DNA of 64,000 nt from an uncultured archaeon. Its GTDB lineage: Archaea; Asgardarchaeota; Lokiarchaeia; Sigyniarchaeales; SOKP01. Of the stretch, positions 1-64,000 are shown one piece after another; within the stretch, counting starts at the first letter, position 1, and each line of letters begins with the position of its first letter. The translations under genes and the position numbers were made by a program. The stretch spans positions 64,001-128,000 of the forward strand of contig CAZALK010000010.1 in assembly GCA_964486045.1 (NCBI GenBank). The letters are read 5' to 3'. A model generated the notes under the pieces. The model did not search any database and was not told the origin of the DNA. It was given only the letters and a program-made list of their open reading frames with translations.

Positions 1-168
1 TTATACTTATTTAAATGTAAAAATCAACATTTAAGAATTAGGTTCCTTAATTATAAAAATAAAAACCGAATTTATATTGTTTAAAGGTCCTAAAGAATTG
101 AGAAATATTTAAATAAAAAAGTTTAGAGGTAGTTTGTTTTGATCTGTTTTGTCCTTTTCTCTTTTTAC

Positions 169-510
169 CTAACCAATTTGAGTCTTATAATGTTCCACGC
201 AAAACCATGTCTTAGATTTTTTATGATAAGTCATATCTCTATTATGTTTACTACATATTGGGCACTTTACAATAGAGGCTCTTAGAGGACGTTCAATATC
301 CCACCATTTATCAGAAAAACGCTTTAGTATTTCAATTTTTTCCTCAGATGGGTGAATATATTTTCCATTTTTATCATGCTTTAAGTTATGTTCTTGGTCA
401 CTAATTTCCATCTGTCTTTCTGCGCATTCCTTCAAAATAATTAATCATAAATTGTTCCTAGCTCTCTGTAATTTTGGATCTTTGATCCGTATAGTTCTAC
501 CGTTTTTCAT
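169..510 (-). pseudogene. Small Zn-finger protein interrupted by an in-frame TGA (445..447)
   Basis: ATG at 510 gives MKNGRTIRIKDPKLQRARNNL*LIILKECAERQ..., in frame with track ORF 169..435; C-terminal CPIC...WFCxxH motif. Confidence 0.4.
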
Positions 511-688
511 TTATATTCATGTTTATTTTAGTGTGTCTCAAATTTAAATCTTTGTAGAGCGACAGATTTCTAATACCTTAAATACTAAAAATTTGCCTTA
601 AATAGTAAATATCGGCAATGCTGAATACTCTACCTAATTTATATCCTCTATAATCTGATAGTTCTGCTAATGAATTAAGCAGATCACC

Positions 689-838
689 GTGCATTATACA
701 GAAGACGCCCCTCCTATTGAAACAACAGATACTATCATCCCTAATGATTCAATCTTCGGTTATTCAACTATAGTAATTGTTATTATACTGTTCTTCAGTA
801 TTTCAATTAGATTATTCAAAGACAGAAAAAAAATATAA
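689..838 (+). pseudogene. Orphan C-terminal fragment of a membrane-anchored surface protein (Loki-CTERM/PGF-CTERM-like tail)
   Basis: Reads VHYTEDAPPIETTDTIIPNDSIFGYSTIVIVIILFFSISIRLFKDRKKI*: P/T linker, IxGY, TM helix, basic tail; frame closed upstream by TGA at 671. Confidence 0.4.
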
Positions 839-954
839 AATTAATATCATCGTTTTTTTATTTTGATCTTGAGTAATAAAAATTTTTCTAAATGGCATTT
901 TACTAATCTTTCACTCCTATTTTTCTTTTATAAAGATTCATATTTTTATGGTGT

Positions 955-1209
955 ATGGTAGAATCGATTCATCTAAAAGAAATGGAAGACCTTGGTCTTA
1001 GCACTACGATAGAAGGATATTATGTTGAAGAAGATCAAAAATCAGTATCTATTAGGTTACCAAATAGTATGTCTTTTTGGGTACCTAAACGGTTTATTGA
1101 TACTCAATTTTTTAGGGAGACTGATCTCAAGCAAGAGTTCCTTATTGACAATTGGATACTGCGAAAGATCGGACTTAGGTTAGATAAGATCAAAAAAATA
1201 GATCGTTAA
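955..1209 (+). CDS. Hypothetical protein (small beta-rich domain)
   Basis: 84 aa ORF with ATG start and normal composition. Confidence 0.55.
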   Translation: MVESIHLKEMEDLGLSTTIEGYYVEEDQKSVSIRLPNSMSFWVPKRFIDTQFFRETDLKQEFLIDNWILRKIGLRLDKIKKIDR

Positions 1210-1441
1210 AATCTTTTTGGGCTTCTATATCTCGTATGAATTGCTGAAGTGGAGAATCATCCTCAATATAATGAAGAACATCTGAGTGTATCCAAGTAGT
1301 TAAAGGTTTGGCTTCTCTGTACTTTGCCTGTTCATCAGGGCTTAGTGTTAAGTACTCTGAATATTCCTTACACCATCGTATAACTTTATTACTTTTTGCG
1401 CGAAAGTAGTTTCTTTTCTTATGGAGGTTTTGGTAAAGCAA
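1190..1441 (-). CDS. Hypothetical protein, possibly a fragment
   Basis: 83 aa ORF, TTG start, overlaps neighbour by 20 bp. Confidence 0.3.
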   Translation of the reverse strand: MLYQNLHKKRNYFRAKSNKVIRWCKEYSEYLTLSPDEQAKYREAKPLTTWIHSDVLHYIEDDSPLQQFIRDIEAQKDFNDLFF

Positions 1442-1966
1442 ATTCAGCTGACATCAAAAGCACATCATAATTAAAATTTTCAAATTGCATTATTAGTTCA
1501 TTACCTAATGCACTTAGAATTAATATTCAATGGGAGAAGAAAGACGGGAACATCATTCTATATTAATTCCCCCATGTTCTTCCTTAATTTTGATATGAAA
1601 AGGGATTTTATCATTTTGTTTCTGTTCCACGCTTTGAAAAAAGAAATTTGGCATTAGTACAGGAAGGAAAAGAAAAAGGAAGTTAAGTTTTGTTCTTAAT
1701 AGATTCAATTTGAGATATTAAAGGCCACTGATTATAATTTAATTCTTTCTTATCGTATCTATTATTAAATTAGGAATTTATAAAGGGAAATCATTAATAA
1801 ATCCTCTGTCCCTTCACAAATATTGATGATTATTTCCTTCTTAAAGTCATGATAATACAAAACAAGACCAAAGGAAAAAGAACATTTACACCTGAACAAA
1901 AAGAGTAATATAAGACCAAGAAAGAAGCACAAAGTAGTGTTAAGAAATTTATACTTTATTTAATCG

Positions 1967-2926
1967 TTAAAAAAGATTTGAAATTAAATATGAAAACACC
2001 TCATCAATTCCTTCTCCTGTGAGTGCTGATGTTTCAAAAAAAGGGAAATCATATTCCTCTGCTAAATCTTGAGCTCTGGATCTAATTTCTTCCCGATCCA
2101 CTGCTATATCGATCTTATTTCCAACGAGAACAATTGGAATTGATTTATCTTTAATGAATTGATGAGTTTCTTTAATCCAATCAATTATATTATTAAAGGT
2201 CTCTATTCTAGAATAATCGAATAAAATTAGAACCGCATTTGAATAGTTATAATAATATTTTCTAACTTTAGCAAAGCTTTTTATTCCTCCTAGATCGAGG
2301 AGATATAATAATAGATTATAATTCTTTGAAATTTGTAATTTTTTTTCTATTATTGAAATTCCGATTGTAGGTTTGTAAGCTTCATTGTAAGTTCCCATAC
2401 AATACATTCGTACTAAAGCACTTTTCCCTGCTGATTCAGGTCCCACAACAACAATTTTATTTTGATTATTTTTAGTATACAGTGTCCTATTTTTAGGTTT
2501 AAATATTAATTGCATATTTTCGTTTAATTTTGGAATTTTTGATATAGACTCTTGATTATTTAGAATCAGTGATATTTTTTCTGCTGTTAAATAGGCATAT
2601 GGAATAATTTGATCAATATTTGAATAAGGATCTCCTATTAATACAAAAATTGCGGGAGTTACTTTTTTTAACTCCACAAAAAATAGTTGAAATTCATTGG
2701 TACTGAATGTTCCACATCCAAATGAAGTTTCAGCATATTGTCTAATTCTATTTATTGTTTGATCCAAAATTGACATAATAGCTCCTATCATTTCCTCATC
2801 AAATCCTCTGATTGACTGTTTAGCAATAATTAACCCATCTAAATCTAAAATAATGGTTGCTAATAATCCTTGTGTTTCATAAATTAAATCTGAAAGTATA
2901 TCTTCTAGTACTCCTAATTTTGACAT
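1967..2926 (-). CDS. Roadblock/LAMTOR domain fused to a Rab-like small GTPase
   Basis: N-terminal roadblock pattern (GLLATIILDLDGLIIA...EEMIGAIMS); G1 GPESAGKS, G2 YKPTIG, G3 DLGG, G4 NKID, G5 ETSAL; no C-terminal Cys. Confidence 0.9.
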   Translation of the reverse strand: MSKLGVLEDILSDLIYETQGLLATIILDLDGLIIAKQSIRGFDEEMIGAIMSILDQTINRIRQYAETSFGCGTFSTNEFQLFFVELKKVTPAIFVLIGDPYSNIDQIIPYAYLTAEKISLILNNQESISKIPKLNENMQLIFKPKNRTLYTKNNQNKIVVVGPESAGKSALVRMYCMGTYNEAYKPTIGISIIEKKLQISKNYNLLLYLLDLGGIKSFAKVRKYYYNYSNAVLILFDYSRIETFNNIIDWIKETHQFIKDKSIPIVLVGNKIDIAVDREEIRSRAQDLAEEYDFPFFETSALTGEGIDEVFSYLISNLF

Positions 2927-2932
2927 TAGTTT

Positions 2933-3598
2933 CTATAGATCCATATTATATTTGATGTTTAAAATTTTGAATAAATTCTTTAAAATATTCAGACTAGGAA
3001 TGAAGCACATTACACAATCTATTTTTATCTCTTTCAGTGCCAAGTTCGTTTTGATTAAAACCAAATAATCTGATATTTGAGAATATTTTGCAATAATTCT
3101 ATTTAGCATTGCATTTAATGTGTCAAGTGCTACTGTAGGAACATTAGGGACTAATTTAATTGACATTAAATCAGCTAAACCATTTGCATAATGCCCAGAT
3201 AATATGTTACCTATTTCAGTTATGATGCTTAACGAAAGCTCGTCAAGATCCTCACTAGTTCTTACGTTTTCAACAGAAAGATTAGAATCTTCATTCAGAT
3301 AATTAACTAAATTAAAGATTGATTCTTTTGTAAATATTTGAATAATTGATAAATCTGATGTAAGGTGGATTTCAGAATAGATCCCAAATACCTCAACTTT
3401 TGGGCTTTCAAATAATTCTTCTACCTTCCAGAAGGGAATAATATCAGCTGAAGTTAGTGAAACCTCTATTTCATAATTAAATAATTTTGAAAAAGCTGTA
3501 ATTGCATGCCCAGACCCGATGTTTCCAATTTCCTTTAACATGTCTAATTGTTCTGGAGTTAGGTGGAATTCTTCTGGTATCTTAAAATCGTTATTCAT
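2933..3598 (-). CDS. cheC: Chemotaxis phosphatase CheC
   Basis: Two D/S-x3-E-x2-N motifs (DMLKEIGN, SIITEIGN). Confidence 0.92.
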   Translation of the reverse strand: MNNDFKIPEEFHLTPEQLDMLKEIGNIGSGHAITAFSKLFNYEIEVSLTSADIIPFWKVEELFESPKVEVFGIYSEIHLTSDLSIIQIFTKESIFNLVNYLNEDSNLSVENVRTSEDLDELSLSIITEIGNILSGHYANGLADLMSIKLVPNVPTVALDTLNAMLNRIIAKYSQISDYLVLIKTNLALKEIKIDCVMCFIPSLNILKNLFKILNIKYNMDL

Positions 3599-3624
3599 TT
3601 TGTTTTTTCTCTTTTTTTTGATTT

Positions 3625-4173
3625 TTAATAAAATTTTTTAAAATCTGTTTCTCCAGTTGATTTTACATACAAGGAAAAATCGTTTGTGTCAAAAATCACG
3701 TTTCTCCCCTTTGAACCCCCAGTCTCTTCTTTGATAATTTGTATTTTTAATATATCTAATTCTTCCTTAACAGAAGCGATATTATTAAATCCCACATCAT
3801 TATTTTCTAAATCAAATATTTTTGAGCCTCCTATAATAAATGCCCTAATATTCTCTCTTACAGCACCATGATTTAGTAGTTCTTCCATTAATAATTTTAC
3901 AGAAAAGCTTGCGTATTTATGCGGATATTGGATTATTTTAGTTGGACTTGCTTTGGGTAATAAAATATGAGACATTGCGCTTAATTTGTTTATTTCGTCA
4001 AATAAAACCAGGGCAATGCACGAGCCCAATCCATAAATTGAAATAGTTGGTTTACGATTTGAAAGAAAGTTTTTGCTGTTAGAGAGTGCATAATGCCCAA
4101 TTAGTACAGATATATTTCCATTTCTATCCGTTTCCTTGATTTGATCAATTGGCTCTATAATACTCACCTTCAA
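3625..4173 (-). CDS. cheD: Chemoreceptor glutamine deamidase CheD
   Basis: GLGSCIAL...HILLP catalytic Cys/His; GGSKIF, ETGGSKGR motifs. Confidence 0.93.
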   Translation of the reverse strand: MKVSIIEPIDQIKETDRNGNISVLIGHYALSNSKNFLSNRKPTISIYGLGSCIALVLFDEINKLSAMSHILLPKASPTKIIQYPHKYASFSVKLLMEELLNHGAVRENIRAFIIGGSKIFDLENNDVGFNNIASVKEELDILKIQIIKEETGGSKGRNVIFDTNDFSLYVKSTGETDFKKFY

Positions 4174-4199
4174 TCATGGGTTTAAGTATTGAATATTTA

Positions 4200-5318
4200 T
4201 TATATAAATTTTGTTGCAAATTTAATCATATAATCATGAACTTTATATACTGGAAGTATTAGATTTGCTGCACCTAGCTTTGCTGCTGCTCTTGGCATCC
4301 CATAAATAACACATGTCTCCTCAGATTCAGCGATAGTTTTGCCACCATTATTTTTAATTGCTTTTAATCCCCTTGCACCATCATCTCCCAACCCTGTTAA
4401 TAGAATTCCCATTACATTATTTTTGTATATTTCTGCAGCTGAAAAAAATAAAACATCCACAGAAGGTTTGCAAAAATTGACTGGTTTATCATCAGATATT
4501 CGAATGTGAGGTCTATTTTTTATAGTTATAATCTTCGTGTGTTTTCCACCAGGACTCAAGTAAACATTACCGGGTAATATTCTCTCCCCATCGTCTGGGA
4601 TTTTTACGTTTATTTCACAAACTTGATCCAGAGATTTACTAAGTTGTTTCATAAAAAATGCATCAAGATGTTGAACGATCAAGATTGGGCTTGGAAAATC
4701 CTGAGGAATCTCTTTTAAAATAAATTTTAAAGTTCTTGGTCCACCGGTGCTGGTGCCTATTACTATTAAATTTGCTTCTAATATAAGTTGAGGAGCTTTT
4801 GGAAGATGTAACGGTTTGGGTTTTATTGGTGTTCTTATTTTTCTCTTTACTTCTAATTCATTAATAGATTGTTTGCTAATTGATTTTCTTATTAGATTAT
4901 TTCGTTTTTCATAACTTTTTTTTATTTTTGCTGCGTATAAAACACTTGAAACTAATTTTTCTTGAACCTTTGGGAATTCAGTTTTCCATAGACCTTTGGG
5001 TTTTATTATAAAATCTAATGCTCCTAAAAGTAACGCTTGAACAGAATTATCTAAGTTTTCTGGATTAAAAACTGAAAAAATTATAGTTGGTATTGGATAA
5101 TGTTCTGAAAGAAATTTTAATACTGTTAACCCGTCAACCTCAGGCATTATTAAATCTAATATTAATACATCAGGATTCAACTCTTCAATTTTTTCAATTG
5201 CCTCCCTCCCGTTTCGAGCAGTATCAACAGCAGAAATTTCATTGTGTGAAATTAGCATTTCAGAGATTAATTTTCTTTGATATGCTGAATCTTCTGCAAG
5301 TAATACTCTAACAGACAT
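4200..5318 (-). CDS. cheB: Chemotaxis response regulator / methylesterase CheB
   Basis: N-terminal REC (LDLIMP); methylesterase GTSTGG, VQHL, GLGDDG, KPSVD, YGMP. Confidence 0.96.
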   Translation of the reverse strand: MSVRVLLAEDSAYQRKLISEMLISHNEISAVDTARNGREAIEKIEELNPDVLILDLIMPEVDGLTVLKFLSEHYPIPTIIFSVFNPENLDNSVQALLLGALDFIIKPKGLWKTEFPKVQEKLVSSVLYAAKIKKSYEKRNNLIRKSISKQSINELEVKRKIRTPIKPKPLHLPKAPQLILEANLIVIGTSTGGPRTLKFILKEIPQDFPSPILIVQHLDAFFMKQLSKSLDQVCEINVKIPDDGERILPGNVYLSPGGKHTKIITIKNRPHIRISDDKPVNFCKPSVDVLFFSAAEIYKNNVMGILLTGLGDDGARGLKAIKNNGGKTIAESEETCVIYGMPRAAAKLGAANLILPVYKVHDYMIKFATKFI

Positions 5319-5326
5319 GATAATGT

Positions 5327-6358
5327 TTAATTGACCTTCATATATATTCGATTTAATGAGTCTACTAACTTTAAATTACTCTGGGAGCTAAAAATTGTTT
5401 CTGTTTTACCTATGATTAATAAGCCCCCTGCATTTAAACGATTTTCAATGATTTTTAAGAACTTATTTCTTGCAACTCTATTAATGTATATTAGGAGATA
5501 TCGACAAAAAATGATATCATAAACCTGTGATGTTTGATGGCCTTTCATTACATCTTCCCCAATAAACTTGATATACTTTTTTATTTTTTCATTTATAGTG
5601 TATGTAAATCCGAATCCCACTTTTTTCTTCAAAAAGTAATTTTTTTCAAAATACTTTGAAACATTTTTTGTTGATTCTTCGTTATACACTCCGATATTTG
5701 CTCTTTTAATAGCGTTTTCATCAATATCAGAAGCTATAATTCTGAATTTAGGAAATTGTGGAATTTGTTTTTTAAAATTATCTAAAATTATTGCAATAGA
5801 ATATGGTTCTTCACCGTTTGCACATGGACAAGACCAAATATTAATAGTCTCCTTAAATCTTTGGAAATTCTTCAGCTTTTTATATAAAATACTTTTTGGA
5901 ACGATTTTCTTTGCTGATAATTTATTTTTTAACCTGTGTTCTAAGTCCTTCTTTCTATTGGAAATCTTTTCAATTTTATTTGGTTTCTTTTCACTTTTTT
6001 TACGATATTTTCTTTCTGGATTGGGATGTAAATTACTAATTACATCTTCTCTTTTGTAATTTCCACTTTTTAATATAATGTCTTCCAATTGGTCATAAAC
6101 TTCCCAATTTCTAAAAAAAGTAGAATAATTGATATTAAAACTAATTAAAAATTTATTTATTTCTTTAGGATTTTCTACTAAATATTTGTAATACGATTCA
6201 AAGTTAGAACAATTAACACGAATCATTCGAGATTTAATTCTTTTCTCGATATGTTTTCTTTGATAATATCCTAGTTTTAACCCAGTTGTTTTATTCAAAA
6301 ATCGAATTAATAAATCATAAAAATCCTCATCAAATTTAATATCCTCAATTAGTATCAC
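5327..6358 (-). CDS. cheR: Chemotaxis methyltransferase CheR with a lysine-rich insertion
   Basis: INYSTFFRN, IWSCPCANGEEPYS, IIASDID, DIIFCRYLLIY, GGLLIIGKTE. Confidence 0.93.
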   Translation of the reverse strand: MILIEDIKFDEDFYDLLIRFLNKTTGLKLGYYQRKHIEKRIKSRMIRVNCSNFESYYKYLVENPKEINKFLISFNINYSTFFRNWEVYDQLEDIILKSGNYKREDVISNLHPNPERKYRKKSEKKPNKIEKISNRKKDLEHRLKNKLSAKKIVPKSILYKKLKNFQRFKETINIWSCPCANGEEPYSIAIILDNFKKQIPQFPKFRIIASDIDENAIKRANIGVYNEESTKNVSKYFEKNYFLKKKVGFGFTYTINEKIKKYIKFIGEDVMKGHQTSQVYDIIFCRYLLIYINRVARNKFLKIIENRLNAGGLLIIGKTETIFSSQSNLKLVDSLNRIYMKVN

Positions 6359-6368
6359 TTGTGAACAC

Positions 6369-6923
6369 TTATTTTTCTATTAATTTTTCAATTTCGGTAA
6401 ATCGTTCACTGATACGTTCAAATGAATACTTAATATGCATTTGGATTTCTTTAACTTCGGCAAAAAGCTTTCTTATATGAGATCTATCGGACTTTGATAA
6501 AACAAACTGATTTTTTGAATATATTTTATGAATTGGCTCATGTATAGATGGAGAAGAGACAAATGGCTCTAAAACCTCATCCCTACTAAATTCTTGTCTA
6601 GATTGCCCAGGAAAACTTAGATCAGAAACATCCTCTTTAATTTCTTTAAGTATACTAACGAATTCAGCAGGTTCAATGCCTTGTTTTATAACTTCATATT
6701 TGAAATTATAAAATTTCTTCTTAGTTTTAAGTTTTCCAGCCCAATTCGCTGCCATGTACCTATGAAACAACCGGGAGTGACTACCTGCCCAGATCCAAAT
6801 TAGTTTTAGTCCTTTATCTACAATTAAATAAACTTCAGAGGGATTGAACAACTTCTCTGGTCTGAGCTTGATTGTTTCACCGTCGACCTTATAAACATAA
6901 TCGTAATAGCTACTTTCTGTCAT
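6369..6923 (-). CDS. Single gelsolin-domain protein with a C-terminal helical/coiled-coil extension
   Basis: FNPSEVYLIVD-x5-IWIWAGSHS and VIKQGIEPAEF match the gelsolin-repeat pattern. Confidence 0.75.
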   Translation of the reverse strand: MTESSYYDYVYKVDGETIKLRPEKLFNPSEVYLIVDKGLKLIWIWAGSHSRLFHRYMAANWAGKLKTKKKFYNFKYEVIKQGIEPAEFVSILKEIKEDVSDLSFPGQSRQEFSRDEVLEPFVSSPSIHEPIHKIYSKNQFVLSKSDRSHIRKLFAEVKEIQMHIKYSFERISERFTEIEKLIEK

Positions 6924-7034
6924 TCTTTTGGGTTTTTAACGTATTGAGAAGAGTTTATTTTAATTTAGATTTCCTAGTAATTTGTACAAAATATAAAAAA
7001 AAATATTAGTTTGATTTATCGTTATTCAAATTTT

Positions 7035-9035
7035 CTACGAATAGAACCTTAATAGAGCATCTAATAATTCCTGGAGTGTTTCTAAGTTTGGAATAAATAA
7101 GAAAGTTCCTGTAATTTTAAAATCTGTTACAATCACGCTCGTATCTATAACTAGTGATAATTTCTTCAATAGCCCAATTTCTTCTTTTAGAATCCTAAAT
7201 AACTGTTGTCCAGTGTCTACAGACATGTCAGGAGGTTCTGTCATCAATTTTAAGCCAAGTAAATTACCAATTGCACTTACATAATGACTTCCAAGAATAT
7301 GTCCTAGTTCAGAGAGTGCACTTTTATAGAGGTCAGGAAAATCAGAAGCCTTGTTAATTTTCTTTCTTAAATCTATCTGCCTTTTACTAGTATCATCAAC
7401 TATTATTGAAGTAATGTCAACTGCATCTTTCAAATTAAATATTGTTAACACTGTAGCTCTTGCTCTTCCAACAACATTACTCCATGCAACTAAGAGTTTT
7501 TCATCTTTTCTGCTAATTGAATTTGCATAATCATCTAATTCCACCATCTGAACGGAAGGAATGTTGATATCAACTCTCTTGTTAATCATCTGAGCTAAGG
7601 CATTTGCAGCATTCCCTGCGCCTATATTACCAACTTCTTGAAGGGCATCTCTTTGAACTTCCGAGAGTTCAATTTTTGATAACTCCAGAAGTTCAGGAGC
7701 TTTTTTAGTTTTTGCTGGTGTTTCTGAAATTTCATGTCTAATTTCAAGTTTTTTAAAGATAATTGAGAGAGTTTCAATATCTGGAATAAAGAAGAACATA
7801 CCTTTTAGTTTTAAGTCAGATACTTTTATAGATGTCTGAATGATAATGAAAAAATCTGCAATCGCTTCAAATTCTTTTGAAAGAAATTCCCCTATTTCCC
7901 CAGCAGTACTCATAGTAAATTCAGGGACGTCAATCATTAGCTTTGTGCCAAGCAGATCAGCTAAGGCTGAAGCATAATGACCTGCCATAATGTTTCCCAT
8001 TTCTGTTATCGTGGATATAGCATAATCATCAAGATCCTTTTTAGTTTTAACCTTATTAGGTACAATCTTTGAATCTGGACCTGCTAAATCTGATATTAGA
8101 TGCATTAGGGGCTTCATTTCAAAGATATTCAGTATAGTTGCTGGAGAGGGCTTTTCTATATGACAAAAAATTCCACATACTTTATCATTTTTACCACCGA
8201 ATTGGCTTGGGAGTTCATCTAATGGAATTATGCCTACATCAGTGAGAGTTACGTCAATCTTCTTTTTTACTAATCTAGATAAAGCAGTGACTGCATTTCC
8301 TGTCCCAATATTCCCTAATTCTTTCAAAGTGTCTTGTTGTTCTGCTGATAAAACTACTAGCTTTTCTTTTTTAACTTTTTTAACTTTTTTGGTGGTTGTT
8401 GCTTTTGGTAGTTTTTGTTTCTTTTTTGGTGCTTGAACAATTTGTGGAATTACAAGCGTAGAATCAATATCTGGTCTATCAATTATCTTCGGTTGCACTT
8501 TAGGACGTTCTAGGCTTGTTGGCTTTATATCGATTTTTTTCTCAATTTTTCGACCCATTGATTTGATATATGGCTGAATTAAAGCATCTAAATCTAATAA
8601 TATCAAAGATTCATCCTCGAATACTCCGGTTAATTTTATTAGTTTAAAATCTATATTAGTCTTAACAATAGTTCCTTGTTTTTTGAAGATTGCAAGGGGT
8701 ATATCTCTAACACCGATTACTACATCTACTAACACTGCTATTTTAAGATTTCTGTATTCTAGCAATAAAATCCTTGAAAACTCATCGATGCCATAATCTA
8801 TATCATTCCCATATATATTATGTCTTAATGATATGATTGAGTAGATCTCCCCTCTTATACTGATAATGCCCACGATTGATTTATCTGTTAATGGTACAGA
8901 AACAATATCATCTCCGGGTACATAAATTTCCTTAATGTTTGAAACTTCGAGAAGATATTTTTCATCAAGCACTTGTATTATTACCACATTTATGTTTTCT
9001 CCAAATTCTATTTCTTCAGATTTACTTTTAAACAT
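7035..9035 (-). CDS. CheW-CheC-CheC fusion protein
   Basis: N-terminal CheW (VGIISIRGEIYSIISL, IAVLVDVVIGV), K/P-rich linker, two CheC domains (DTLKELGN, STITEMGN; DALQEVGN, SALSELGH). Confidence 0.9.
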   Translation of the reverse strand: MFKSKSEEIEFGENINVVIIQVLDEKYLLEVSNIKEIYVPGDDIVSVPLTDKSIVGIISIRGEIYSIISLRHNIYGNDIDYGIDEFSRILLLEYRNLKIAVLVDVVIGVRDIPLAIFKKQGTIVKTNIDFKLIKLTGVFEDESLILLDLDALIQPYIKSMGRKIEKKIDIKPTSLERPKVQPKIIDRPDIDSTLVIPQIVQAPKKKQKLPKATTTKKVKKVKKEKLVVLSAEQQDTLKELGNIGTGNAVTALSRLVKKKIDVTLTDVGIIPLDELPSQFGGKNDKVCGIFCHIEKPSPATILNIFEMKPLMHLISDLAGPDSKIVPNKVKTKKDLDDYAISTITEMGNIMAGHYASALADLLGTKLMIDVPEFTMSTAGEIGEFLSKEFEAIADFFIIIQTSIKVSDLKLKGMFFFIPDIETLSIIFKKLEIRHEISETPAKTKKAPELLELSKIELSEVQRDALQEVGNIGAGNAANALAQMINKRVDINIPSVQMVELDDYANSISRKDEKLLVAWSNVVGRARATVLTIFNLKDAVDITSIIVDDTSKRQIDLRKKINKASDFPDLYKSALSELGHILGSHYVSAIGNLLGLKLMTEPPDMSVDTGQQLFRILKEEIGLLKKLSLVIDTSVIVTDFKITGTFLFIPNLETLQELLDALLRFYS

Positions 9036-9079
9036 TTTAGTTACCTATTATTTTTTGATTAAATATATAAAAAAAAAAT

Positions 9080-9940
9080 TTATTTTATCATAATTCCTTT
9101 CCAGATTAATTCTACTTCAGGATCATCCTCATTCACTTCAGTGTAAAAGTCCAATTGCTTAAAAATCGAAATTTGGCCACCACTTGTGTGTTTATAAACG
9201 TAATTTAGTAAGTCATCAATACTAATGAAATTAAATCCTGCTACTTTTAATTCTGAATCATTCACAATTAACAAGTCTTCTCGTTTGAAAAAACGATTTT
9301 CTTCAATAAATTCTACCATCAATGTAGGATCTACCTCTTTACTAATTACCTTAATTGGTGTGTCAAACGGTATATTTCGAAACGACTTACTGGTTGCAAA
9401 AATAACCTTATCTGGAAGTAGATTTTCTTGCTTAGCATAATTGGTAATTTCAGTTAATACTTTCTTGTAATTACTTAATTCTAAGATATCGTGACAAGAA
9501 ACCAACAACACTTTATTTTCACTAGTTTCAATGATAAAATCAAGAAACCGATCTGAACTAGAATTTATATTAATTTTTATTGACTCTACCTTCAAATCTT
9601 CCGTATATTTAAGATTTTGATAGAATCTCCACTTTACTGCTTTTTTATCATTTTCTTCCCTGCTGATAAAAACTTGAAAAAGTTTTTTCAATTGTTCAAG
9701 GTTTAATTTCGATAAATCTGCTATTTTATCAACATCAGTACCTATTGGAACATAATCCTTACTAGTAGTTGTCTTTGACTTTGATTTTGTGTTTTTAGTT
9801 TTTTTGGTTTTTTTAGATTCAACATCATCCAAATAAATTTGTAATTCGCTTTTTGTGAATTTTGGGAGAATTTGTTCAATAAGGTATAATAAATATTCTT
9901 TCGATTTATCATCCATTGTTTCATAAAACTGTAAATTCAT
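9080..9940 (-). CDS. Hypothetical protein in the che cluster
   Basis: 286 aa, GGAGG ribosome-binding motif upstream, co-oriented within the cluster. Confidence 0.8.
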   Translation of the reverse strand: MNLQFYETMDDKSKEYLLYLIEQILPKFTKSELQIYLDDVESKKTKKTKNTKSKSKTTTSKDYVPIGTDVDKIADLSKLNLEQLKKLFQVFISREENDKKAVKWRFYQNLKYTEDLKVESIKININSSSDRFLDFIIETSENKVLLVSCHDILELSNYKKVLTEITNYAKQENLLPDKVIFATSKSFRNIPFDTPIKVISKEVDPTLMVEFIEENRFFKREDLLIVNDSELKVAGFNFISIDDLLNYVYKHTSGGQISIFKQLDFYTEVNEDDPEVELIWKGIMIK

Positions 9941-9966
9941 TTTTTTTCCTCCTTTTTTTATTTTTG

Positions 9967-11982
9967 TTACCCAACGAAAAATGATTCCAATTCTGATTGC
10001 TTAACATCGCTACTACTTCCTATATTTTTTAAATAGTACATAACCTCTCTTTCTTGAAACGGTAATAAAGTATCAAATGTGAAAGAAATTTTCTGTTCTC
10101 TATTATTTTTTGATTTGCTAACTTTATAATCTAAGTTTGAAGATATAAGCTCAAAAGAATCTGGAAAAGTATCTGTAACATTGACATCACTTAATTTTAT
10201 ATTAGACCCATTTTTGGCTACAATGTAAATAGCAAATTCATTGCTACTTCTCCCTGGGAAGATCTCTTTTCCTACCATCAATTTACGCCGCTTGTGAGAT
10301 ATTTTAATAGCAGATTGATCCATCTTTGAGAGATCATCCATTATAATGAAAAATTCATTCTTATCTCCTGATCCTACATATTTTGGATAGTATGAGTGTA
10401 CTTGTAATGGAAAATTATACGCTTTTTTATAATCTGGTGTAATAGCCTTAAGAGGGTATTTTATTTCCAAGAAATCTTCTACTTCAATCACAGAATCTAA
10501 ACGATAATTCTTTAGATTGATACTTAACTCAAGAGTATGTTCATGTGAAGGATCATTATCATCAGGACTAACTTTTATTTCAAGATCGTCAACTTCTAAT
10601 GCGCCAGATGATCTATATAATTTATACTCGGAAATATCCCTAGGGGGTAAAAAGTCTTCTGGAATTGTTTCTAAAACCAGAAGTCCCTTAATTGGAATCG
10701 TTCCTTCATTGTTAATAATTATCCTAGAATTTATTTTCGTTTCTTGAAATGATTTGATTTCTCCTTCTGCTAATTTTTTCTTAATTAAAACGCGAGTTAA
10801 CTTAAATGTAGTCTCATCGTATTTTGAAATTAGCGTTGAATTACTCTCAGTTTTGTAATCTACGGAATATTCAACTTTTCTAGTAAAATTGGGTTCTTTC
10901 TCATCAATGATATCAAAATATTCTGATGTAAATTTCCCCCGAGGGAGTACAACTTTCTCATTAGCTTCACTAAAATCATATCCTAGTATTTTCTTCGATT
11001 TTGTTTTATCATAGATTAATATCGACTTCAATTTCATCTTGAAATCACTATGGTTTTCAAATATAAGTGAACACTGCCAATGATTAGGAGCATAATTTTT
11101 CTCAGATTTCTTGATTGCATGCATAGCATGAGAGTATCCTGAGAATTTATTTATTTTTACTCCAGATATGACTTTTTCTGATAGGTTAAAAGTTAATTCA
11201 TATTTACCAGTTTTTATGTTTTCTTTCTTTTTGGGAAATATTTTAGCGATAAACACTATTTCTACTTTTTCCATAGAGTTTAAGTTATTTATGGAGCATT
11301 CAATTGAATTTTGAGATATCTTAAAATCGCTATTTGAGTTACTTTTAAATTCCAAGTCATAAAAACCCTGAGAAAAATCTTTCTTTAGTTTAATTTTCTC
11401 TAGAGATGAATCTGATATATTTTCGATTGAAATCGAAAATTTTATGACATTCTCCCTTCCTATCATTAATAGATAATTATTAGCTTTACCATTGCTAGTA
11501 AGATATTCACTATCAACCGAAGAACTGCTTTTAAGATCTTCAACTTTATTTTCAATATTTTCCTGTAATTTTACCAAATCTGGTATTTCCTCCGAGTTGA
11601 CAATTTCATATTTTAAAACTTTATTTGAACTCGGTTCAAAAATCCCTAAACTGATGTTGTTTTCATCACTTTGATTATTAAATTGAGATCCAGAGAATTG
11701 TAAGTTTGCATCCCATATCCGATCCTTAATTGAATTATTGAATATTGAAATATTTCCATTACCGAGTGCTGATTTTCTACTTCCATTATTATCATAGTCA
11801 AATTCTAAAAATTCCTCATTTAATATTAAAATATCTGAAAACGCACCTGTGTAGCTTGATTCAATTTTCTTCTCTCGATATGTTTTTTCGACAAGTTTTC
11901 CTCCTTCTCTTATAGGGATACCAAGAAAATTTGGGCTCATTTTCGTTTTTAATTCTTCATAATCAACTTTTTTAAATCCCAT
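9967..11982 (-). CDS. Large cytoplasmic multi-beta-sandwich protein (DUF11/Ig-like repeats; N-terminus resembles an adaptin mu-homology domain)
   Basis: Repeated N-x-(G/S)-x3-L/I-x2-V-x-V-x-D/E-x-(I/F)-P-x2-F strands; no signal peptide or TM; GGAGG upstream. Confidence 0.6.
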   Translation of the reverse strand: MGFKKVDYEELKTKMSPNFLGIPIREGGKLVEKTYREKKIESSYTGAFSDILILNEEFLEFDYDNNGSRKSALGNGNISIFNNSIKDRIWDANLQFSGSQFNNQSDENNISLGIFEPSSNKVLKYEIVNSEEIPDLVKLQENIENKVEDLKSSSSVDSEYLTSNGKANNYLLMIGRENVIKFSISIENISDSSLEKIKLKKDFSQGFYDLEFKSNSNSDFKISQNSIECSINNLNSMEKVEIVFIAKIFPKKKENIKTGKYELTFNLSEKVISGVKINKFSGYSHAMHAIKKSEKNYAPNHWQCSLIFENHSDFKMKLKSILIYDKTKSKKILGYDFSEANEKVVLPRGKFTSEYFDIIDEKEPNFTRKVEYSVDYKTESNSTLISKYDETTFKLTRVLIKKKLAEGEIKSFQETKINSRIIINNEGTIPIKGLLVLETIPEDFLPPRDISEYKLYRSSGALEVDDLEIKVSPDDNDPSHEHTLELSINLKNYRLDSVIEVEDFLEIKYPLKAITPDYKKAYNFPLQVHSYYPKYVGSGDKNEFFIIMDDLSKMDQSAIKISHKRRKLMVGKEIFPGRSSNEFAIYIVAKNGSNIKLSDVNVTDTFPDSFELISSNLDYKVSKSKNNREQKISFTFDTLLPFQEREVMYYLKNIGSSSDVKQSELESFFVG

Positions 11983-12035
11983 TTTATTTTTCCTCCAATA
12001 TATTTCTTAATAAATTATTTTCTTTAAAAAAAATT

Positions 12036-14114
12036 TTAATTAGTTATTTGAGATACTATATTTTTATTGAACTTCGAAGAAATTATACTTAGCACATCAA
12101 TTATTAGACAAATAGCCCCTTCACCTGTTATTGTAGAACCTAAAATATCACGAGAATCTGAGTAATTAGATTTAAATGGTTTTACAACAATGTCAAGCTG
12201 CTGTAGTTGTTTGTCAGCTATAAATACTGCCGAGTTTGTTTCATCTCTTTGGCACCAAACAGCTATTTTTTTATGAGCGTTTGTTGTACTTTTCTTTACC
12301 ATCTCTAAATGCTCCTCTAAATAAATTATTGGTATTTTTTTACTACCAATTCTGTAATATTGTTCTCCATCTTCATGTTCAACCTGATTTGGGTTGAAGA
12401 AGTATATTTGTTTTATGTTTTCAGTTGGAATAGCGAATAAGTCATTAGAAATTTGCATTAGTTGTGCTCTTAGAATTGCTCGTGTAAATGGAACAATTAG
12501 TGTAAATCTTGTTCCAATATTTTTTTCAGAGTAAATTGTAAAATCTCCACCAAGTTCTCCTATTTTCTCAGCCACTATAGCCATTCCCATACCTCTTCCG
12601 GAAAGGATATCGGCCTCAGAGAGTGTTGAAAATCCAGGCATTAAAATGAATTTATGAAGCTCTTCATTATCTATCTCTTTTACCTCGTTCTCATCGTAGT
12701 AACCTTTCTCTACAACTTTCTTTCTAATTTTATCGTAATTAATCCCAGCACCATCATCTTGTACTTCAATATAAATTGAGCCTGCTCGTCTATATGTATT
12801 GATTCTCAAAGTGGCAACGTCATTTTTACCCATTTTCCGCCTTTCCTTCGGTAACTCTATTCCATGATAAATAGCATTCCTTATAAGCTGAACTAAAGGA
12901 GAATTTAGGTCTTCTAAAATTTTCCTGTCAATTTCGACATTTGTTCCTTCTAAAATCAACTTAAGTTTTTTACCAGTTTCATTTGCTAAATCGCGAACTA
13001 ATCTCTTATATTTTCTAAATGTTGACTCAACTCTGACTAATTTTAATCTGAATAGAATTTCTTGAATATCGAGAAATGGTTTATCCATTTTATCAAATAA
13101 TCGAGAGATAGTTCTATCTTGTTTTTCCTTTAAAAGTTGAGAGATATGATTCTTCATTACTATTAGTTCTCCAAAATAATTCATAAGCTCTTCTAAGTAT
13201 TCAACATTAACTTTTACACTAGAAATTCTAATAGTTTCTCCCGAAAAATCATCTACTATTTTAGAAACCCTTTCAACCTCTTCATCAAAAGTCTCTTCTT
13301 CCATATCAGTTTCATATCTTGATTCTATACTTACATCCTCAGGTTTCTCCCTTTCCCATTGTTCTTTAAGTTCGATAATTATTTTTTCAAACTCTTCAGG
13401 TTTCATTGGTTTTATGACTTTGCTTTCAATCTCTAGGATCTCAGCGATCGTGTGAGATATTTCGGTTTTATTCTTTGTAGTTATGAAGTATATTTCAAAC
13501 TCATTCTTCAAAGTTGCTTTTTCTAAATCTTCAGGAGCAGGATGAGTCCAGCATATTTTGCCATTTTCATTTAGTGCTCGAAATATTATAAATAACCTAA
13601 CTTTTTTGAAGACACATGTTTCTTCAAGCCTAATATAAATTTTAAATGGTTTGTTCTGCTTTTTTTGTAGAATTTTAGAGATTTCTTCTTGTGATAACGC
13701 TTGGATAAATGTTATATCGTAATCACTTTCAAAACTTTCAAAGCTATCTTTGATATCTTCCACAAATTTTGCGTCTAAGTCAGTTAAATCTCCAGTTTTT
13801 ACTCTTTTTATTACCATTCTTAACACATCAAGTGATTCAAAGAGCATATCAACGAAATCACTTTTCTTATTAAGACTGGCTTTTTTTTCTTTTGCATTTT
13901 CTAAAAAGGATTCAAAATGATGGCAAAATTTTGATAAGTTATCAAACCCTGCCATTGCAGTTAATCCTTTTAACGTGTGAAAAGTAAAAAAGAGTCCTTG
14001 AACTGGTTTTAGATCATCTGGATTTTCCTCTATATTTAGAATTTCATCTTCTGTTTTCTGAATCAGATCCTCTGCTTCACTAACAAATAGTTTCATATCG
14101 TCTTTGGATGACAC
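12036..14114 (-). CDS. cheA: Chemotaxis histidine kinase CheA
   Basis: Hpt FHTLKG, P2 domain, LIRNAIYHGIE, DDGAGI, PGFST...SGRGMGM, C-terminal CheW-like P5. Confidence 0.97.
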   Translation of the reverse strand: MSSKDDMKLFVSEAEDLIQKTEDEILNIEENPDDLKPVQGLFFTFHTLKGLTAMAGFDNLSKFCHHFESFLENAKEKKASLNKKSDFVDMLFESLDVLRMVIKRVKTGDLTDLDAKFVEDIKDSFESFESDYDITFIQALSQEEISKILQKKQNKPFKIYIRLEETCVFKKVRLFIIFRALNENGKICWTHPAPEDLEKATLKNEFEIYFITTKNKTEISHTIAEILEIESKVIKPMKPEEFEKIIIELKEQWEREKPEDVSIESRYETDMEEETFDEEVERVSKIVDDFSGETIRISSVKVNVEYLEELMNYFGELIVMKNHISQLLKEKQDRTISRLFDKMDKPFLDIQEILFRLKLVRVESTFRKYKRLVRDLANETGKKLKLILEGTNVEIDRKILEDLNSPLVQLIRNAIYHGIELPKERRKMGKNDVATLRINTYRRAGSIYIEVQDDGAGINYDKIRKKVVEKGYYDENEVKEIDNEELHKFILMPGFSTLSEADILSGRGMGMAIVAEKIGELGGDFTIYSEKNIGTRFTLIVPFTRAILRAQLMQISNDLFAIPTENIKQIYFFNPNQVEHEDGEQYYRIGSKKIPIIYLEEHLEMVKKSTTNAHKKIAVWCQRDETNSAVFIADKQLQQLDIVVKPFKSNYSDSRDILGSTITGEGAICLIIDVLSIISSKFNKNIVSQITN

Positions 14115-14138
14115 ATAATCACCTTATTTTTTATGTAT

Positions 14139-14537
14139 TTAGGCTTTTTTATACTTTAGTATACGATCCATAACCTCTAAGATTTGTTCAGTTTTGAATG
14201 GTTTTTGGATAAAATCTTTTGCCCCTTTTTTAGCAGCTTCTAGAACTAGAGCTTCCTGTCCTAGTGCTGATACTACAACGATTAATGCCTTTGAGTTTAT
14301 TTTTAGAATCTCCTCTGTAGCTTCAATTCCACCCTTTTCTGGCATTACTAAGTCCATAGTGACCAAATCTGGGCTTAATTTTTTATATAGGGAGATTGCT
14401 TCTACTCCGTTGGAGGCTTCACCGATTACTTCAATTTGTTCGATCTTGCTAATGATGTTTTTTAGCATATTTCGGGTAAATTGCGCGTCATCGACGATAA
14501 GTACCCTTTTCTTCCCATTCTTTTCATTCTTTGACAT
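14139..14537 (-). CDS. cheY: Chemotaxis response regulator CheY
   Basis: VDD, TMDLVMP, VSALGQ, DFIQKPF; adjacent to cheA. Confidence 0.95.
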   Translation of the reverse strand: MSKNEKNGKKRVLIVDDAQFTRNMLKNIISKIEQIEVIGEASNGVEAISLYKKLSPDLVTMDLVMPEKGGIEATEEILKINSKALIVVVSALGQEALVLEAAKKGAKDFIQKPFKTEQILEVMDRILKYKKA

Positions 14538-14566
14538 TTTATTTTATTCAACTCCTATTTTTTGTT

Positions 14567-15088
14567 TTATGTTAATGATGATAAATCTTGTTGAATCCTA
14601 AATTTTTCTACCTCGCTAAAAATCTTAGATAAGTCAAGCACCACCCTTGGTCTATCCTCAAAATTAATTATACCTTTGATAAATTCAATAGCAACACTTG
14701 TTTGAAAAATAGGACTCAACCCAATAATCTCCTCAGGAAGGATGTGATCAATACTGACTATTTGATCCACATAAAAACCTATGAGATCATTTTCTACTTT
14801 TAAAATTATTATAAACTTCTTTGTCTCACTTGAATCTTGTTCAAAAGAGGACCGCTTCTCATGGTATAAGAGGTATTTATCTAAGTCTAATTTTCTTCTT
14901 AAGTTAATTACATGAATAATATCTCCCCTGTAATTGTATATACCATCTATATAGTCGATGCTTTTCGGTAATTTCCTGATTTGTCCTGCCTGAATTATTT
15001 CCTTAACATCCAGGAGGTCAATAACAAATTCTTCCCACCCTATTTTAAAAGTAAGGATGGAAATTTGATCTATTTCTTTTTGAGCCAT
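14567..15088 (-). CDS. cheW: Chemotaxis coupling protein CheW
   Basis: VKEII...LPKS...GIYNYRGDIIHVINLR, GFYVDQI. Confidence 0.93.
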   Translation of the reverse strand: MAQKEIDQISILTFKIGWEEFVIDLLDVKEIIQAGQIRKLPKSIDYIDGIYNYRGDIIHVINLRRKLDLDKYLLYHEKRSSFEQDSSETKKFIIILKVENDLIGFYVDQIVSIDHILPEEIIGLSPIFQTSVAIEFIKGIINFEDRPRVVLDLSKIFSEVEKFRIQQDLSSLT

Positions 15089-15108
15089 TTTTTATATACC
15101 TACCGTTT

Positions 15109-15921
15109 TTATATTATAAAATATTGGTTAATGTTTTTTTCAAATTCGTTAAAGGGAGTTACATCCCCATTAAAATTTTTTAAATAGTCTTTATATTGAT
15201 ATAAAAATTCATCTGCAATGAGGTACATATACCTTTGAAGCAGTGAATTCATATTGTCTACCAAAAATGCAAAAATTACATTACTTTTTGATATAACATA
15301 GAATTGTTGATTCCCAAAATTAATTTCCTTGAGCTTAGCACCAGTTTCCTCTCCTATAATTGTATTGGAAAAGGATAAAAGAGCTGAAATAAATCCACCA
15401 ATGTGAACCTCGTGGTCAGCAATATTGCTACGAGCCTTATTTATTTTTGAAATAAAAGGACTTCCCGCAGAACCAATTACGAAAATAGCAATAATTCCCT
15501 CACTTCGAGGGATTTGAACCGTATTCTCAAATACTTCTATTATCTCTGTGATTGAAGCATTCGAAACTACTTTTTGATTTATTTTTTTTGATAAGAGGTA
15601 TAGACTTCCAAAACTTACAGACTGGTCCTTTTCCTCCATATAAATAATAACTGAAATATCATCCTCACTATTTTTAAAATATTGGATGAAAATTGTAAAA
15701 TCATCTAAAGGAATGATTGAATTTCCCTGCTTTTTGTTAATTATCTCTTTTTTATATAATTCAATAATATTCTGGATAAGCGGGACACCTATTCCTTTTT
15801 GAAATCCAATGTCAAATTTAGCACTAGAGCTAATGTCTGAAATCATTAAAATGCCATAACCTAGCATCTGTAATTTTTCTGAGCCATTGTTACTATTTTG
15901 AGCATTGTTCATAGCTATCAT
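15109..15921 (-). CDS. Longin-domain protein (possibly two longin-like domains); first gene of the che cluster
   Basis: C-terminal IFVIGSAGSP...GGFISALLSFS...LKEINFG...EFLYQY...FNGDVTPF, the Asgard longin pattern. Confidence 0.7.
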   Translation of the reverse strand: MIAMNNAQNSNNGSEKLQMLGYGILMISDISSSAKFDIGFQKGIGVPLIQNIIELYKKEIINKKQGNSIIPLDDFTIFIQYFKNSEDDISVIIYMEEKDQSVSFGSLYLLSKKINQKVVSNASITEIIEVFENTVQIPRSEGIIAIFVIGSAGSPFISKINKARSNIADHEVHIGGFISALLSFSNTIIGEETGAKLKEINFGNQQFYVISKSNVIFAFLVDNMNSLLQRYMYLIADEFLYQYKDYLKNFNGDVTPFNEFEKNINQYFII

Positions 15922-16375
15922 ATTTCTTACATGCTTTTTTTTTACAAAATCTAATTTTATGTTTAATGACTATGAGTTTTTTTACCTTTTTTCAATACCC
16001 ATAAAACTTTTGGTAAAAAATCATTAAGATCTTTAAGTTTTATTGTATTTTTATATATTTGAACTAAAAATCTTATATTAGAAAATATATATAAAGTTTT
16101 TGTTATAAAAAGATGTTATTCTAATGGAAGTAACAATTGTTTTTTATCATTTTAATGTTGTTCTTATTTTATTTTGATCATCGATCTTCTAGAATTTCAC
16201 TTTTTCTAGATGCATCAACGATTTTGTACTAAAAGAGCCTTCTACCCATTTATATTTGCTAATCCTCCCTTACTTATAACAAAAGTTTAAATTTCTAAAA
16301 AAAATTACATATTAAAGGTATACAAATTTATAATAAAGCACACAAAAATAAATTTGAACACATACATTTAAGACC

Positions 16376-17062
16376 ATTACAAGAAGTGAATCAGATATAA
16401 CAACAAATAATGTAAATATAGCAAAAGAAAAGTTTTTCCAAGAAATCCAAATCGTATGCCCCAAATGTAAAAGTAATAAGGAGCTGAAAATACCTGTCAA
16501 GGTAATAAATCAAAGTAAACAACTTACAACAATCTCAATACCGTCAGGATTATGTTGTGAGCATAGTTTTCAATCGTTTGTTGATAAGAATTTTATTGTT
16601 AGGGGCTATCAAAATGTAGACTTTGAGTTTTCTCATATGGAATTATATGAAAGTAGTGATTCATCTTTAGAGGATAAAGATGATCACGGAGATAAAGCAT
16701 TGGATATTTCTTCCTTACCTATTTTTCAAGGAATACTCCAAATATTAAGAGATTGTGTAGATGATAAAGAGATATTGGGGAGTGGGATATTTAGTATTGA
16801 AGGGAAAGTTTTATACTCATCTCTCCCACAAACTACGCTATTTAATACTATCCGAGAATTTGAAGTGAGGAGTGAAAGGAACTTGGTGAGTGTAAAACAA
16901 ATGTATCTTGAATTAGAGAATAATGAAAAATTTATTTCTAAATTTATGCAAATTAATGGGAGGAAATTCAATTTGGTCTTAATGTTTTCTTTTAGGGTGA
17001 AGTTTGGCATGGGGAATTTGCATTTAAGGGATTTATTGAAGAAAATCGCGAAACTAAATTAA
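16376..17062 (+). CDS. Zn-ribbon plus roadblock-like domain protein; true start lies upstream of track ORF 16637, probably non-AUG
   Basis: Frame open from 16358 and encodes CPKC...GLCCEHSFQSFVDKNFIVRGYQ before M16637; no ATG/GTG/TTG in that stretch, first ATT at 16376; C-terminal ILGSGIFSIEGKVLYSSLP is roadblock-like. Confidence 0.65.
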   Translation: MTRSESDITTNNVNIAKEKFFQEIQIVCPKCKSNKELKIPVKVINQSKQLTTISIPSGLCCEHSFQSFVDKNFIVRGYQNVDFEFSHMELYESSDSSLEDKDDHGDKALDISSLPIFQGILQILRDCVDDKEILGSGIFSIEGKVLYSSLPQTTLFNTIREFEVRSERNLVSVKQMYLELENNEKFISKFMQINGRKFNLVLMFSFRVKFGMGNLHLRDLLKKIAKLN

Positions 17063-17428
17063 ATTATAGCATTAAAAGTAAAAAAATCCTGATTTAAAAT
17101 TTTTTAATTCACTAATTACCCCTAATTCTGGGTTTTTTCCCATTATGACTCACAGAAATACCAATGTTACTCACAAATAAGAATTTGAGTTGGTTTCTTG
17201 ATAAAAATCAATAGTACAAGTTACTATCATTTTTATTAAAACTCTAAAAAAGTTTATCAAAATTCTATATACGTCAAATATTTTGCCTTCAAAATGATTT
17301 CAAAAAATTAGCAAAGAGTTATTTGTATGTAAACACGTTTTTTGAAAATATAAACCGAAATCATTTAAATATGGAAGTATAATATACAATTAAATAAATA
17401 AATTTGAATATAAAAGAGAAAAAAAGAT

Positions 17429-17683
17429 ATGCTTATAAGAGAGGAGGATATTAATAGGAAAATCCATACTGTCAAAAATATTTTAGACAATGTGTATGAG
17501 ATCCTTTCGTTATTTAAGCCTTTAATGGAAAAAATGCTTAAAATGGATGAAGCAAACCAATATAAGGTTAACGGCACTTTTGAAAAGGCAGCCTCCTTAT
17601 TTGGCAATATTTCCGATTTATGTATGGAAATAGAGGAAAGTTCTTTACCAACAAGTGCTTTTCTAGAAAGCTTAGGAAACTAA
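17429..17683 (+). CDS. Hypothetical helical protein
   Basis: 84 aa ORF with ATG start. Confidence 0.6.
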   Translation: MLIREEDINRKIHTVKNILDNVYEILSLFKPLMEKMLKMDEANQYKVNGTFEKAASLFGNISDLCMEIEESSLPTSAFLESLGN

Positions 17684-17874
17684 ATTTCTAGAGAATTTCT
17701 TAATCTTTCACTAGAATACTTGAGGGTATTGTTAGTATATCAATTAGATTTTAATTTTTCATTATTCCAACCAACAAAAAAAGCACCTGTTACTTTCATT
17801 TTACTAACTTCTTAGGCTAACTGGTTAATATTTAACTAAAATCTAATTTTCAAATATCCCAAATAGCTTAAAAA

Positions 17875-17975
17875 TGCGCCCGCCGGGATTTTCCCTAGGA
17901 ATCAAATTGATTCAAAGAATTGAACCCGGGACGCTGACTTGGGAAGCCAGCATATTACCACTATACTACGAGCGC
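17875..17975 (-). tRNA. tRNA-Gly(CCC) with a 30-nt intron in the T-loop (~17890..17919)
   Basis: Acceptor GCGCTCG/CGGGCGC-A, anticodon arm CTGGC-TTCCCAA-GTCAG, T arm CCGGG-TTCAA[intron]AT-CCCGG; 71 nt after intron removal. Confidence 0.92.
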
Positions 17976-18312
17976 TCAATAGTTAAAAAATTATGTTTTT
18001 TCGGTTAATATTAACGTAATATTTATTATAATAATCCGAAATATTAATTAAAATTTTTTGATTTAATAGGATAAGATTATTTCGCATAAGAAGTAAGAGC
18101 AAATGTCCTATTTTAATAAAATTATATTCAATCCCAAAAAATTGATGTTATGAGGTACTAAATGAAGAAATGAGGGGATTAAATTTCACAATAAAATTCT
18201 TAAAAACTTTATTGCTTTATTTTTCGAAATCTTTATTTTGACTCGGATTTTCACAAAGATTTAATTTTTAGCGTTTGAATATAAGTCTTAATTATAATTT
18301 CAAAAATCCATT

Positions 18313-18963
18313 ATGGAAAAATTAGAACTGATCATAGAAACACTTAACCGTCATATCCCAATAAGGATCTTTGGCTTATTTTCTATCTCATTCGGAATTA
18401 TAGGGGACCTGGTTGCGTATTCAATGTATCCCGGGTATGACATAACAAGAAATGCGGTAAGTGCATTATGTGATGGATCTGGTGGAGTGCTTTTTCAGAT
18501 AGGTATTGTCTTATCTGGAATTTTTGCATTTTTCTTTACGATTTATCTAGGAAATACGTTTAGTAATGAAATTGTGAGTCAAAAACTCAGAAAAATCTCA
18601 ATACAGTTTGCAATTATTTCTTGTGTTAGTTTTATATCTTTAGGAGCCTTCTGCGGTACAAATTTGATAATAGCTCTAATCCATGGTACTTCTGCTATAA
18701 TAAGCTGGGGATTTGGTTTTTGTTACATCACCCTTTATAACATCTTAATGTTTAGGGATCCTAAATATTCAAAATATCTTAGTTATTTCGGTTTTTTTGT
18801 TTCATCTATAATTGCAACGTTGATTACTATATTTTTCTTACACCTTATACCAACTTTGAGGCAACTCATGGTTTTCCTCCCAATTCTTGAGTGGATCAAC
18901 ACTTTTACAGTTATCCTATGGTATTTCATAATCTCAATTTATATGATAAACAAAAAAATTTGA
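18313..18963 (+). CDS. DUF998/Frag1-DRAM-Sfk1-like membrane protein
   Basis: About 6 TM helices; YPGYDITRNAVSAL, HG, LEW motifs. Confidence 0.7.
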   Translation: MEKLELIIETLNRHIPIRIFGLFSISFGIIGDLVAYSMYPGYDITRNAVSALCDGSGGVLFQIGIVLSGIFAFFFTIYLGNTFSNEIVSQKLRKISIQFAIISCVSFISLGAFCGTNLIIALIHGTSAIISWGFGFCYITLYNILMFRDPKYSKYLSYFGFFVSSIIATLITIFFLHLIPTLRQLMVFLPILEWINTFTVILWYFIISIYMINKKI

Positions 18964-19052
18964 TTTCTCGAAACAAAATATTTCTTTATGAAAGAGTTCT
19001 ATGAAATTTATTATGCAAATTTTTATTAGGAATAAAGCGTAGTGAGATAATT

Positions 19053-19745
19053 ATGAGAAAGTTTAATCAATTCTTTGACAAACTTTTCAGTATTATCCCT
19101 GGATACATATTTGGCTTGTTAGCATTCACAATTGGATTTTTAGGGGATATAGTGGCGTTATTATTATCTCCAGAATATCAAATGTGGAGGAATTCTATTA
19201 GCATGTTAGGTCTTGCAACGGGGGGGATTTATTTACGATTAGGCTTGATAATCTCTAATATTTTTGCGATCCCTTTTGTTATTTATTTTGGAAGAGTATT
19301 AAAAGATGAAAATGTAAACGAATTTGTAAGGAAACTCGCAATAGGATGTGGAATTTTTACTTCTGTAAGTGTTATATTAACAGGAGCTTTCACAGGTAGA
19401 GGGGTGTTTCTTGATACTATGCATGGTGTATTTGCGCTTTTGAGTTTTATTGGCGGAGCAATTTTTTGTTCACTTTACACATTTTTAGTCGTTAAAAATA
19501 GAAAATTCTCAAAATCGATCTTCTATATTGGTTTTATTATTAGTGGAATCATAGTCTCTTATTTAATACCATTCTTCATAACGAGTTTTTGCGACTTATT
19601 TCAAAATATCTGTTACTCTCTTGGGGTGGCTATATACATAATAATGCCAACTTATGAGTGGACTGGGATTTTTGCCATATTATTCTGGTATTTAACTAAT
19701 TCGATATATATAATGAGAAAAAAGATTGATTTTGTGAAAGAATAG
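19053..19745 (+). CDS. DUF998-like membrane protein, tandem paralog of the previous gene
   Basis: PEYQMWRNSISMLG, HG, YEW; aligns with 18313..18963. Confidence 0.7.
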   Translation: MRKFNQFFDKLFSIIPGYIFGLLAFTIGFLGDIVALLLSPEYQMWRNSISMLGLATGGIYLRLGLIISNIFAIPFVIYFGRVLKDENVNEFVRKLAIGCGIFTSVSVILTGAFTGRGVFLDTMHGVFALLSFIGGAIFCSLYTFLVVKNRKFSKSIFYIGFIISGIIVSYLIPFFITSFCDLFQNICYSLGVAIYIIMPTYEWTGIFAILFWYLTNSIYIMRKKIDFVKE

Positions 19746-19781
19746 AGTTTTTTTAATTTAATAACCTTAGTGGAGGATTAA

Positions 19782-20456
19782 ATGGATTCTATAGATTTTG
19801 TAAGAGATATAAATATAGAACAAACGGATGCTCTCATAGTTATTGACATCCAAAATGATTTTATCCCAGGAGGAGCTTTACCCGTGGAGGAGGGTGATTT
19901 AATAATCAATAGAATTAATGAAGTTGCAGATCTTTTCAAAAAAGTAAGCAGGAATGTGATATTGACTCAAGATTGGCACCCTTCAGGACATCTATCTTTT
20001 GCGAGTAGTCATCCAGGGATGAATCCTGGTGATGAATATCATTCTATGGATAGTGCTATAGGTCCGGTTCTTTGGCCTGATCATTGTGTTCAAGGAACTC
20101 ATGGTGCTAAATTTCATGAAAACTTAGATTTAAACCTAGCTAGCATTATTCTAAGGAAGGGAAGGAACCCAAAAGTTGATAGCTATTCTGCCTTTCTTGA
20201 AAATGATAAAAAAACAGAGACTGGTTTAGCAGGATATTTAAAATCTAATAATGTTAAGCGTATTTTTGTTTGTGGATTAGCTCTTGATTACTGTTGCTAT
20301 TTTTCTGCTATGGATGCTGTTGATTTAGGATTTAATACATATTTTATAATGGATTTAACCAGAGGAATTGATCTACCCCCAGGAAATATATTAAATTCAA
20401 TAGAAAATATGAAGAAAAAAGGGATCAAATTTACCAATCAGGGGAATTTCAAATAA
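19782..20456 (+). CDS. pncA: Nicotinamidase/pyrazinamidase
   Basis: IDIQNDFIPGGAL, TQDWHP, WPDHCVQGT, DSYSAF, GLALDYC. Confidence 0.95.
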   Translation: MDSIDFVRDINIEQTDALIVIDIQNDFIPGGALPVEEGDLIINRINEVADLFKKVSRNVILTQDWHPSGHLSFASSHPGMNPGDEYHSMDSAIGPVLWPDHCVQGTHGAKFHENLDLNLASIILRKGRNPKVDSYSAFLENDKKTETGLAGYLKSNNVKRIFVCGLALDYCCYFSAMDAVDLGFNTYFIMDLTRGIDLPPGNILNSIENMKKKGIKFTNQGNFK

Positions 20457-20492
20457 TAATAGTTATTTTATATCTTTCTTTTCAATCAAATA

Positions 20493-20972
20493 ATGGAAAA
20501 AAAGTTTCCCTATAAGTCAATTTTAGTTGTATGTAGTGTCAACACTGCTAGAAGTGTCATGTGTGAGGGTTTCTTAAAGGATTTCTTTCTTAAGCATAAT
20601 CTGAATGTCAAGGTTAATTCTGGGGGAATTTCATCTTACGCTAGAGATGGGATGTTAATATCGATGGATGCCAAATTAGCGATGAGGGAGATAGGATTAA
20701 AATTATCAGAAGATTATTTATCAAAGGATTTAAAAAAGCATCCAGAATTAATTAAAGGAACAGATTTGATTCTTACATTAACAGATAAACATAAAGAAGA
20801 AATTAATGCCTTCTACAATCTCAATAGTATAGAGATTTTAACTTTAAAAGAATTTGCTGGAGAAAATGGAGACATCAGGGATCCTAGCATGAAAGAGCTT
20901 GAAGGATTTAGAATAGCACGAGATGAAATATATAGGTGTTTAATAGAAGGTTTACAAAAATATACGTTTTAA
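20493..20972 (+). CDS. Low-molecular-weight protein tyrosine phosphatase family
   Basis: VCSVNTARS (CX5R) and DIRDP. Confidence 0.9.
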   Translation: MEKKFPYKSILVVCSVNTARSVMCEGFLKDFFLKHNLNVKVNSGGISSYARDGMLISMDAKLAMREIGLKLSEDYLSKDLKKHPELIKGTDLILTLTDKHKEEINAFYNLNSIEILTLKEFAGENGDIRDPSMKELEGFRIARDEIYRCLIEGLQKYTF

Positions 20973-20975
20973 AAA

Positions 20976-21821
20976 ATGATAGAGTATCTAATTATTGCAG
21001 TTCTCCAAGGATTATTTGAATGGCTCCCTATCTCATCATCGGGGCAAACTATGATTGTAGCCACAAACTTCTTTGGTATTTCTTCAGAGAATGCTTATAG
21101 TCTTGCAATTTGGTTGCATTTAGGAACAACTTTTGCAGTTTTACTAAAATTTAGAAAAAATTCCATTAAGATACTAAAAACATTAACTCATAAAGAAAAT
21201 GAATTCAATAAAATCGCTTTTAAAGAAAGAAATTGGATAATTTGGGCTACAATAGGGACGGGAATTACTGCTATTCCTCTTTATTTGTTGTTTAAAATAA
21301 TATTTTTAGAGTCCTTTACTGCTTTTCAAGGAGATTTTATAACACTCTTTATTTCTGGTTTATTAATAATTACTGGGGCAATTTTAATAGCAACGAGAAA
21401 AATTTATGGGAATCAGGAAATAGAGCATACTTCTAAAAAGATCATACAAAAAGATAGTTTTCTGTCAGGTCTTGTTCAAGGAGTTTCGATCTTACCGGGG
21501 ATATCTCGCTCTGGTGTCACTGTTGGTGCAATTTTATTAGAAAAGTACAACCAGGATGATGCGCTCAGGTTAAGTTTTTTAATGTCTGTCCCTGTCGCTA
21601 TTGCTTCTATATTAGTTGATATTATGTTAAGTAAAGGGTCAATCTTTGGAACTTTAGACATTCTTACTATTCTAATAACAACAATCGTAAGTTTTGTGGT
21701 GGGGTATTTAACAATTGAATTTTTATTTAGAATAGCACGGCAAATTAATTTTGGGTATTTTTGCATTTTATATGGAGTAATAGCCTATTTAATTATTGTG
21801 CCTTTTTTGGTTATCGCTTAG
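20976..21821 (+). CDS. uppP: Polyprenyl-diphosphate phosphatase (BacA/UppP family)
   Basis: QGLFEWLPISSSG, HLGT, LPGISRSGVT, SFLMSVP. Confidence 0.92.
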   Translation: MIEYLIIAVLQGLFEWLPISSSGQTMIVATNFFGISSENAYSLAIWLHLGTTFAVLLKFRKNSIKILKTLTHKENEFNKIAFKERNWIIWATIGTGITAIPLYLLFKIIFLESFTAFQGDFITLFISGLLIITGAILIATRKIYGNQEIEHTSKKIIQKDSFLSGLVQGVSILPGISRSGVTVGAILLEKYNQDDALRLSFLMSVPVAIASILVDIMLSKGSIFGTLDILTILITTIVSFVVGYLTIEFLFRIARQINFGYFCILYGVIAYLIIVPFLVIA

Positions 21822-22711
21822 ACGATTAAGGTATAACTTTCAATGTACTCTTTTAACTCCTTTTCAATATTAGGAATACCCCTAAAACTTGGAAAATCAT
21901 TCAGATCTACAATATAAAATTTTGATTTATCTCGTGGGCATACCAAATCAAATCCAAAAATCTTAAGATTTAACTCAGATGATAAAATTTTTGAGAAGTG
22001 CTTGATCTCTTCATTAACTTCAAATCTTTCTCGTTTAAGCTTACTCACGTCAATCGTATCTGGTTTTTCTCTTAAATAAAGATAAATAGGATTCTCTCTT
22101 TTTATCCCAAAAACCTTATCTCCTATTACATAAATTTTTATCTCAAATCCATCACATTCAATGAATTGTTGAATATATACATCATAAGAGAGGAATTGTT
22201 TATATTTTTCGCAGAATTTATCAACATCATCAATTTTTTGAACAAGAAAATTAAATCTGTTATATTTTTCATGTTGGTTATGACTTTTAATAACAATAGG
22301 CAATTTCGATAAAGCCCATTCCTTAAATTTGTTTACATCTGTTAAAGATTGGTTCCATGAATTAGGCATTAGAAACTCCTCCAAAGTACCTTTGTGCTTT
22401 TCTAATACTTTTCTTATTGAATAATCAAGAGCTATTTTATTTTTACAAACTAAAACAGTATCTACATCATGGAGAGTTGGTAAATTATAAAGTTTAGCAA
22501 AATGTAATAAATCAATTGAGCATTCATTTCTAACCTTTACAACGATTAGATCTGCATCTTTTACCGATTGAGTCATATCTGATAAGGAGAAGAAATCTTT
22601 AGTCGGGTCATGGTGTACCAATTCAACTGTTTTGGCAAGTTTAAGACTATTTATGACTTCTTTAATGACATTATGATTTTGAATAACTGAAAAAAAGATT
22701 TTTTTTACCAT
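21818..22711 (-). CDS. ATP-grasp protein, ITPK1-like inositol phosphate kinase candidate
   Basis: YIQQFI...IKIYVIGD, IFGFDLV, IVDLNDFPSFRG; ATG at 22711 preferred over the longer track start at 22861. Confidence 0.75.
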   Translation of the reverse strand: MVKKIFFSVIQNHNVIKEVINSLKLAKTVELVHHDPTKDFFSLSDMTQSVKDADLIVVKVRNECSIDLLHFAKLYNLPTLHDVDTVLVCKNKIALDYSIRKVLEKHKGTLEEFLMPNSWNQSLTDVNKFKEWALSKLPIVIKSHNQHEKYNRFNFLVQKIDDVDKFCEKYKQFLSYDVYIQQFIECDGFEIKIYVIGDKVFGIKRENPIYLYLREKPDTIDVSKLKRERFEVNEEIKHFSKILSSELNLKIFGFDLVCPRDKSKFYIVDLNDFPSFRGIPNIEKELKEYIESYTLIV

Positions 22712-23173
22712 AATTATCAATAAAAAAGGGGAATATGTTCTTAAATTTATCAGTTCCAAATGGAATATTTCGCTTATCTTTAAAAACTTGCTGATTATTA
22801 GATCGCTTTGCTCTCCCTCAGGTTGAATTTCATTTAACTTCGTCATCTCCATAAGCACCAATTAGAACATGAAATACATTATATTCGCCTAAGAAGTCAC
22901 CCCTTTTAAAATTATCAAATGATAATTTATTTAAAAATTTAATAAATTTTATCAATCTTTTTAATTAGTCAGCAAATCTGACATTCATTTAAATAGTATT
23001 TAAATAGGATACTTTAATATAAACAATAATATGGCTGATAAAATTGTCAGAATTTCGAATTATTTATAAGGTAGAAAGGATAGAAAACATAATATAAAAA
23101 ATAAGGAAAAATTATATAATAAGATTTACAATCAACAGATTTAATTTTTAAAAATTATTATTAGTCAAATTTT

Positions 23174-24268
23174 ATGACGGGATCTGAAATTAGGGTTGCT
23201 ATAGTCGGTGTAGGAGATGTTTGCTCCGCGCTCGTTCAAGGAACGGAGAATTACAAGGATAACCCAGAAAAAATTATTGGTTTACTCCCAGAAATAACCC
23301 AATATGATATCAATGATGTTAATTTTGTTGTTGGTTTTGACGTTAACTCAAATAAAGTTGGAAGAGATTTAAGTGAAGCAATATTTGTTTCACCAAATTG
23401 CAACACGAAACTGTATCATCCAGATTTTGTAAATGCCCCTATATTAAAAGGACCCGTATTGGATGGATTAGACAGCAATATTAAAAATATAGTTCCTGTT
23501 TCTGAAAACCAAATTGCTGTTGATGTTTCCCAAGAAATGAAAATACGGGATGTAGATGTAACAGTAATATTACTCCCTACTGGAAGTCATAAAGCCGTAA
23601 AATTTTATGCCTTAGCAGCTATTGACGCTGGAGCAAGTATAATTAATGGGATGCCGTCTCCTGTTGTTAATGATCCAGAGATTGTAAAAAAAGCAGAGGC
23701 TCAAAACCTTTCACTAATAGGAGATGATGTTAAATCTCAAGTTGGGGCAACAATAATTCATCGATCTCTTGCGAATCTTTTTCCCATGAGAGGAGCGATT
23801 TTGGATAAAACAATCCAGTTAGATTGGGGTGGATGTAGTGATTTCTACAACTTATTAACCCCCATGCCAAACGGTGAGTTAAGATACGAGATGGGAAAAC
23901 GTCAATCAAAAACTGAAGCAGTTATCGCTAATCTTCCAAACAAAGATACTGTGGAATGTCAGATTTCTGCTGTGGATTACATACCTTTTTTAAAAAATCA
24001 AAAAGAAGCATATATGAGACTGGAAGGAAGAATTTTTGGGGGTGCGTCAGTTCGTGTAGATATTACTATGTTTGTGGAAGATGGTAATAATTCTGCCGGG
24101 ATAATTGCGGATTGTATTAGGATTTCAAAGATTGGAAAAGATAGAAACATCGGTGGTGTATTACAATCAGCCTGCTCGTTTTTTATGAAACATCCACTGG
24201 AGCAATTGGAGGATTACATTGCGAAGAAATATCTCTCAGAATTTATAGAGAATAAAAAAGAGAGATAA
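23174..24268 (+). CDS. ino1: myo-inositol-1-phosphate synthase
   Basis: VAIVGVGDVCSALVQG, GDDVKSQVGATIIHR, SKTEAV, VEDGNNSAG. Confidence 0.94.
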   Translation: MTGSEIRVAIVGVGDVCSALVQGTENYKDNPEKIIGLLPEITQYDINDVNFVVGFDVNSNKVGRDLSEAIFVSPNCNTKLYHPDFVNAPILKGPVLDGLDSNIKNIVPVSENQIAVDVSQEMKIRDVDVTVILLPTGSHKAVKFYALAAIDAGASIINGMPSPVVNDPEIVKKAEAQNLSLIGDDVKSQVGATIIHRSLANLFPMRGAILDKTIQLDWGGCSDFYNLLTPMPNGELRYEMGKRQSKTEAVIANLPNKDTVECQISAVDYIPFLKNQKEAYMRLEGRIFGGASVRVDITMFVEDGNNSAGIIADCIRISKIGKDRNIGGVLQSACSFFMKHPLEQLEDYIAKKYLSEFIENKKER

Positions 24269-24300
24269 AGTGAAAATAGCTAATAGTAATTGGTTTACCC

Positions 24301-25209
24301 CTAAACTGTCGCGGGAGTTTTAAATCGTACTTGTTGCATAATAACTACGTTATAGATATAATCAGATATTAAACTCACAGCTTCAGGAATTCTTCTAAAA
24401 CTTGGGAAATCATTAACATCGATAATGTAAGGTATTCCATCTTTTGTTCGAATATAATCTACACCAAAAATAGACATCCCTATTCTACGTCCTAGACGTA
24501 AAATTCTTCTTTTTAGTTTTTTTTCAATTGGAACACGGATGTGAATTAAATCTAAAGGAGTTAAATTCTGTTTTTGGAGCAACCGGTTATGTGATGTAAT
24601 AGAGACCACCCATCTATCTATTACGTATACCTTATAAATCAGATCAAATTCTCCTAAGTAATTTTGAATAAATAATGGTTTTTCTTGATGATACTTAACC
24701 AGTTTCTTTAATTGATCTGGACTTCTTGCAATTCCAATAATTCGATCATTTTTAGGTAGATTTGGTATGTTATGAGTGTCAAGTTTAATAATAACAGCCT
24801 TTTTATTGACACATACATCAAAAGCTTCATCAAGAGATGAACATGTTTCTGGAATAGTCAATTTATTATGTTTTTGTTCGATAAACTTAAATGTTTCAGT
24901 TCTACTTTCGCATAACTTAACTGATTCAAAACTATTTAACCAGGGAATATTAGGTGCTATATCTTTAACTATGCTATATATTCTCTGATTTTTTTTCTCT
25001 GATAAAAGCTTAACAATAAATAACGAAATTGGGTATTTTTTTAATTTTTTCTTTAAATACTTGGCATTAAAGGAATTGGAATCCTTTTTTAAAAGATTGA
25101 TTATTGAGATATTATAGTTCTTGTTACAGAAATTTTTGATTTTCTTACAAATTTCGAGATCCCTGTTCCAAATAGCGCCAACATAAATTGTATTGAGTTT
25201 ACCTGACAC
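24301..25209 (-). CDS. ATP-grasp protein, ITPK1-like
   Basis: FIQNYL...YKVYVID, IFGVDYI, IIDVNDFPSF. Confidence 0.75.
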   Translation of the reverse strand: MSGKLNTIYVGAIWNRDLEICKKIKNFCNKNYNISIINLLKKDSNSFNAKYLKKKLKKYPISLFIVKLLSEKKNQRIYSIVKDIAPNIPWLNSFESVKLCESRTETFKFIEQKHNKLTIPETCSSLDEAFDVCVNKKAVIIKLDTHNIPNLPKNDRIIGIARSPDQLKKLVKYHQEKPLFIQNYLGEFDLIYKVYVIDRWVVSITSHNRLLQKQNLTPLDLIHIRVPIEKKLKRRILRLGRRIGMSIFGVDYIRTKDGIPYIIDVNDFPSFRRIPEAVSLISDYIYNVVIMQQVRFKTPATV

Positions 25210-25391
25210 TCTAAAAACCCTATTTATTTGATAAACTATTTATAAATTATGGTATATAAATTTATTGATTCTATGCGAACAGCTTGTTATTATGTTTTAA
25301 AATCAAGATGTTTTTAGGATGTAAATTATAATATTCAATCAGCAAAAAATTTAATAAAATTGCTTGGTTTAAGGCAAATAAGGGAATTCTA

Positions 25392-26210
25392 GTGAAAAAA
25401 ATTGGGATAATTATTGATAAATACCATTTAAATAATAAAGTCACTAGTTTCTTAGAATATTTAAAATCAATAGCAAAAGTTAAGTTATACGTAGAAGAAT
25501 CATATTTTTTAATAAGTTCGAGTCACCAGTTTGATGAGGATATATTTTTCCTTAAAGGAAAAGGTGATATAATTTTAAGTTTAGCAAAATTAATTGAAGA
25601 GCATACTACTATTCCTGTAATAAATTCCTTTAAAGCAACCTGTTTAGCTATTAACAGGTTCCTAAATAGTACATACTTAAGAAAAGCAGGAATCCCTGTA
25701 CCTGATTTTTCTTTAAATCCTGACGGAACATCACCACCATTTAAAGATTATATTATTAAAAACATCGTTGATCAAGGAGTCTACAAATTTAACCCAATAA
25801 TAATTGAAAAAGATGGGAATACAAGAGTAGCCGATAAAAGAGCATTGGATGAAGTTAATGGAAAAGAACATCAATATAACTTCCTTTATTATCAGAAATT
25901 TATCAAGAGTAAATGGGAATATAAGATCTATGGCATAGGTGAGAATATTTATTATTATAAACAACTACCTGTTCTGGTAAATCCTATTAAAACTGATTCA
26001 CGGCAAAAAATAGATGAGATTTCAGACTTAGAGGAATATTGTTTAAAAGCAATGGAAATAATGGATATAAAAATTACTTCCCTTGATTTTCATAAAGATC
26101 AGGATGATAAATTTTTTCTCACAGATATAAATTGCACTCCTAATTTTAACTATATGAGAAATGGTTATAAAATTGTAGCAGATTATTTATTAAAAGAAGC
26201 AAAAAATTAA
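25392..26210 (+). CDS. ATP-grasp protein (ITPK1/RimK-like)
   Basis: PVINS, LRKAGIPVP, YYQKFI...EYKIYGIG, LTDINCTPNF. Confidence 0.72.
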   Translation: MKKIGIIIDKYHLNNKVTSFLEYLKSIAKVKLYVEESYFLISSSHQFDEDIFFLKGKGDIILSLAKLIEEHTTIPVINSFKATCLAINRFLNSTYLRKAGIPVPDFSLNPDGTSPPFKDYIIKNIVDQGVYKFNPIIIEKDGNTRVADKRALDEVNGKEHQYNFLYYQKFIKSKWEYKIYGIGENIYYYKQLPVLVNPIKTDSRQKIDEISDLEEYCLKAMEIMDIKITSLDFHKDQDDKFFLTDINCTPNFNYMRNGYKIVADYLLKEAKN

Positions 26211-26217
26211 CGGTTAA

Positions 26218-27024
26218 TTGAAAATGAATATTGGCATATTATCAAAGAGAACAACGACATTTGCAGGAAAAATAAAAAAATATTATGAAAACAAAGGCTT
26301 CAAAGCTACAATTTATACTTTAGATACTCTTGTCATCAATAAGACTCTTTTTAAAAATGATTTTTATATCCTAAAATCAAAAAATCTATTCTTTTTGTAT
26401 GCCGGGTTTTTTTTGGAAGCAAATAATATACCCGTTATACCAAATCCACAAGTTTCTTTTAGGCAAAAAAATCGAATACAATCCCATTTCCTCATAGAAA
26501 AAGCAGGCCTATTAACCCCGAGGTTTTATTTAGGTACTAAAGAAACATTACTAGATCAACTAGATTCAAAAGTTTTTCCTTTAATACTAAAACCAATTAT
26601 GGGCTCAGGAAGTATAGGTGTAAAAGTTATCAATTCTATTAAAGAATTAAAAAAAGAAGAAAACAAAATTCTATATCTTGAAGATTTTATAAAAGGAATA
26701 CATTACAATGTTTATTTTATAGATAAATGTGTCTGTACTTTAATCAAACCATCGTTATCTAATGAACATGTTGAGATGAAGGTAATAAAAACGTCCAAAG
26801 ACATTAGGGAGTTGATTAAAAAGTGGAGATTTTTCCTCACCGAGAATAATCTATTTGGACATTTGGATTTAGTTAGAGATGAATCAAGTAAAGAATTATA
26901 TGTTGTAGATCCAGGTTCATTCCCCGAATTTACAAATTGGAATTGTAATGAATCTCCAGTTAAGAAAATCTGTGATTTAATATTAAATAAATATGAGGAA
27001 AAGAAAGCTAATTTGGACAATTAA
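26218..27024 (+). CDS. ATP-grasp protein (RimK/ITPK1-like)
   Basis: PVIPNP, FPLILKPIMGSGSIGV, YLEDFI, GHLDLV, VVDPGSFPEF. Confidence 0.72.
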   Translation: MKMNIGILSKRTTTFAGKIKKYYENKGFKATIYTLDTLVINKTLFKNDFYILKSKNLFFLYAGFFLEANNIPVIPNPQVSFRQKNRIQSHFLIEKAGLLTPRFYLGTKETLLDQLDSKVFPLILKPIMGSGSIGVKVINSIKELKKEENKILYLEDFIKGIHYNVYFIDKCVCTLIKPSLSNEHVEMKVIKTSKDIRELIKKWRFFLTENNLFGHLDLVRDESSKELYVVDPGSFPEFTNWNCNESPVKKICDLILNKYEEKKANLDN

Positions 27025-27047
27025 AATTATTTTTTAACAAAATAATA

Positions 27048-28022
27048 GTGAAAATGAGCAATAAAGAAGAGTTAGAAGAATATGAGATTTTTGGAATAAA
27101 ACAAAAAGTTAGATTATATAAAATCAAAAACTTCATCTTTGATTTTGGAGGTGTATTAATTGAGAAAACCTTTGTGCTTAAAAATTTACTTGACATGCTT
27201 GAAGCGGATTTGAATATTACCATTCCTCGATTTGAAAATCCATATATCAGGAAATTGAAACGTAAATTAAGTTCTGGAAGAATTTCCTCCCGGATATTTT
27301 TAGAAAGGATTTTTAACAGATTTTATTATCCATTTCAGAAAAAGAATGGAACTCTACCTTCAAAAAAAGTGAATGTGGATTATTACTTAGAATTATGGTT
27401 TGATTTATACTCTCAAGTCACTCATGTGTCTGGAGAAATGGCAGAAATCATTGAGCGTTTACATCAAGCCGGATATATAGTAAGCTTAATGTCAAACACT
27501 CATGAAATCCATGTTAGATCAAATAATTTAAGAGGCTTTTATGATTCCTTTGATAATACTTTTCTATCAAATGAAATTGGGCTTATCAAGCCTGATATGG
27601 AGAAATATAAATATGTGATAAATAAATTAGGCACAAAACCAAAAAATTGTATCTTTATTGACGATAAAATTCAAAATTTAGTCCCAGCTAGAGAATTAGG
27701 GATTATAGTTATCAGATTTGAATCATTTGAAGATTTTAAAGTGAAATTAAATGAATTGGGAATAGGAGAAATCAGTAAGGATTTAAGAAATAAAATAAGA
27801 AAAAAATATAAGAAGTACAAAAAGACAAAAAAAAGGTATAATATAGCAAAGAAAGAATATAAAGAAGCAAAAAAAGAATACCTAAAAAAGAAAAGGAATT
27901 CTCTGAAAAGAAAATTAGAATTCCAACAAAAAAGAGCTGAATATAATAAAAGAAAAACTGAATACAAGAAAGAAAAGAAAAAGAAAAAACAAGACCTCAT
28001 TTCAAAAATAAAGATAACTTAA
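27048..28022 (+). CDS. HAD-superfamily phosphatase with a lysine-rich C-terminal extension
   Basis: FDFGGVL, MSNT, KP, FIDD motifs; ~75-residue K/R/Y-rich tail. Confidence 0.88.
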   Translation: MKMSNKEELEEYEIFGIKQKVRLYKIKNFIFDFGGVLIEKTFVLKNLLDMLEADLNITIPRFENPYIRKLKRKLSSGRISSRIFLERIFNRFYYPFQKKNGTLPSKKVNVDYYLELWFDLYSQVTHVSGEMAEIIERLHQAGYIVSLMSNTHEIHVRSNNLRGFYDSFDNTFLSNEIGLIKPDMEKYKYVINKLGTKPKNCIFIDDKIQNLVPARELGIIVIRFESFEDFKVKLNELGIGEISKDLRNKIRKKYKKYKKTKKRYNIAKKEYKEAKKEYLKKKRNSLKRKLEFQQKRAEYNKRKTEYKKEKKKKKQDLISKIKIT

Positions 28023-28045
28023 CGATTACATATTATATTACTAAA

Positions 28046-29161
28046 TTATGTATTTTCTTCATTCTCTTCTTTTTCTTTATTAAATTCTTCAACTTTTTGC
28101 ATTATTGATTCTGATGGTGTTGTTGGTATAGGTATTTTTTCATAAACTTCAATAAATTTTACATCCTCAATTTCTTCTGCCATATGTGTTTGTAAGTCCA
28201 TGGCAAGCCCGAATTTAACATATGTTAAATTTTGGAAAAGAAGCATCTTTGGAATTATAATTTCAAGTGTTTTATCATCCTTGATGTAATTAACTTTAAA
28301 TTCAGATATATTCTCATTAGGAATTCCTTTATTTATCATAAAATACTCTATTTTTGCATTGAAATCTTCTATTTTGTCTATGATTTCTAAATTATAATCA
28401 AGATTTTGTCCTGCTAAAGGGTGATTGTAATCGATAATAACTCTTCCTTGAACAACATTAGTTATTACACCTCTTTGTCCTTTTTTATTTAAGAACTCAC
28501 GGCCTAATTCGGGATTCTTACCTTCACTTACCTTTCGAAATTTAGCAATACCCATTCTTTCTATTTTCTGGGGATCTCTTTTCCCATATGCTTTAGAAGT
28601 GGGAATTCTAACCGATTTTTTCTCAAAGTAGTTCATTTCTTTAATTATTTCTGTAAGACCTTCATTCAAAAATCCAGGCTTTCCTACAATAACAAATTCA
28701 GGAGTATAAAAACCTTTTTCAGCCTTCTTTTCATCATATGTTCCTGCTTTTTTAGCATCTTCTTCACTAGAAACTCTAAATATAATACCTTTTTGGGTGC
28801 GTCCAGTTAATTTAACTAATATAAAATCTCCTTCTTCAACTTTTTTTCCTTGTAATTTTGATTTTTTTTGTTCTAATCTTTTTAATTCTTCTTGTATCTT
28901 TTCCACTTCTTTCTCTTCTATAGATGCTTCTTCAACAGCGTTAGTAGGACTTGTTTTAGGAGTTTCTTTCAAAATTACTTTAGCATTTTCTATAATTTTT
29001 GAAGCAGTTGCTTTTCCAATTCCCTTAAGTGCAGTTAAATCGTCAGTTTTTGCATTAGCTAATTTTTCAACTGTATCAATACCGGCTTGCTTTAAAGTAT
29101 CCTCTTTTTTGCCAACGCCTTTTACATCACTTAAACTAAAACTCATAATTAACCCATTCAA
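28046..29161 (-). CDS. Long-type archaeal FKBP peptidyl-prolyl isomerase with an N-terminal helix-hairpin-helix domain
   Basis: EGDFILVKLTGR, AYGKRDP, IDYNHPLAGQNL; N-terminal VKGVG...LKGIGKATA. Confidence 0.88.
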   Translation of the reverse strand: MNGLIMSFSLSDVKGVGKKEDTLKQAGIDTVEKLANAKTDDLTALKGIGKATASKIIENAKVILKETPKTSPTNAVEEASIEEKEVEKIQEELKRLEQKKSKLQGKKVEEGDFILVKLTGRTQKGIIFRVSSEEDAKKAGTYDEKKAEKGFYTPEFVIVGKPGFLNEGLTEIIKEMNYFEKKSVRIPTSKAYGKRDPQKIERMGIAKFRKVSEGKNPELGREFLNKKGQRGVITNVVQGRVIIDYNHPLAGQNLDYNLEIIDKIEDFNAKIEYFMINKGIPNENISEFKVNYIKDDKTLEIIIPKMLLFQNLTYVKFGLAMDLQTHMAEEIEDVKFIEVYEKIPIPTTPSESIMQKVEEFNKEKEENEENT

Positions 29162-29243
29162 TTAAAATATAATAAATATAGAATAAAGAGTTAGGTTTTC
29201 AAATATATGATTACTTTTAGATTTTTCTAATTTTTGAATATCA

Positions 29244-29366
29244 TTATGAGACTGGTTTATATAGTATTCCTAAACCAGATGCATAATTTTTTACTTCTTG
29301 CATTTCTTGAGATGTCGGTCTTCGATTTATTTCTGGATAATCAAAACTATGATACTGAGGTCTATA
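29244..29366 (-). pseudogene. Displaced allelic 3' end (40 codons plus stop) of the radical SAM gene 32007..33119
   Basis: YRPQYHSFDYPEINRRPTSQEMQEVKNYASGLGILYKPVS* vs YRPQWKSFEYPEINRRPTSQEMQEVRGYTDKLGILWKPVS*, 31/40 identical. Confidence 0.9.
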
Positions 29367-29390
29367 TTTTTTATTATTAACCAATGAAAA

Positions 29391-30563
29391 TTAAGTCCAG
29401 AACTCTCTTTTTCTTGGCAAACTTTTATCATAAATATTTATCATCTCTCTCATTAAGTCTGCTCCTAAACTGATTTGATCTCCTTTAACAGTATATTTTT
29501 TTTTAACTGGATCGTATTGGATGGAACCGGAATTAGAGACTGGTATGTTTAAGAATGGGGAATTTAAAATATCAGCAAGAAACTTGTTACTACCAGAAGT
29601 TATTCTTGATCTCCCCATTGTCCCATCCCCATCATAATAACCAAGTAGAAACGCTAACAATAGCTTCCGATGTTTAAAATGTGGTAGTCGTATATTTTTT
29701 GATTTCTTTTTTCCTACTATAAATCCATGAGAAATAAGATAGTTACAAAATTGAGTGTTAATTAATCTAATTCTTCGAAATACATGTATCTCACCTTCAG
29801 AAGTGATATATTTTTCAATACCGGGTTCATTGTTTATAATATCTAACCCAATAGAATCGGAAAACCTCTGCAGTAGAATGAAATCATCTTCTAGACACCC
29901 TACACCTAACCTATAATATGGTTCTCCTGCCTTATTTATACTATGTAATCTAATATATGCCTCAGCAAACAACCAACCTAACCAATATGCTTTTTCATTT
30001 GTATCAATTTTTTTAAAATAATCAAGTTTTAGATTAGGGTGCTGCTCTAATATACCATTTGAACCACGAGCATATAGCTTAAGTTTATTATAATTTTTAT
30101 AATTTTTAATGATAGTTCTAATATTATTCTTTACTGAATCAATCTTATCTATTAATTTTGAATCCGATTCTTTTAATATCCAATAATTAAAAGATTTTAT
30201 AAGGATATTTTCAATTTTCGTTAATAAATTTAAGCCTAATTGCTTTCCTTTTTGACTTTTTTGACATTTGTATCTAATATAATAAGGTTTTAAACCAAGC
30301 AACAGACTAAAGAATGCTGTATTTTCATTTGCTTTTCTGATACAAAAACAAGGATTTGGAATGAAAAATATTTGTTTTTTAATTGCTTTGAAAAGAGCAG
30401 TAGCATCAACAATTTTTTGTTCTTCTTCATCATTAGTAATAGTGATTCCAAAATCATCTTCAAAATTATTTATTCCACATTCTGGATTTATATTATAATC
30501 TTTACCTTTAAGCCTTACATCCTGCCTACAACTTAAGTCGTCTTTATTGTTTTTTTCGCTCAT
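29391..30563 (-). CDS. Free-standing two-motif LAGLIDADG endonuclease-like protein
   Basis: AYWLGWLFAEAYI and LAFLLGYYDGDGT motifs; ~180 aa N-terminal extension. Confidence 0.85.
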   Translation of the reverse strand: MSEKNNKDDLSCRQDVRLKGKDYNINPECGINNFEDDFGITITNDEEEQKIVDATALFKAIKKQIFFIPNPCFCIRKANENTAFFSLLLGLKPYYIRYKCQKSQKGKQLGLNLLTKIENILIKSFNYWILKESDSKLIDKIDSVKNNIRTIIKNYKNYNKLKLYARGSNGILEQHPNLKLDYFKKIDTNEKAYWLGWLFAEAYIRLHSINKAGEPYYRLGVGCLEDDFILLQRFSDSIGLDIINNEPGIEKYITSEGEIHVFRRIRLINTQFCNYLISHGFIVGKKKSKNIRLPHFKHRKLLLAFLLGYYDGDGTMGRSRITSGSNKFLADILNSPFLNIPVSNSGSIQYDPVKKKYTVKGDQISLGADLMREMINIYDKSLPRKREFWT

Positions 30564-30855
30564 AATATATCAGTCTCAATCAAGTGAATTTTACTGCTTC
30601 CTACCATGCCGTTTATTCATCAATTACAATTTTTTTTTTTATAATCGGCATTATTCAATATTTTTTATAAATTTTCTATAAAAATACAAATATTTTCATT
30701 CTGTTCAACTATATAAAAATTTATGCTTATAAATTTTACGGAATATTTATAAAGGAAGAATTTATAAGAGGATTTCAATAGTATATATAAAGGCAAAATC
30801 GTTAGGTTGAAAAAGGCAAAAATTTATAAACATAGATACTTATTTAACACCTTAC

Positions 30856-30930
30856 ACTACTATTAACTATTCTGAATGAATACCTAATACTACTATTAAC
30901 ATTTTTGGATGAATACCTGATATTACTATA
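30856..30930 (+). repeat. 33-bp tandem repeat, two full copies plus a partial third
   Basis: actactattaactattctgaatgaatacctaat / actactattaacatttttggatgaatacctgat (28/33), then attactata. Confidence 0.75.
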
Positions 30931-31261
30931 ATGTTTTATGACTCCGGTTTAGATTTGGTAAGTTAACTTATTCTTTTTGTTTAATCTTTATAAAAATCTC
31001 TCATTCAGAATTGAAGACTTTTGATGATGTCAATTTTTTTCCTTTAGTTTATGATTTTTATCACATTATATGATATGGGTTTTAAAAATGAAGAAAAAGA
31101 CTCAGTGTTTCATAGGTTTTAAATCATATAAAATATTCAAGAAAGATAAATTAGGAATCTAAGCAGAAAGTTGCTTATTCAATAAAAAAAACCCTTTCTA
31201 CAGGTAGCTCAAAATCATTAAAACTTATATTAAAGACACTTGGATGGTGTTATAATTAATT

Positions 31262-31942
31262 ATGAGTAATATTAATATTATTTTGAAGAGATGTAATGAA
31301 GTTATTAATCAAGCAGAAGATGTTATAAAAAAGAATGAGCCTAGGCGTGTAATATACATTATTACCTCAATACAAAATATACTTAATACAGTATATTCAG
31401 GTGAAGTTCCTGATTATTTGAATTATGAATATTTTATTGAACATGTTTTTCCAAAAATTTCAAGTCAGCCTGAATATATTTCAAAATATAAAAAAATAGA
31501 TAAACTTGTTGTTTACTTGGAAACATTTAAAGCCTTTAGAGATGACTTAGATAGTGGTTTAATTTCACACCTTTCTAATATTATATCTGTGGATATTTTT
31601 AGTAGTTTGATTGATCAAGCAACTCAACTTCGAGAAAATAATACTGAACCATTGAATCGAGCTGCATGTGTACTAACCAGAATAGTGTTGGAAGATACAT
31701 TATTAAGATTAAGTAGAAATAATAACCTCACACTTTCTAATGAAAAAGCCTCTATAGCTAATGACGAATTGAGGAAGAAAAACATCTATGGCCAGGCAAA
31801 GTGGAGAGAGATCCAATCATGGTTAGATATTGGAAATAAAGCTGCTCACCCTGATCCAGAGTTTATGACAATTAGCGAAATAGATATAGATAATATGATA
31901 AATAATGTGAGGAGATTTACTGAATTATATCTCCAGAATTAA
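31262..31942 (+). CDS. DUF4145/HEPN-like protein
   Basis: AACVLTRIVLEDTL...WLDIGNKAAH. Confidence 0.7.
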   Translation: MSNINIILKRCNEVINQAEDVIKKNEPRRVIYIITSIQNILNTVYSGEVPDYLNYEYFIEHVFPKISSQPEYISKYKKIDKLVVYLETFKAFRDDLDSGLISHLSNIISVDIFSSLIDQATQLRENNTEPLNRAACVLTRIVLEDTLLRLSRNNNLTLSNEKASIANDELRKKNIYGQAKWREIQSWLDIGNKAAHPDPEFMTISEIDIDNMINNVRRFTELYLQN

Positions 31943-32006
31943 TTTAAGAAAAACAATGAGATGATAATCTGTTATACTAATAAGGAAAACTCAATAATTT
32001 TCAAAA

Positions 32007-33119
32007 TTAAGAAACCGGTTTCCAGAGAATTCCTAATTTATCCGTATAACCTCTGACTTCTTGCATTTCTTGTGAAGTAGGTCGACGGTTTATCTCAGGA
32101 TATTCAAATGATTTCCACTGTGGACGATATTGAGACATTATGTTTACGACAGCCTTCGATAACTCTTTAGCTACATAATCCAAAATCGGTTTAGAGCAAC
32201 ATTCTATATGTTTGGGCATAACAAGATGACGGATGATAATTTCACCACTACCCTCATCATGCACCCGTTTATGATTTCTAGCAATGACATCGAAGTAGTT
32301 ATCAATACCAGAATATTTTTTGGCACATTGATTATTACCATACTTCCAATCTGGCAACCAAAAATCCATCAAATCAATAATGAGAGATAAAGCTTTATCA
32401 GTCAAATAAAAATTGGAGTTCCAAAGTTGTGTGATATTTGACTTCTGATAAAGTAAGTTTCCAATTATTGTATGAATATTTGGAATTGGGTCTCCTCCCA
32501 CATAATTAATATTTATTGCTCCTTTTTTGGCTAAATTATCTGCTATTACTGCTAATTGTTTGCTATCCACTTTTTGGGCTATGTCATCAATTTCCTTTTT
32601 ATTTTTCCATGCTTGTGAAATATCGTAATTTTGGCAGAAAACACACCCAAAATTGCAACCTTGAAAAAAAATTGTCCCACTGGGAATAAGGGGTGTTTCT
32701 TCTCCCATATGTAGAAATGCTGAAGAAATATATGAATCTTTACTTATTAAACAAAATCCTACTTGTCCATCAATCCTATTCGTTTCACATCGACGCTCAC
32801 AGTATATACAACTTTCAAGATATTTAATGGCTAGAGTTTCGATTAAATGGATATATGACCTAGGAGAAATTTTACGAGATTTAATTTCTTCGATGTTCTT
32901 TTTTAATAAATCATTAAACTCCCGTGATTTTTTTTTTAGTGTTATTTCAAGATTCTCAATCGAATCACTTGATTCATAATCACAATCAATAGTTTTAGCG
33001 ATTAAAAACCTTGCGATTTGTGAGCCATCAATAATCCCTCGATATCTTGAAAAGCGTTTAAGGATATCCTCATTTTGCCATACCGAATCAGAATCTGGTC
33101 TAATGATTCTAAAAACCAT
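32007..33119 (-). CDS. Radical SAM protein, PflX-like (pyruvate formate-lyase activating enzyme family)
   Basis: CIYCERRC, HMGEE, GCNFGCVFCQNYDIS, RHLVMP, NIMSQYRP. Confidence 0.9.
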   Translation of the reverse strand: MVFRIIRPDSDSVWQNEDILKRFSRYRGIIDGSQIARFLIAKTIDCDYESSDSIENLEITLKKKSREFNDLLKKNIEEIKSRKISPRSYIHLIETLAIKYLESCIYCERRCETNRIDGQVGFCLISKDSYISSAFLHMGEETPLIPSGTIFFQGCNFGCVFCQNYDISQAWKNKKEIDDIAQKVDSKQLAVIADNLAKKGAININYVGGDPIPNIHTIIGNLLYQKSNITQLWNSNFYLTDKALSLIIDLMDFWLPDWKYGNNQCAKKYSGIDNYFDVIARNHKRVHDEGSGEIIIRHLVMPKHIECCSKPILDYVAKELSKAVVNIMSQYRPQWKSFEYPEINRRPTSQEMQEVRGYTDKLGILWKPVS

Positions 33120-33144
33120 AATATGGGAAAAAAATCTTTGTTAA

Positions 33145-33876
33145 CTATCTTTCAAAAGATAACCATTCAATAATATTTGACAAAAATTTTAAATTGTCAC
33201 CAGAATCAAGTCCAAAATCACTGTCTTCCGTTATCCAATCAGATGAACCAATTGATACACATCTACCTTCATAAAAACGGGAAACCGCACAAATCGGGAC
33301 TGGCCCAATTGCTCCTAATTCTTCATCGATGTAATATTTAAATTCTGATTTTTGAGAAGTCACAATTATATCATCTACATCTTCCTCAGAAATTGTAAGG
33401 AAAGTACTGTTTGGGAATACTAACTCGGTAATCCCCTCAGTAATAGGATGATTGAACATTTCAGTAATTAAGACATTGTTTTTTTTAACTAAAAAATTAG
33501 ATGAAGATTCTTGTATCAAACCATTCCAAAATCTCCGAACACCTGTAACCTTATATAAGACCCTAATAGATCCTTTTTTCATGGATATATCTCTATCCCC
33601 TCCATCTCCACTAGTTAAAAAAATACTACTCCCCTCTCCTACAAATTTTTTAATTGCTCTCAATTCATCATGGGTGAATTTATCATCCTTTCCGTTAATA
33701 GTATGTTGAATATTTCCTATGAATAATATGTCAAAATCTTCAAGTTTTTCGAACTCAATTGGACCTTCATTTTTATCAATATATTCTATTTCATAACCGT
33801 CATCTCCTAAGGAAAATTCGGGGAATTCTTCAATTTTCTCCTTATGAGATAAATCTACTATTATATGGGATGACAT
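33145..33876 (-). CDS. GIFT-domain protein (IFT52 N-terminal/GldG-like)
   Basis: KFTHDELRAIKKFVGEGSSIFLTSGDGG, HPITEGI, GRCVSIGSS...DNLKFLSNIIEWL. Confidence 0.65.
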   Translation of the reverse strand: MSSHIIVDLSHKEKIEEFPEFSLGDDGYEIEYIDKNEGPIEFEKLEDFDILFIGNIQHTINGKDDKFTHDELRAIKKFVGEGSSIFLTSGDGGDRDISMKKGSIRVLYKVTGVRRFWNGLIQESSSNFLVKKNNVLITEMFNHPITEGITELVFPNSTFLTISEEDVDDIIVTSQKSEFKYYIDEELGAIGPVPICAVSRFYEGRCVSIGSSDWITEDSDFGLDSGDNLKFLSNIIEWLSFER

Positions 33877-34082
33877 TGTAATATTACGGGATTAAAGCAA
33901 GGTTTTTCTATGTTAAGATAAAATAATTACTTTAATAAACGTATGTAATTTTTATAAATTTTATCTATTATAATTCTATTTCTTAATTTTCTCTTTTAAA
34001 TTTTATTAAAAAAGAAATAGAGAACGTAAAATTTAAATAATAGGAGAACGAGTTCATTTAGATTAAATAATTTAAATTGGAT

Positions 34083-34769
34083 TTATATAGGGATAAATTC
34101 GCGCTCTACAGGACCTTCTTTTTTGATGATAACAATATCAATCCCATTACCACTGAACATATCTCGAATAATGCTAGATGTAACAGCTTTTCTAATGATT
34201 TGTTTACCCACTTCTACAGATAAATTATCCTTATATTTCGCTTCTAAAACACCATAAGAAAAATTTTGTCCACTTCCAATTGCACAATATTTTTCATTTA
34301 AAATGGAACCATAAGATCCGATGCTTAGAATTGTTGGACCTTCTCTTTCAGTTAATCCTCCTAACATTAACCCTACTTGAAAGGGAAACATCTTATTAGA
34401 ATATAATATGTTTGATAACATTTTTCCAGCAGATTTTACCAAAATTTTTTTATTTTCATGGTTTAACTGGAACATTGTAGTTTCTGCACGTAACACATCT
34501 GCAAGATATTGAGCATCCGCTGGTGAACCTGCTATAGTCATCCATATATGATCTTGAATTTTTAAAACTTTTTCCGCAGTTTTACTTGCTACAAAATAAC
34601 CCATCGATGCTCTTTTATCTGTTCCGAAAATAACTGCATCTTTACAAGTCAAACCTACTGTCGTTGTTCCAGTTTTCAAGCGGTTTGCAGTAATATTCTT
34701 TTCTATTTTTTGGGTCCTCTTAATTTCAAATCCAAATTTAGAAGAGTTTAATTTTTCTTCATTTCTCAT
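34083..34769 (-). CDS. psmB: Proteasome beta subunit
   Basis: Propeptide then KTG|TTTVG, DKRAS, GSG, IRDMFSG. Confidence 0.95.
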   Translation of the reverse strand: MRNEEKLNSSKFGFEIKRTQKIEKNITANRLKTGTTTVGLTCKDAVIFGTDKRASMGYFVASKTAEKVLKIQDHIWMTIAGSPADAQYLADVLRAETTMFQLNHENKKILVKSAGKMLSNILYSNKMFPFQVGLMLGGLTEREGPTILSIGSYGSILNEKYCAIGSGQNFSYGVLEAKYKDNLSVEVGKQIIRKAVTSSIIRDMFSGNGIDIVIIKKEGPVEREFIPI

Positions 34770-34984
34770 ATGGTCATTTAAGGAGTTATAATTTAATAAA
34801 TTTCTTCTAATTTAATATAAACATTGGATGATCAAACCAAGAAAATTTATCAGAAATAATTAATAAATATTGAGATGATTTTATTAGTATCTACATCAAC
34901 CAAATTATTAACTAAGGAATTCTCAATAAGAGTCTAAATGTTAAAAACAATACTTTTAAAACAATTTTAAATAATCTTTTTTAA

Positions 34985-35917
34985 ATGGTTGAATTTATCG
35001 GGTTAGTTTTTACAACTTATGCTGTATTCACATGGGCAATAGTTTCACTTGTTTATAAAACAGGATTAGAGAAAACTGACCCAAAAGCAAATTTATTTTT
35101 TAGATTATGTTGTGTCTCAATTGGTTCACTTTTTTTCTCTCTAATTTTCGGAAATTTTCTAATTTTTAGTAGCATGAATAATTCTGAATTGGGATTATAT
35201 CTATTAGCGTGTCTTATATCAGGAATTAGCGTCACAATTGGGGATTTACTGTATTATTTCTCATTAAAGAAAATAGATGCCTCCCGTGCGTATCCTCTCG
35301 TCCAGCTCTCACTTATTTTTGTGTTTCCATTTAGTGTCTTTTTATTTGGTGAAGAATTGAAACTTTCAGTATTATTTGGAGGTTTATTATTCTTAACTAG
35401 TGTTTTTATACTAAGTTCTAAGGATAAAAACGAAATCGAGACTAACGGAAGTTTAAAAAAAAAAGAAGCTGAAAATGTTATTATTGGAGCCGTGTTCGCT
35501 GTATGTGCTGCCTTTCTTTGGGCTGTAGCGATTATTTCTTTTAATCAAGCAAGAATTATTTCGAATGATGTATTCGTAACAAATTTCTTAAGAGTGGCTA
35601 TGGCAACAATTTTATTCCTTATATTAGGAATATTCAAGCCTGTTTATTTTTCGGGTTTTAAAAAGGAAAGTCGAGGAAATTTAAAATATTTTATATATAT
35701 AGGAATCGCAGGCATAATTTCTTTAGGATTGGCAGATTCATTATTTTATAAAGCAGCAGAAATCAATGGGTTAATTCTAACAACAGCTATTACAATTAAT
35801 ACACCTTTCGTAAATTTTTGTTTCTCAATTTTAATTTTAAAAGAAAAGTTTCGCAAGAGGTTTCTAGTTGCGGTTGGGTTGATAATTTTAGGTAACTATG
35901 TCATATTATTCATTTAA
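34985..35917 (+). CDS. EamA/DMT family transporter
   Basis: 10 TM helices in two repeats; SLKKIDASRAYP, LFGEEL, ILKEK. Confidence 0.88.
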   Translation: MVEFIGLVFTTYAVFTWAIVSLVYKTGLEKTDPKANLFFRLCCVSIGSLFFSLIFGNFLIFSSMNNSELGLYLLACLISGISVTIGDLLYYFSLKKIDASRAYPLVQLSLIFVFPFSVFLFGEELKLSVLFGGLLFLTSVFILSSKDKNEIETNGSLKKKEAENVIIGAVFAVCAAFLWAVAIISFNQARIISNDVFVTNFLRVAMATILFLILGIFKPVYFSGFKKESRGNLKYFIYIGIAGIISLGLADSLFYKAAEINGLILTTAITINTPFVNFCFSILILKEKFRKRFLVAVGLIILGNYVILFI

Positions 35918-36074
35918 TTCTATTAAAAATAATTATACTTTAACTCTTGCTCAGAAAGCTATTTAAATCAAAGTCAAAAATAATAAAAAATAAACAACAA
36001 CAAATAAAAATGAAAGAAATAATTTAATTATTTAATTAGATTAGCACAAAATTAAAATTCTAGATGAAAATAAT

Positions 36075-36755
36075 ATGATGTTATTCTTACATAAGGATAA
36101 AATTCGAGCAGACAGCTATATTACAGGTTTTTATGTTTTAGGCTATGTACTTTTTTTTGTGTTCTTTAGATTAGAAGTGATAATGTCATTGATAGTTTAT
36201 CCTTTCATAGCATTATTTTTTTATGGTATAATAAAAATAATTGATGGGACCAACAAAAGAAACAGAGGAAATATGAAAAATCTCAACAGAGTTTTATTTG
36301 GATTATCTTTAATAGCCTTTTCAATAGTATTCCTTAACTTTTTTCTTAGATTACCTAACGTATCTTTTCAAAATACAATCCATTTAGCTGCCTATCCAAT
36401 TCTTATTGTAGGAGTTTCAAGCATAATTAAAGGGAGTTTAATTGAAGTTTATTCAATAAAGTTTCGGTATATTAATATCCTGATTGGAGGAGTATCGATA
36501 GTAATCTGTATGCTAGCCTTCCTCTCTTCTCGTATATTTCCACCTATTCTTAATATTTTTCACGTATTTTCTCTCACTATTATTCTCATAGTTAATATTG
36601 TAAGCAGAGCCGCGCTATATTTAAGCGAGTACAATTTATCGGTTTTGAATTTCAGAAATTTTAAACTCTTCTTCTATATAATCTCTGATTACTTTATTTA
36701 TATAAACAAGGATGGGAATATTGTTTTGAATAAACTGGCACAAAATATAAAATAA
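36075..36755 (+). CDS. Hypothetical multi-pass membrane protein
   Basis: About 6 hydrophobic segments. Confidence 0.7.
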   Translation: MMLFLHKDKIRADSYITGFYVLGYVLFFVFFRLEVIMSLIVYPFIALFFYGIIKIIDGTNKRNRGNMKNLNRVLFGLSLIAFSIVFLNFFLRLPNVSFQNTIHLAAYPILIVGVSSIIKGSLIEVYSIKFRYINILIGGVSIVICMLAFLSSRIFPPILNIFHVFSLTIILIVNIVSRAALYLSEYNLSVLNFRNFKLFFYIISDYFIYINKDGNIVLNKLAQNIK

Positions 36756-36781
36756 AATTCAACCCATAGACTTAAAATTAT

Positions 36782-37972
36782 TTAAGATAGTGCATTTTCA
36801 ATACGATCCATTCCCTTTATGATATTTTCACGAGAGATACAATAAGAAAAGCGAATATATTCTTCTTTTTCCTCGGGAATTTTTTTTCCAAAGTATGTTC
36901 GGGAAAGAACTGCGACATCCAAATTTTCTAAAAAATATTCTTGCAGTTCTAAACTGTTTTTAAGGTTCAATTTCTTACAAGCTCCTGTGACATTAGCAAA
37001 TATATAAAAAGCTCCTTTAGGTAAGACAGCTGTGATTCCGTCTATTCTATTTAATCTTTTATGAATAAGATCCCTCCGTCTTTTAAACTCTTTTATCATG
37101 GAAATTGAAGGTGCTTTATCCCCGGTAATAGCAGTGGTTCCTGCCATTTGTGTAAATGTTGCTGTGCAAGAAATTGTGTTTGTTAACCATCGTGCAAAAT
37201 ATGCAGCTAAATCTTCATTAACAATAGCATACCCTAATCTCCATCCAGTCATAGAAAAGAACTTACTAAATCCGTCTAAGATTATGGTTCTCTCTAACAT
37301 CTCTGGTAGAATGGCTATAGTTTTATAATTAATATTATCATACACAATATTAGAATAAATCTCATCAGAAAGAATCCATAGATCATTTTCTACAGCAATC
37401 TTGGCTAAAATCTCTAAATTTTTTTGATTGAGTACAGATCCTGTTGGGTTTTGGGGGCTGTTGATGATAATCAATTTTGTTTTGTCAGAGATTTTGTCTA
37501 ATAGACCTTCAATATTATAGTTCCATTCTTCACTTTCTAGTAATTGTGCAGATATAGCCTTACACCCGTGAACATTTATTAAACTCTCATAAATTGGATA
37601 TCCAGGGTTCGGATATATTACCTCATCTCCCGGATTTGTGCACGATAATATGGTTAAATCCACAACAAATTTAGCACTAGGTAAAACTACAACATTTTTA
37701 GATGTAACATTTAATCCTCTGTTTTCATTCATGAACTCAGCAATTCCACTCCTTAACTCAGGAATTCCAGCAGATATTGAATAATGTGTGAAATTCTTCT
37801 TAATTGCTTCAATACCTGCTTTTTTAATATGTTTTGGTGTATCGAAATCGGGTTCACCAATTGAGAATGAGATTATATTTTTTTTCCTTCTTTCTGGAAA
37901 ACTTTGAATACGACTTAACACCTCAAAAGCAGTTTCAGTACCTAGCCGATTTAACCTTTCAGCATAATTCAT
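36782..37972 (-). CDS. PLP-dependent aminotransferase, class I (aspartate aminotransferase-like)
   Basis: GEPDFDTP, NSPQNPTG, SDEIY, GFSKFFSMTGWRLG. Confidence 0.95.
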   Translation of the reverse strand: MNYAERLNRLGTETAFEVLSRIQSFPERRKKNIISFSIGEPDFDTPKHIKKAGIEAIKKNFTHYSISAGIPELRSGIAEFMNENRGLNVTSKNVVVLPSAKFVVDLTILSCTNPGDEVIYPNPGYPIYESLINVHGCKAISAQLLESEEWNYNIEGLLDKISDKTKLIIINSPQNPTGSVLNQKNLEILAKIAVENDLWILSDEIYSNIVYDNINYKTIAILPEMLERTIILDGFSKFFSMTGWRLGYAIVNEDLAAYFARWLTNTISCTATFTQMAGTTAITGDKAPSISMIKEFKRRRDLIHKRLNRIDGITAVLPKGAFYIFANVTGACKKLNLKNSLELQEYFLENLDVAVLSRTYFGKKIPEEKEEYIRFSYCISRENIIKGMDRIENALS

Positions 37973-38170
37973 TTTAAGATCAAGTTACCCTTTTTTAGTT
38001 CCTTTTTCCTATTTAACAGAAAAGATTTAGTGTTATTTAATGTTTTATAAAGAAATGACTACGGGGAAAGATATCCCATAAAATTAAGTGAAGTAGTTGT
38101 TCAATCAGACCCTAAGATGAATTTCCCGAATTAATTAATTAGATGGTTTTTTCAGAAGGAGTTAAGAAAA

Positions 38171-38746
38171 TTAAGGATTTGTTATCTGTTCAATTTTTAG
38201 CAAGTTTCTTTTAAGACTTAGTTGCCAGCCCTTATCAGATTCTCCCATAAAACCTCCAAGATCACCATTCTTTTTTATTACACGATGACAGGGAATAATT
38301 AGGGGTAATGGGTTTCTTCTTAATATATTTCCAATAGCTCTATATGCCTTAGAGCCCATTTTGCTTCCGATTTCGAAGTATGTGGTGATTTCACCCCTAT
38401 TTAAGTTCATTAAATTATTAATAACTTTTTGAGAAAAATCGGTTGGAAATTTATTGTATATGTCTAAATCAATGTTTAAATTGTTTGAATAATCATATAG
38501 ATTAATATTTTTACCAGATAAAAAATTAAGGATTACCTCATGCAACTCTTGAAGCCCGGAATAATTTATGAGATCTTTTTCAGGGACTAATTCATAGCCC
38601 ATTCTTTTAATATAATCAATTGCTTGTATTTCTTTTTCAAAAAATTTAACTTCATCTAACTTTATTTTTTGCTCTTTAGCTTTGAATTCAAAGGATATTA
38701 AAATGGTAGCTTTTAATTGCTCTGATTTGATATAAGTTGATAACAT
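38171..38746 (-). CDS. ogt: Methylated-DNA-protein-cysteine methyltransferase
   Basis: RAIGNIL-x2-NPLPLIIPCHRVI. Confidence 0.93.
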   Translation of the reverse strand: MLSTYIKSEQLKATILISFEFKAKEQKIKLDEVKFFEKEIQAIDYIKRMGYELVPEKDLINYSGLQELHEVILNFLSGKNINLYDYSNNLNIDLDIYNKFPTDFSQKVINNLMNLNRGEITTYFEIGSKMGSKAYRAIGNILRRNPLPLIIPCHRVIKKNGDLGGFMGESDKGWQLSLKRNLLKIEQITNP

Positions 38747-38921
38747 AATTTTTACTTCTTAAAATAATATTTAAGCCTAATAATTTTTTCTCATTTCGAA
38801 AATTATTTAAAATTAATCTCTCTTAATAGTTATAGATTTCTACTAAAAAAATAACTTATGTTAATATTAATAACTTAAACCAATTAATTTTTAGTATACA
38901 AAACTTATAGGTAAAAAACCA

Positions 38922-39977
38922 ATGCCAAAGGATTTAAGAGATATGTTGGATAACATTGAATCCAGTGAACAACAAACTGCTATTCTACAATCAAAGGTGG
39001 ATAAATTATCATCACTAGTAGAACGACAAAAAAGAATTATTAGTGAACAGGAATCTATTGTTGAGGAACAGAAAAGTAAAATCTCAAAAATGAGTGACAT
39101 TCCAGAAGATATTCTAGAATTAAAAGAACTGATTGGAGCACAGAGGCAAAACCTTAATGAGAGAGAACTTGAATTGGAATATACAAAAGGAGAAGTAGCC
39201 CAATCACAGAAAGAACTTGAATTAATAAAAAAGCAGATAATTCCTACTCAACGTAAAATGGAAGAATCCTATGAAACGATTGGAAATTTAAGAGCAGAGT
39301 TGGCTGAAAAAAATTCAGAGTTACTTTTAAAAAATGAAGCAGTTAAAAACTTGAACAACAAAATAGAAGAATTACAGGCATTTACCGATAAATTCAAGGA
39401 AGAACAAGTAAAATTAATAACACAATTAGAAGATAAACGTCGAAAAGAATCACAAGGATTAAAAGCTGAAGTGAGTAAATTAGAATCCACTTTATTAGAA
39501 AGAAAGTTACAATCCACGGAAAGAGATTCTGATGCAAAAGATGCAATTTCTAGGATGGAGAGTATGAAAGACAAATACGAAGAATTAATTAATAAAGTTG
39601 GGGAACTAGGTGATAAAAATAGAGAGGCTAATAACGAAATTGAGCGCTTGGAAAGGAAAAATAATGACGATATTGAACGGCTGACAAAAAAGATTAAAGA
39701 AATTCAAGAATTTCAGAAGGAAAATATTGACAAAGTACATCATTTTGATAAATTAAAGCCATTAATGGAAAAAGAAACACTTTTTAAAGCCTTCCTTATA
39801 GTTGAGGAAGTTGGAGCAATCTCACTTGAGGATCTTCGAAATGCACTTGGATCCCCGATAGTATTAATAAAAAAGATGGTGCAACAATTGGAAGATGTAG
39901 GAATTCTGGATAAGAACGTACAGGGTAAAATTATCATTAAAAAAATTGAAGAAATTGAAGAAGTTGAAGAAATTTAA
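38922..39977 (+). CDS. Long coiled-coil protein with a C-terminal winged-helix domain
   Basis: ~280 aa E/K/Q heptad region, then AFLIVEEVGAISLEDLRNALG...VQQLEDVGIL. Confidence 0.75.
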   Translation: MPKDLRDMLDNIESSEQQTAILQSKVDKLSSLVERQKRIISEQESIVEEQKSKISKMSDIPEDILELKELIGAQRQNLNERELELEYTKGEVAQSQKELELIKKQIIPTQRKMEESYETIGNLRAELAEKNSELLLKNEAVKNLNNKIEELQAFTDKFKEEQVKLITQLEDKRRKESQGLKAEVSKLESTLLERKLQSTERDSDAKDAISRMESMKDKYEELINKVGELGDKNREANNEIERLERKNNDDIERLTKKIKEIQEFQKENIDKVHHFDKLKPLMEKETLFKAFLIVEEVGAISLEDLRNALGSPIVLIKKMVQQLEDVGILDKNVQGKIIIKKIEEIEEVEEI

Positions 39978-40076
39978 TCTATATTCTCTTCCCCTAATTC
40001 TTATACGATAATTCTTTGAATTCCTAAAAACCTCATTAGGACTAAATATAAAAAAAAGGAGTAGAATAAACTATCA

Positions 40077-40454
40077 TTATACTTTAGCTAATTGGTCATA
40101 AAGATTGGGTAAAGTTTCTTTAAAGGTATCATCAGGTATTTTCTCAAGTATTTCAGCAGCAATCGTCTTTAGCACCTCTCGATATTTACCTGGTTTTTCA
40201 TCTCGTCGAAGTATTAGAGCAACAACATAATTCTCAACAGAAATGAAATCTTGTCCTACTCCTGAGAAAAACGACACCACTTTGTTATTCTTCAGTGCGA
40301 TAGAAGCGAATCCCGGTTTCAAGCTCTGATATCTGTGACTTGAGTATACTTGTGTGAGTAAATTATTCGTGATCTTTAATGTTTTTGGGTAAAAACCCTC
40401 GTTTATTGGACCTATTTCATTATCCCAACGGATTACGAGTATTCCAACCGGCAT
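40077..40454 (-). CDS. uDENN/longin-like protein
   Basis: N-terminal GILVIRWDNEIGP...YP, as in DENN/NPRL2-type longin domains. Confidence 0.65.
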   Translation of the reverse strand: MPVGILVIRWDNEIGPINEGFYPKTLKITNNLLTQVYSSHRYQSLKPGFASIALKNNKVVSFFSGVGQDFISVENYVVALILRRDEKPGKYREVLKTIAAEILEKIPDDTFKETLPNLYDQLAKV

Positions 40455-40511
40455 TTAATTCCTCTCCCCCATGTCGTCAATTATTTTTAAGATAAAGATT
40501 CCAGAAGGCAT
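40455..40511 (-). other. 18-codon in-frame upstream ORF resembling the N-terminus of the downstream gene
   Basis: MPSGIFILKIIDDMGERN* abuts (TAA-ATG) MPVGILVIRWDNEIGP. Confidence 0.5.
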
Positions 40512-40774
40512 ATTTTTTCACTAAAAATTTTTTCTACTGTGTGTTTCTAACCTATTTTAAGTAGTAAATTTTGATAAATACTACTTTTGATATTATTTTA
40601 ATATATTATAGTTATATATTTCTTTTTGTTTTTTAATGATACGTTATCTAACCATTAACATCGAAAGGTTAAGTAAAATTTAAATTAAAATTATAACTTT
40701 GAAATATTGTCACCCATAAAAGCTAACCTTAAATCACTGTAGCTTTTAAAATATATTTACTGTTCTTCATAATT

Positions 40775-40972
40775 GGAGGGGTAACCGAGTTTGGTCAATT
40801 TGATCATATCAACTAAGGCCTAGTTTCGCGCCTTGAATGGGTCAAGACTACAGGTGCTGGACTTAAGATCCAGACATGAAATGAATGTATTCGTGGGACA
40901 ATGGCAAAGGCCTCCGAGAGTTCGAACCCTGCTTAATCACTTCGGTGGCAGTAGGAAATCTCTCCCCCTCCA
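40775..40972 (+). tRNA. tRNA-Leu(UAA) with three introns (40799..40851, 40874..40901, ~40926..40957)
   Basis: Acceptor GGAGGGG/CCCCTCC-A, anticodon arm CTGGA-CTTAAGA-TCCAG, variable arm GGC-AAAG-GCC, T stem GAGAG/CTCTC; 85 nt after removal; clear BHB at intron 1. Confidence 0.88.
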
Positions 40973-41153
40973 CACTTATTTCCTCAGTTTCTATAGCCTT
41001 TCGCATCCTAATCCCAAGAAAAACCTTTAAACTTAATTTTTACCTTTCAACTTATCATTGTTTTAATCCCATAAGTAAAAACAAGCAAAATTATAAATAA
41101 ATATAGAACAATTCAATATATATAAGAAATCTTAATGAAAGGTAAGGAGTCCT

Positions 41154-41849
41154 ATTTCAGAATATTTATCTTTAGCGTTATCACTTGAATATATTATTGT
41201 AACACATAGAGAGTCGCAAGAAATCATTTATTATAAGACAGCAGGTAACTTTGATCCTGATTTACTTGATATTTTCCGAAGTTCAATTCAATATGGAATT
41301 TTAAACTTACCACCTGAACAAGGTGAAATTGAACAAGCTACTTTAGAGGGTAAATTTCTAATTACTCGTGCCGGTAGGATGATCTGGATTACTTTAATTA
41401 AAAATAACATCCCTACGCTTTTTGCAAGAGAAGTTTTAAAAATTTTTTGTGAGATATTTGAAGATTCATATAACCGTGAGATTATTGACTTGTATTCACA
41501 TTTTAAAGGTGATATTTCCATTTTTCGAAAGGAATCGAAATCCCGGCAAAGCATTGAGGGTTTAATTGAAGATGTTTTTCATTTATACTTGAATTTGCCA
41601 TTTAAAATAGGCTCCTCAAAAGGTAAAAAATTATCCCCAAAATCAAAAAAGATAATTCAGTTTGCAAAAGACCTTATTCATAAAACTAAAGATTACATTT
41701 ATTTGGAAAAATTATTTAACGAAGTGAGTAGGTCTCTTACATTCAATAATGAAGATCCTGCCGATTTAATTTTTGATTTAGTTAATACTAAAATTCTCTT
41801 GCCAGTCTCTTTAGAAAATGGAAAAAAGAAATTGATTGTTCATTTCTAA
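41154..41849 (+). CDS. Longin plus winged-helix-like protein; start lies upstream of track ORF 41379, probably ATT
   Basis: Frame open from 41139 (ISEYLSLALSLEYIIVTHRESQEIIYYK...FDPDLL...FKGDISIF); AAGGAG just before ATT 41154. Confidence 0.6.
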   Translation: MSEYLSLALSLEYIIVTHRESQEIIYYKTAGNFDPDLLDIFRSSIQYGILNLPPEQGEIEQATLEGKFLITRAGRMIWITLIKNNIPTLFAREVLKIFCEIFEDSYNREIIDLYSHFKGDISIFRKESKSRQSIEGLIEDVFHLYLNLPFKIGSSKGKKLSPKSKKIIQFAKDLIHKTKDYIYLEKLFNEVSRSLTFNNEDPADLIFDLVNTKILLPVSLENGKKKLIVHF

Positions 41850-41923
41850 GTGAAAACTTTTTTGATCAAAAAGTTGAAAAAAATGTAATATTGATGTTGA
41901 ATGGAAGGTATTCATTTTTTTTG

Positions 41924-42553
41924 TTAATCTGTATCTTCTAATTTATTGATCAAGGAAGCCCCACAATTAGGGCAATATTCTATTTCTCTGCCAATTTCAG
42001 ATCCACATTTATAACACATTATTTCGAGCTCAAGAACAATAGGAATGATTTCCATAACATTTTTTAAGGTTTCTGTTAAAGCCTTTCGAATTTCTTCGAC
42101 TTTCTCTTTCTTTTTTTCCTGTGGAAAAGAGTGCACGTAAATTGAAGAAAGCTCTACTAAAAAATTCTCAATAAATTTGAGTTGATCAAGATAATTCTTA
42201 TTTACCTTATGTTTTAATAATTCTTCTCCCGCTTCAGTTAAAGAGTAGACTTTTCTCAATGGACCTATTGGACTTTTAACCTTTTGGGCTTTTAAAAATC
42301 CATCTTTGTCCAGTTTTGATAATATCGGATAAACAGTGCCAGATTGGGCCTTCCAAGTTCCAGCAAAATGCCTATTAAGGTTTTTAATCAAATCATAACC
42401 TGAGAGTTGCTTGCTATTAAAAATGTTTTCAATTATTATAAATTCAAGGGGTGTAAGCCTACTTTTTTTTAGATTAATAAATACTTCCTCTCGAATCTTA
42501 GACTTCAAGCTTTTTAAATCTTCCTCAAAATCTAAGAACTTACCAAGCCACAT
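41924..42553 (-). CDS. PadR-family transcriptional regulator with a C-terminal zinc ribbon
   Basis: SGYDLIK...GTVYPILSKL...RKVYSLTEAG; CYKC...CPNC. Confidence 0.9.
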   Translation of the reverse strand: MWLGKFLDFEEDLKSLKSKIREEVFINLKKSRLTPLEFIIIENIFNSKQLSGYDLIKNLNRHFAGTWKAQSGTVYPILSKLDKDGFLKAQKVKSPIGPLRKVYSLTEAGEELLKHKVNKNYLDQLKFIENFLVELSSIYVHSFPQEKKKEKVEEIRKALTETLKNVMEIIPIVLELEIMCYKCGSEIGREIEYCPNCGASLINKLEDTD

Positions 42554-42566
42554 TTTAATACTATCC

Positions 42567-43079
42567 TTAGATATTTTTTTTTTGTCTTTTCCGCATTTTT
42601 TCTAGTTCTTTTTCAATAGCTCTCTCTTTTCCTGATTGACGTTTTCCACTTATCTCAACCCTTCTGCTAAAATAGAGAATGTAAATAATAAAGTGTAAAA
42701 TAACTGCCGTTCCCCAAAAAATACTAGGAAAAATCACCCAATAAAACTCTGAAAATGTTACAACATTCACGATAAACAAAAATAGCATGACAAAAATATA
42801 TGTTACTAAATGGTAAATTACTCCTCGTTTAGCCATTGGATAAATTCCTCTTGCGTATAAAATATATGCTAATACATGCATATTAACTCCGATTAACCAT
42901 GAGAAACAAGGAAAAATGAACCAGTAAAGTTCTGGTGTATAGAAAAAATTCACTAGAAAAAGCAATATGTTGACGATTATGAATAATACTACATGCATTT
43001 TCACAGAAAACCTAAAACTCACTTTTTGCGCAGCTATTTCTCTTAAATTTTCTTCTGAAAACCCGGAATTTAAACTCAT
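42567..43079 (-). CDS. Tandem 2TM-domain membrane protein
   Basis: Two repeats of H-x4-I...N...YWxIFP...W...H. Confidence 0.75.
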   Translation of the reverse strand: MSLNSGFSEENLREIAAQKVSFRFSVKMHVVLFIIVNILLFLVNFFYTPELYWFIFPCFSWLIGVNMHVLAYILYARGIYPMAKRGVIYHLVTYIFVMLFLFIVNVVTFSEFYWVIFPSIFWGTAVILHFIIYILYFSRRVEISGKRQSGKERAIEKELEKMRKRQKKNI

Positions 43080-43296
43080 AAGTGTCGCTCGGAAGATCTA
43101 TTTTCAGATTTTAAAATCTAATTTTTACTAGTATTTAAAAACATGCATCCTATTAAAAACGCTTGATATTCTCAAATTCATAGAGATAATACTAATTATA
43201 TTCTTATCAATAGAATCAATCAAGAGTATGCTTGATTGGAAAAACTATAAATATAAATTTTAACATTTTTACACAAATCTTCAGCTTGGTAACTTT

Positions 43297-43944
43297 ATGT
43301 CGTCATTATCGGATTATCTTGACAAACTAGAAGAATGGGATCATAGGGCATTCCTAAATATTTACAAAAGTGACTTCAGCAAGAGAACAAAAAAATTTGC
43401 GATAGCCTTTAGTTTTCTAGGTTCTTTATATTTTTGGGGCTTGATTTGGTTAATTTGGTTTATTTACGGGTATGTAACAAAAGATTATTACCTTCTAGTC
43501 ATTTTTACAAGTGGGTTTGAGCAGTCAATTATTATTCACAGCATCATTAAATATAAAATAATCAGAAGAAATCGACCTTACATAAAATTAAAGAAGAATG
43601 GTGTTAAGAAACATGACGATTTTATCAGAATTCCATATATTATGAGCGAATCAGATAAAAAGTCATTTCCTAGTGGGCATGTTGCTTTCTTTCTTCTTTT
43701 TGGTCTCATTTTTGCTTTTTATTTTCAGAGTTCATTAATGTTAATTATCTTCGTCATATTAGATATTGTAATTGCACTTTCACGACTGGTTTTAGGAGTA
43801 CATTTTCCTATAGACGTTATTTTTGGTTTTGTGTTTGGTCTTCTTTACGGTTTATTATATCTTGGGGTCACCTATATCTACTGGTTAAAGTTTTATTACT
43901 GGCTCGGTCCAATTTTCTCGAGTATATTCCACTTTTGGTTATAA
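43297..43944 (+). CDS. PAP2-family phosphatase
   Basis: K...RNRP, SFPSGH, SRLVLGVHFPID. Confidence 0.92.
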   Translation: MSSLSDYLDKLEEWDHRAFLNIYKSDFSKRTKKFAIAFSFLGSLYFWGLIWLIWFIYGYVTKDYYLLVIFTSGFEQSIIIHSIIKYKIIRRNRPYIKLKKNGVKKHDDFIRIPYIMSESDKKSFPSGHVAFFLLFGLIFAFYFQSSLMLIIFVILDIVIALSRLVLGVHFPIDVIFGFVFGLLYGLLYLGVTYIYWLKFYYWLGPIFSSIFHFWL

Positions 43945-44051
43945 AAAGAATAATGGGATTGACCAATTCTAAAGTAGAGTTAGCCTTTGCGTTTTTGCCA
44001 TAGATTAATTAAAAAAATATTTAAAAATGAGACTAGATTTACTTTTCCATT

Positions 44052-45503
44052 ATGAGTGTTGAAACAAGTTCAGAAATAGAAGAAAAAACAGGATTTTTCA
44101 TTCTTATAAAAAGGCTTTGGCAACATTTCTTAGTTTATAATACACTTGCTTTTACAATTTCTACTTTATTTATCAATATCGTTATTGTTTCTGGAATTAT
44201 GTGGCCTGGAGATACATTTGCAGATCATGCAAATGAATTAGGTATTTTGACAGGAACCTCGATGTATATTGTAGCGTTATCGGGGATCCTCTTTGGTGTT
44301 TTAGCGGATAAATTTTCAAGAATAAAGTTGATGTCAATAGTTGAATTGATTTTTGGAATGGGTTTATTCCTCAATGGGTTGGTACCAGAGGGTCAAGGTG
44401 GAACAACATTTTATTTATTCCTTACGTTTAGTTTGGTAAGAGGATTTTCAATCGGAGGTATCTGGCCTCTTATTTCTTCTCATGTTAACGATTCTACAGA
44501 AGATAAAGAACGATCTCAATTTTTTGGCGCGATGCAAGCAATGTTTCAATTGTTTCAAATTATAGGAATGTTAATCTCAGCATTAGCATTTCAAAATAAT
44601 TATTGGAGACAATTTTATTTTATCGCAGGAATAGTCGCAATGTTCTTTAGTGTAATAATATTCATTAAGGGGAGAGAACCAAAACGTGGTGCTACACGCG
44701 ATGAATTAAAAGATGTTCTTTCAAGTGAAGAGATTGTTTATGAATATCGGTTGACCAAAGAAACAATAAAATCCACGATAATAGCACCCACAAACTTAAT
44801 TGCTTTTTTCGAAGGCATATTCACTTCGATCATATTATCTGTTCCTGACTTCCTGTTAATTGCTTATTTGCAATCTCCTCCTTACTACATATCCCCACTT
44901 GTAACGGCTTTCTTTATGATTATTTTTGGGTTGCCTGGAGGTGTAATTGGTTCTTTAGCTTTTGCTAAACTATCTGATCGGTTAGGTAAAAAAAATATCA
45001 AAAATAGAATATATATGATTGTAATTTCAATAATAATATTATCGTTTGTTTATCTCCTTATTTTTAATATACCTATTCCAGTCATGTCTATTTCAGAAGG
45101 AAGTAACTTTTTATTTGTTATGTCTATCCCCACTATGTTGGTAATGGGTTTATTGGCACTTATAGCACGTTCAACTGTGGGACTTTGGAATATAAATCAA
45201 CCGCCTCTCCTGCAAAAAATAAATCTACCTGAAGCTCAGGGTAAAATTACTTCCGCAAATCAATTCTTAGAGTCAATTGGAAGCGGTACAGGGCCAATAA
45301 TTGCAGGAATTTTATTAATAACCTTTCAAAATTTCCAACTTACAATACTTATAACTACGATATTGGGCATGATTGGTGGTTTATTTTGGTTAACATCTTC
45401 AATTTGGATAAATAAAGATATAAATCGTATTTCCACCATTTTAAAGGAGCGAGAAATCGAATTAAGTCGCAAATCAAACTCAAATAACATTGATAACAGA
45501 TAA
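44052..45503 (+). CDS. MFS transporter
   Basis: GVLADKFSR motif A; 12 TM helices. Confidence 0.9.
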   Translation: MSVETSSEIEEKTGFFILIKRLWQHFLVYNTLAFTISTLFINIVIVSGIMWPGDTFADHANELGILTGTSMYIVALSGILFGVLADKFSRIKLMSIVELIFGMGLFLNGLVPEGQGGTTFYLFLTFSLVRGFSIGGIWPLISSHVNDSTEDKERSQFFGAMQAMFQLFQIIGMLISALAFQNNYWRQFYFIAGIVAMFFSVIIFIKGREPKRGATRDELKDVLSSEEIVYEYRLTKETIKSTIIAPTNLIAFFEGIFTSIILSVPDFLLIAYLQSPPYYISPLVTAFFMIIFGLPGGVIGSLAFAKLSDRLGKKNIKNRIYMIVISIIILSFVYLLIFNIPIPVMSISEGSNFLFVMSIPTMLVMGLLALIARSTVGLWNINQPPLLQKINLPEAQGKITSANQFLESIGSGTGPIIAGILLITFQNFQLTILITTILGMIGGLFWLTSSIWINKDINRISTILKEREIELSRKSNSNNIDNR

Positions 45504-45558
45504 TTCAAACATACCAAAAAACTTTTTTTCCATATTCCTTTATCATTATTGTTAACAT

Positions 45559-46857
45559 ATGCAATTACGCTTGAAAAAAAGAAAAAAGGAATCGATACCA
45601 CTCAGTCATAAATATACCTCAGATTTCGATTCAGTCATTTTGATTGTTATCTGGAATTCACTCGGATTTTTTTTTGTAGACTTTATTATCACATATATTA
45701 TTAGTCAAGTCTTAGGTGCTTCTGGCGTTGCTATTGGGCTTTTCCCTGCATTTTTAATGTTTGGTATGTTAATCAGTTCATCATTTGCAGGTTTTTTAGC
45801 AGATCGTTTCCCAAAACAAAAATTAATTATGATTGGTTCATTTGGGCGCGGATTATCATATTTTGGACTTTATTTTTCAATTATTACCAAATCCTTAACG
45901 GGAATGTATATCAGTGCGTTTGCCCTTGGAGCAGGAGCGATGTTATTTTGGATTCCATTAGATACACTTATTTCAGAGAAGTCCTCGAAATATCATCGTT
46001 CTTCCGCTTTTGGGCGCAGGAGATTTGCTTTAGGAATTGGACAAGTGATTGGTGCAATAGTAGGTTTCACCATTTTTGCATTGACAAATTATTTCATACC
46101 GGATAATATTTTTCTAGTTTTTTGTGCTATTCCATTATTTGGAGTTGCTAATTTTTACGCTGGAATACGGTTCTACAGAAAAGTTAATGAAGATAATAAG
46201 TTTCAAGATGGTGAAGATCAAAGATCTACGATTGATAATCCCGGTTTATCAGGTAAATCAGAACAAAAATATGTATTAGGAATAACCTTATTGTTCTTCG
46301 CAATGATTTTAGGTGCAATTAATGCTGGAATTTATAGACCCTTTATATTACCAATCATCTTTCAAAATATAAGTAGTAATGTAAATTTGATCTCTTGGTT
46401 TTTTCTCCCTTCTACCATTATCGGAACATTAATTGCACCAAAATTAGGGAATCTTGGAGATAAACTTAATCCTTATCTTACTGTCTCAATAACAAGTTTA
46501 ATTGGAGGAATTTTAACATTACTTATCATTTTTTCTAAGGATATATGGACTTTTTCTTTGTTATTGGTATTCGATAACACAATCATACTTGCATCTGGAT
46601 TTGTATTTATTAATTTTCTCAGCCGCATTTCCATTAAGGACAGGGGTAAAATCTTCGGTTTAATTAGCACTTTCGAGTCAATTGGATTTATAATAGGCCC
46701 CATCCTCGGTGGTTTAGTTTGGGATGCTTTTAGCTCCAGTGCCCCTTTTATTATTTCAATTATTGTTGAATGGTCCTTAATTCCCTTTTTCGCATTTGGG
46801 ATATGGATTCTCAACCCAAAAATAGTAGAAGTATTAGAAGACCAAATTATAAAGTGA
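45559..46857 (+). CDS. MFS transporter
   Basis: GFLADRFPK, DRGKIFG...GPILGG. Confidence 0.9.
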   Translation: MQLRLKKRKKESIPLSHKYTSDFDSVILIVIWNSLGFFFVDFIITYIISQVLGASGVAIGLFPAFLMFGMLISSSFAGFLADRFPKQKLIMIGSFGRGLSYFGLYFSIITKSLTGMYISAFALGAGAMLFWIPLDTLISEKSSKYHRSSAFGRRRFALGIGQVIGAIVGFTIFALTNYFIPDNIFLVFCAIPLFGVANFYAGIRFYRKVNEDNKFQDGEDQRSTIDNPGLSGKSEQKYVLGITLLFFAMILGAINAGIYRPFILPIIFQNISSNVNLISWFFLPSTIIGTLIAPKLGNLGDKLNPYLTVSITSLIGGILTLLIIFSKDIWTFSLLLVFDNTIILASGFVFINFLSRISIKDRGKIFGLISTFESIGFIIGPILGGLVWDAFSSSAPFIISIIVEWSLIPFFAFGIWILNPKIVEVLEDQIIK

Positions 46858-46888
46858 AAAATAAGTAGATAAAAATCCTTTTAATTTA

Positions 46889-47425
46889 CTAATACCAATC
46901 AACAAATTCTTCGACCATGTGTCGTTCTCTTTGCTTATTAACAGCCTTTACTCTAGCTTCATCAATATGACCTATTGCGATAACACCCATTAATTCGTAT
47001 TTCTCTAGAGAATATTTAAAAATCTCGTTAACCTCATCCTTTTTATTTAGAATTTCACCAATCCATGTAGCCCCAATGTCTTCATGAGCATGAACGGCCA
47101 GGAGGATATTTTGCATAAAGGCTCCAATCGCTTGAATATCTTTTGTTCTATCATAACCTTTCTCTAAATCCAAAAAAACAACTAAGCTTGCATAAGCTTC
47201 TTCAATAATCCCTCCATATTTAGTAAGTTCTGAAACCATTCTTTTAACGGTGGGATGAATAACAACGCAAACATGCCATGGTTGTGAATTTCTCCCAGAA
47301 GGAGCCCATCTACCGCAATCTAACCAGTCCATAATTGTTTTTTTATCAATTTTTTGGTAAACAAAGCTTCTAATGCTTTTTCTTTCTTTGATAAATTCAA
47401 CAATATCATTTTTAATTAGATCCAT
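46889..47425 (-). CDS. Nitroreductase family protein
   Basis: RKSIRSF, WAPSGRNSQPW, QNILLA, GATWIG. Confidence 0.92.
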   Translation of the reverse strand: MDLIKNDIVEFIKERKSIRSFVYQKIDKKTIMDWLDCGRWAPSGRNSQPWHVCVVIHPTVKRMVSELTKYGGIIEEAYASLVVFLDLEKGYDRTKDIQAIGAFMQNILLAVHAHEDIGATWIGEILNKKDEVNEIFKYSLEKYELMGVIAIGHIDEARVKAVNKQRERHMVEEFVDWY

Positions 47426-47573
47426 ATTTGTAAATTGGTAAATCTTACATTAAATATTTTTCCCTCTCGGATAATATGTAGATGTTATCACCATATTTCT
47501 TCTATTTTTGTTTTAGATACCTTATTATCTAAATTAGTAAGCAAATTTTATGTTATTTTCTTGGGGAAACAAG

Positions 47574-47918
47574 ATGGGAAAACTTTGGAGAAAAAAAAAT
47601 GATAATGACCTATTGAGCTCCCCACAAGAGGCAATGGGATTCTCAAAAGAATATTCTTCGCTGCTACATAACTTTATCATAAAGAAGTACGACTTCTCAA
47701 ACCTCAACCAAATAGAGGATATTAAAAAGCAATTATTAGGTCGCAGAATACTACTGATTAACGTAAAAGAAATTTTGGAGAATGGAGAAGTGTCAGAACT
47801 AAAAAGTTGCATAGAAGAATTGAAAATTTTTTTAAGAGAGAATGGAGGATCTATAGGGCGTCTTGGTGATCAATATCTCATATTAACACCAAATTCTCAT
47901 ATAAAAATAGCAAACTAA
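47574..47918 (+). CDS. sepF: Archaeal SepF-family cell division protein
   Basis: IKKQLLGRRILLIN...IEELK...GGSIGRLGDQYLILTP; ATG 47574 preferred over 47550. Confidence 0.75.
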   Translation: MGKLWRKKNDNDLLSSPQEAMGFSKEYSSLLHNFIIKKYDFSNLNQIEDIKKQLLGRRILLINVKEILENGEVSELKSCIEELKIFLRENGGSIGRLGDQYLILTPNSHIKIAN

Positions 47919-47935
47919 TGAACCTTACGAAATAA

Positions 47936-48436
47936 TCACCTTTCATTAGACTTATGCTTGATGATCAAATCCCGAAATACCTTGAGATTCTTCTTCCTTT
48001 GGTCAATATAACCCTCAGTCCACCCTCTCGTCTCATCGTACTCCCATGTAGTAGAGTAAAGAATCGCATCGTACACCTCAAAGGGCATTCTTGTTTTGGT
48101 ATAAAGTATTAATAAGCCAAGAATCTGATACCCGATATATATATCATCCATATCCGCAACCCAACTACCCTTAAGGGGTGGTTTTGGTCTCAAAATGGGG
48201 TTCTCGACAATCTCTTTAAATTTATGAATATAATTTAGAATCTCATCCAAGAAATATTCCAGTACCTTACTGGTGATTACCTTTCCAAGAGAAGAGTAAG
48301 AAGTTTCGAAATCAAGCCCACAGAGCTCAAGGAAAAACCTCTCCCATTGATGTTCATGATCTAGCTCCCTAATATCAAAAGGATTTAAACCTCTGCTTAT
48401 TAATTCATCCATTACCTCCAACATATTATTCTCCAT
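47936..48436 (-). CDS. Hypothetical protein (islet 2 cargo)
   Basis: 166 aa ORF with ATG start. Confidence 0.65.
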   Translation of the reverse strand: MENNMLEVMDELISRGLNPFDIRELDHEHQWERFFLELCGLDFETSYSSLGKVITSKVLEYFLDEILNYIHKFKEIVENPILRPKPPLKGSWVADMDDIYIGYQILGLLILYTKTRMPFEVYDAILYSTTWEYDETRGWTEGYIDQRKKNLKVFRDLIIKHKSNER

Positions 48437-48504
48437 TTAAAAAAAGAAGAGTATATTTTTTTATAAAAAATATAGAAATATTAATATTTAAAATTAGAGC
48501 GTTC

Positions 48505-48873
48505 TTATTTATATTTCCCTAAATAGTATCCTGATAAACTAGAATATGATATGATTATGTCATCAAAGGATAATGACTCGTAATTCCGGTCATTAGTTGC
48601 GCGAAGAAGCGTTTCGTAAAACAATTTTAGCTGAACATTAGATTCAAACTGAACTTGGAAGGTATTCTCCATAATATCTCTTGGATCTTTACCCCACCTA
48701 AGTAATTCTACCGTCATATCCACTCTTAATAGAGCCTTCAAGGTAGAAAAGAGATAAATATGGTTTTCTCCTAGTATATAAGTTGCGAGTTGATGTATGA
48801 ACAATTTTGAGTTGAGAGAATTCTCTGAGACTCCTGCACGTGATGACACCAAATTCTCATATAAAAATAGCAA
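48505..48873 (-). CDS. Hypothetical protein or fragment (islet 2 cargo); start uncertain
   Basis: The called TTG start falls inside the antisense of the repeat, so the gene is probably 5'-truncated or starts further in. Confidence 0.4.
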   Translation of the reverse strand: MLFLYENLVSSRAGVSENSLNSKLFIHQLATYILGENHIYLFSTLKALLRVDMTVELLRWGKDPRDIMENTFQVQFESNVQLKLFYETLLRATNDRNYESLSFDDIIISYSSLSGYYLGKYK

Positions 48874-48887
48874 ATTAATAAGTAGGA

Positions 48888-49613
48888 TTATTTAATTTTC
48901 GGAATCAGTAAAACAAAATTGCTTCCTTTTGAAAAATCCCCTTTAACTTTATCTTCAATCCAAATTTCACCCTTATAGGAATCAACCAAATTCTTAACTA
49001 AAAATAATCCAAATCCCATAGTTTTTCCATTATTTGGGCTTGTATTCTTCAGTTTAAAAATATTCTTTTTCCTTTCATTATCGATTCCAACACCATTGTC
49101 TATAAATTCCATTTTCAAATATTTCTTCTTATGTTTACACACTTCAGAAATTTTGATTGTTATTTTAATGATTTCATTTTTATTATGTACAACCGCATTG
49201 ATTAATAGATTTTCGAACACATCTTGAAGGAGTGAATTCGCATTAACGTAATATTCCGTGAAAGAAGTATTAACATTAAACGTTACATTCTCTTGAAGTG
49301 GAGTCTTTACAAAATTAAGTGCAGTCCTCAATAAATCACATACCTCAATTTTATGAAGATTCAATTGATCCTTCTCTAGTTGAGAAAGTTTATGGACATT
49401 TGATATAAGTCTAAATCCCCTTGAAGTTTGCTGTTTAATTGTTCCAAGAAGATCTTTTACTTTACCCTTTCGTTTTGGATCATTGATGTAAAGATCAGTA
49501 AGTTCACTTGAAGTTCTTATATTTTGTAAAATCTGATTTAAATCGTGGATCAACAAGTTAGATAGGAGATTGTCTTTTTCCATTTGATTATCTGAATTAA
49601 AAATTTCAAACAT
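48888..49613 (-). CDS. Histidine kinase core (HisKA plus HATPase) with no sensor domain
   Basis: HDLNQIL, VFENLLINAVVH, DNGVGI, GFGLFLVK. Confidence 0.88.
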   Translation of the reverse strand: MFEIFNSDNQMEKDNLLSNLLIHDLNQILQNIRTSSELTDLYINDPKRKGKVKDLLGTIKQQTSRGFRLISNVHKLSQLEKDQLNLHKIEVCDLLRTALNFVKTPLQENVTFNVNTSFTEYYVNANSLLQDVFENLLINAVVHNKNEIIKITIKISEVCKHKKKYLKMEFIDNGVGIDNERKKNIFKLKNTSPNNGKTMGFGLFLVKNLVDSYKGEIWIEDKVKGDFSKGSNFVLLIPKIK

Positions 49614-49967
49614 GAATTTAAGGTCTTTACAAATCTGTCTTGATATTTATATATTAATTATTAAAACAAGTATTTAAATAAATAGTTGTTTAATTTTTCA
49701 TGTCAGTCATATGAAAAAAAAGAAATATTAGGAAATGTTGGAGAAATTAAAATAAGTGGAAGAATTATTTTATGGTGTTTATATTAACACTTCTAATAAT
49801 TGTAATTTTGATGCATCATTATCTTGTTTCAACTATAAGTATTTCTCCGATACTAAATTCCCCCTGTGCTCTAAAACAGTTAAATTTTGAATTATTTACA
49901 TTCTAATTTATGATAATTTAAAATATAAAAACTATAATGGTAAATGTTTGTATGCAACTCCCTCCTA

Positions 49968-51488
49968 CTATTCCTTGAAAATTATAATATCATCCCATAC
50001 AGATCTCTCTTTCCCGTAAGGATCATTTTCTACTTTTATATCCTTCCCGAATATCATGGTTGCTCTATTATCTCTATATTGAGCCCATTTTGGAACTTCT
50101 TTATTATTAGGGTTACCGTTTCTAGCGAACGAAATCCAACAATCCATCATTTTTCCACTAAGTTCCTCAGTTTCTTTATTGGATTCAGGGAATAACTTGA
50201 AGTTCACATTCCGAGGTGTGTCTAATGTACCGAATACGAAGGGAATTTCAATTGCGTGAACAGAACCTAACGATCCATTTCTTATAGGTGAAGGATAAGT
50301 GAACATATACATATAAGTGTCAGGTTGATTTTTCGATTGCATTTCTGCTAATAATGTGGATGGTACACGGAAAAATGCATCAGTTACTATAGCACTATAT
50401 ACCTCGGTAGGATTTTCCCTCGTCTCACTATAAAGATCAATTATTTCGCGGACTTTTTCTTCGGATTGTCCCATTGGTTTCATCATTAAATTCAATCTAT
50501 TGAATAATGCTTCAGTATTTTTTATGCCAGGATACCATAATTCCCATAATCTCATTTCATCTTTATTAGTACCGTGTAAAATTTCAATGTTTTTTGTTTC
50601 ACCATCAAGCACAGCTTTTAGAGGATGTTTTGGTAATGTTTTACCGTCAATGAGAGGGGAATACCCTAAAGCAAATGCAGTTCCTCCTTCCAATACTTGC
50701 TGATCCATCTTTGTCTGAGCCTTGATAATCTCCTCTGCCGAAATTTTTCTTAAACTGTCAATATCATCTTTTTCGATTTTCAGAAGTGAAGCTAACCTTT
50801 GTGCCGTTGCTATTGCCCTACCCTTTTGGTAACCAAGCGGATTTGTGCTTCCAGATTGTGGGATAATGCGATTAAACAAACCCTTAGCTGTAGGCATGCC
50901 AAGTAAACAACAAATTGCTCCCGCACCAGCAGATTCACCAAATACGGTAACATTCTCTGGATCTCCCCCAAAGTTCACAATATTTTCTTTAATCCATCTT
51001 AACGCTTCGATTTGATCGAGCAACCCAACATTTGCCGAAAAATTAGGGGCATCGGGAAGATAAAGAAACCCTAAAGGTCCTAATCTATAATTAATTATAA
51101 CTATAACTACATCACCACGAGCTGCTAAAGGAATTCCATCATAATTATTCGCTGAACCAGTCTTATATGAACCTCCATGGATCCAAAACATAACAGGTCG
51201 TTTCTTATCATCGGATGCTGGAGTCCAAATGTTAAGTGTAAGGCAACTTTCTTCCCTCTGTGGAGGAGCAGGATCTGGAGTGAAAGGACTGGGAGGTTGT
51301 GGAGCAACAGGACTCAACTCAGTTGCTTTTAACACACCATTCCATGAGTGCTTCGACTTTGGAGCATTAAATCTTAATTCCCCAACAGGAGGTTCCGCGT
51401 ATGGAACTCCTTTATATATTTCTATACTTTTATCAATATATCCTTGTAGCTTTCCACTACTAATCTCAATAATTTTTGTTTTTTTCAT
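49968..51488 (-). CDS. Type-B carboxylesterase (PnbA-like)
   Basis: WIHGG, NYRLG, FGGDP, FGESAGA, GSVHAIE. Confidence 0.95.
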   Translation of the reverse strand: MKKTKIIEISSGKLQGYIDKSIEIYKGVPYAEPPVGELRFNAPKSKHSWNGVLKATELSPVAPQPPSPFTPDPAPPQREESCLTLNIWTPASDDKKRPVMFWIHGGSYKTGSANNYDGIPLAARGDVVIVIINYRLGPLGFLYLPDAPNFSANVGLLDQIEALRWIKENIVNFGGDPENVTVFGESAGAGAICCLLGMPTAKGLFNRIIPQSGSTNPLGYQKGRAIATAQRLASLLKIEKDDIDSLRKISAEEIIKAQTKMDQQVLEGGTAFALGYSPLIDGKTLPKHPLKAVLDGETKNIEILHGTNKDEMRLWELWYPGIKNTEALFNRLNLMMKPMGQSEEKVREIIDLYSETRENPTEVYSAIVTDAFFRVPSTLLAEMQSKNQPDTYMYMFTYPSPIRNGSLGSVHAIEIPFVFGTLDTPRNVNFKLFPESNKETEELSGKMMDCWISFARNGNPNNKEVPKWAQYRDNRATMIFGKDIKVENDPYGKERSVWDDIIIFKE

Positions 51489-51698
51489 AATAATTCACCT
51501 TAGATTTATATCTAAATAAGTTTATCTTCTTTTTTGAAAAATTTCGATAAACCTTTCGATTTGGTCTATATGCTATTTTTTCTTTTATATCCCTTATCTA
51601 ATGATATTTCATCTCAATTCTTAAATATTAAAAAAATATTTATTTGATTAAATAATTAAAAACATAACGTAGAATATTTTAAACGAGATTTCATTTCA

Positions 51699-52010
51699 AT
51701 GTCATCGCAAAATACTATTAATCGTACACTCTCGAAAGCCATTCTTAAGGACGAGGTAAACATCAAATTAAAAATTTGGAATACATATTTAACGGGAAAA
51801 CTTATTCAATTCGATAACTATATGAATTTAATCGTTGAAGATGCGAAAGAGATCTATTTTGGTCGGGGGGGAAAACGTTCTAAGGATTTGGGAACTGTGA
51901 TGATTAGGGGGGCAAGTGTGATTTTCATAGGCCAGGATCGTGAAAAACTAGTATTCACTGATGATTCAGAGGAAGATTTAATGCATCATTCAGAGGACGA
52001 GGGAGGTTAA
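51699..52010 (+). CDS. Sm-like archaeal protein (LSm/SmAP)
   Basis: GKLIQFDNYMNLIVEDA, LGTVMIRG; conserved position upstream of rpl37e. Confidence 0.92.
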   Translation: MSSQNTINRTLSKAILKDEVNIKLKIWNTYLTGKLIQFDNYMNLIVEDAKEIYFGRGGKRSKDLGTVMIRGASVIFIGQDREKLVFTDDSEEDLMHHSEDEGG

Positions 52011-52015
52011 ATGAA

Positions 52016-52237
52016 ATGACTAAAGGTACTCCAAGCAAAGGTAAGAAAAATAAGGCACCTAGCCATAAAACCTGTAGACGTTGCGGACATCATTCATATC
52101 ACCGGAGCAAGAGGTTTTGTGCGTATTGTGGATTTGGACGATCAGCCAAAATAAAAAAGCCCTCGTGGCGCAATAGACACCGTGCGTTTAACGGTAATAA
52201 GTCGTTTTACCGCAATAAAAGAAAAGCATCTGCATAA
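52016..52237 (+). CDS. rpl37e: 50S ribosomal protein L37e
   Basis: MTKGTPS, CRRCG...CAYCGFG. Confidence 0.96.
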   Translation: MTKGTPSKGKKNKAPSHKTCRRCGHHSYHRSKRFCAYCGFGRSAKIKKPSWRNRHRAFNGNKSFYRNKRKASA

Positions 52238-52816
52238 CCACTCGACCTAACATTTTACATTGGTTTTCATCTCAACCTTAGATTAAGGAAAAATGATATA
52301 TCTTCTTTATATCAAAATAAAGGAAGAACATTGGAAATAATGAAAATCGTTGTTTCCCTCTTTCCTTCGATATCTCAGATAAAGTTCATGGGGTGATGAA
52401 TTCAGAAATTAATTATAGAAAAAATAGAATATGAAAAAATTTTAAGATCTTTAATCTTATCAAGTTTCGGTTTGATTTATGAGGATTGGAAACGAAAGGA
52501 ACTTATCGATTATTAAAATCTTTTTCTTATCAGGTAAAATTTCAAAGTAAGGTAAAACTTTCTATCTTGCACTTCTCTACAAAGCCAATCTATACTTAAA
52601 TTCTTATACTTTGATTGAAAAATTAAACTGCAGATATATTTACAAATAATAAAAATGATTAAAAATTAGGTTTTTTTGATGTTAAGAATAATAAAATATT
52701 CACATTTCTCTTTTTGACTTATTTCACTTTTTCTTATTAATCGACTAAAAGAGAATTTGATAATCCGAATTTCGCTCAATATTTAAAAAGGTAAATACTT
52801 ATAATACTATTAGGGA

Positions 52817-54388
52817 ATGACAGAGTTTCGAATTAACAAATTTATCACTTTGGAGCTGGAAGGGAAAGATACAGTAATTTATGTATCCGGTAAACGATTC
52901 CAGCAATGCATGTACCTATTTTTAGTTATTCCCGTTGATAACCTTGACCAGATTTATGAGATTGAATCTATTGACGAGGTTGCTGAAGAACTTGATAGAT
53001 CTATTAACCCAAAATATAGCAGACATATGAGAATCTCACCAGAAGAGGAGTTCTGGGCGCACTGTAGCAATATTCAAGCGTTCTATGAAAATAACTATAA
53101 CACCAAGATACTTCATAGAAACTTGGCGTTCCCGCTATTGATGAAGCTTTATGAAGCCGAGGATCCTAAAGCCATAAAAGTATTTAAAGAAGAGATTGCT
53201 CAAAGGCTTTCAAGCGATCATGAAAATACGGTTCTCTTTTTGTTGGAAAATAACTATCAATTTTTTCTCACAACTGAAGAATTCGATACTGTTTATCATA
53301 GTCAAGACTCAGAAAAAAAAACCCTGATTAAGGAATTCATACACGACAGATTTAACGATAATAAGACTGACATTGAACTACAAAATAAGCTTTTTGAGTA
53401 TATCAAAGTGATGTGTTCGAAGCAAGAATTACAAAAATATCAATATGTGACGTTCAATGAGAGAAAATATTTTGTTAGAGAAGGAGGATTGACTATTAAT
53501 GAAAAAGGAATTATTATTGACAGAATTGGTCAGATAAAAGGGTTATCTAAGCTCAAAGGATTGAAGAGACTGACGATCCTACGCACTTTGATTACTTCAA
53601 CCGCAGGATTGGAAGGTCTAACTCAATTAGAACACCTAGATTTATGTGTAAATAGAGTCAAGATAATAGAGGGATTGAATACACTAATCAACCTGAAGAG
53701 TTTGAAATTATCATATAACCAAATCGAAAAAATATCTGGACTAGAAACTCTGAAGAACTTAGAAGAATTACTTTTAAATTCCAATCAAATTACTGAGATA
53801 AAGGGGCTTGAATCCCTTACAAAATTAAAGAAGTTAACCCTACATTCTAATTTAATCAGTGAAATTAAAGGGCTAGCCACCTTATTAAACGTAGAGCAAC
53901 TTAATTTAAGTCGCAATAAAATCTCAAGAATTAAGGGTCTGGAAGGTGTTATAAAATTAAATTATCTAGACCTTAATAGGAATAGCATAGAGAAAATAGA
54001 AGGTTTGACATCCCTTAAGGAATTAGAAAGCCTTGTACTAGAGAACAATTGCATAAGTAAAATAAGAGGACTAGACAATCTTAGTAAACTAAAATCCCTT
54101 AATTTAGGAAAAAACAAAATCACAGAAATGGAGGGATTAGATACTCTAAATTGTCTTACTTCGCTATGGCTCGATAAAAACCAGATTCTTGAGATGAAAG
54201 GGTTAGATGAACTTAGAAATTTGCGTGAAGTTAACCTACAAGAAAATTTAATATACGGTATTCGCGGGATTAATGAATTTAAAAGCCTAGAATATTTAAA
54301 CCTTTATGGTAATAAACTTATAGAAGATATAAATCACGAATTCGAAGGATTTTTTGAAATAAGAAGGGTATTAGATAAACAGAAATAA
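52817..54388 (+). CDS. Leucine-rich repeat protein (SDS22-like 22-aa LRRs) with a conserved N-terminal domain
   Basis: About 12 LxxLxLxxNxIxxIxGL repeats; N-terminal domain shared with 58789..60393. Confidence 0.9.
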   Translation: MTEFRINKFITLELEGKDTVIYVSGKRFQQCMYLFLVIPVDNLDQIYEIESIDEVAEELDRSINPKYSRHMRISPEEEFWAHCSNIQAFYENNYNTKILHRNLAFPLLMKLYEAEDPKAIKVFKEEIAQRLSSDHENTVLFLLENNYQFFLTTEEFDTVYHSQDSEKKTLIKEFIHDRFNDNKTDIELQNKLFEYIKVMCSKQELQKYQYVTFNERKYFVREGGLTINEKGIIIDRIGQIKGLSKLKGLKRLTILRTLITSTAGLEGLTQLEHLDLCVNRVKIIEGLNTLINLKSLKLSYNQIEKISGLETLKNLEELLLNSNQITEIKGLESLTKLKKLTLHSNLISEIKGLATLLNVEQLNLSRNKISRIKGLEGVIKLNYLDLNRNSIEKIEGLTSLKELESLVLENNCISKIRGLDNLSKLKSLNLGKNKITEMEGLDTLNCLTSLWLDKNQILEMKGLDELRNLREVNLQENLIYGIRGINEFKSLEYLNLYGNKLIEDINHEFEGFFEIRRVLDKQK

Positions 54389-54680
54389 AAGAAATATAAA
54401 ATAAAAAAAGATATAAAAACTAACTGAAGACTTGAGATGCTAGCCCAAATCGTCTGATAAAAGTTCTCCGAATAAAGCCAAAAGAAGATCTAACAAAATT
54501 ACTCAAAAAGAAATCGAAGAAGTTACCCTAAAACCCGACCTTTTTAATCAGAACTTAGACCAAGAATACAATAGAATTTTTCCCCTTTTAATTAGAAACA
54601 TAAAAAAGAAGTATAACCTCAAAGAACTAGGTAAAGTATGGAAAGAAAACAACCACCTCATTTTTAATTTTGAGATTGTC

Positions 54681-55112
54681 ATGGAAGCCGACGTTCGAAA
54701 GCTAAACGATAGACGAAAGGAATTATCGCTAAAAATCATTAACGAAACCAACCCGAAAATTATTCGGCAATACCAATCCAAGATAGAAAAGTTAAAAACA
54801 TTTATTCTTAAGTACACAGGCAACGTTTACACCCCACTAATTAAAAAGTATAACTCGCTAAAAGACACTATTAATACACAGTTAGAGCAGTTTTGTTTTA
54901 CCGTTGTGGATGCATTCAATACAAAGCTTGAAAAAGTTTCGAAAAAATTTGCTATGAATATTACCGAATTCTATTTTGATGACGGTTTAGAACTTCGAAT
55001 AATAATTAAGAATAAATCATCAAGCATTTTTCCTCTTAAAAGCCTACAGTTTAAAGATTTGGATACTAAACACAAAAAAGTAATAATCCAGATCCTCAAG
55101 ACCGGTTTATAA
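54681..55112 (+). CDS. Hypothetical protein (islet 3 cargo); 5' end probably damaged
   Basis: Frame open from 54444 with no canonical start; nearest ATG (54437) is out of frame. Confidence 0.5.
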   Translation: MEADVRKLNDRRKELSLKIINETNPKIIRQYQSKIEKLKTFILKYTGNVYTPLIKKYNSLKDTINTQLEQFCFTVVDAFNTKLEKVSKKFAMNITEFYFDDGLELRIIIKNKSSSIFPLKSLQFKDLDTKHKKVIIQILKTGL

Positions 55113-55432
55113 TGATAAGTTCACTACTTGATGCATTTACTACTATTATTAAATACTCGAAGTAAAACGGGGATCGGTCTTTTAGTCTTAGTTCCCAACG
55201 TTCTTCCTTATTACAATATGATAAGAGATTTATCTTTCTGTTTTTGTCTCAAACTTTCAGTGAAAAATTAGGCATAAATCGTTTTACCGCAATAAAAGAA
55301 AAGCTTCTACGTAAGTTGAATATTTTAGTATAAAAATCTTATTCTTAAAGGTTTAAGAGATATTAATTATTATTGAGCTTAAAATTATGATTAATTATTA
55401 CTCTTTAATTCAAATCTATGCCATAAAAATAA

Positions 55433-55807
55433 ATGAATGAATTAGAAATTCAAAGCTTGCAGGAAGAATTAGTAAAATTAGAAGGAATTACAGATATTAT
55501 AGGTGCGGCTCTCGTCAACCACAATGGTTTACTAATATCTTCAAGATTACCTCGTGATGTTGATGACAGAAAGTTTTGTGCTATGGCAGCTACTATGTTT
55601 AGCGCAATTGAAACTGCCGCTTCAACAATAGATAGTAATAATATTGATAATCTAACAGTAGAATTTAGTAATTTTCAATTAATCATTATGGAAGTTGATG
55701 AACACATGATTTTAGTCTCATTATTGAACAATAATATAAATCTAGGACTCATCTTTATAGAGATTGAAGAAGCTATCAAAAAAATAAGGAAAGTATTGAA
55801 TAGCTAA
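55433..55807 (+). CDS. Roadblock/LC7 domain protein
   Basis: IIGAALVNHNGLLISSRLP...AMAATM...NLGLIF. Confidence 0.9.
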   Translation: MNELEIQSLQEELVKLEGITDIIGAALVNHNGLLISSRLPRDVDDRKFCAMAATMFSAIETAASTIDSNNIDNLTVEFSNFQLIIMEVDEHMILVSLLNNNINLGLIFIEIEEAIKKIRKVLNS

Positions 55808-55895
55808 ATCTCTTAGATTTAAAGATAAATAATATAAAAGTTATTAGATGTGCAATTTAGGAGTATTCTATTTAATAAAACGGATTAAGATATCA

Positions 55896-57569
55896 TTAGA
55901 TTAAATCTGCATCCTTAATTATCTTATTATGGTCAAAAGCTAATTTCATCTTTTTCAACAGCTTAATAGGTATAAGATCTACGTCTTTTGAATCATCACC
56001 ACTTTTCATTAATGAAATATCTCCTGTGATTATGCATTTATAGGCAGTGCTATGAACAGTACCTCGAGGATCACGCCCTTCCCCATCATAAACACCAATT
56101 TTTTCAACAATTTTTATATCTAAATTAGTTTCCTCCTTAACCTCGCGAACTAAGGCTTTTATAGGTTTTTCCCTTCTTTCTCTAAAGCCTCCTGGAAGTG
56201 CATAAAAACCCTGAAACGGAGGAAATTTTCTTTTGATCAGAACAATATTACCTTTCTCATCTTCGATTACACCATCAACAGTTTTTCCAATGCTAGATTC
56301 TTTAACTTGCATTTTCGTATACAGGTTGAAAGCTATTGTAACGATTAAGATTCCAGTTATAATAATTGCAATAATGCTATTTAACAAAATTGATGCGAAA
56401 TCCCCTACTTGTATACTTAAAGCAACCATTAGGAGACCACCAAGATCAACCAAAATCCCTGCTCCAAATAGTAAATTTAACAAGTTGAGACCTTTTTCTG
56501 TTCTTTTTTGGATTTCTTCATTTTTTTTAACATATAAACCTTGCATTGAGTCATAAATAATTTTAAATTTCTCGTTTATCCTTGCCACTATTCGATCAAT
56601 CTCAAATTGAGTTAATAGGTGTTTTAGCACGCTAGTATAATGTTGTCTTCTGTTATAATCCAGTTCGTTATATATCAGACTTAATTTTGTTTGAACCAAA
56701 CCTCTTAAAAGTCTAAGATTCCGAATTTTTCTTTCAATTGTATTTACATCCTTAAAGCCTTCTGATTGTGTTTTTAAAAAGAGTATGTCCAGGGATTCGT
56801 TCATAGATCTAAGCGAAAATAAAACAGTTCTCATTTTTGGTGTAGGAGTTAATACAAACTCTTTCATGTAAGAATCAAAAAAGTTGGAATAATTATCTTC
56901 TGCCATATAAATAAAACCCGAATTTCTACGGATGAAATGTAGTTCTGATAACCGATTTGATAGATTATTTTCTATTCTCCTATCGTATAAAACTTCAGAA
57001 TAATCTTCCCATTGACCTGAATAAATTTCGGTCCAAGAGCTAATAGTTTTTTTATATTTCTCAATATTTTCTTGAGTGAATTCAATTACGTCTGGTTTAG
57101 TTCTATCCGAAGTTACAAACACATACATAGGACTTTCTAAATCGAACAATATGCCTCGATTTACCTCTTTTTCATCATATTTCCTGAGAACGGTAATAAC
57201 AATTTGAGGGATTTGTTGTATGAAATTTGATTTGATTTTTTCTTTTTTTGCAGGATCATTTTTATAATATTCGACATCAAATTGGAAATATCCTAATGTA
57301 TTATATTCATTTTGGTCATTTTCATCCTCATAAGGAAAACTCTCTAAATAAGGTACCCATTTACATGAGAGTGTTGTATTTTTTGCCAGATCGATTATAT
57401 CAGCCCCAAATTCTTCACGTATTTTAAAATAAATATCCTCTATTTTCAGAACACTTAAGTGTTGCTTAATAACTTGCTCGATCTCCTTACTTTTGACCTC
57501 ACCATTAATTAGAGAAGTATTTAAAAAGCAACTTACAAACCAGTATTCACTTTTATATATAAATTCCAT
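55896..57569 (-). CDS. 2-TM membrane protein (CorA-like layout) fused to a C-terminal Nudix ADP-ribose pyrophosphatase-like domain
   Basis: Soluble N-terminal domain, long helices, 2 TMs, then TVDGVI...ALPGGF, intact GX5EX7REUXEE, RDPRG, LAFDH. Confidence 0.8.
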   Translation of the reverse strand: MEFIYKSEYWFVSCFLNTSLINGEVKSKEIEQVIKQHLSVLKIEDIYFKIREEFGADIIDLAKNTTLSCKWVPYLESFPYEDENDQNEYNTLGYFQFDVEYYKNDPAKKEKIKSNFIQQIPQIVITVLRKYDEKEVNRGILFDLESPMYVFVTSDRTKPDVIEFTQENIEKYKKTISSWTEIYSGQWEDYSEVLYDRRIENNLSNRLSELHFIRRNSGFIYMAEDNYSNFFDSYMKEFVLTPTPKMRTVLFSLRSMNESLDILFLKTQSEGFKDVNTIERKIRNLRLLRGLVQTKLSLIYNELDYNRRQHYTSVLKHLLTQFEIDRIVARINEKFKIIYDSMQGLYVKKNEEIQKRTEKGLNLLNLLFGAGILVDLGGLLMVALSIQVGDFASILLNSIIAIIITGILIVTIAFNLYTKMQVKESSIGKTVDGVIEDEKGNIVLIKRKFPPFQGFYALPGGFRERREKPIKALVREVKEETNLDIKIVEKIGVYDGEGRDPRGTVHSTAYKCIITGDISLMKSGDDSKDVDLIPIKLLKKMKLAFDHNKIIKDADLI

Positions 57570-57731
57570 TATGGTTATACCCTATTTATTATGTTAATTT
57601 CAATTATGAATATAAGGATTTAATAATCTTTGTATATCAAAAATTCTAGTTATTAAATATTTATAACAAGAGAATTTATCTTTACTTGAACCTATTATTG
57701 ATATTGTTATTTCCACAACTCAATTATAAAA

Positions 57732-58676
57732 ATGACGATTAAGCAATTACAAGAAGAAGTTTTAAAATTGAAACGACAAAATGATGTGACGATCTTAGCT
57801 CATTACTATCAATCTATAGAAATTCAAGAGATCGCTGATCATTTAGGAGATTCGTTAGGGTTATCTCGAACAGCAAAGGAAAAAGCTAACACCGAATATA
57901 TTATATTTGCAGGAGTGGACTTCATGGCAGAAACGGCTTCTATTTTAAACCAAGACAAACATGTGTTAATTCCTAATCCAGAGTCTTGTTGTCCAATGGC
58001 TGCATTTCTCACTCCAGAAAAAGTAATTCAGTATAAAAAAGAAAACCCACGATTACCAATGGTTACGTACGTTAATAGTACAGCTGCAGTAAAAGCAGAA
58101 TCGGATATTTGCTGTACATCCTCGAATGCTGTTAAACTAACTCAGAAAATAGCAAAAGAATTTAATACTAATTCAGTCTTATTTGGACCAGATGCAAATT
58201 TGGCAGATTATGTAGAACAAAAATCAGGAATAAAAACTGTCAAGGCTCCTCTAAGGGGTCACTGTATTGTTCATTCACAGCTAACCATTGACGACATGAA
58301 AGCCTCTAGGCATAATTATCCTGAGGGAATAATATTGGTGCATCCTGAATGTAAGAGGGAGGTTAGAGACTTGGCAGATTTTGTAGGATCCACGGCTCAT
58401 ATGTATAACAGAGTTAAAAATAGTTCATTGAATGAGAATAAATTTATAATAGGAACAGAAAAAGGACTGATGGACAGGATGGCTAAAGATTTTAACCAAA
58501 AAGAGTTCTTTATAGCAAGTGATAAAATGATATGCTATAATATGAAGAAGAACTCTATTGAACTAATGAAGTATGTGTTGGAAAACTTAGATGATAAGAT
58601 GTTTGAAATTAAAATACCTTCTGAAATTGCGCGGAAAGCTTTGAAACCGATTGAAAAAATGTTAGATTACTCTTGA
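57732..58676 (+). CDS. nadA: Quinolinate synthase
   Basis: LAHYYQ, GDSL, FMAETA, CPMA, YVNS, CTSSNA, CIVH, HPEC, GST. Confidence 0.96.
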   Translation: MTIKQLQEEVLKLKRQNDVTILAHYYQSIEIQEIADHLGDSLGLSRTAKEKANTEYIIFAGVDFMAETASILNQDKHVLIPNPESCCPMAAFLTPEKVIQYKKENPRLPMVTYVNSTAAVKAESDICCTSSNAVKLTQKIAKEFNTNSVLFGPDANLADYVEQKSGIKTVKAPLRGHCIVHSQLTIDDMKASRHNYPEGIILVHPECKREVRDLADFVGSTAHMYNRVKNSSLNENKFIIGTEKGLMDRMAKDFNQKEFFIASDKMICYNMKKNSIELMKYVLENLDDKMFEIKIPSEIARKALKPIEKMLDYS

Positions 58677-58788
58677 ATCTAATTTTGCTTCAGGGTTAGA
58701 GCGTGCGATGAGATAATAACAATTATCATTATCTACATAATCAATTTTAATATCTCCATGATTTTAACTAATAATATTGAGATTAGGA

Positions 58789-60393
58789 TTAAAAAAAAGA
58801 CGTAATCTTTGTTTGATTTTTATCGAGAAGCCATTTCACAAAATAATTTGTGACTCTTCCTGACCAAACTGCATTCCTAGTGGTTTCACTTTCAAATCTT
58901 TGAATATCTCGATATGTAAATTTATTAGTTAACATAAGATTTTTCATTCGGAGTACCCATTCTACAAAATGTTTATATAATTTATTATTTGAGGAAGCTA
59001 CTCTCGCAAATGATGACTCATAGAACTCTTTATCTCTTCGAGAATACCCCGAGAAATATCTATAATTCTGGTTCATCCAAAAGTATTTTTCTGTAGATTC
59101 AGTAAATTTTTTGATATTACAGTTCCATAATTTCACGGTTTCAATTGCCGGTAACTCATTTAAAACCTCAGGAATTTCAGTAATATTATCATTCCCTGAT
59201 AAATCCAAATAATTTAGATTTGTAAATCTTTTAAGGCCTTTAAATTCCGAAATTCTATTATTTCTCAAAGAAAGGCTATGTAAATTTGTGGTATGTTCTA
59301 ATTCTTCAATACTTGTAATTCTATTGTTATTCAACTTTAGGATTTTGACATTCGGAAATTTTTCCAGCCCTTTAAAATCGGAAACAAGATTGTTGCTTAA
59401 ATCTAGTTCTTTTATATCACCTAAATTATTATTTGTTAATTCAATATCTGATATGGATTGAATATTTTGATTATTTAAATACAACTTTTCATTTTTAAAA
59501 ATTCCAATAATCTTATCTTTACATTTTATAAAATCATATTTGAATTCAAAATCTTTAAAATATTCGAGATGCCGATTGATATATTTTATTAAGGGAAATC
59601 TGCTCTTTGATTTTAACTTATCATAAACACTTTTAACAAAAATTTCTCTATAATTTTGTGGAATTTCAGTTATAATTTTTGATGTAATCACTGATAAATG
59701 TTCGATCCCAAAATTTCTAAGGAGTTCATTTGTAAATATGGTCATTAAACGAACATAATCAGGTGATGGATTAAGTTCGAGATTGCTCTTTATTTGGGCT
59801 AATAACTCATTTAAAATTGATGGATTAATTTCTTCTAAAATACTTTCAAATTCTTCTGAACTTAAATATTTCAAATAACCATTTTGAGTTAAGAATTGAG
59901 TAACTGTAGGATACTTACTCCCAAATCTCATGGCTATCTCTTCTCTAAATACTTTTTTGGCAATGGGATCACCAACTTCGCTTAATCTCTTTAGTAACGG
60001 GAAAGCAAGGTTTCTGTGAAGAATTCTAGTATCATAGCCATTTTCTGCCCATACTTGCAAATTTGAACAATGTCCCATAAATTCTTCTTCAGGAGTTATT
60101 TTTCTACTCATATTTTGATTTCCTTCTAAAGATCTATCTAAATATTCGGCAGCTTCATCAATTGAGTCAATTTCATCATAGTCTTCCACGCGATCAACTG
60201 GTATATTAAGCAACAAATACATACATTGTTGAAAAATACGGCCTTTCACGTAAATATTTGTTCTCCCACCCTCAAGTTTTAGTTTAAGATATTTATTAAT
60301 CTCAAATTCTCTTATATGAGTTCTTGATCTAAGATTTAGATAAAAAAGTGTCGAAATAATACTCACGTATACGAATAATTGAATTTCATACAT
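58789..60393 (-). CDS. LRR protein with the same N-terminal domain as 52817..54388
   Basis: EFEINKYL...FQQCMYL...SIDEAAE...EEEFMGHCSNLQ...ILHRNLAFPLL; about 5-6 LRRs. Confidence 0.88.
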   Translation of the reverse strand: MYEIQLFVYVSIISTLFYLNLRSRTHIREFEINKYLKLKLEGGRTNIYVKGRIFQQCMYLLLNIPVDRVEDYDEIDSIDEAAEYLDRSLEGNQNMSRKITPEEEFMGHCSNLQVWAENGYDTRILHRNLAFPLLKRLSEVGDPIAKKVFREEIAMRFGSKYPTVTQFLTQNGYLKYLSSEEFESILEEINPSILNELLAQIKSNLELNPSPDYVRLMTIFTNELLRNFGIEHLSVITSKIITEIPQNYREIFVKSVYDKLKSKSRFPLIKYINRHLEYFKDFEFKYDFIKCKDKIIGIFKNEKLYLNNQNIQSISDIELTNNNLGDIKELDLSNNLVSDFKGLEKFPNVKILKLNNNRITSIEELEHTTNLHSLSLRNNRISEFKGLKRFTNLNYLDLSGNDNITEIPEVLNELPAIETVKLWNCNIKKFTESTEKYFWMNQNYRYFSGYSRRDKEFYESSFARVASSNNKLYKHFVEWVLRMKNLMLTNKFTYRDIQRFESETTRNAVWSGRVTNYFVKWLLDKNQTKITSFF

Positions 60394-60528
60394 TGTTAGA
60401 ACAATTCAGGATCTTCTGGAAGGTAATTATAATAGAATGAGGTTACATTTGTTAAACTCATTCCAAAAGATTATTTCAGTGTTGGTATTAAAACCCCAAC
60501 TTTTTCCCTTTTTTGTTAAAAACCATGT

Positions 60529-61644
60529 TTATTGTATTTCTCTCATGCTTGGTGTCAATGAAAGGATATTCAGATTTAAATCTATTTTTGAGCCCATTAA
60601 AATAACTTCTCGAAGTAGCTTTCCTTCTTCTGACATTTGTAATTTTTTGGATTGTGTAATTCCTTCCATTAATTTCTCTCTTTCTATATCTAAGAAACCC
60701 ATTTCTATAGCGTTCTTAATAACGAGATTTAATACTAATAATTGGAATTGATCTTGAATAGCATCCCATATTAAACCCATTTCCTTTAGTTGGTTAGTTA
60801 TTTCTTCAGCCATAACATCTAAATCATAAGTTTTATCATAAATATCTTCTTGAAGATTGATGATTTCATTGATTAATTTATCTTTTATGAGCCGAAGTGT
60901 AGTTGTTCCTACTAAATCTTCTTCATGAAAGAAGAAATCATTATTTTTACGCTTAATCAAATAAAAACCAAAATCAAACTTTATTAATTTGAACCTGGCT
61001 AAATAATTGATTGCTTCTCTTGATACTTTATATACTTCACAAAACCGATCTAAATTTAATTTATAACCAACAAATTCTTCAGTATTTGACTCGTCTAAAT
61101 GCCAATACTTTCTAGCAAAAGCACCCTGACCTAGAATTGAGTTATAAAAAATATAAAAAAGTGACAAATACAGATCTCTATCCTGCTGTAATTCAAAAAA
61201 ATTATCTCCTATTTTAGAGATAATTCTGATTATATGGATTATAAATGGATCTTCCACACTGATTTCCTTGTAAAAAGCTATTAAATCTTCGAGCTTCCTG
61301 ACGTTTTCTTTTAATTCATTTACGACAAATAACTCATCCTTTAGTTTTAAAGGTTCTTCGCCTAGTTTTTCTATTCCTTTTTCAGTTATTACATATCCTC
61401 GGTATTGCTTTTTTGTTTGCTTATCCGTAATTAACCGATGTTCCACATTATTCTGTTTCCTATGGGTGTTAAGGTATTTAGAAACCGTGGATCTACTTAA
61501 ATTTGAATATTTTAGTAAATTTGTAAACCTTTGTGGACCTAAGTTTCTGAGAATAAATAATATCCTCCTACTATTATCTTCGATGTTAGAGGATTTTTTT
61601 AAAAGCTCTACCCTTAATTTTTTTGATATATTCCAACTTTCCAT
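60529..61644 (-). CDS. Winged-helix DNA-binding protein
   Basis: RRILFIL..GPQRFTNLL..SNLSRSTVSKYL...YVITEKG. Confidence 0.8.
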   Translation of the reverse strand: MESWNISKKLRVELLKKSSNIEDNSRRILFILRNLGPQRFTNLLKYSNLSRSTVSKYLNTHRKQNNVEHRLITDKQTKKQYRGYVITEKGIEKLGEEPLKLKDELFVVNELKENVRKLEDLIAFYKEISVEDPFIIHIIRIISKIGDNFFELQQDRDLYLSLFYIFYNSILGQGAFARKYWHLDESNTEEFVGYKLNLDRFCEVYKVSREAINYLARFKLIKFDFGFYLIKRKNNDFFFHEEDLVGTTTLRLIKDKLINEIINLQEDIYDKTYDLDVMAEEITNQLKEMGLIWDAIQDQFQLLVLNLVIKNAIEMGFLDIEREKLMEGITQSKKLQMSEEGKLLREVILMGSKIDLNLNILSLTPSMREIQ

Positions 61645-61831
61645 AATAATAAAATGTTAGTCCAGGTTTATTAAAGTATACTTTTTTTCTATACTAAGAC
61701 TAAAAGAATTGTTAAATACCAATAGTATAGAATTAAGTATATTTTCTTAAAAAATCAATATAATATAAAATTTTAAAAACTTAGGAATTGATTTTAGAAC
61801 TTGATATTAAATTTAAAATTAATAAAAATAT

Positions 61832-62038
61832 ATGCTAATGTCGATAGAAGACCCCAATATTTTAAAGAGATTAAAAAGTATTGAGGAAAGGTTAAATAGA
61901 ATAGAAGAACGTCTTTCCTTTGTTGAAAATAGATTAGGTGGATATCCACCTCGGCTTCCCCCGCAGCCAGGACCAATACAGCCACCAGGTCCACCAAGTC
62001 CGCCTGGACACCCCCCAGAACCTTTTCGGGTAGTGTAA
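61832..62038 (+). CDS. Small coiled-coil plus proline-rich protein
   Basis: LKSIEERLNRIEERLSFVENRL followed by PPRLPPQPGPIQPPGPPSPPGHPPEP. Confidence 0.7.
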   Translation: MLMSIEDPNILKRLKSIEERLNRIEERLSFVENRLGGYPPRLPPQPGPIQPPGPPSPPGHPPEPFRVV

Positions 62039-62181
62039 AACTAAATATTCTCGAAGAATAACGTCAATCGGTTTACAATGAACTAAACAAACTCAAGTCT
62101 AATTCAAAATACCAAAGACCTTAAGTAGAAATTTAACTAATATCATTTTAATAACAAACATACATAATTTATAAAAAAGAG

Positions 62182-62445
62182 TTGGTAGAAAAAATGACTC
62201 AATATAGGTTTAGACTTACAGGTGTGCCTCCTGATCAAGCAATCAAGCTTGTTGAGTTGGATCCTAATAATTCAATTGCAGACATTAAAAAAACTGTGCA
62301 AAGAGAATACAAATTGAACCCGATCCTTGCAATTCAGTTTATTTTTAAAGGAAAAGTATTACCTGATCAATTAAAATTTGCTAAAATAGGAATTCATCCA
62401 AAAAAAGACGTTATAACAGTTATGGCCACACAAGCTGGTGGGTAA
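62182..62445 (+). CDS. Ubiquitin-like protein with an exposed C-terminal di-glycine (start may be ATG 62194)
   Basis: Beta-grasp pattern SIADIKKTVQ...QFIFKGKVL; ends TQAGG*. Confidence 0.85.
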   Translation: MVEKMTQYRFRLTGVPPDQAIKLVELDPNNSIADIKKTVQREYKLNPILAIQFIFKGKVLPDQLKFAKIGIHPKKDVITVMATQAGG

Positions 62446-62520
62446 AATAAGTTCACGGGGTTATTAAGAGAAAAAAGCCGGCTAATTTTTCTCTCTTTTT
62501 TTTTATTTTTTATGGAAAAT

Positions 62521-62931
62521 TTATTGTTCGATAGTCAAAAACTTTTTTGAATACGTAAATTCTGTTAATTCAGTTGTAAATGATTTGAATTTGGAGATTT
62601 CACCATTGAAATCCTCAAGATAATTTCCATATTTTTCAAGGAATTTTTCTATAATGCTTTCTGAAATGGATTCCAACATTTTTTTATCATAATTTCCTTT
62701 CTTACATTTTAGAACTAAATGAAACCGCGATTTATGCGTATAAAAGAAAAAGATGAAACTATCCAGAGTCAAAGTTTTCAAACTTTCTTTAAAATTTCGT
62801 TTTGTAAACCTACAAACTATATCAAAATAGCTTGCTAGAGACTGTTGATCCTCTAATCCTTCATCACTTATGAAATTATGATAAAATAAGGCAATTCCTG
62901 ATTGATTTATAATCATTATTTCGCGAATCAT
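62521..62931 (-). CDS. Stand-alone longin-domain protein
   Basis: IMIINQSGIALFYHNF...LKTLTL...EKFLEKY...FNGEISKF. Confidence 0.8.
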   Translation of the reverse strand: MIREIMIINQSGIALFYHNFISDEGLEDQQSLASYFDIVCRFTKRNFKESLKTLTLDSFIFFFYTHKSRFHLVLKCKKGNYDKKMLESISESIIEKFLEKYGNYLEDFNGEISKFKSFTTELTEFTYSKKFLTIEQ

Positions 62932-63288
62932 GTTAAAAACACTAGATTTATGGATCTTATGGTAATTTGGTTGTTCTAAACAAACTAATATATTCTTATG
63001 AAAAACTATTTATCAAACTTAGTTTTCAACTAAATTATAGAACACTGTATTTTTAAATTTTATTTAATGATTTTTCTAATCATTGATAACTTATCTTAGC
63101 ATAATTTGCACATGATAACTATATAAAACTATTATATTCATTTAATAACAAAAGAAAACTTTGTTTTATCCCAGTTTCAGAAACATTAAATTTCTTAAAT
63201 TAGAAATCTCTATGGCTATAAAAATAAAGAAGAAAAGGAAAATGTTATACCTTAAAGCAATTTGAATTTGAGTCGTTATAAAATCATA

Positions 63289-63786
63289 TTATTCAATTTC
63301 AAATTTTAATTTAATAGGTACTTGTCTTTCTAGCGTATCTGCGACGGGTGAATGCGTCTCACATAGTTTCAGAAGTTCAGTTAATTGGTCAGGAGTCGCA
63401 TTTTTTGCTTTAATCTTAACAGTATAATTAAAATTCTGAAATCCCGGACCTGGTTCATTATCTACAGTATATAATCGAGCAATATTAAATTGCCCTTCAC
63501 TCTCGATAAATATTCTCTCCAACTCAATTCCACGTATCGTAGCATGCATTGCAATAACTCCAATTTCACATGAAATTAAACTTGCGTGGGTTGCCGCCAT
63601 AGATGAAAATTCCTCATCTCCATTCAAGAAAAGTTCTTTGTTACCTGCAGTAATTTTTGAACGCATTCCCCCAATCCATTCAGCACTCATTTTTTGTGCG
63701 ATTTGGCATTTTGGAAGATCATCTTTAAACATGGCAATATCATCATTTAGTTCTTCTACATCCATACCATTAAACATTTTTGTCAA
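63289..63786 (-). CDS. OsmC-family protein
   Basis: ASLISC...RGIELERI...HSPVADTL. Confidence 0.8.
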   Translation of the reverse strand: MTKMFNGMDVEELNDDIAMFKDDLPKCQIAQKMSAEWIGGMRSKITAGNKELFLNGDEEFSSMAATHASLISCEIGVIAMHATIRGIELERIFIESEGQFNIARLYTVDNEPGPGFQNFNYTVKIKAKNATPDQLTELLKLCETHSPVADTLERQVPIKLKFEIE

Positions 63787-64000
63787 ATTATTTCATACTC
63801 TCTTTTTATTATTTTTAGTTTAACTTATATGATACTCTATTATGATTTAATATTATTGGTATTTTTTTAGAATTCAATGGAAAATCCCTTCTAATATTGG
63901 AGATTAAGATAATTACTTGATTAAATATTAGACTTCTGCTAAAATAAATGATTCTTAAATGAAACCAGACATTATCCTTTAAAATTCAAATGAAAAAGTT

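Follow-up and report, generated by a model that had tools for sequence, protein, structure and literature searches.

A probable homing element that replaces the 3' end of a radical SAM gene in an Asgard archaeon

Homing endonuclease genes that carry a replacement for the 3' end of their host gene have been published for yeasts and for fungal mitochondria; in the literature searched, no report from an archaeal or other prokaryotic chromosome was found. In yeast nuclei, WHO elements occupy FBA1 in Torulaspora and Lachancea (Coughlan et al. 2020, PMC7282813; bioRxiv 10.64898/2026.08.13.744650). As described there, a free-standing endonuclease gene with a LAGLIDADG-type cleavage module lies behind a conserved chromosomal gene, and integration swaps the 3' end of that gene for a resistant copy while the old end stays downstream as a homology arm. 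Trees of the 5' and 3' parts of the gene conflict, and old WHO elements decay. The WHO proteins are intein-derived, with a Hint domain and a C-terminal zinc finger, and cleavage has been demonstrated for WHO6. The mitochondrial counterparts, termed mORFs, are found in Allomyces macrogynus (atp6), Glomus (atp6, atp9, cox2, nad3), Rhizopus (atp9) and Mortierella (cox2), where a LAGLIDADG or GIY-YIG ORF and a foreign C-terminus occupy the gene's 3' portion and the native C-terminus is displaced downstream; the native end is closer to the gene of a near relative (91-98% identity) than is the inserted one (64-81%) (PMC3630166). They belong to organelle genomes, are frequently in the host gene's reading frame and carry no cargo.

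Two further groups of endonucleases bear a more partial likeness to the locus described here. SegF, SegG and MobE of T-even phages are likewise encoded by free-standing genes between conserved genes and, through a nearby cut in an endonuclease-less genome, drive the inheritance of themselves and of flanking markers, but they belong to the GIY-YIG and HNH families and involve neither a duplicate of the target end nor a displaced fragment (PMC2790892). Archaeal rRNA-intron and intein enzymes of the I-DmoI, I-Tsp061I and PI-PfuI type share the fold and the monomeric double-motif architecture of our protein, and are among its structural matches; they are, however, carried by introns or inteins whose self-splicing restores the product of the host gene.

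The present locus lies in a stretch of 64,000 nucleotides from an uncultured archaeon of the Lokiarchaeia (contig CAZALK010000010.1, positions 64,001 to 128,000, assembly GCA_964486045.1), hereafter the window. A first-pass annotation had read the region as an archaeal case of intron-less homing in which a gene end was swapped, citing Allomyces atp6 as a parallel. Comparative evidence supports that interpretation, and we consider it probable that the region (Table 1) represents a homing element of the kind that replaces gene 3' ends. Each of the WHO features listed above that concerns gene order, cleavage module, end replacement, tree conflict and decay has its counterpart here, as does the mORF arrangement, with corresponding identities of 88% versus 58-65%. 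Unlike WHO proteins, the window protein has neither Hint domain nor zinc finger; its host is an archaeon without meiosis, and the islands carry unrelated cargo genes. Unlike mORFs, the element occupies an archaeal chromosome, the endonuclease gene is separate and occurs in either orientation, and islands of 2.6 kb to more than 4 kb contain passengers. No splicing element is involved, the host gene being kept whole by a spare tail. We suggest that the element works like a WHO element without being a member of that family by descent, and we regard the nuclear WHO elements of yeasts, as much as Allomyces atp6, as its closest published analogues.

Table 1. Features of the radical SAM-FKBP region, in positions of the window
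Feature	Position	Strand	Basis or remark
FKBP26-like peptidyl-prolyl isomerase gene, N-terminal HhH domain	28046..29161	-	Pfam
Native intergenic spacer, conserved motif upstream of FKBP	29162..29243	-	spacer comparison
Displaced native tail, codons 331-370 and stop	29244..29366	-	outside any long ORF
Linker, 24 bases, right junction of element	29367..29390	-	present alike in L090
Free-standing double-motif LAGLIDADG homing endonuclease gene, 390 aa	29391..30563	-	homologues, motifs, predicted fold
AT-rich spacer without long ORFs	30564..31261	.	30564..30921 shared with L090
Inverted 14-base match to tail	31145..31158	+	repeat search
DUF4145-like passenger gene, 226 aa, convergent with radical SAM gene	31262..31942	+	Pfam, below cut-off
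Stretch with second copy in same genome	31997..32159	-	codons ~318-370 and 11 bases
Radical SAM ORF	32007..33119	-	PF04055, activase/PflX-like
Working 3' end, imported W-type tail	32007..32129	-	codons 331-370 and stop; identity, trees
Native gene body, codons 1-330 of radical SAM gene	32130..33119	-	Pfam, body tree

The radical SAM gene's final 40 codons (32010..32129) recur on the same strand at 29247..29366, followed by a stop codon at 29244..29246. This duplication was what the first-pass annotation had noticed, and its details proved exact: 31 of the 40 residues are identical, the displaced tail begins precisely 24 bases after the stop of the endonuclease ORF, and third-position changes are many. 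By count, 22 of the 37 base differences fall at third codon positions (8 at first and 7 at second). Overall, 83 of 120 bases are identical, with 17 codons differing synonymously and nine non-synonymously (dN/dS about 0.10 between the copies, dS being saturated; Nei-Gojobori). A repeat search recovers the same pair at 29243-29368 and 32006-32131 (71% identity, spacing 2763). Since the frame of the displaced tail is open through all 40 codons and 36 of its 40 residues match the functional tail of a relative, the second copy is not a product of chance.

That relative, G049:C30, the closest one, is one of two sisters of the window gene in the tree of gene bodies (the other being G062; SH-aLRT 95), and its site is empty, the radical SAM gene lying directly before FKBP. 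Its functional tail shares 88% of bases with the displaced tail, which also clusters with the body sisters L060/L065. The resemblance continues beyond the stop codon: from there into the start of FKBP (29147..29243, 97 bases), 89 of 97 bases are identical to the spacer behind the intact G049:C30 gene. Moreover, in one metagenome contig from a relative only four bases separate 29368 from 32136, which makes it the collinear empty allele; the first-pass annotation had placed the corresponding join between 32130 and 29366. FKBP had likewise been named as the likely original neighbour, and most congeners examined do have the radical SAM gene followed by FKBP after about 85-100 bases. Judging by these relatives, the downstream copy is the native gene end.

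The working tail has a different kinship. Between the window and the distant congener G022, 93% of tail bases are identical as against only 63-79% in the body, and sliding identity to the sister G049:C30 is 85-88% up to about base 960 of the gene and 58-65% beyond it. The window's working tail sits in a clade of 17 tails from insertion-bearing loci (the W clade), which has an SH-aLRT of 93 in a tree of 120 bases and so lies under the tree tool's 95% confidence mark. A topology that unites the working tail with its body sisters fails the AU test (p 0.02). On the body tree, the 16 genes whose tails belong to the W clade are dispersed, and a topology that makes them one group fails as well (AU p 7e-61); the element state differs even within the sister pairs L009/L069, L010/L062 and L059/L068. 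The swap proposed in the first-pass annotation, with the native tail displaced and the working one foreign, thus agrees both with identities to relatives and with conflicting trees. The gene is chimeric, combining a native 5' body with a foreign 3' end, and the conversion tract may extend upstream to about 32160. Discordant 5' and 3' trees and downstream 3' fragments are the two patterns that the WHO model predicts (PMC7282813), and both are found here. The genome also holds an orphan, frameshifted copy of the working tail and adjoining bases (31997..32159) at G000:C13:20290-20447, with 156 of 163 bases identical and a single 1-base deletion; in the likely source sample, contig depth is about equal for this copy and for the window locus.

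The endonuclease, the sole member of its family in this genome, has roughly 240 homologues, mostly in Asgard archaea, many of them with a PF14528 match. The window protein itself scores 15.8 bits against PF14528, under the cut-off of 22.5, and its homologue in G068 scores 23.9 bits, above it. Its identification as a LAGLIDADG protein, already made in the first-pass annotation, is borne out by the family and by the predicted fold. The AlphaFold model (pLDDT 72.5) consists only of a helical N-terminal domain and the LAGLIDADG core with its alpha-beta-beta-alpha-beta-beta-alpha fold, and every PDB match listed by Foldseek is a LAGLIDADG protein (among them I-SceI, I-DmoI, I-Tsp061I, I-AniI and the bI3 maturase), with a best probability of 1.0 but TM scores of only 0.4-0.5 per target. 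A sequence search of the PDB with the endonuclease gave no match, no Hint or intein Pfam match was found in it at E up to 10, and its model has no splicing domain. It is a short form that lacks the C-terminal helix-turn-helix extension of its relatives; the homologues in G068 and Loki_b31 carry extensions at both termini, and the window protein has neither. Glu201 of motif 1 (..WLFAEAY..) and Asp313 of motif 2 (..LGYYDGDG..) are invariant among 15 close homologues, and dN/dS is 0.16 against the copy in L090. By these measures the endonuclease is intact and under purifying selection.

Comparison of 47 radical SAM loci shows 28 empty and 19 with an insertion, whose cargo varies (GNAT, sugar kinase, peptidase, DUF423-like, beta-propeller). 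Among the 19, only the window and G068 carry the endonuclease, and no remnant of it was found in the others at E up to 0.1. Where the tail is of W type, the locus mostly has other cargo (GNAT, sugar kinase or peptidase) and no endonuclease. The endonuclease homologues in L090 and Loki_b31 come from other searches, outside the 47-locus set. All three homologues with readable context (L090, G068 and Loki_b31, out of a larger set of close homologues) are at this same locus. In L090 the endonuclease is 96% identical, the right junction is the same and a displaced tail is present. That of Loki_b31 (68% identical) overlaps the radical SAM 3' end by 30 bases; a displaced tail of 40 codons comes next and then FKBP, and the island comprises the imported tail and the endonuclease and nothing else. 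In G068 the endonuclease (69% identical) lies 20 bases behind the radical SAM gene, and no displaced tail is detectable. The idea that homologues would be flanked by duplicated tails, which came with the first-pass annotation, accordingly holds for L090 and Loki_b31 and fails for G068. The displaced tails of the window, L090, Loki_b31 and G041 all start at codon boundary 330|331, and three further, degraded displaced tails are present in G022, G001 and G063. The window endonuclease has the same orientation as the radical SAM gene and adjoins the displaced tail, whereas those of G068 and Loki_b31 are convergent and abut the imported tail, a difference that the homing reading can accommodate only with one or more rearrangements or separate events.

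Such a distribution invites a reading in which the gap between radical SAM and FKBP is a recombination hotspot, W-tail islands spread by homologous recombination and the LAGLIDADG gene is a mere, or decayed, passenger. The 19 occupied loci among 47 with their varied cargo, the rarity of the endonuclease among them, and the W-type tails that accompany all these cargos speak in its favor. Recombination across two flanks would, however, replace the tail and not duplicate it, and yet seven loci keep a displaced tail, four of them from the same codon. Moreover, the Loki_b31 island holds only the endonuclease, the close homologues with readable context are all at this one locus, and the gene is under purifying selection; we judge the hotspot reading to be unlikely. 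Many prophages and integrative plasmids supply a replacement gene end on insertion, and the recurrence of insertion at one precise position, together with a duplicated end of the gene, as well as the longest exact run of 17-18 bases common to both tails, would suit an integrative element whose site-specific recombinase used an att site over the radical SAM 3' end. No integrase, transposase or recombinase was found, however, in the islands of the window, G068, Loki_b31 and G063 or in the readable part of that of L090. The repeats are diverged coding tails of 120 bases (69% identical) instead of short exact att cores, and Rfam gave no match to a tRNA-like or any other RNA family in 28000..33500. 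Integrase-mediated insertion was rejected on these grounds and seems to us very improbable.

Least credible of all is that the tail was duplicated in place and then diverged, with the intervening genes inserted later. The copies are indeed direct repeats in the same orientation, but the working tail is near-identical to the tails of distant congeners and the displaced tail to those of the nearest relatives, and synonymous divergence between the copies is saturated although each has a much closer partner elsewhere. This scenario is contradicted by the tail phylogeny, and we give it next to no weight.

Under the homing reading that we prefer, the mobile unit would consist of the LAGLIDADG gene, its private copy of codons 331-370 and the old tail downstream, which would act as the right homology arm. 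The endonuclease would cut element-less radical SAM alleles within the last 40 codons, and the break would be repaired from an element-bearing chromosome, presumably after DNA has passed between cells. The left end would pair with the gene body, and the right end, the recipient's own tail, with the displaced tail of the donor. The recipient would thereby acquire the endonuclease and the imported tail along with any cargo, and its own tail would stay just before FKBP as a dead fragment; the hybrid gene would remain intact and presumably resist recutting. We infer that the protein cuts the empty radical SAM allele, possibly near the NIMSQ|YRP junction as first suggested, or alternatively in the recoded last seven codons, and that the imported tail resists cleavage. 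The positions that distinguish W-type alleles from empty ones are all found from codon 331 onwards; several of them are synonymous, and they cluster in those seven codons (364-370). Exactly at the 330|331 junction the two allele classes do not differ in sequence, and resistance therefore cannot sit at the junction itself.

The first-pass annotation also asked whether other LAGLIDADG genes of Lokiarchaeia lie beside displaced tails, and several Asgard paralogues of the endonuclease are indeed flanked by duplicated ends of other genes. We offer tentatively, at somewhat less than an even chance, the broader proposal that the free-standing LAGLIDADG genes found in Asgard archaea are a widespread class of homing elements of the chromosome, free of introns and inteins, which would persist by swapping conserved gene ends, capture and ferry cargo including defence-type genes between species and build variable islets behind housekeeping genes, as an archaeal counterpart of yeast WHO/HO. 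Should the homing mechanism itself hold, it would account for conserved Asgard genes, some at least, whose 3' ends evolve as mosaics at odds with the remainder of the gene. It would also account for the origin of small variable islets with defence-like cargo and their passage from species to species in the absence of integrases and transposases, and for the orphan gene-end fragments that litter these genomes. It would warn of errors in Asgard phylogenies built from single genes, and point to a natural meganuclease family for which comparison of occupied with empty alleles can confine the target to the gene's last 40 codons.

The window's own island measures 2.6 kb and holds the endonuclease gene and the DUF4145-like passenger; apart from the 14-base inverted match, no other tail copies were found inside it. 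The passenger matches DUF4145 (PF13643) at E 4.8e-4 with 20.6 bits, short of the 23.1 cut-off, and 15 of 16 relatives match the family at E up to 0.01 (best 8.9e-6). As regards DUF4145, a family reported to be HEPN-related, the earlier label of DUF4145/HEPN gene is weak for the window protein by itself and may hold in view of its relatives. The HEPN-type motif appears non-canonical: the conserved block G-N-K-A-A-H-P has, in a register set by eye, an invariant Gly at the expected Arg of Rx4-6H. A profile search of the PDB with the family returned chance-level matches only, and PADLOC matched neither this protein nor the endonuclease; a role as toxin or defence gene may be supposed. The passenger is missing from the otherwise homologous L090 island, which aligns with 30921..29124 of the window at 92.8% (89% upstream of the endonuclease ORF), and 30564..30921 thus belongs to an endonuclease module common to both. 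A sister contig has different passengers, among them a defence-type Ser/Thr kinase, which indicates that cargo turns over inside the element. Downstream, the FKBP gene matches FKBP_C above cut-off and HHH_5, with FKBP26_C and FKBP26_IF just under cut-off, and begins 82 bases from the displaced-tail stop if the TTG at 29161 is its start, or about 100 bases from it at the ATG that matches orthologues. The frame of the endonuclease runs past its stop into that of the displaced tail, a coincidence we attribute to chance since the two are out of frame in L090. Finally, a low-depth contig, X1, 11% divergent, seems to join 29407 to 30975 and so to skip the endonuclease, with 30 bases on one side of the join.

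The first-pass annotation had described a repeated radical SAM gene end, a LAGLIDADG ORF, a DUF4145-like gene and an FKBP neighbour, read as an islet that swapped the C-terminus of the radical SAM gene, and every detail of that observation holds (see table). Hereafter, codons 1-330 of the gene are called the body and codons 331-370 the tail; the working tail occupies 32007..32129, a second, displaced tail lies next to the FKBP gene, and the DNA between the two is the island. Between working and displaced tails, 31/40 residues and 83/120 bases are identical, with 22 of the 37 base differences at third codon positions and with synonymous changes in 17 codons against non-synonymous changes in nine. 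An exact 14-base inverted match to the working tail, coding D-K-L-G-I, was also noted at 31145-31158 (plus strand), 100 bases ahead of the DUF4145-like gene (blastn-short E 3.5e-4), and may be either what remains of another, oppositely oriented tail copy or a chance match. Outside the island, the gene upstream of the radical SAM gene (33145-33876, minus strand, 243 residues), whose synteny is conserved across the genus, matches the Pfam model of the IFT52 GIFT domain just below threshold (26.0 vs. 27.2 bits), and a HAD-family hydrolase (27048-28022, plus strand) bears a lysine-rich, low-complexity C-terminal extension of ~90 residues that is also present in the relative Loki_b31.

Features of the island and its surroundings in the window, with features of related loci (L-numbers, extracted loci or contigs)
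Feature	Position or locus	Strand	Remarks
Radical SAM gene, 370 codons	33119..32007	minus	PF04055; distantly like glycyl-radical activases and the AmmeMemoRadiSam enzyme
DUF4145-like gene, 226 codons	31262..31942	plus	Convergent with radical SAM gene
AT-rich spacer, 700 bases			Between DUF4145-like gene and LAGLIDADG ORF
LAGLIDADG endonuclease ORF, 390 codons	30563..29391	minus	Two LAGLIDADG motifs
Linker, 24 bases			Between endonuclease ORF and displaced tail
Displaced tail	29366..29244	minus	Repeat of the radical SAM gene's final 40 codons, own stop
Spacer, 82 bases			Displaced tail to FKBP26-like gene
FKBP26-like gene	29161..28046	minus	N-terminal HhH domain
Ser/Thr protein kinase, 415 residues	L090, 1264-2511	minus	PADLOC models PD-T4-6, mad6, E about 1e-40
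SNF2-type helicase C-terminus	L034/L103		Duplicated
Phosphohexomutase-like C-terminus	L093/L094		Duplicated
Acyl-CoA-synthetase-like C-terminus	L097, L098, L100, L101		Stacks of 2-4
Dehydrogenase-like C-terminus	L046		Duplicated
Methyltransferase N-terminus	L113		One case

The radical SAM gene was found in 47 of 53 congeners of this organism, whose own genome (G000) comprises 5.18 Mb in 45 contigs, the window lying on contig 10; homologues carry the name Promethearchaeota (Loki lineage) in public records. We compared 46 further loci with that of the window. The FKBP gene follows the radical SAM gene directly, after ~85-100 bases, in 28/47 loci, which supports FKBP as the original neighbour. 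The window's gene body is sister to those of two such empty-site loci, G049:C30 (genome G049, contig C30) and G062 (SH-aLRT 95), and identity to the sister genome falls at about base 960 of 1110. The displaced tail is identical to the functional tail of G049:C30 at 36/40 residues and 88% of bases, and the 97-base stretch that leads from the displaced tail into the start of FKBP matches that behind the intact G049:C30 gene at 89/97 positions. The working tail is just 58-65% identical to G049:C30 but 93% identical to the tail of congener G022, whose gene body stands at only 63-79%. Hence the downstream copy is the original, native end and the working end is imported, as had been proposed. Moreover, a contig of a relative from an unrelated metagenome runs through window position 32136, four bases, and then on from 29368, collinear with the island-less gene, so the empty allele, as reconstructed, does occur in nature. 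The G049 assembly holds two full radical SAM-FKBP loci (G049:C30 and G049:C9) with different tails, and probably combines two strains in one bin. A contig of low depth (14.6 vs. ~270) and 11% divergence, from the likely source sample (run X1, record 3), covers window 29025-29407 and apparently links the region of the displaced tail to 30975 without the endonuclease gene between them, with only 30 bases on the far side.

The imported tail is not peculiar to the window. In the phylogeny of these 40 codons it belongs to a clade of 16 genes and one orphan fragment (SH-aLRT 93), here termed W-type, whose tails end ..L-W-[KR]-P-V-S, and all 16 of these genes have an insertion before FKBP. On the body tree the same genes are scattered across both main clades, several of them sister to empty-site genomes, and forcing together this group, which was drawn from the tail tree, costs 678 log-likelihood units (AU p 7e-61). 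Joining the window's working tail to its body sisters is likewise rejected (AU p 0.02); its displaced tail already groups with them. From these trees the imported tail appears to be a travelling cassette, and the discordance is that described for yeast FBA1 with WHO elements (PMC7282813). Most W-type loci carry a GNAT gene, sugar kinase or peptidase as cargo and no trace of an endonuclease, and we read them as old elements from which the endonuclease was lost. Nine congeners (L004, L005, L007, L009, L029, L062, L063, L070 and L071), all with W-type tails, have a GNAT-like acetyltransferase gene, named by eye from its sequence, in the radical SAM-FKBP gap on the opposite strand. The GNAT of G001 is a pseudogene, and the displaced tail behind it is degraded.

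The endonuclease lineage is linked to this locus: all three close homologues with readable context lie between the same radical SAM gene and FKBP. The first is in L090, metagenome contig SDBV01035394.1, which shares 1.8 kb with the window at 92.8%, beginning 360 bases ahead of the endonuclease and reaching as far as the FKBP start, with the same right junction and a displaced tail, whereas its upstream cargo differs: a Ser/Thr kinase, by its matches a defence-type cargo of the same element, and three small proteins. The second, in G068, is a 574-residue homologue (69%) 20 bases behind the radical SAM gene on the opposite strand, in an island that also holds a CDC48_N-like gene; no displaced tail is recognisable at that locus. 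The third, in Loki_b31 (NJBI01000011.1), is a 423-residue homologue (68%) convergent with the last 30 bases of the gene and overlapping them, followed by a 40-codon displaced tail and then FKBP; the island there consists of imported tail and endonuclease and nothing else. G041 (with a spacer of 344 bases), G022, G001 (downstream of the GNAT pseudogene) and G063 (downstream of a beta-propeller gene) have displaced tails but no endonuclease. Homology to the gene starts at the codon 330/331 boundary in the window, L090, Loki_b31 and G041. The endonuclease of the window and L090, which lacks a C-terminal helix-turn-helix extension, is co-oriented with the radical SAM gene and abuts the displaced tail, whereas that of G068 and Loki_b31 is inverted and abuts the imported tail; these two arrangements require an inversion or separate origins.

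For the 390-residue protein, a word-indexed search at E up to 0.001 gave ~240 relatives and an exhaustive one 2175 representatives, almost all from Asgard archaea and many with PF14528, for which its own score is below the cut-off; G000 has this single member. Among close homologues the motif 1 Glu and motif 2 Asp are invariant, and ahead of the core lies a helical N-terminal domain that bears an invariant P-x-x-C-x-C block. The PDB matches listed for its AlphaFold model (pLDDT 72.5) are all LAGLIDADG proteins (I-SceI, bI3 maturase, I-DmoI and I-Tsp061I), with modest TM-scores. Against the 96%-identical L090 copy, dN/dS is 0.16 at dS 0.145, and the endonuclease is therefore under purifying selection. 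The proposed check of whether other Loki LAGLIDADG genes lie beside displaced gene tails came out positive: when the two flanks of ~60 other loci of the family were compared for same-strand similarity, duplicated gene ends (gene names read by eye from motifs) flanked paralogues in several Asgard genomes, L125 among them in addition to those in the table.

The facts at the locus fit a mechanism elucidated in WHO elements and suggested for mitochondrial mORFs. The endonuclease would cut element-free radical SAM alleles; the recipient's left end would be repaired on the donor gene, copying the donor's tail and island, and its right end would pair with the donor's displaced tail, so that the recipient's own tail would persist as the new fragment. 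This would account both for the identity of the junction at all loci, as something inherited with the element, and for the observed likeness of each displaced tail to the tails of its own host's relatives; the window's groups with G049/G062, and that of G041 with its F-type kin. The rival account, in which the radical SAM-FKBP gap is a hotspot of ordinary recombination, we consider improbable. As for the target of the putative homing endonuclease, the 330/331 junction sequence does not differ between W-type and empty alleles, and if the cut falls there, the predicted resistance must reside in the sequence on its right side. All positions separating the two classes lie at or after codon 331, such as the Arg345 codon (CGN in W-type, AGA in empty alleles), and they cluster most densely in the last seven codons, several being synonymous. 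Alternatively, the recoded 3' terminus may be the target; the G068 and Loki_b31 endonuclease genes adjoin it.

By its proposed mechanism the element matches WHO elements (PMC7282813; 10.64898/2026.08.13.744650) and mitochondrial mORFs (PMC3630166). Descent from a WHO protein was rejected because the endonuclease has neither a Hint domain nor a zinc finger, and an integrase island because neither a recombinase nor exact att repeats were found. No archaeal or Asgard case was found in the literature searched, which left out most subscription journals. What is new is the domain of life and chromosomal location, the endonuclease as a separate gene in either orientation and the turnover of cargo inside the element.

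The 226-residue passenger, earlier considered a possible toxin or defence gene, belongs to a small family with a weak DUF4145 match in 15/16 members; the Arg expected in its HEPN-type motif is apparently, as judged by eye, an invariant Gly, and PADLOC gave no match. A toxin or defence role is not supported beyond family resemblance and the kinase in the L090 island.

At another site, G000 has a third tail copy, of the imported type (C13:20290-20447, equivalent to L027:8291-8448, minus strand). It spans codons 318-370 plus 11 bases (156/163 identical), is frameshifted, and is flanked by an ORF for a truncated SLFN/AlbA_2-STAND NTPase and a Cys-rich ORF of 146 residues amid many defence-like genes, with ~22 bases after the stop in common with the G022 arrangement. 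Contig depths indicate that it belongs to the same organism as the window, and ectopic insertion of an element fragment is a possible origin. Another orphan radical SAM tail, closest to its genome's own working tail, lies away from the gene in L087 (G044:C6) at 5415-5549; two kb from it, one domain (2791-3303) of an acidic repeat protein of 865 residues shows 41% identity with the N-terminal extension of the long-form G068 endonuclease.
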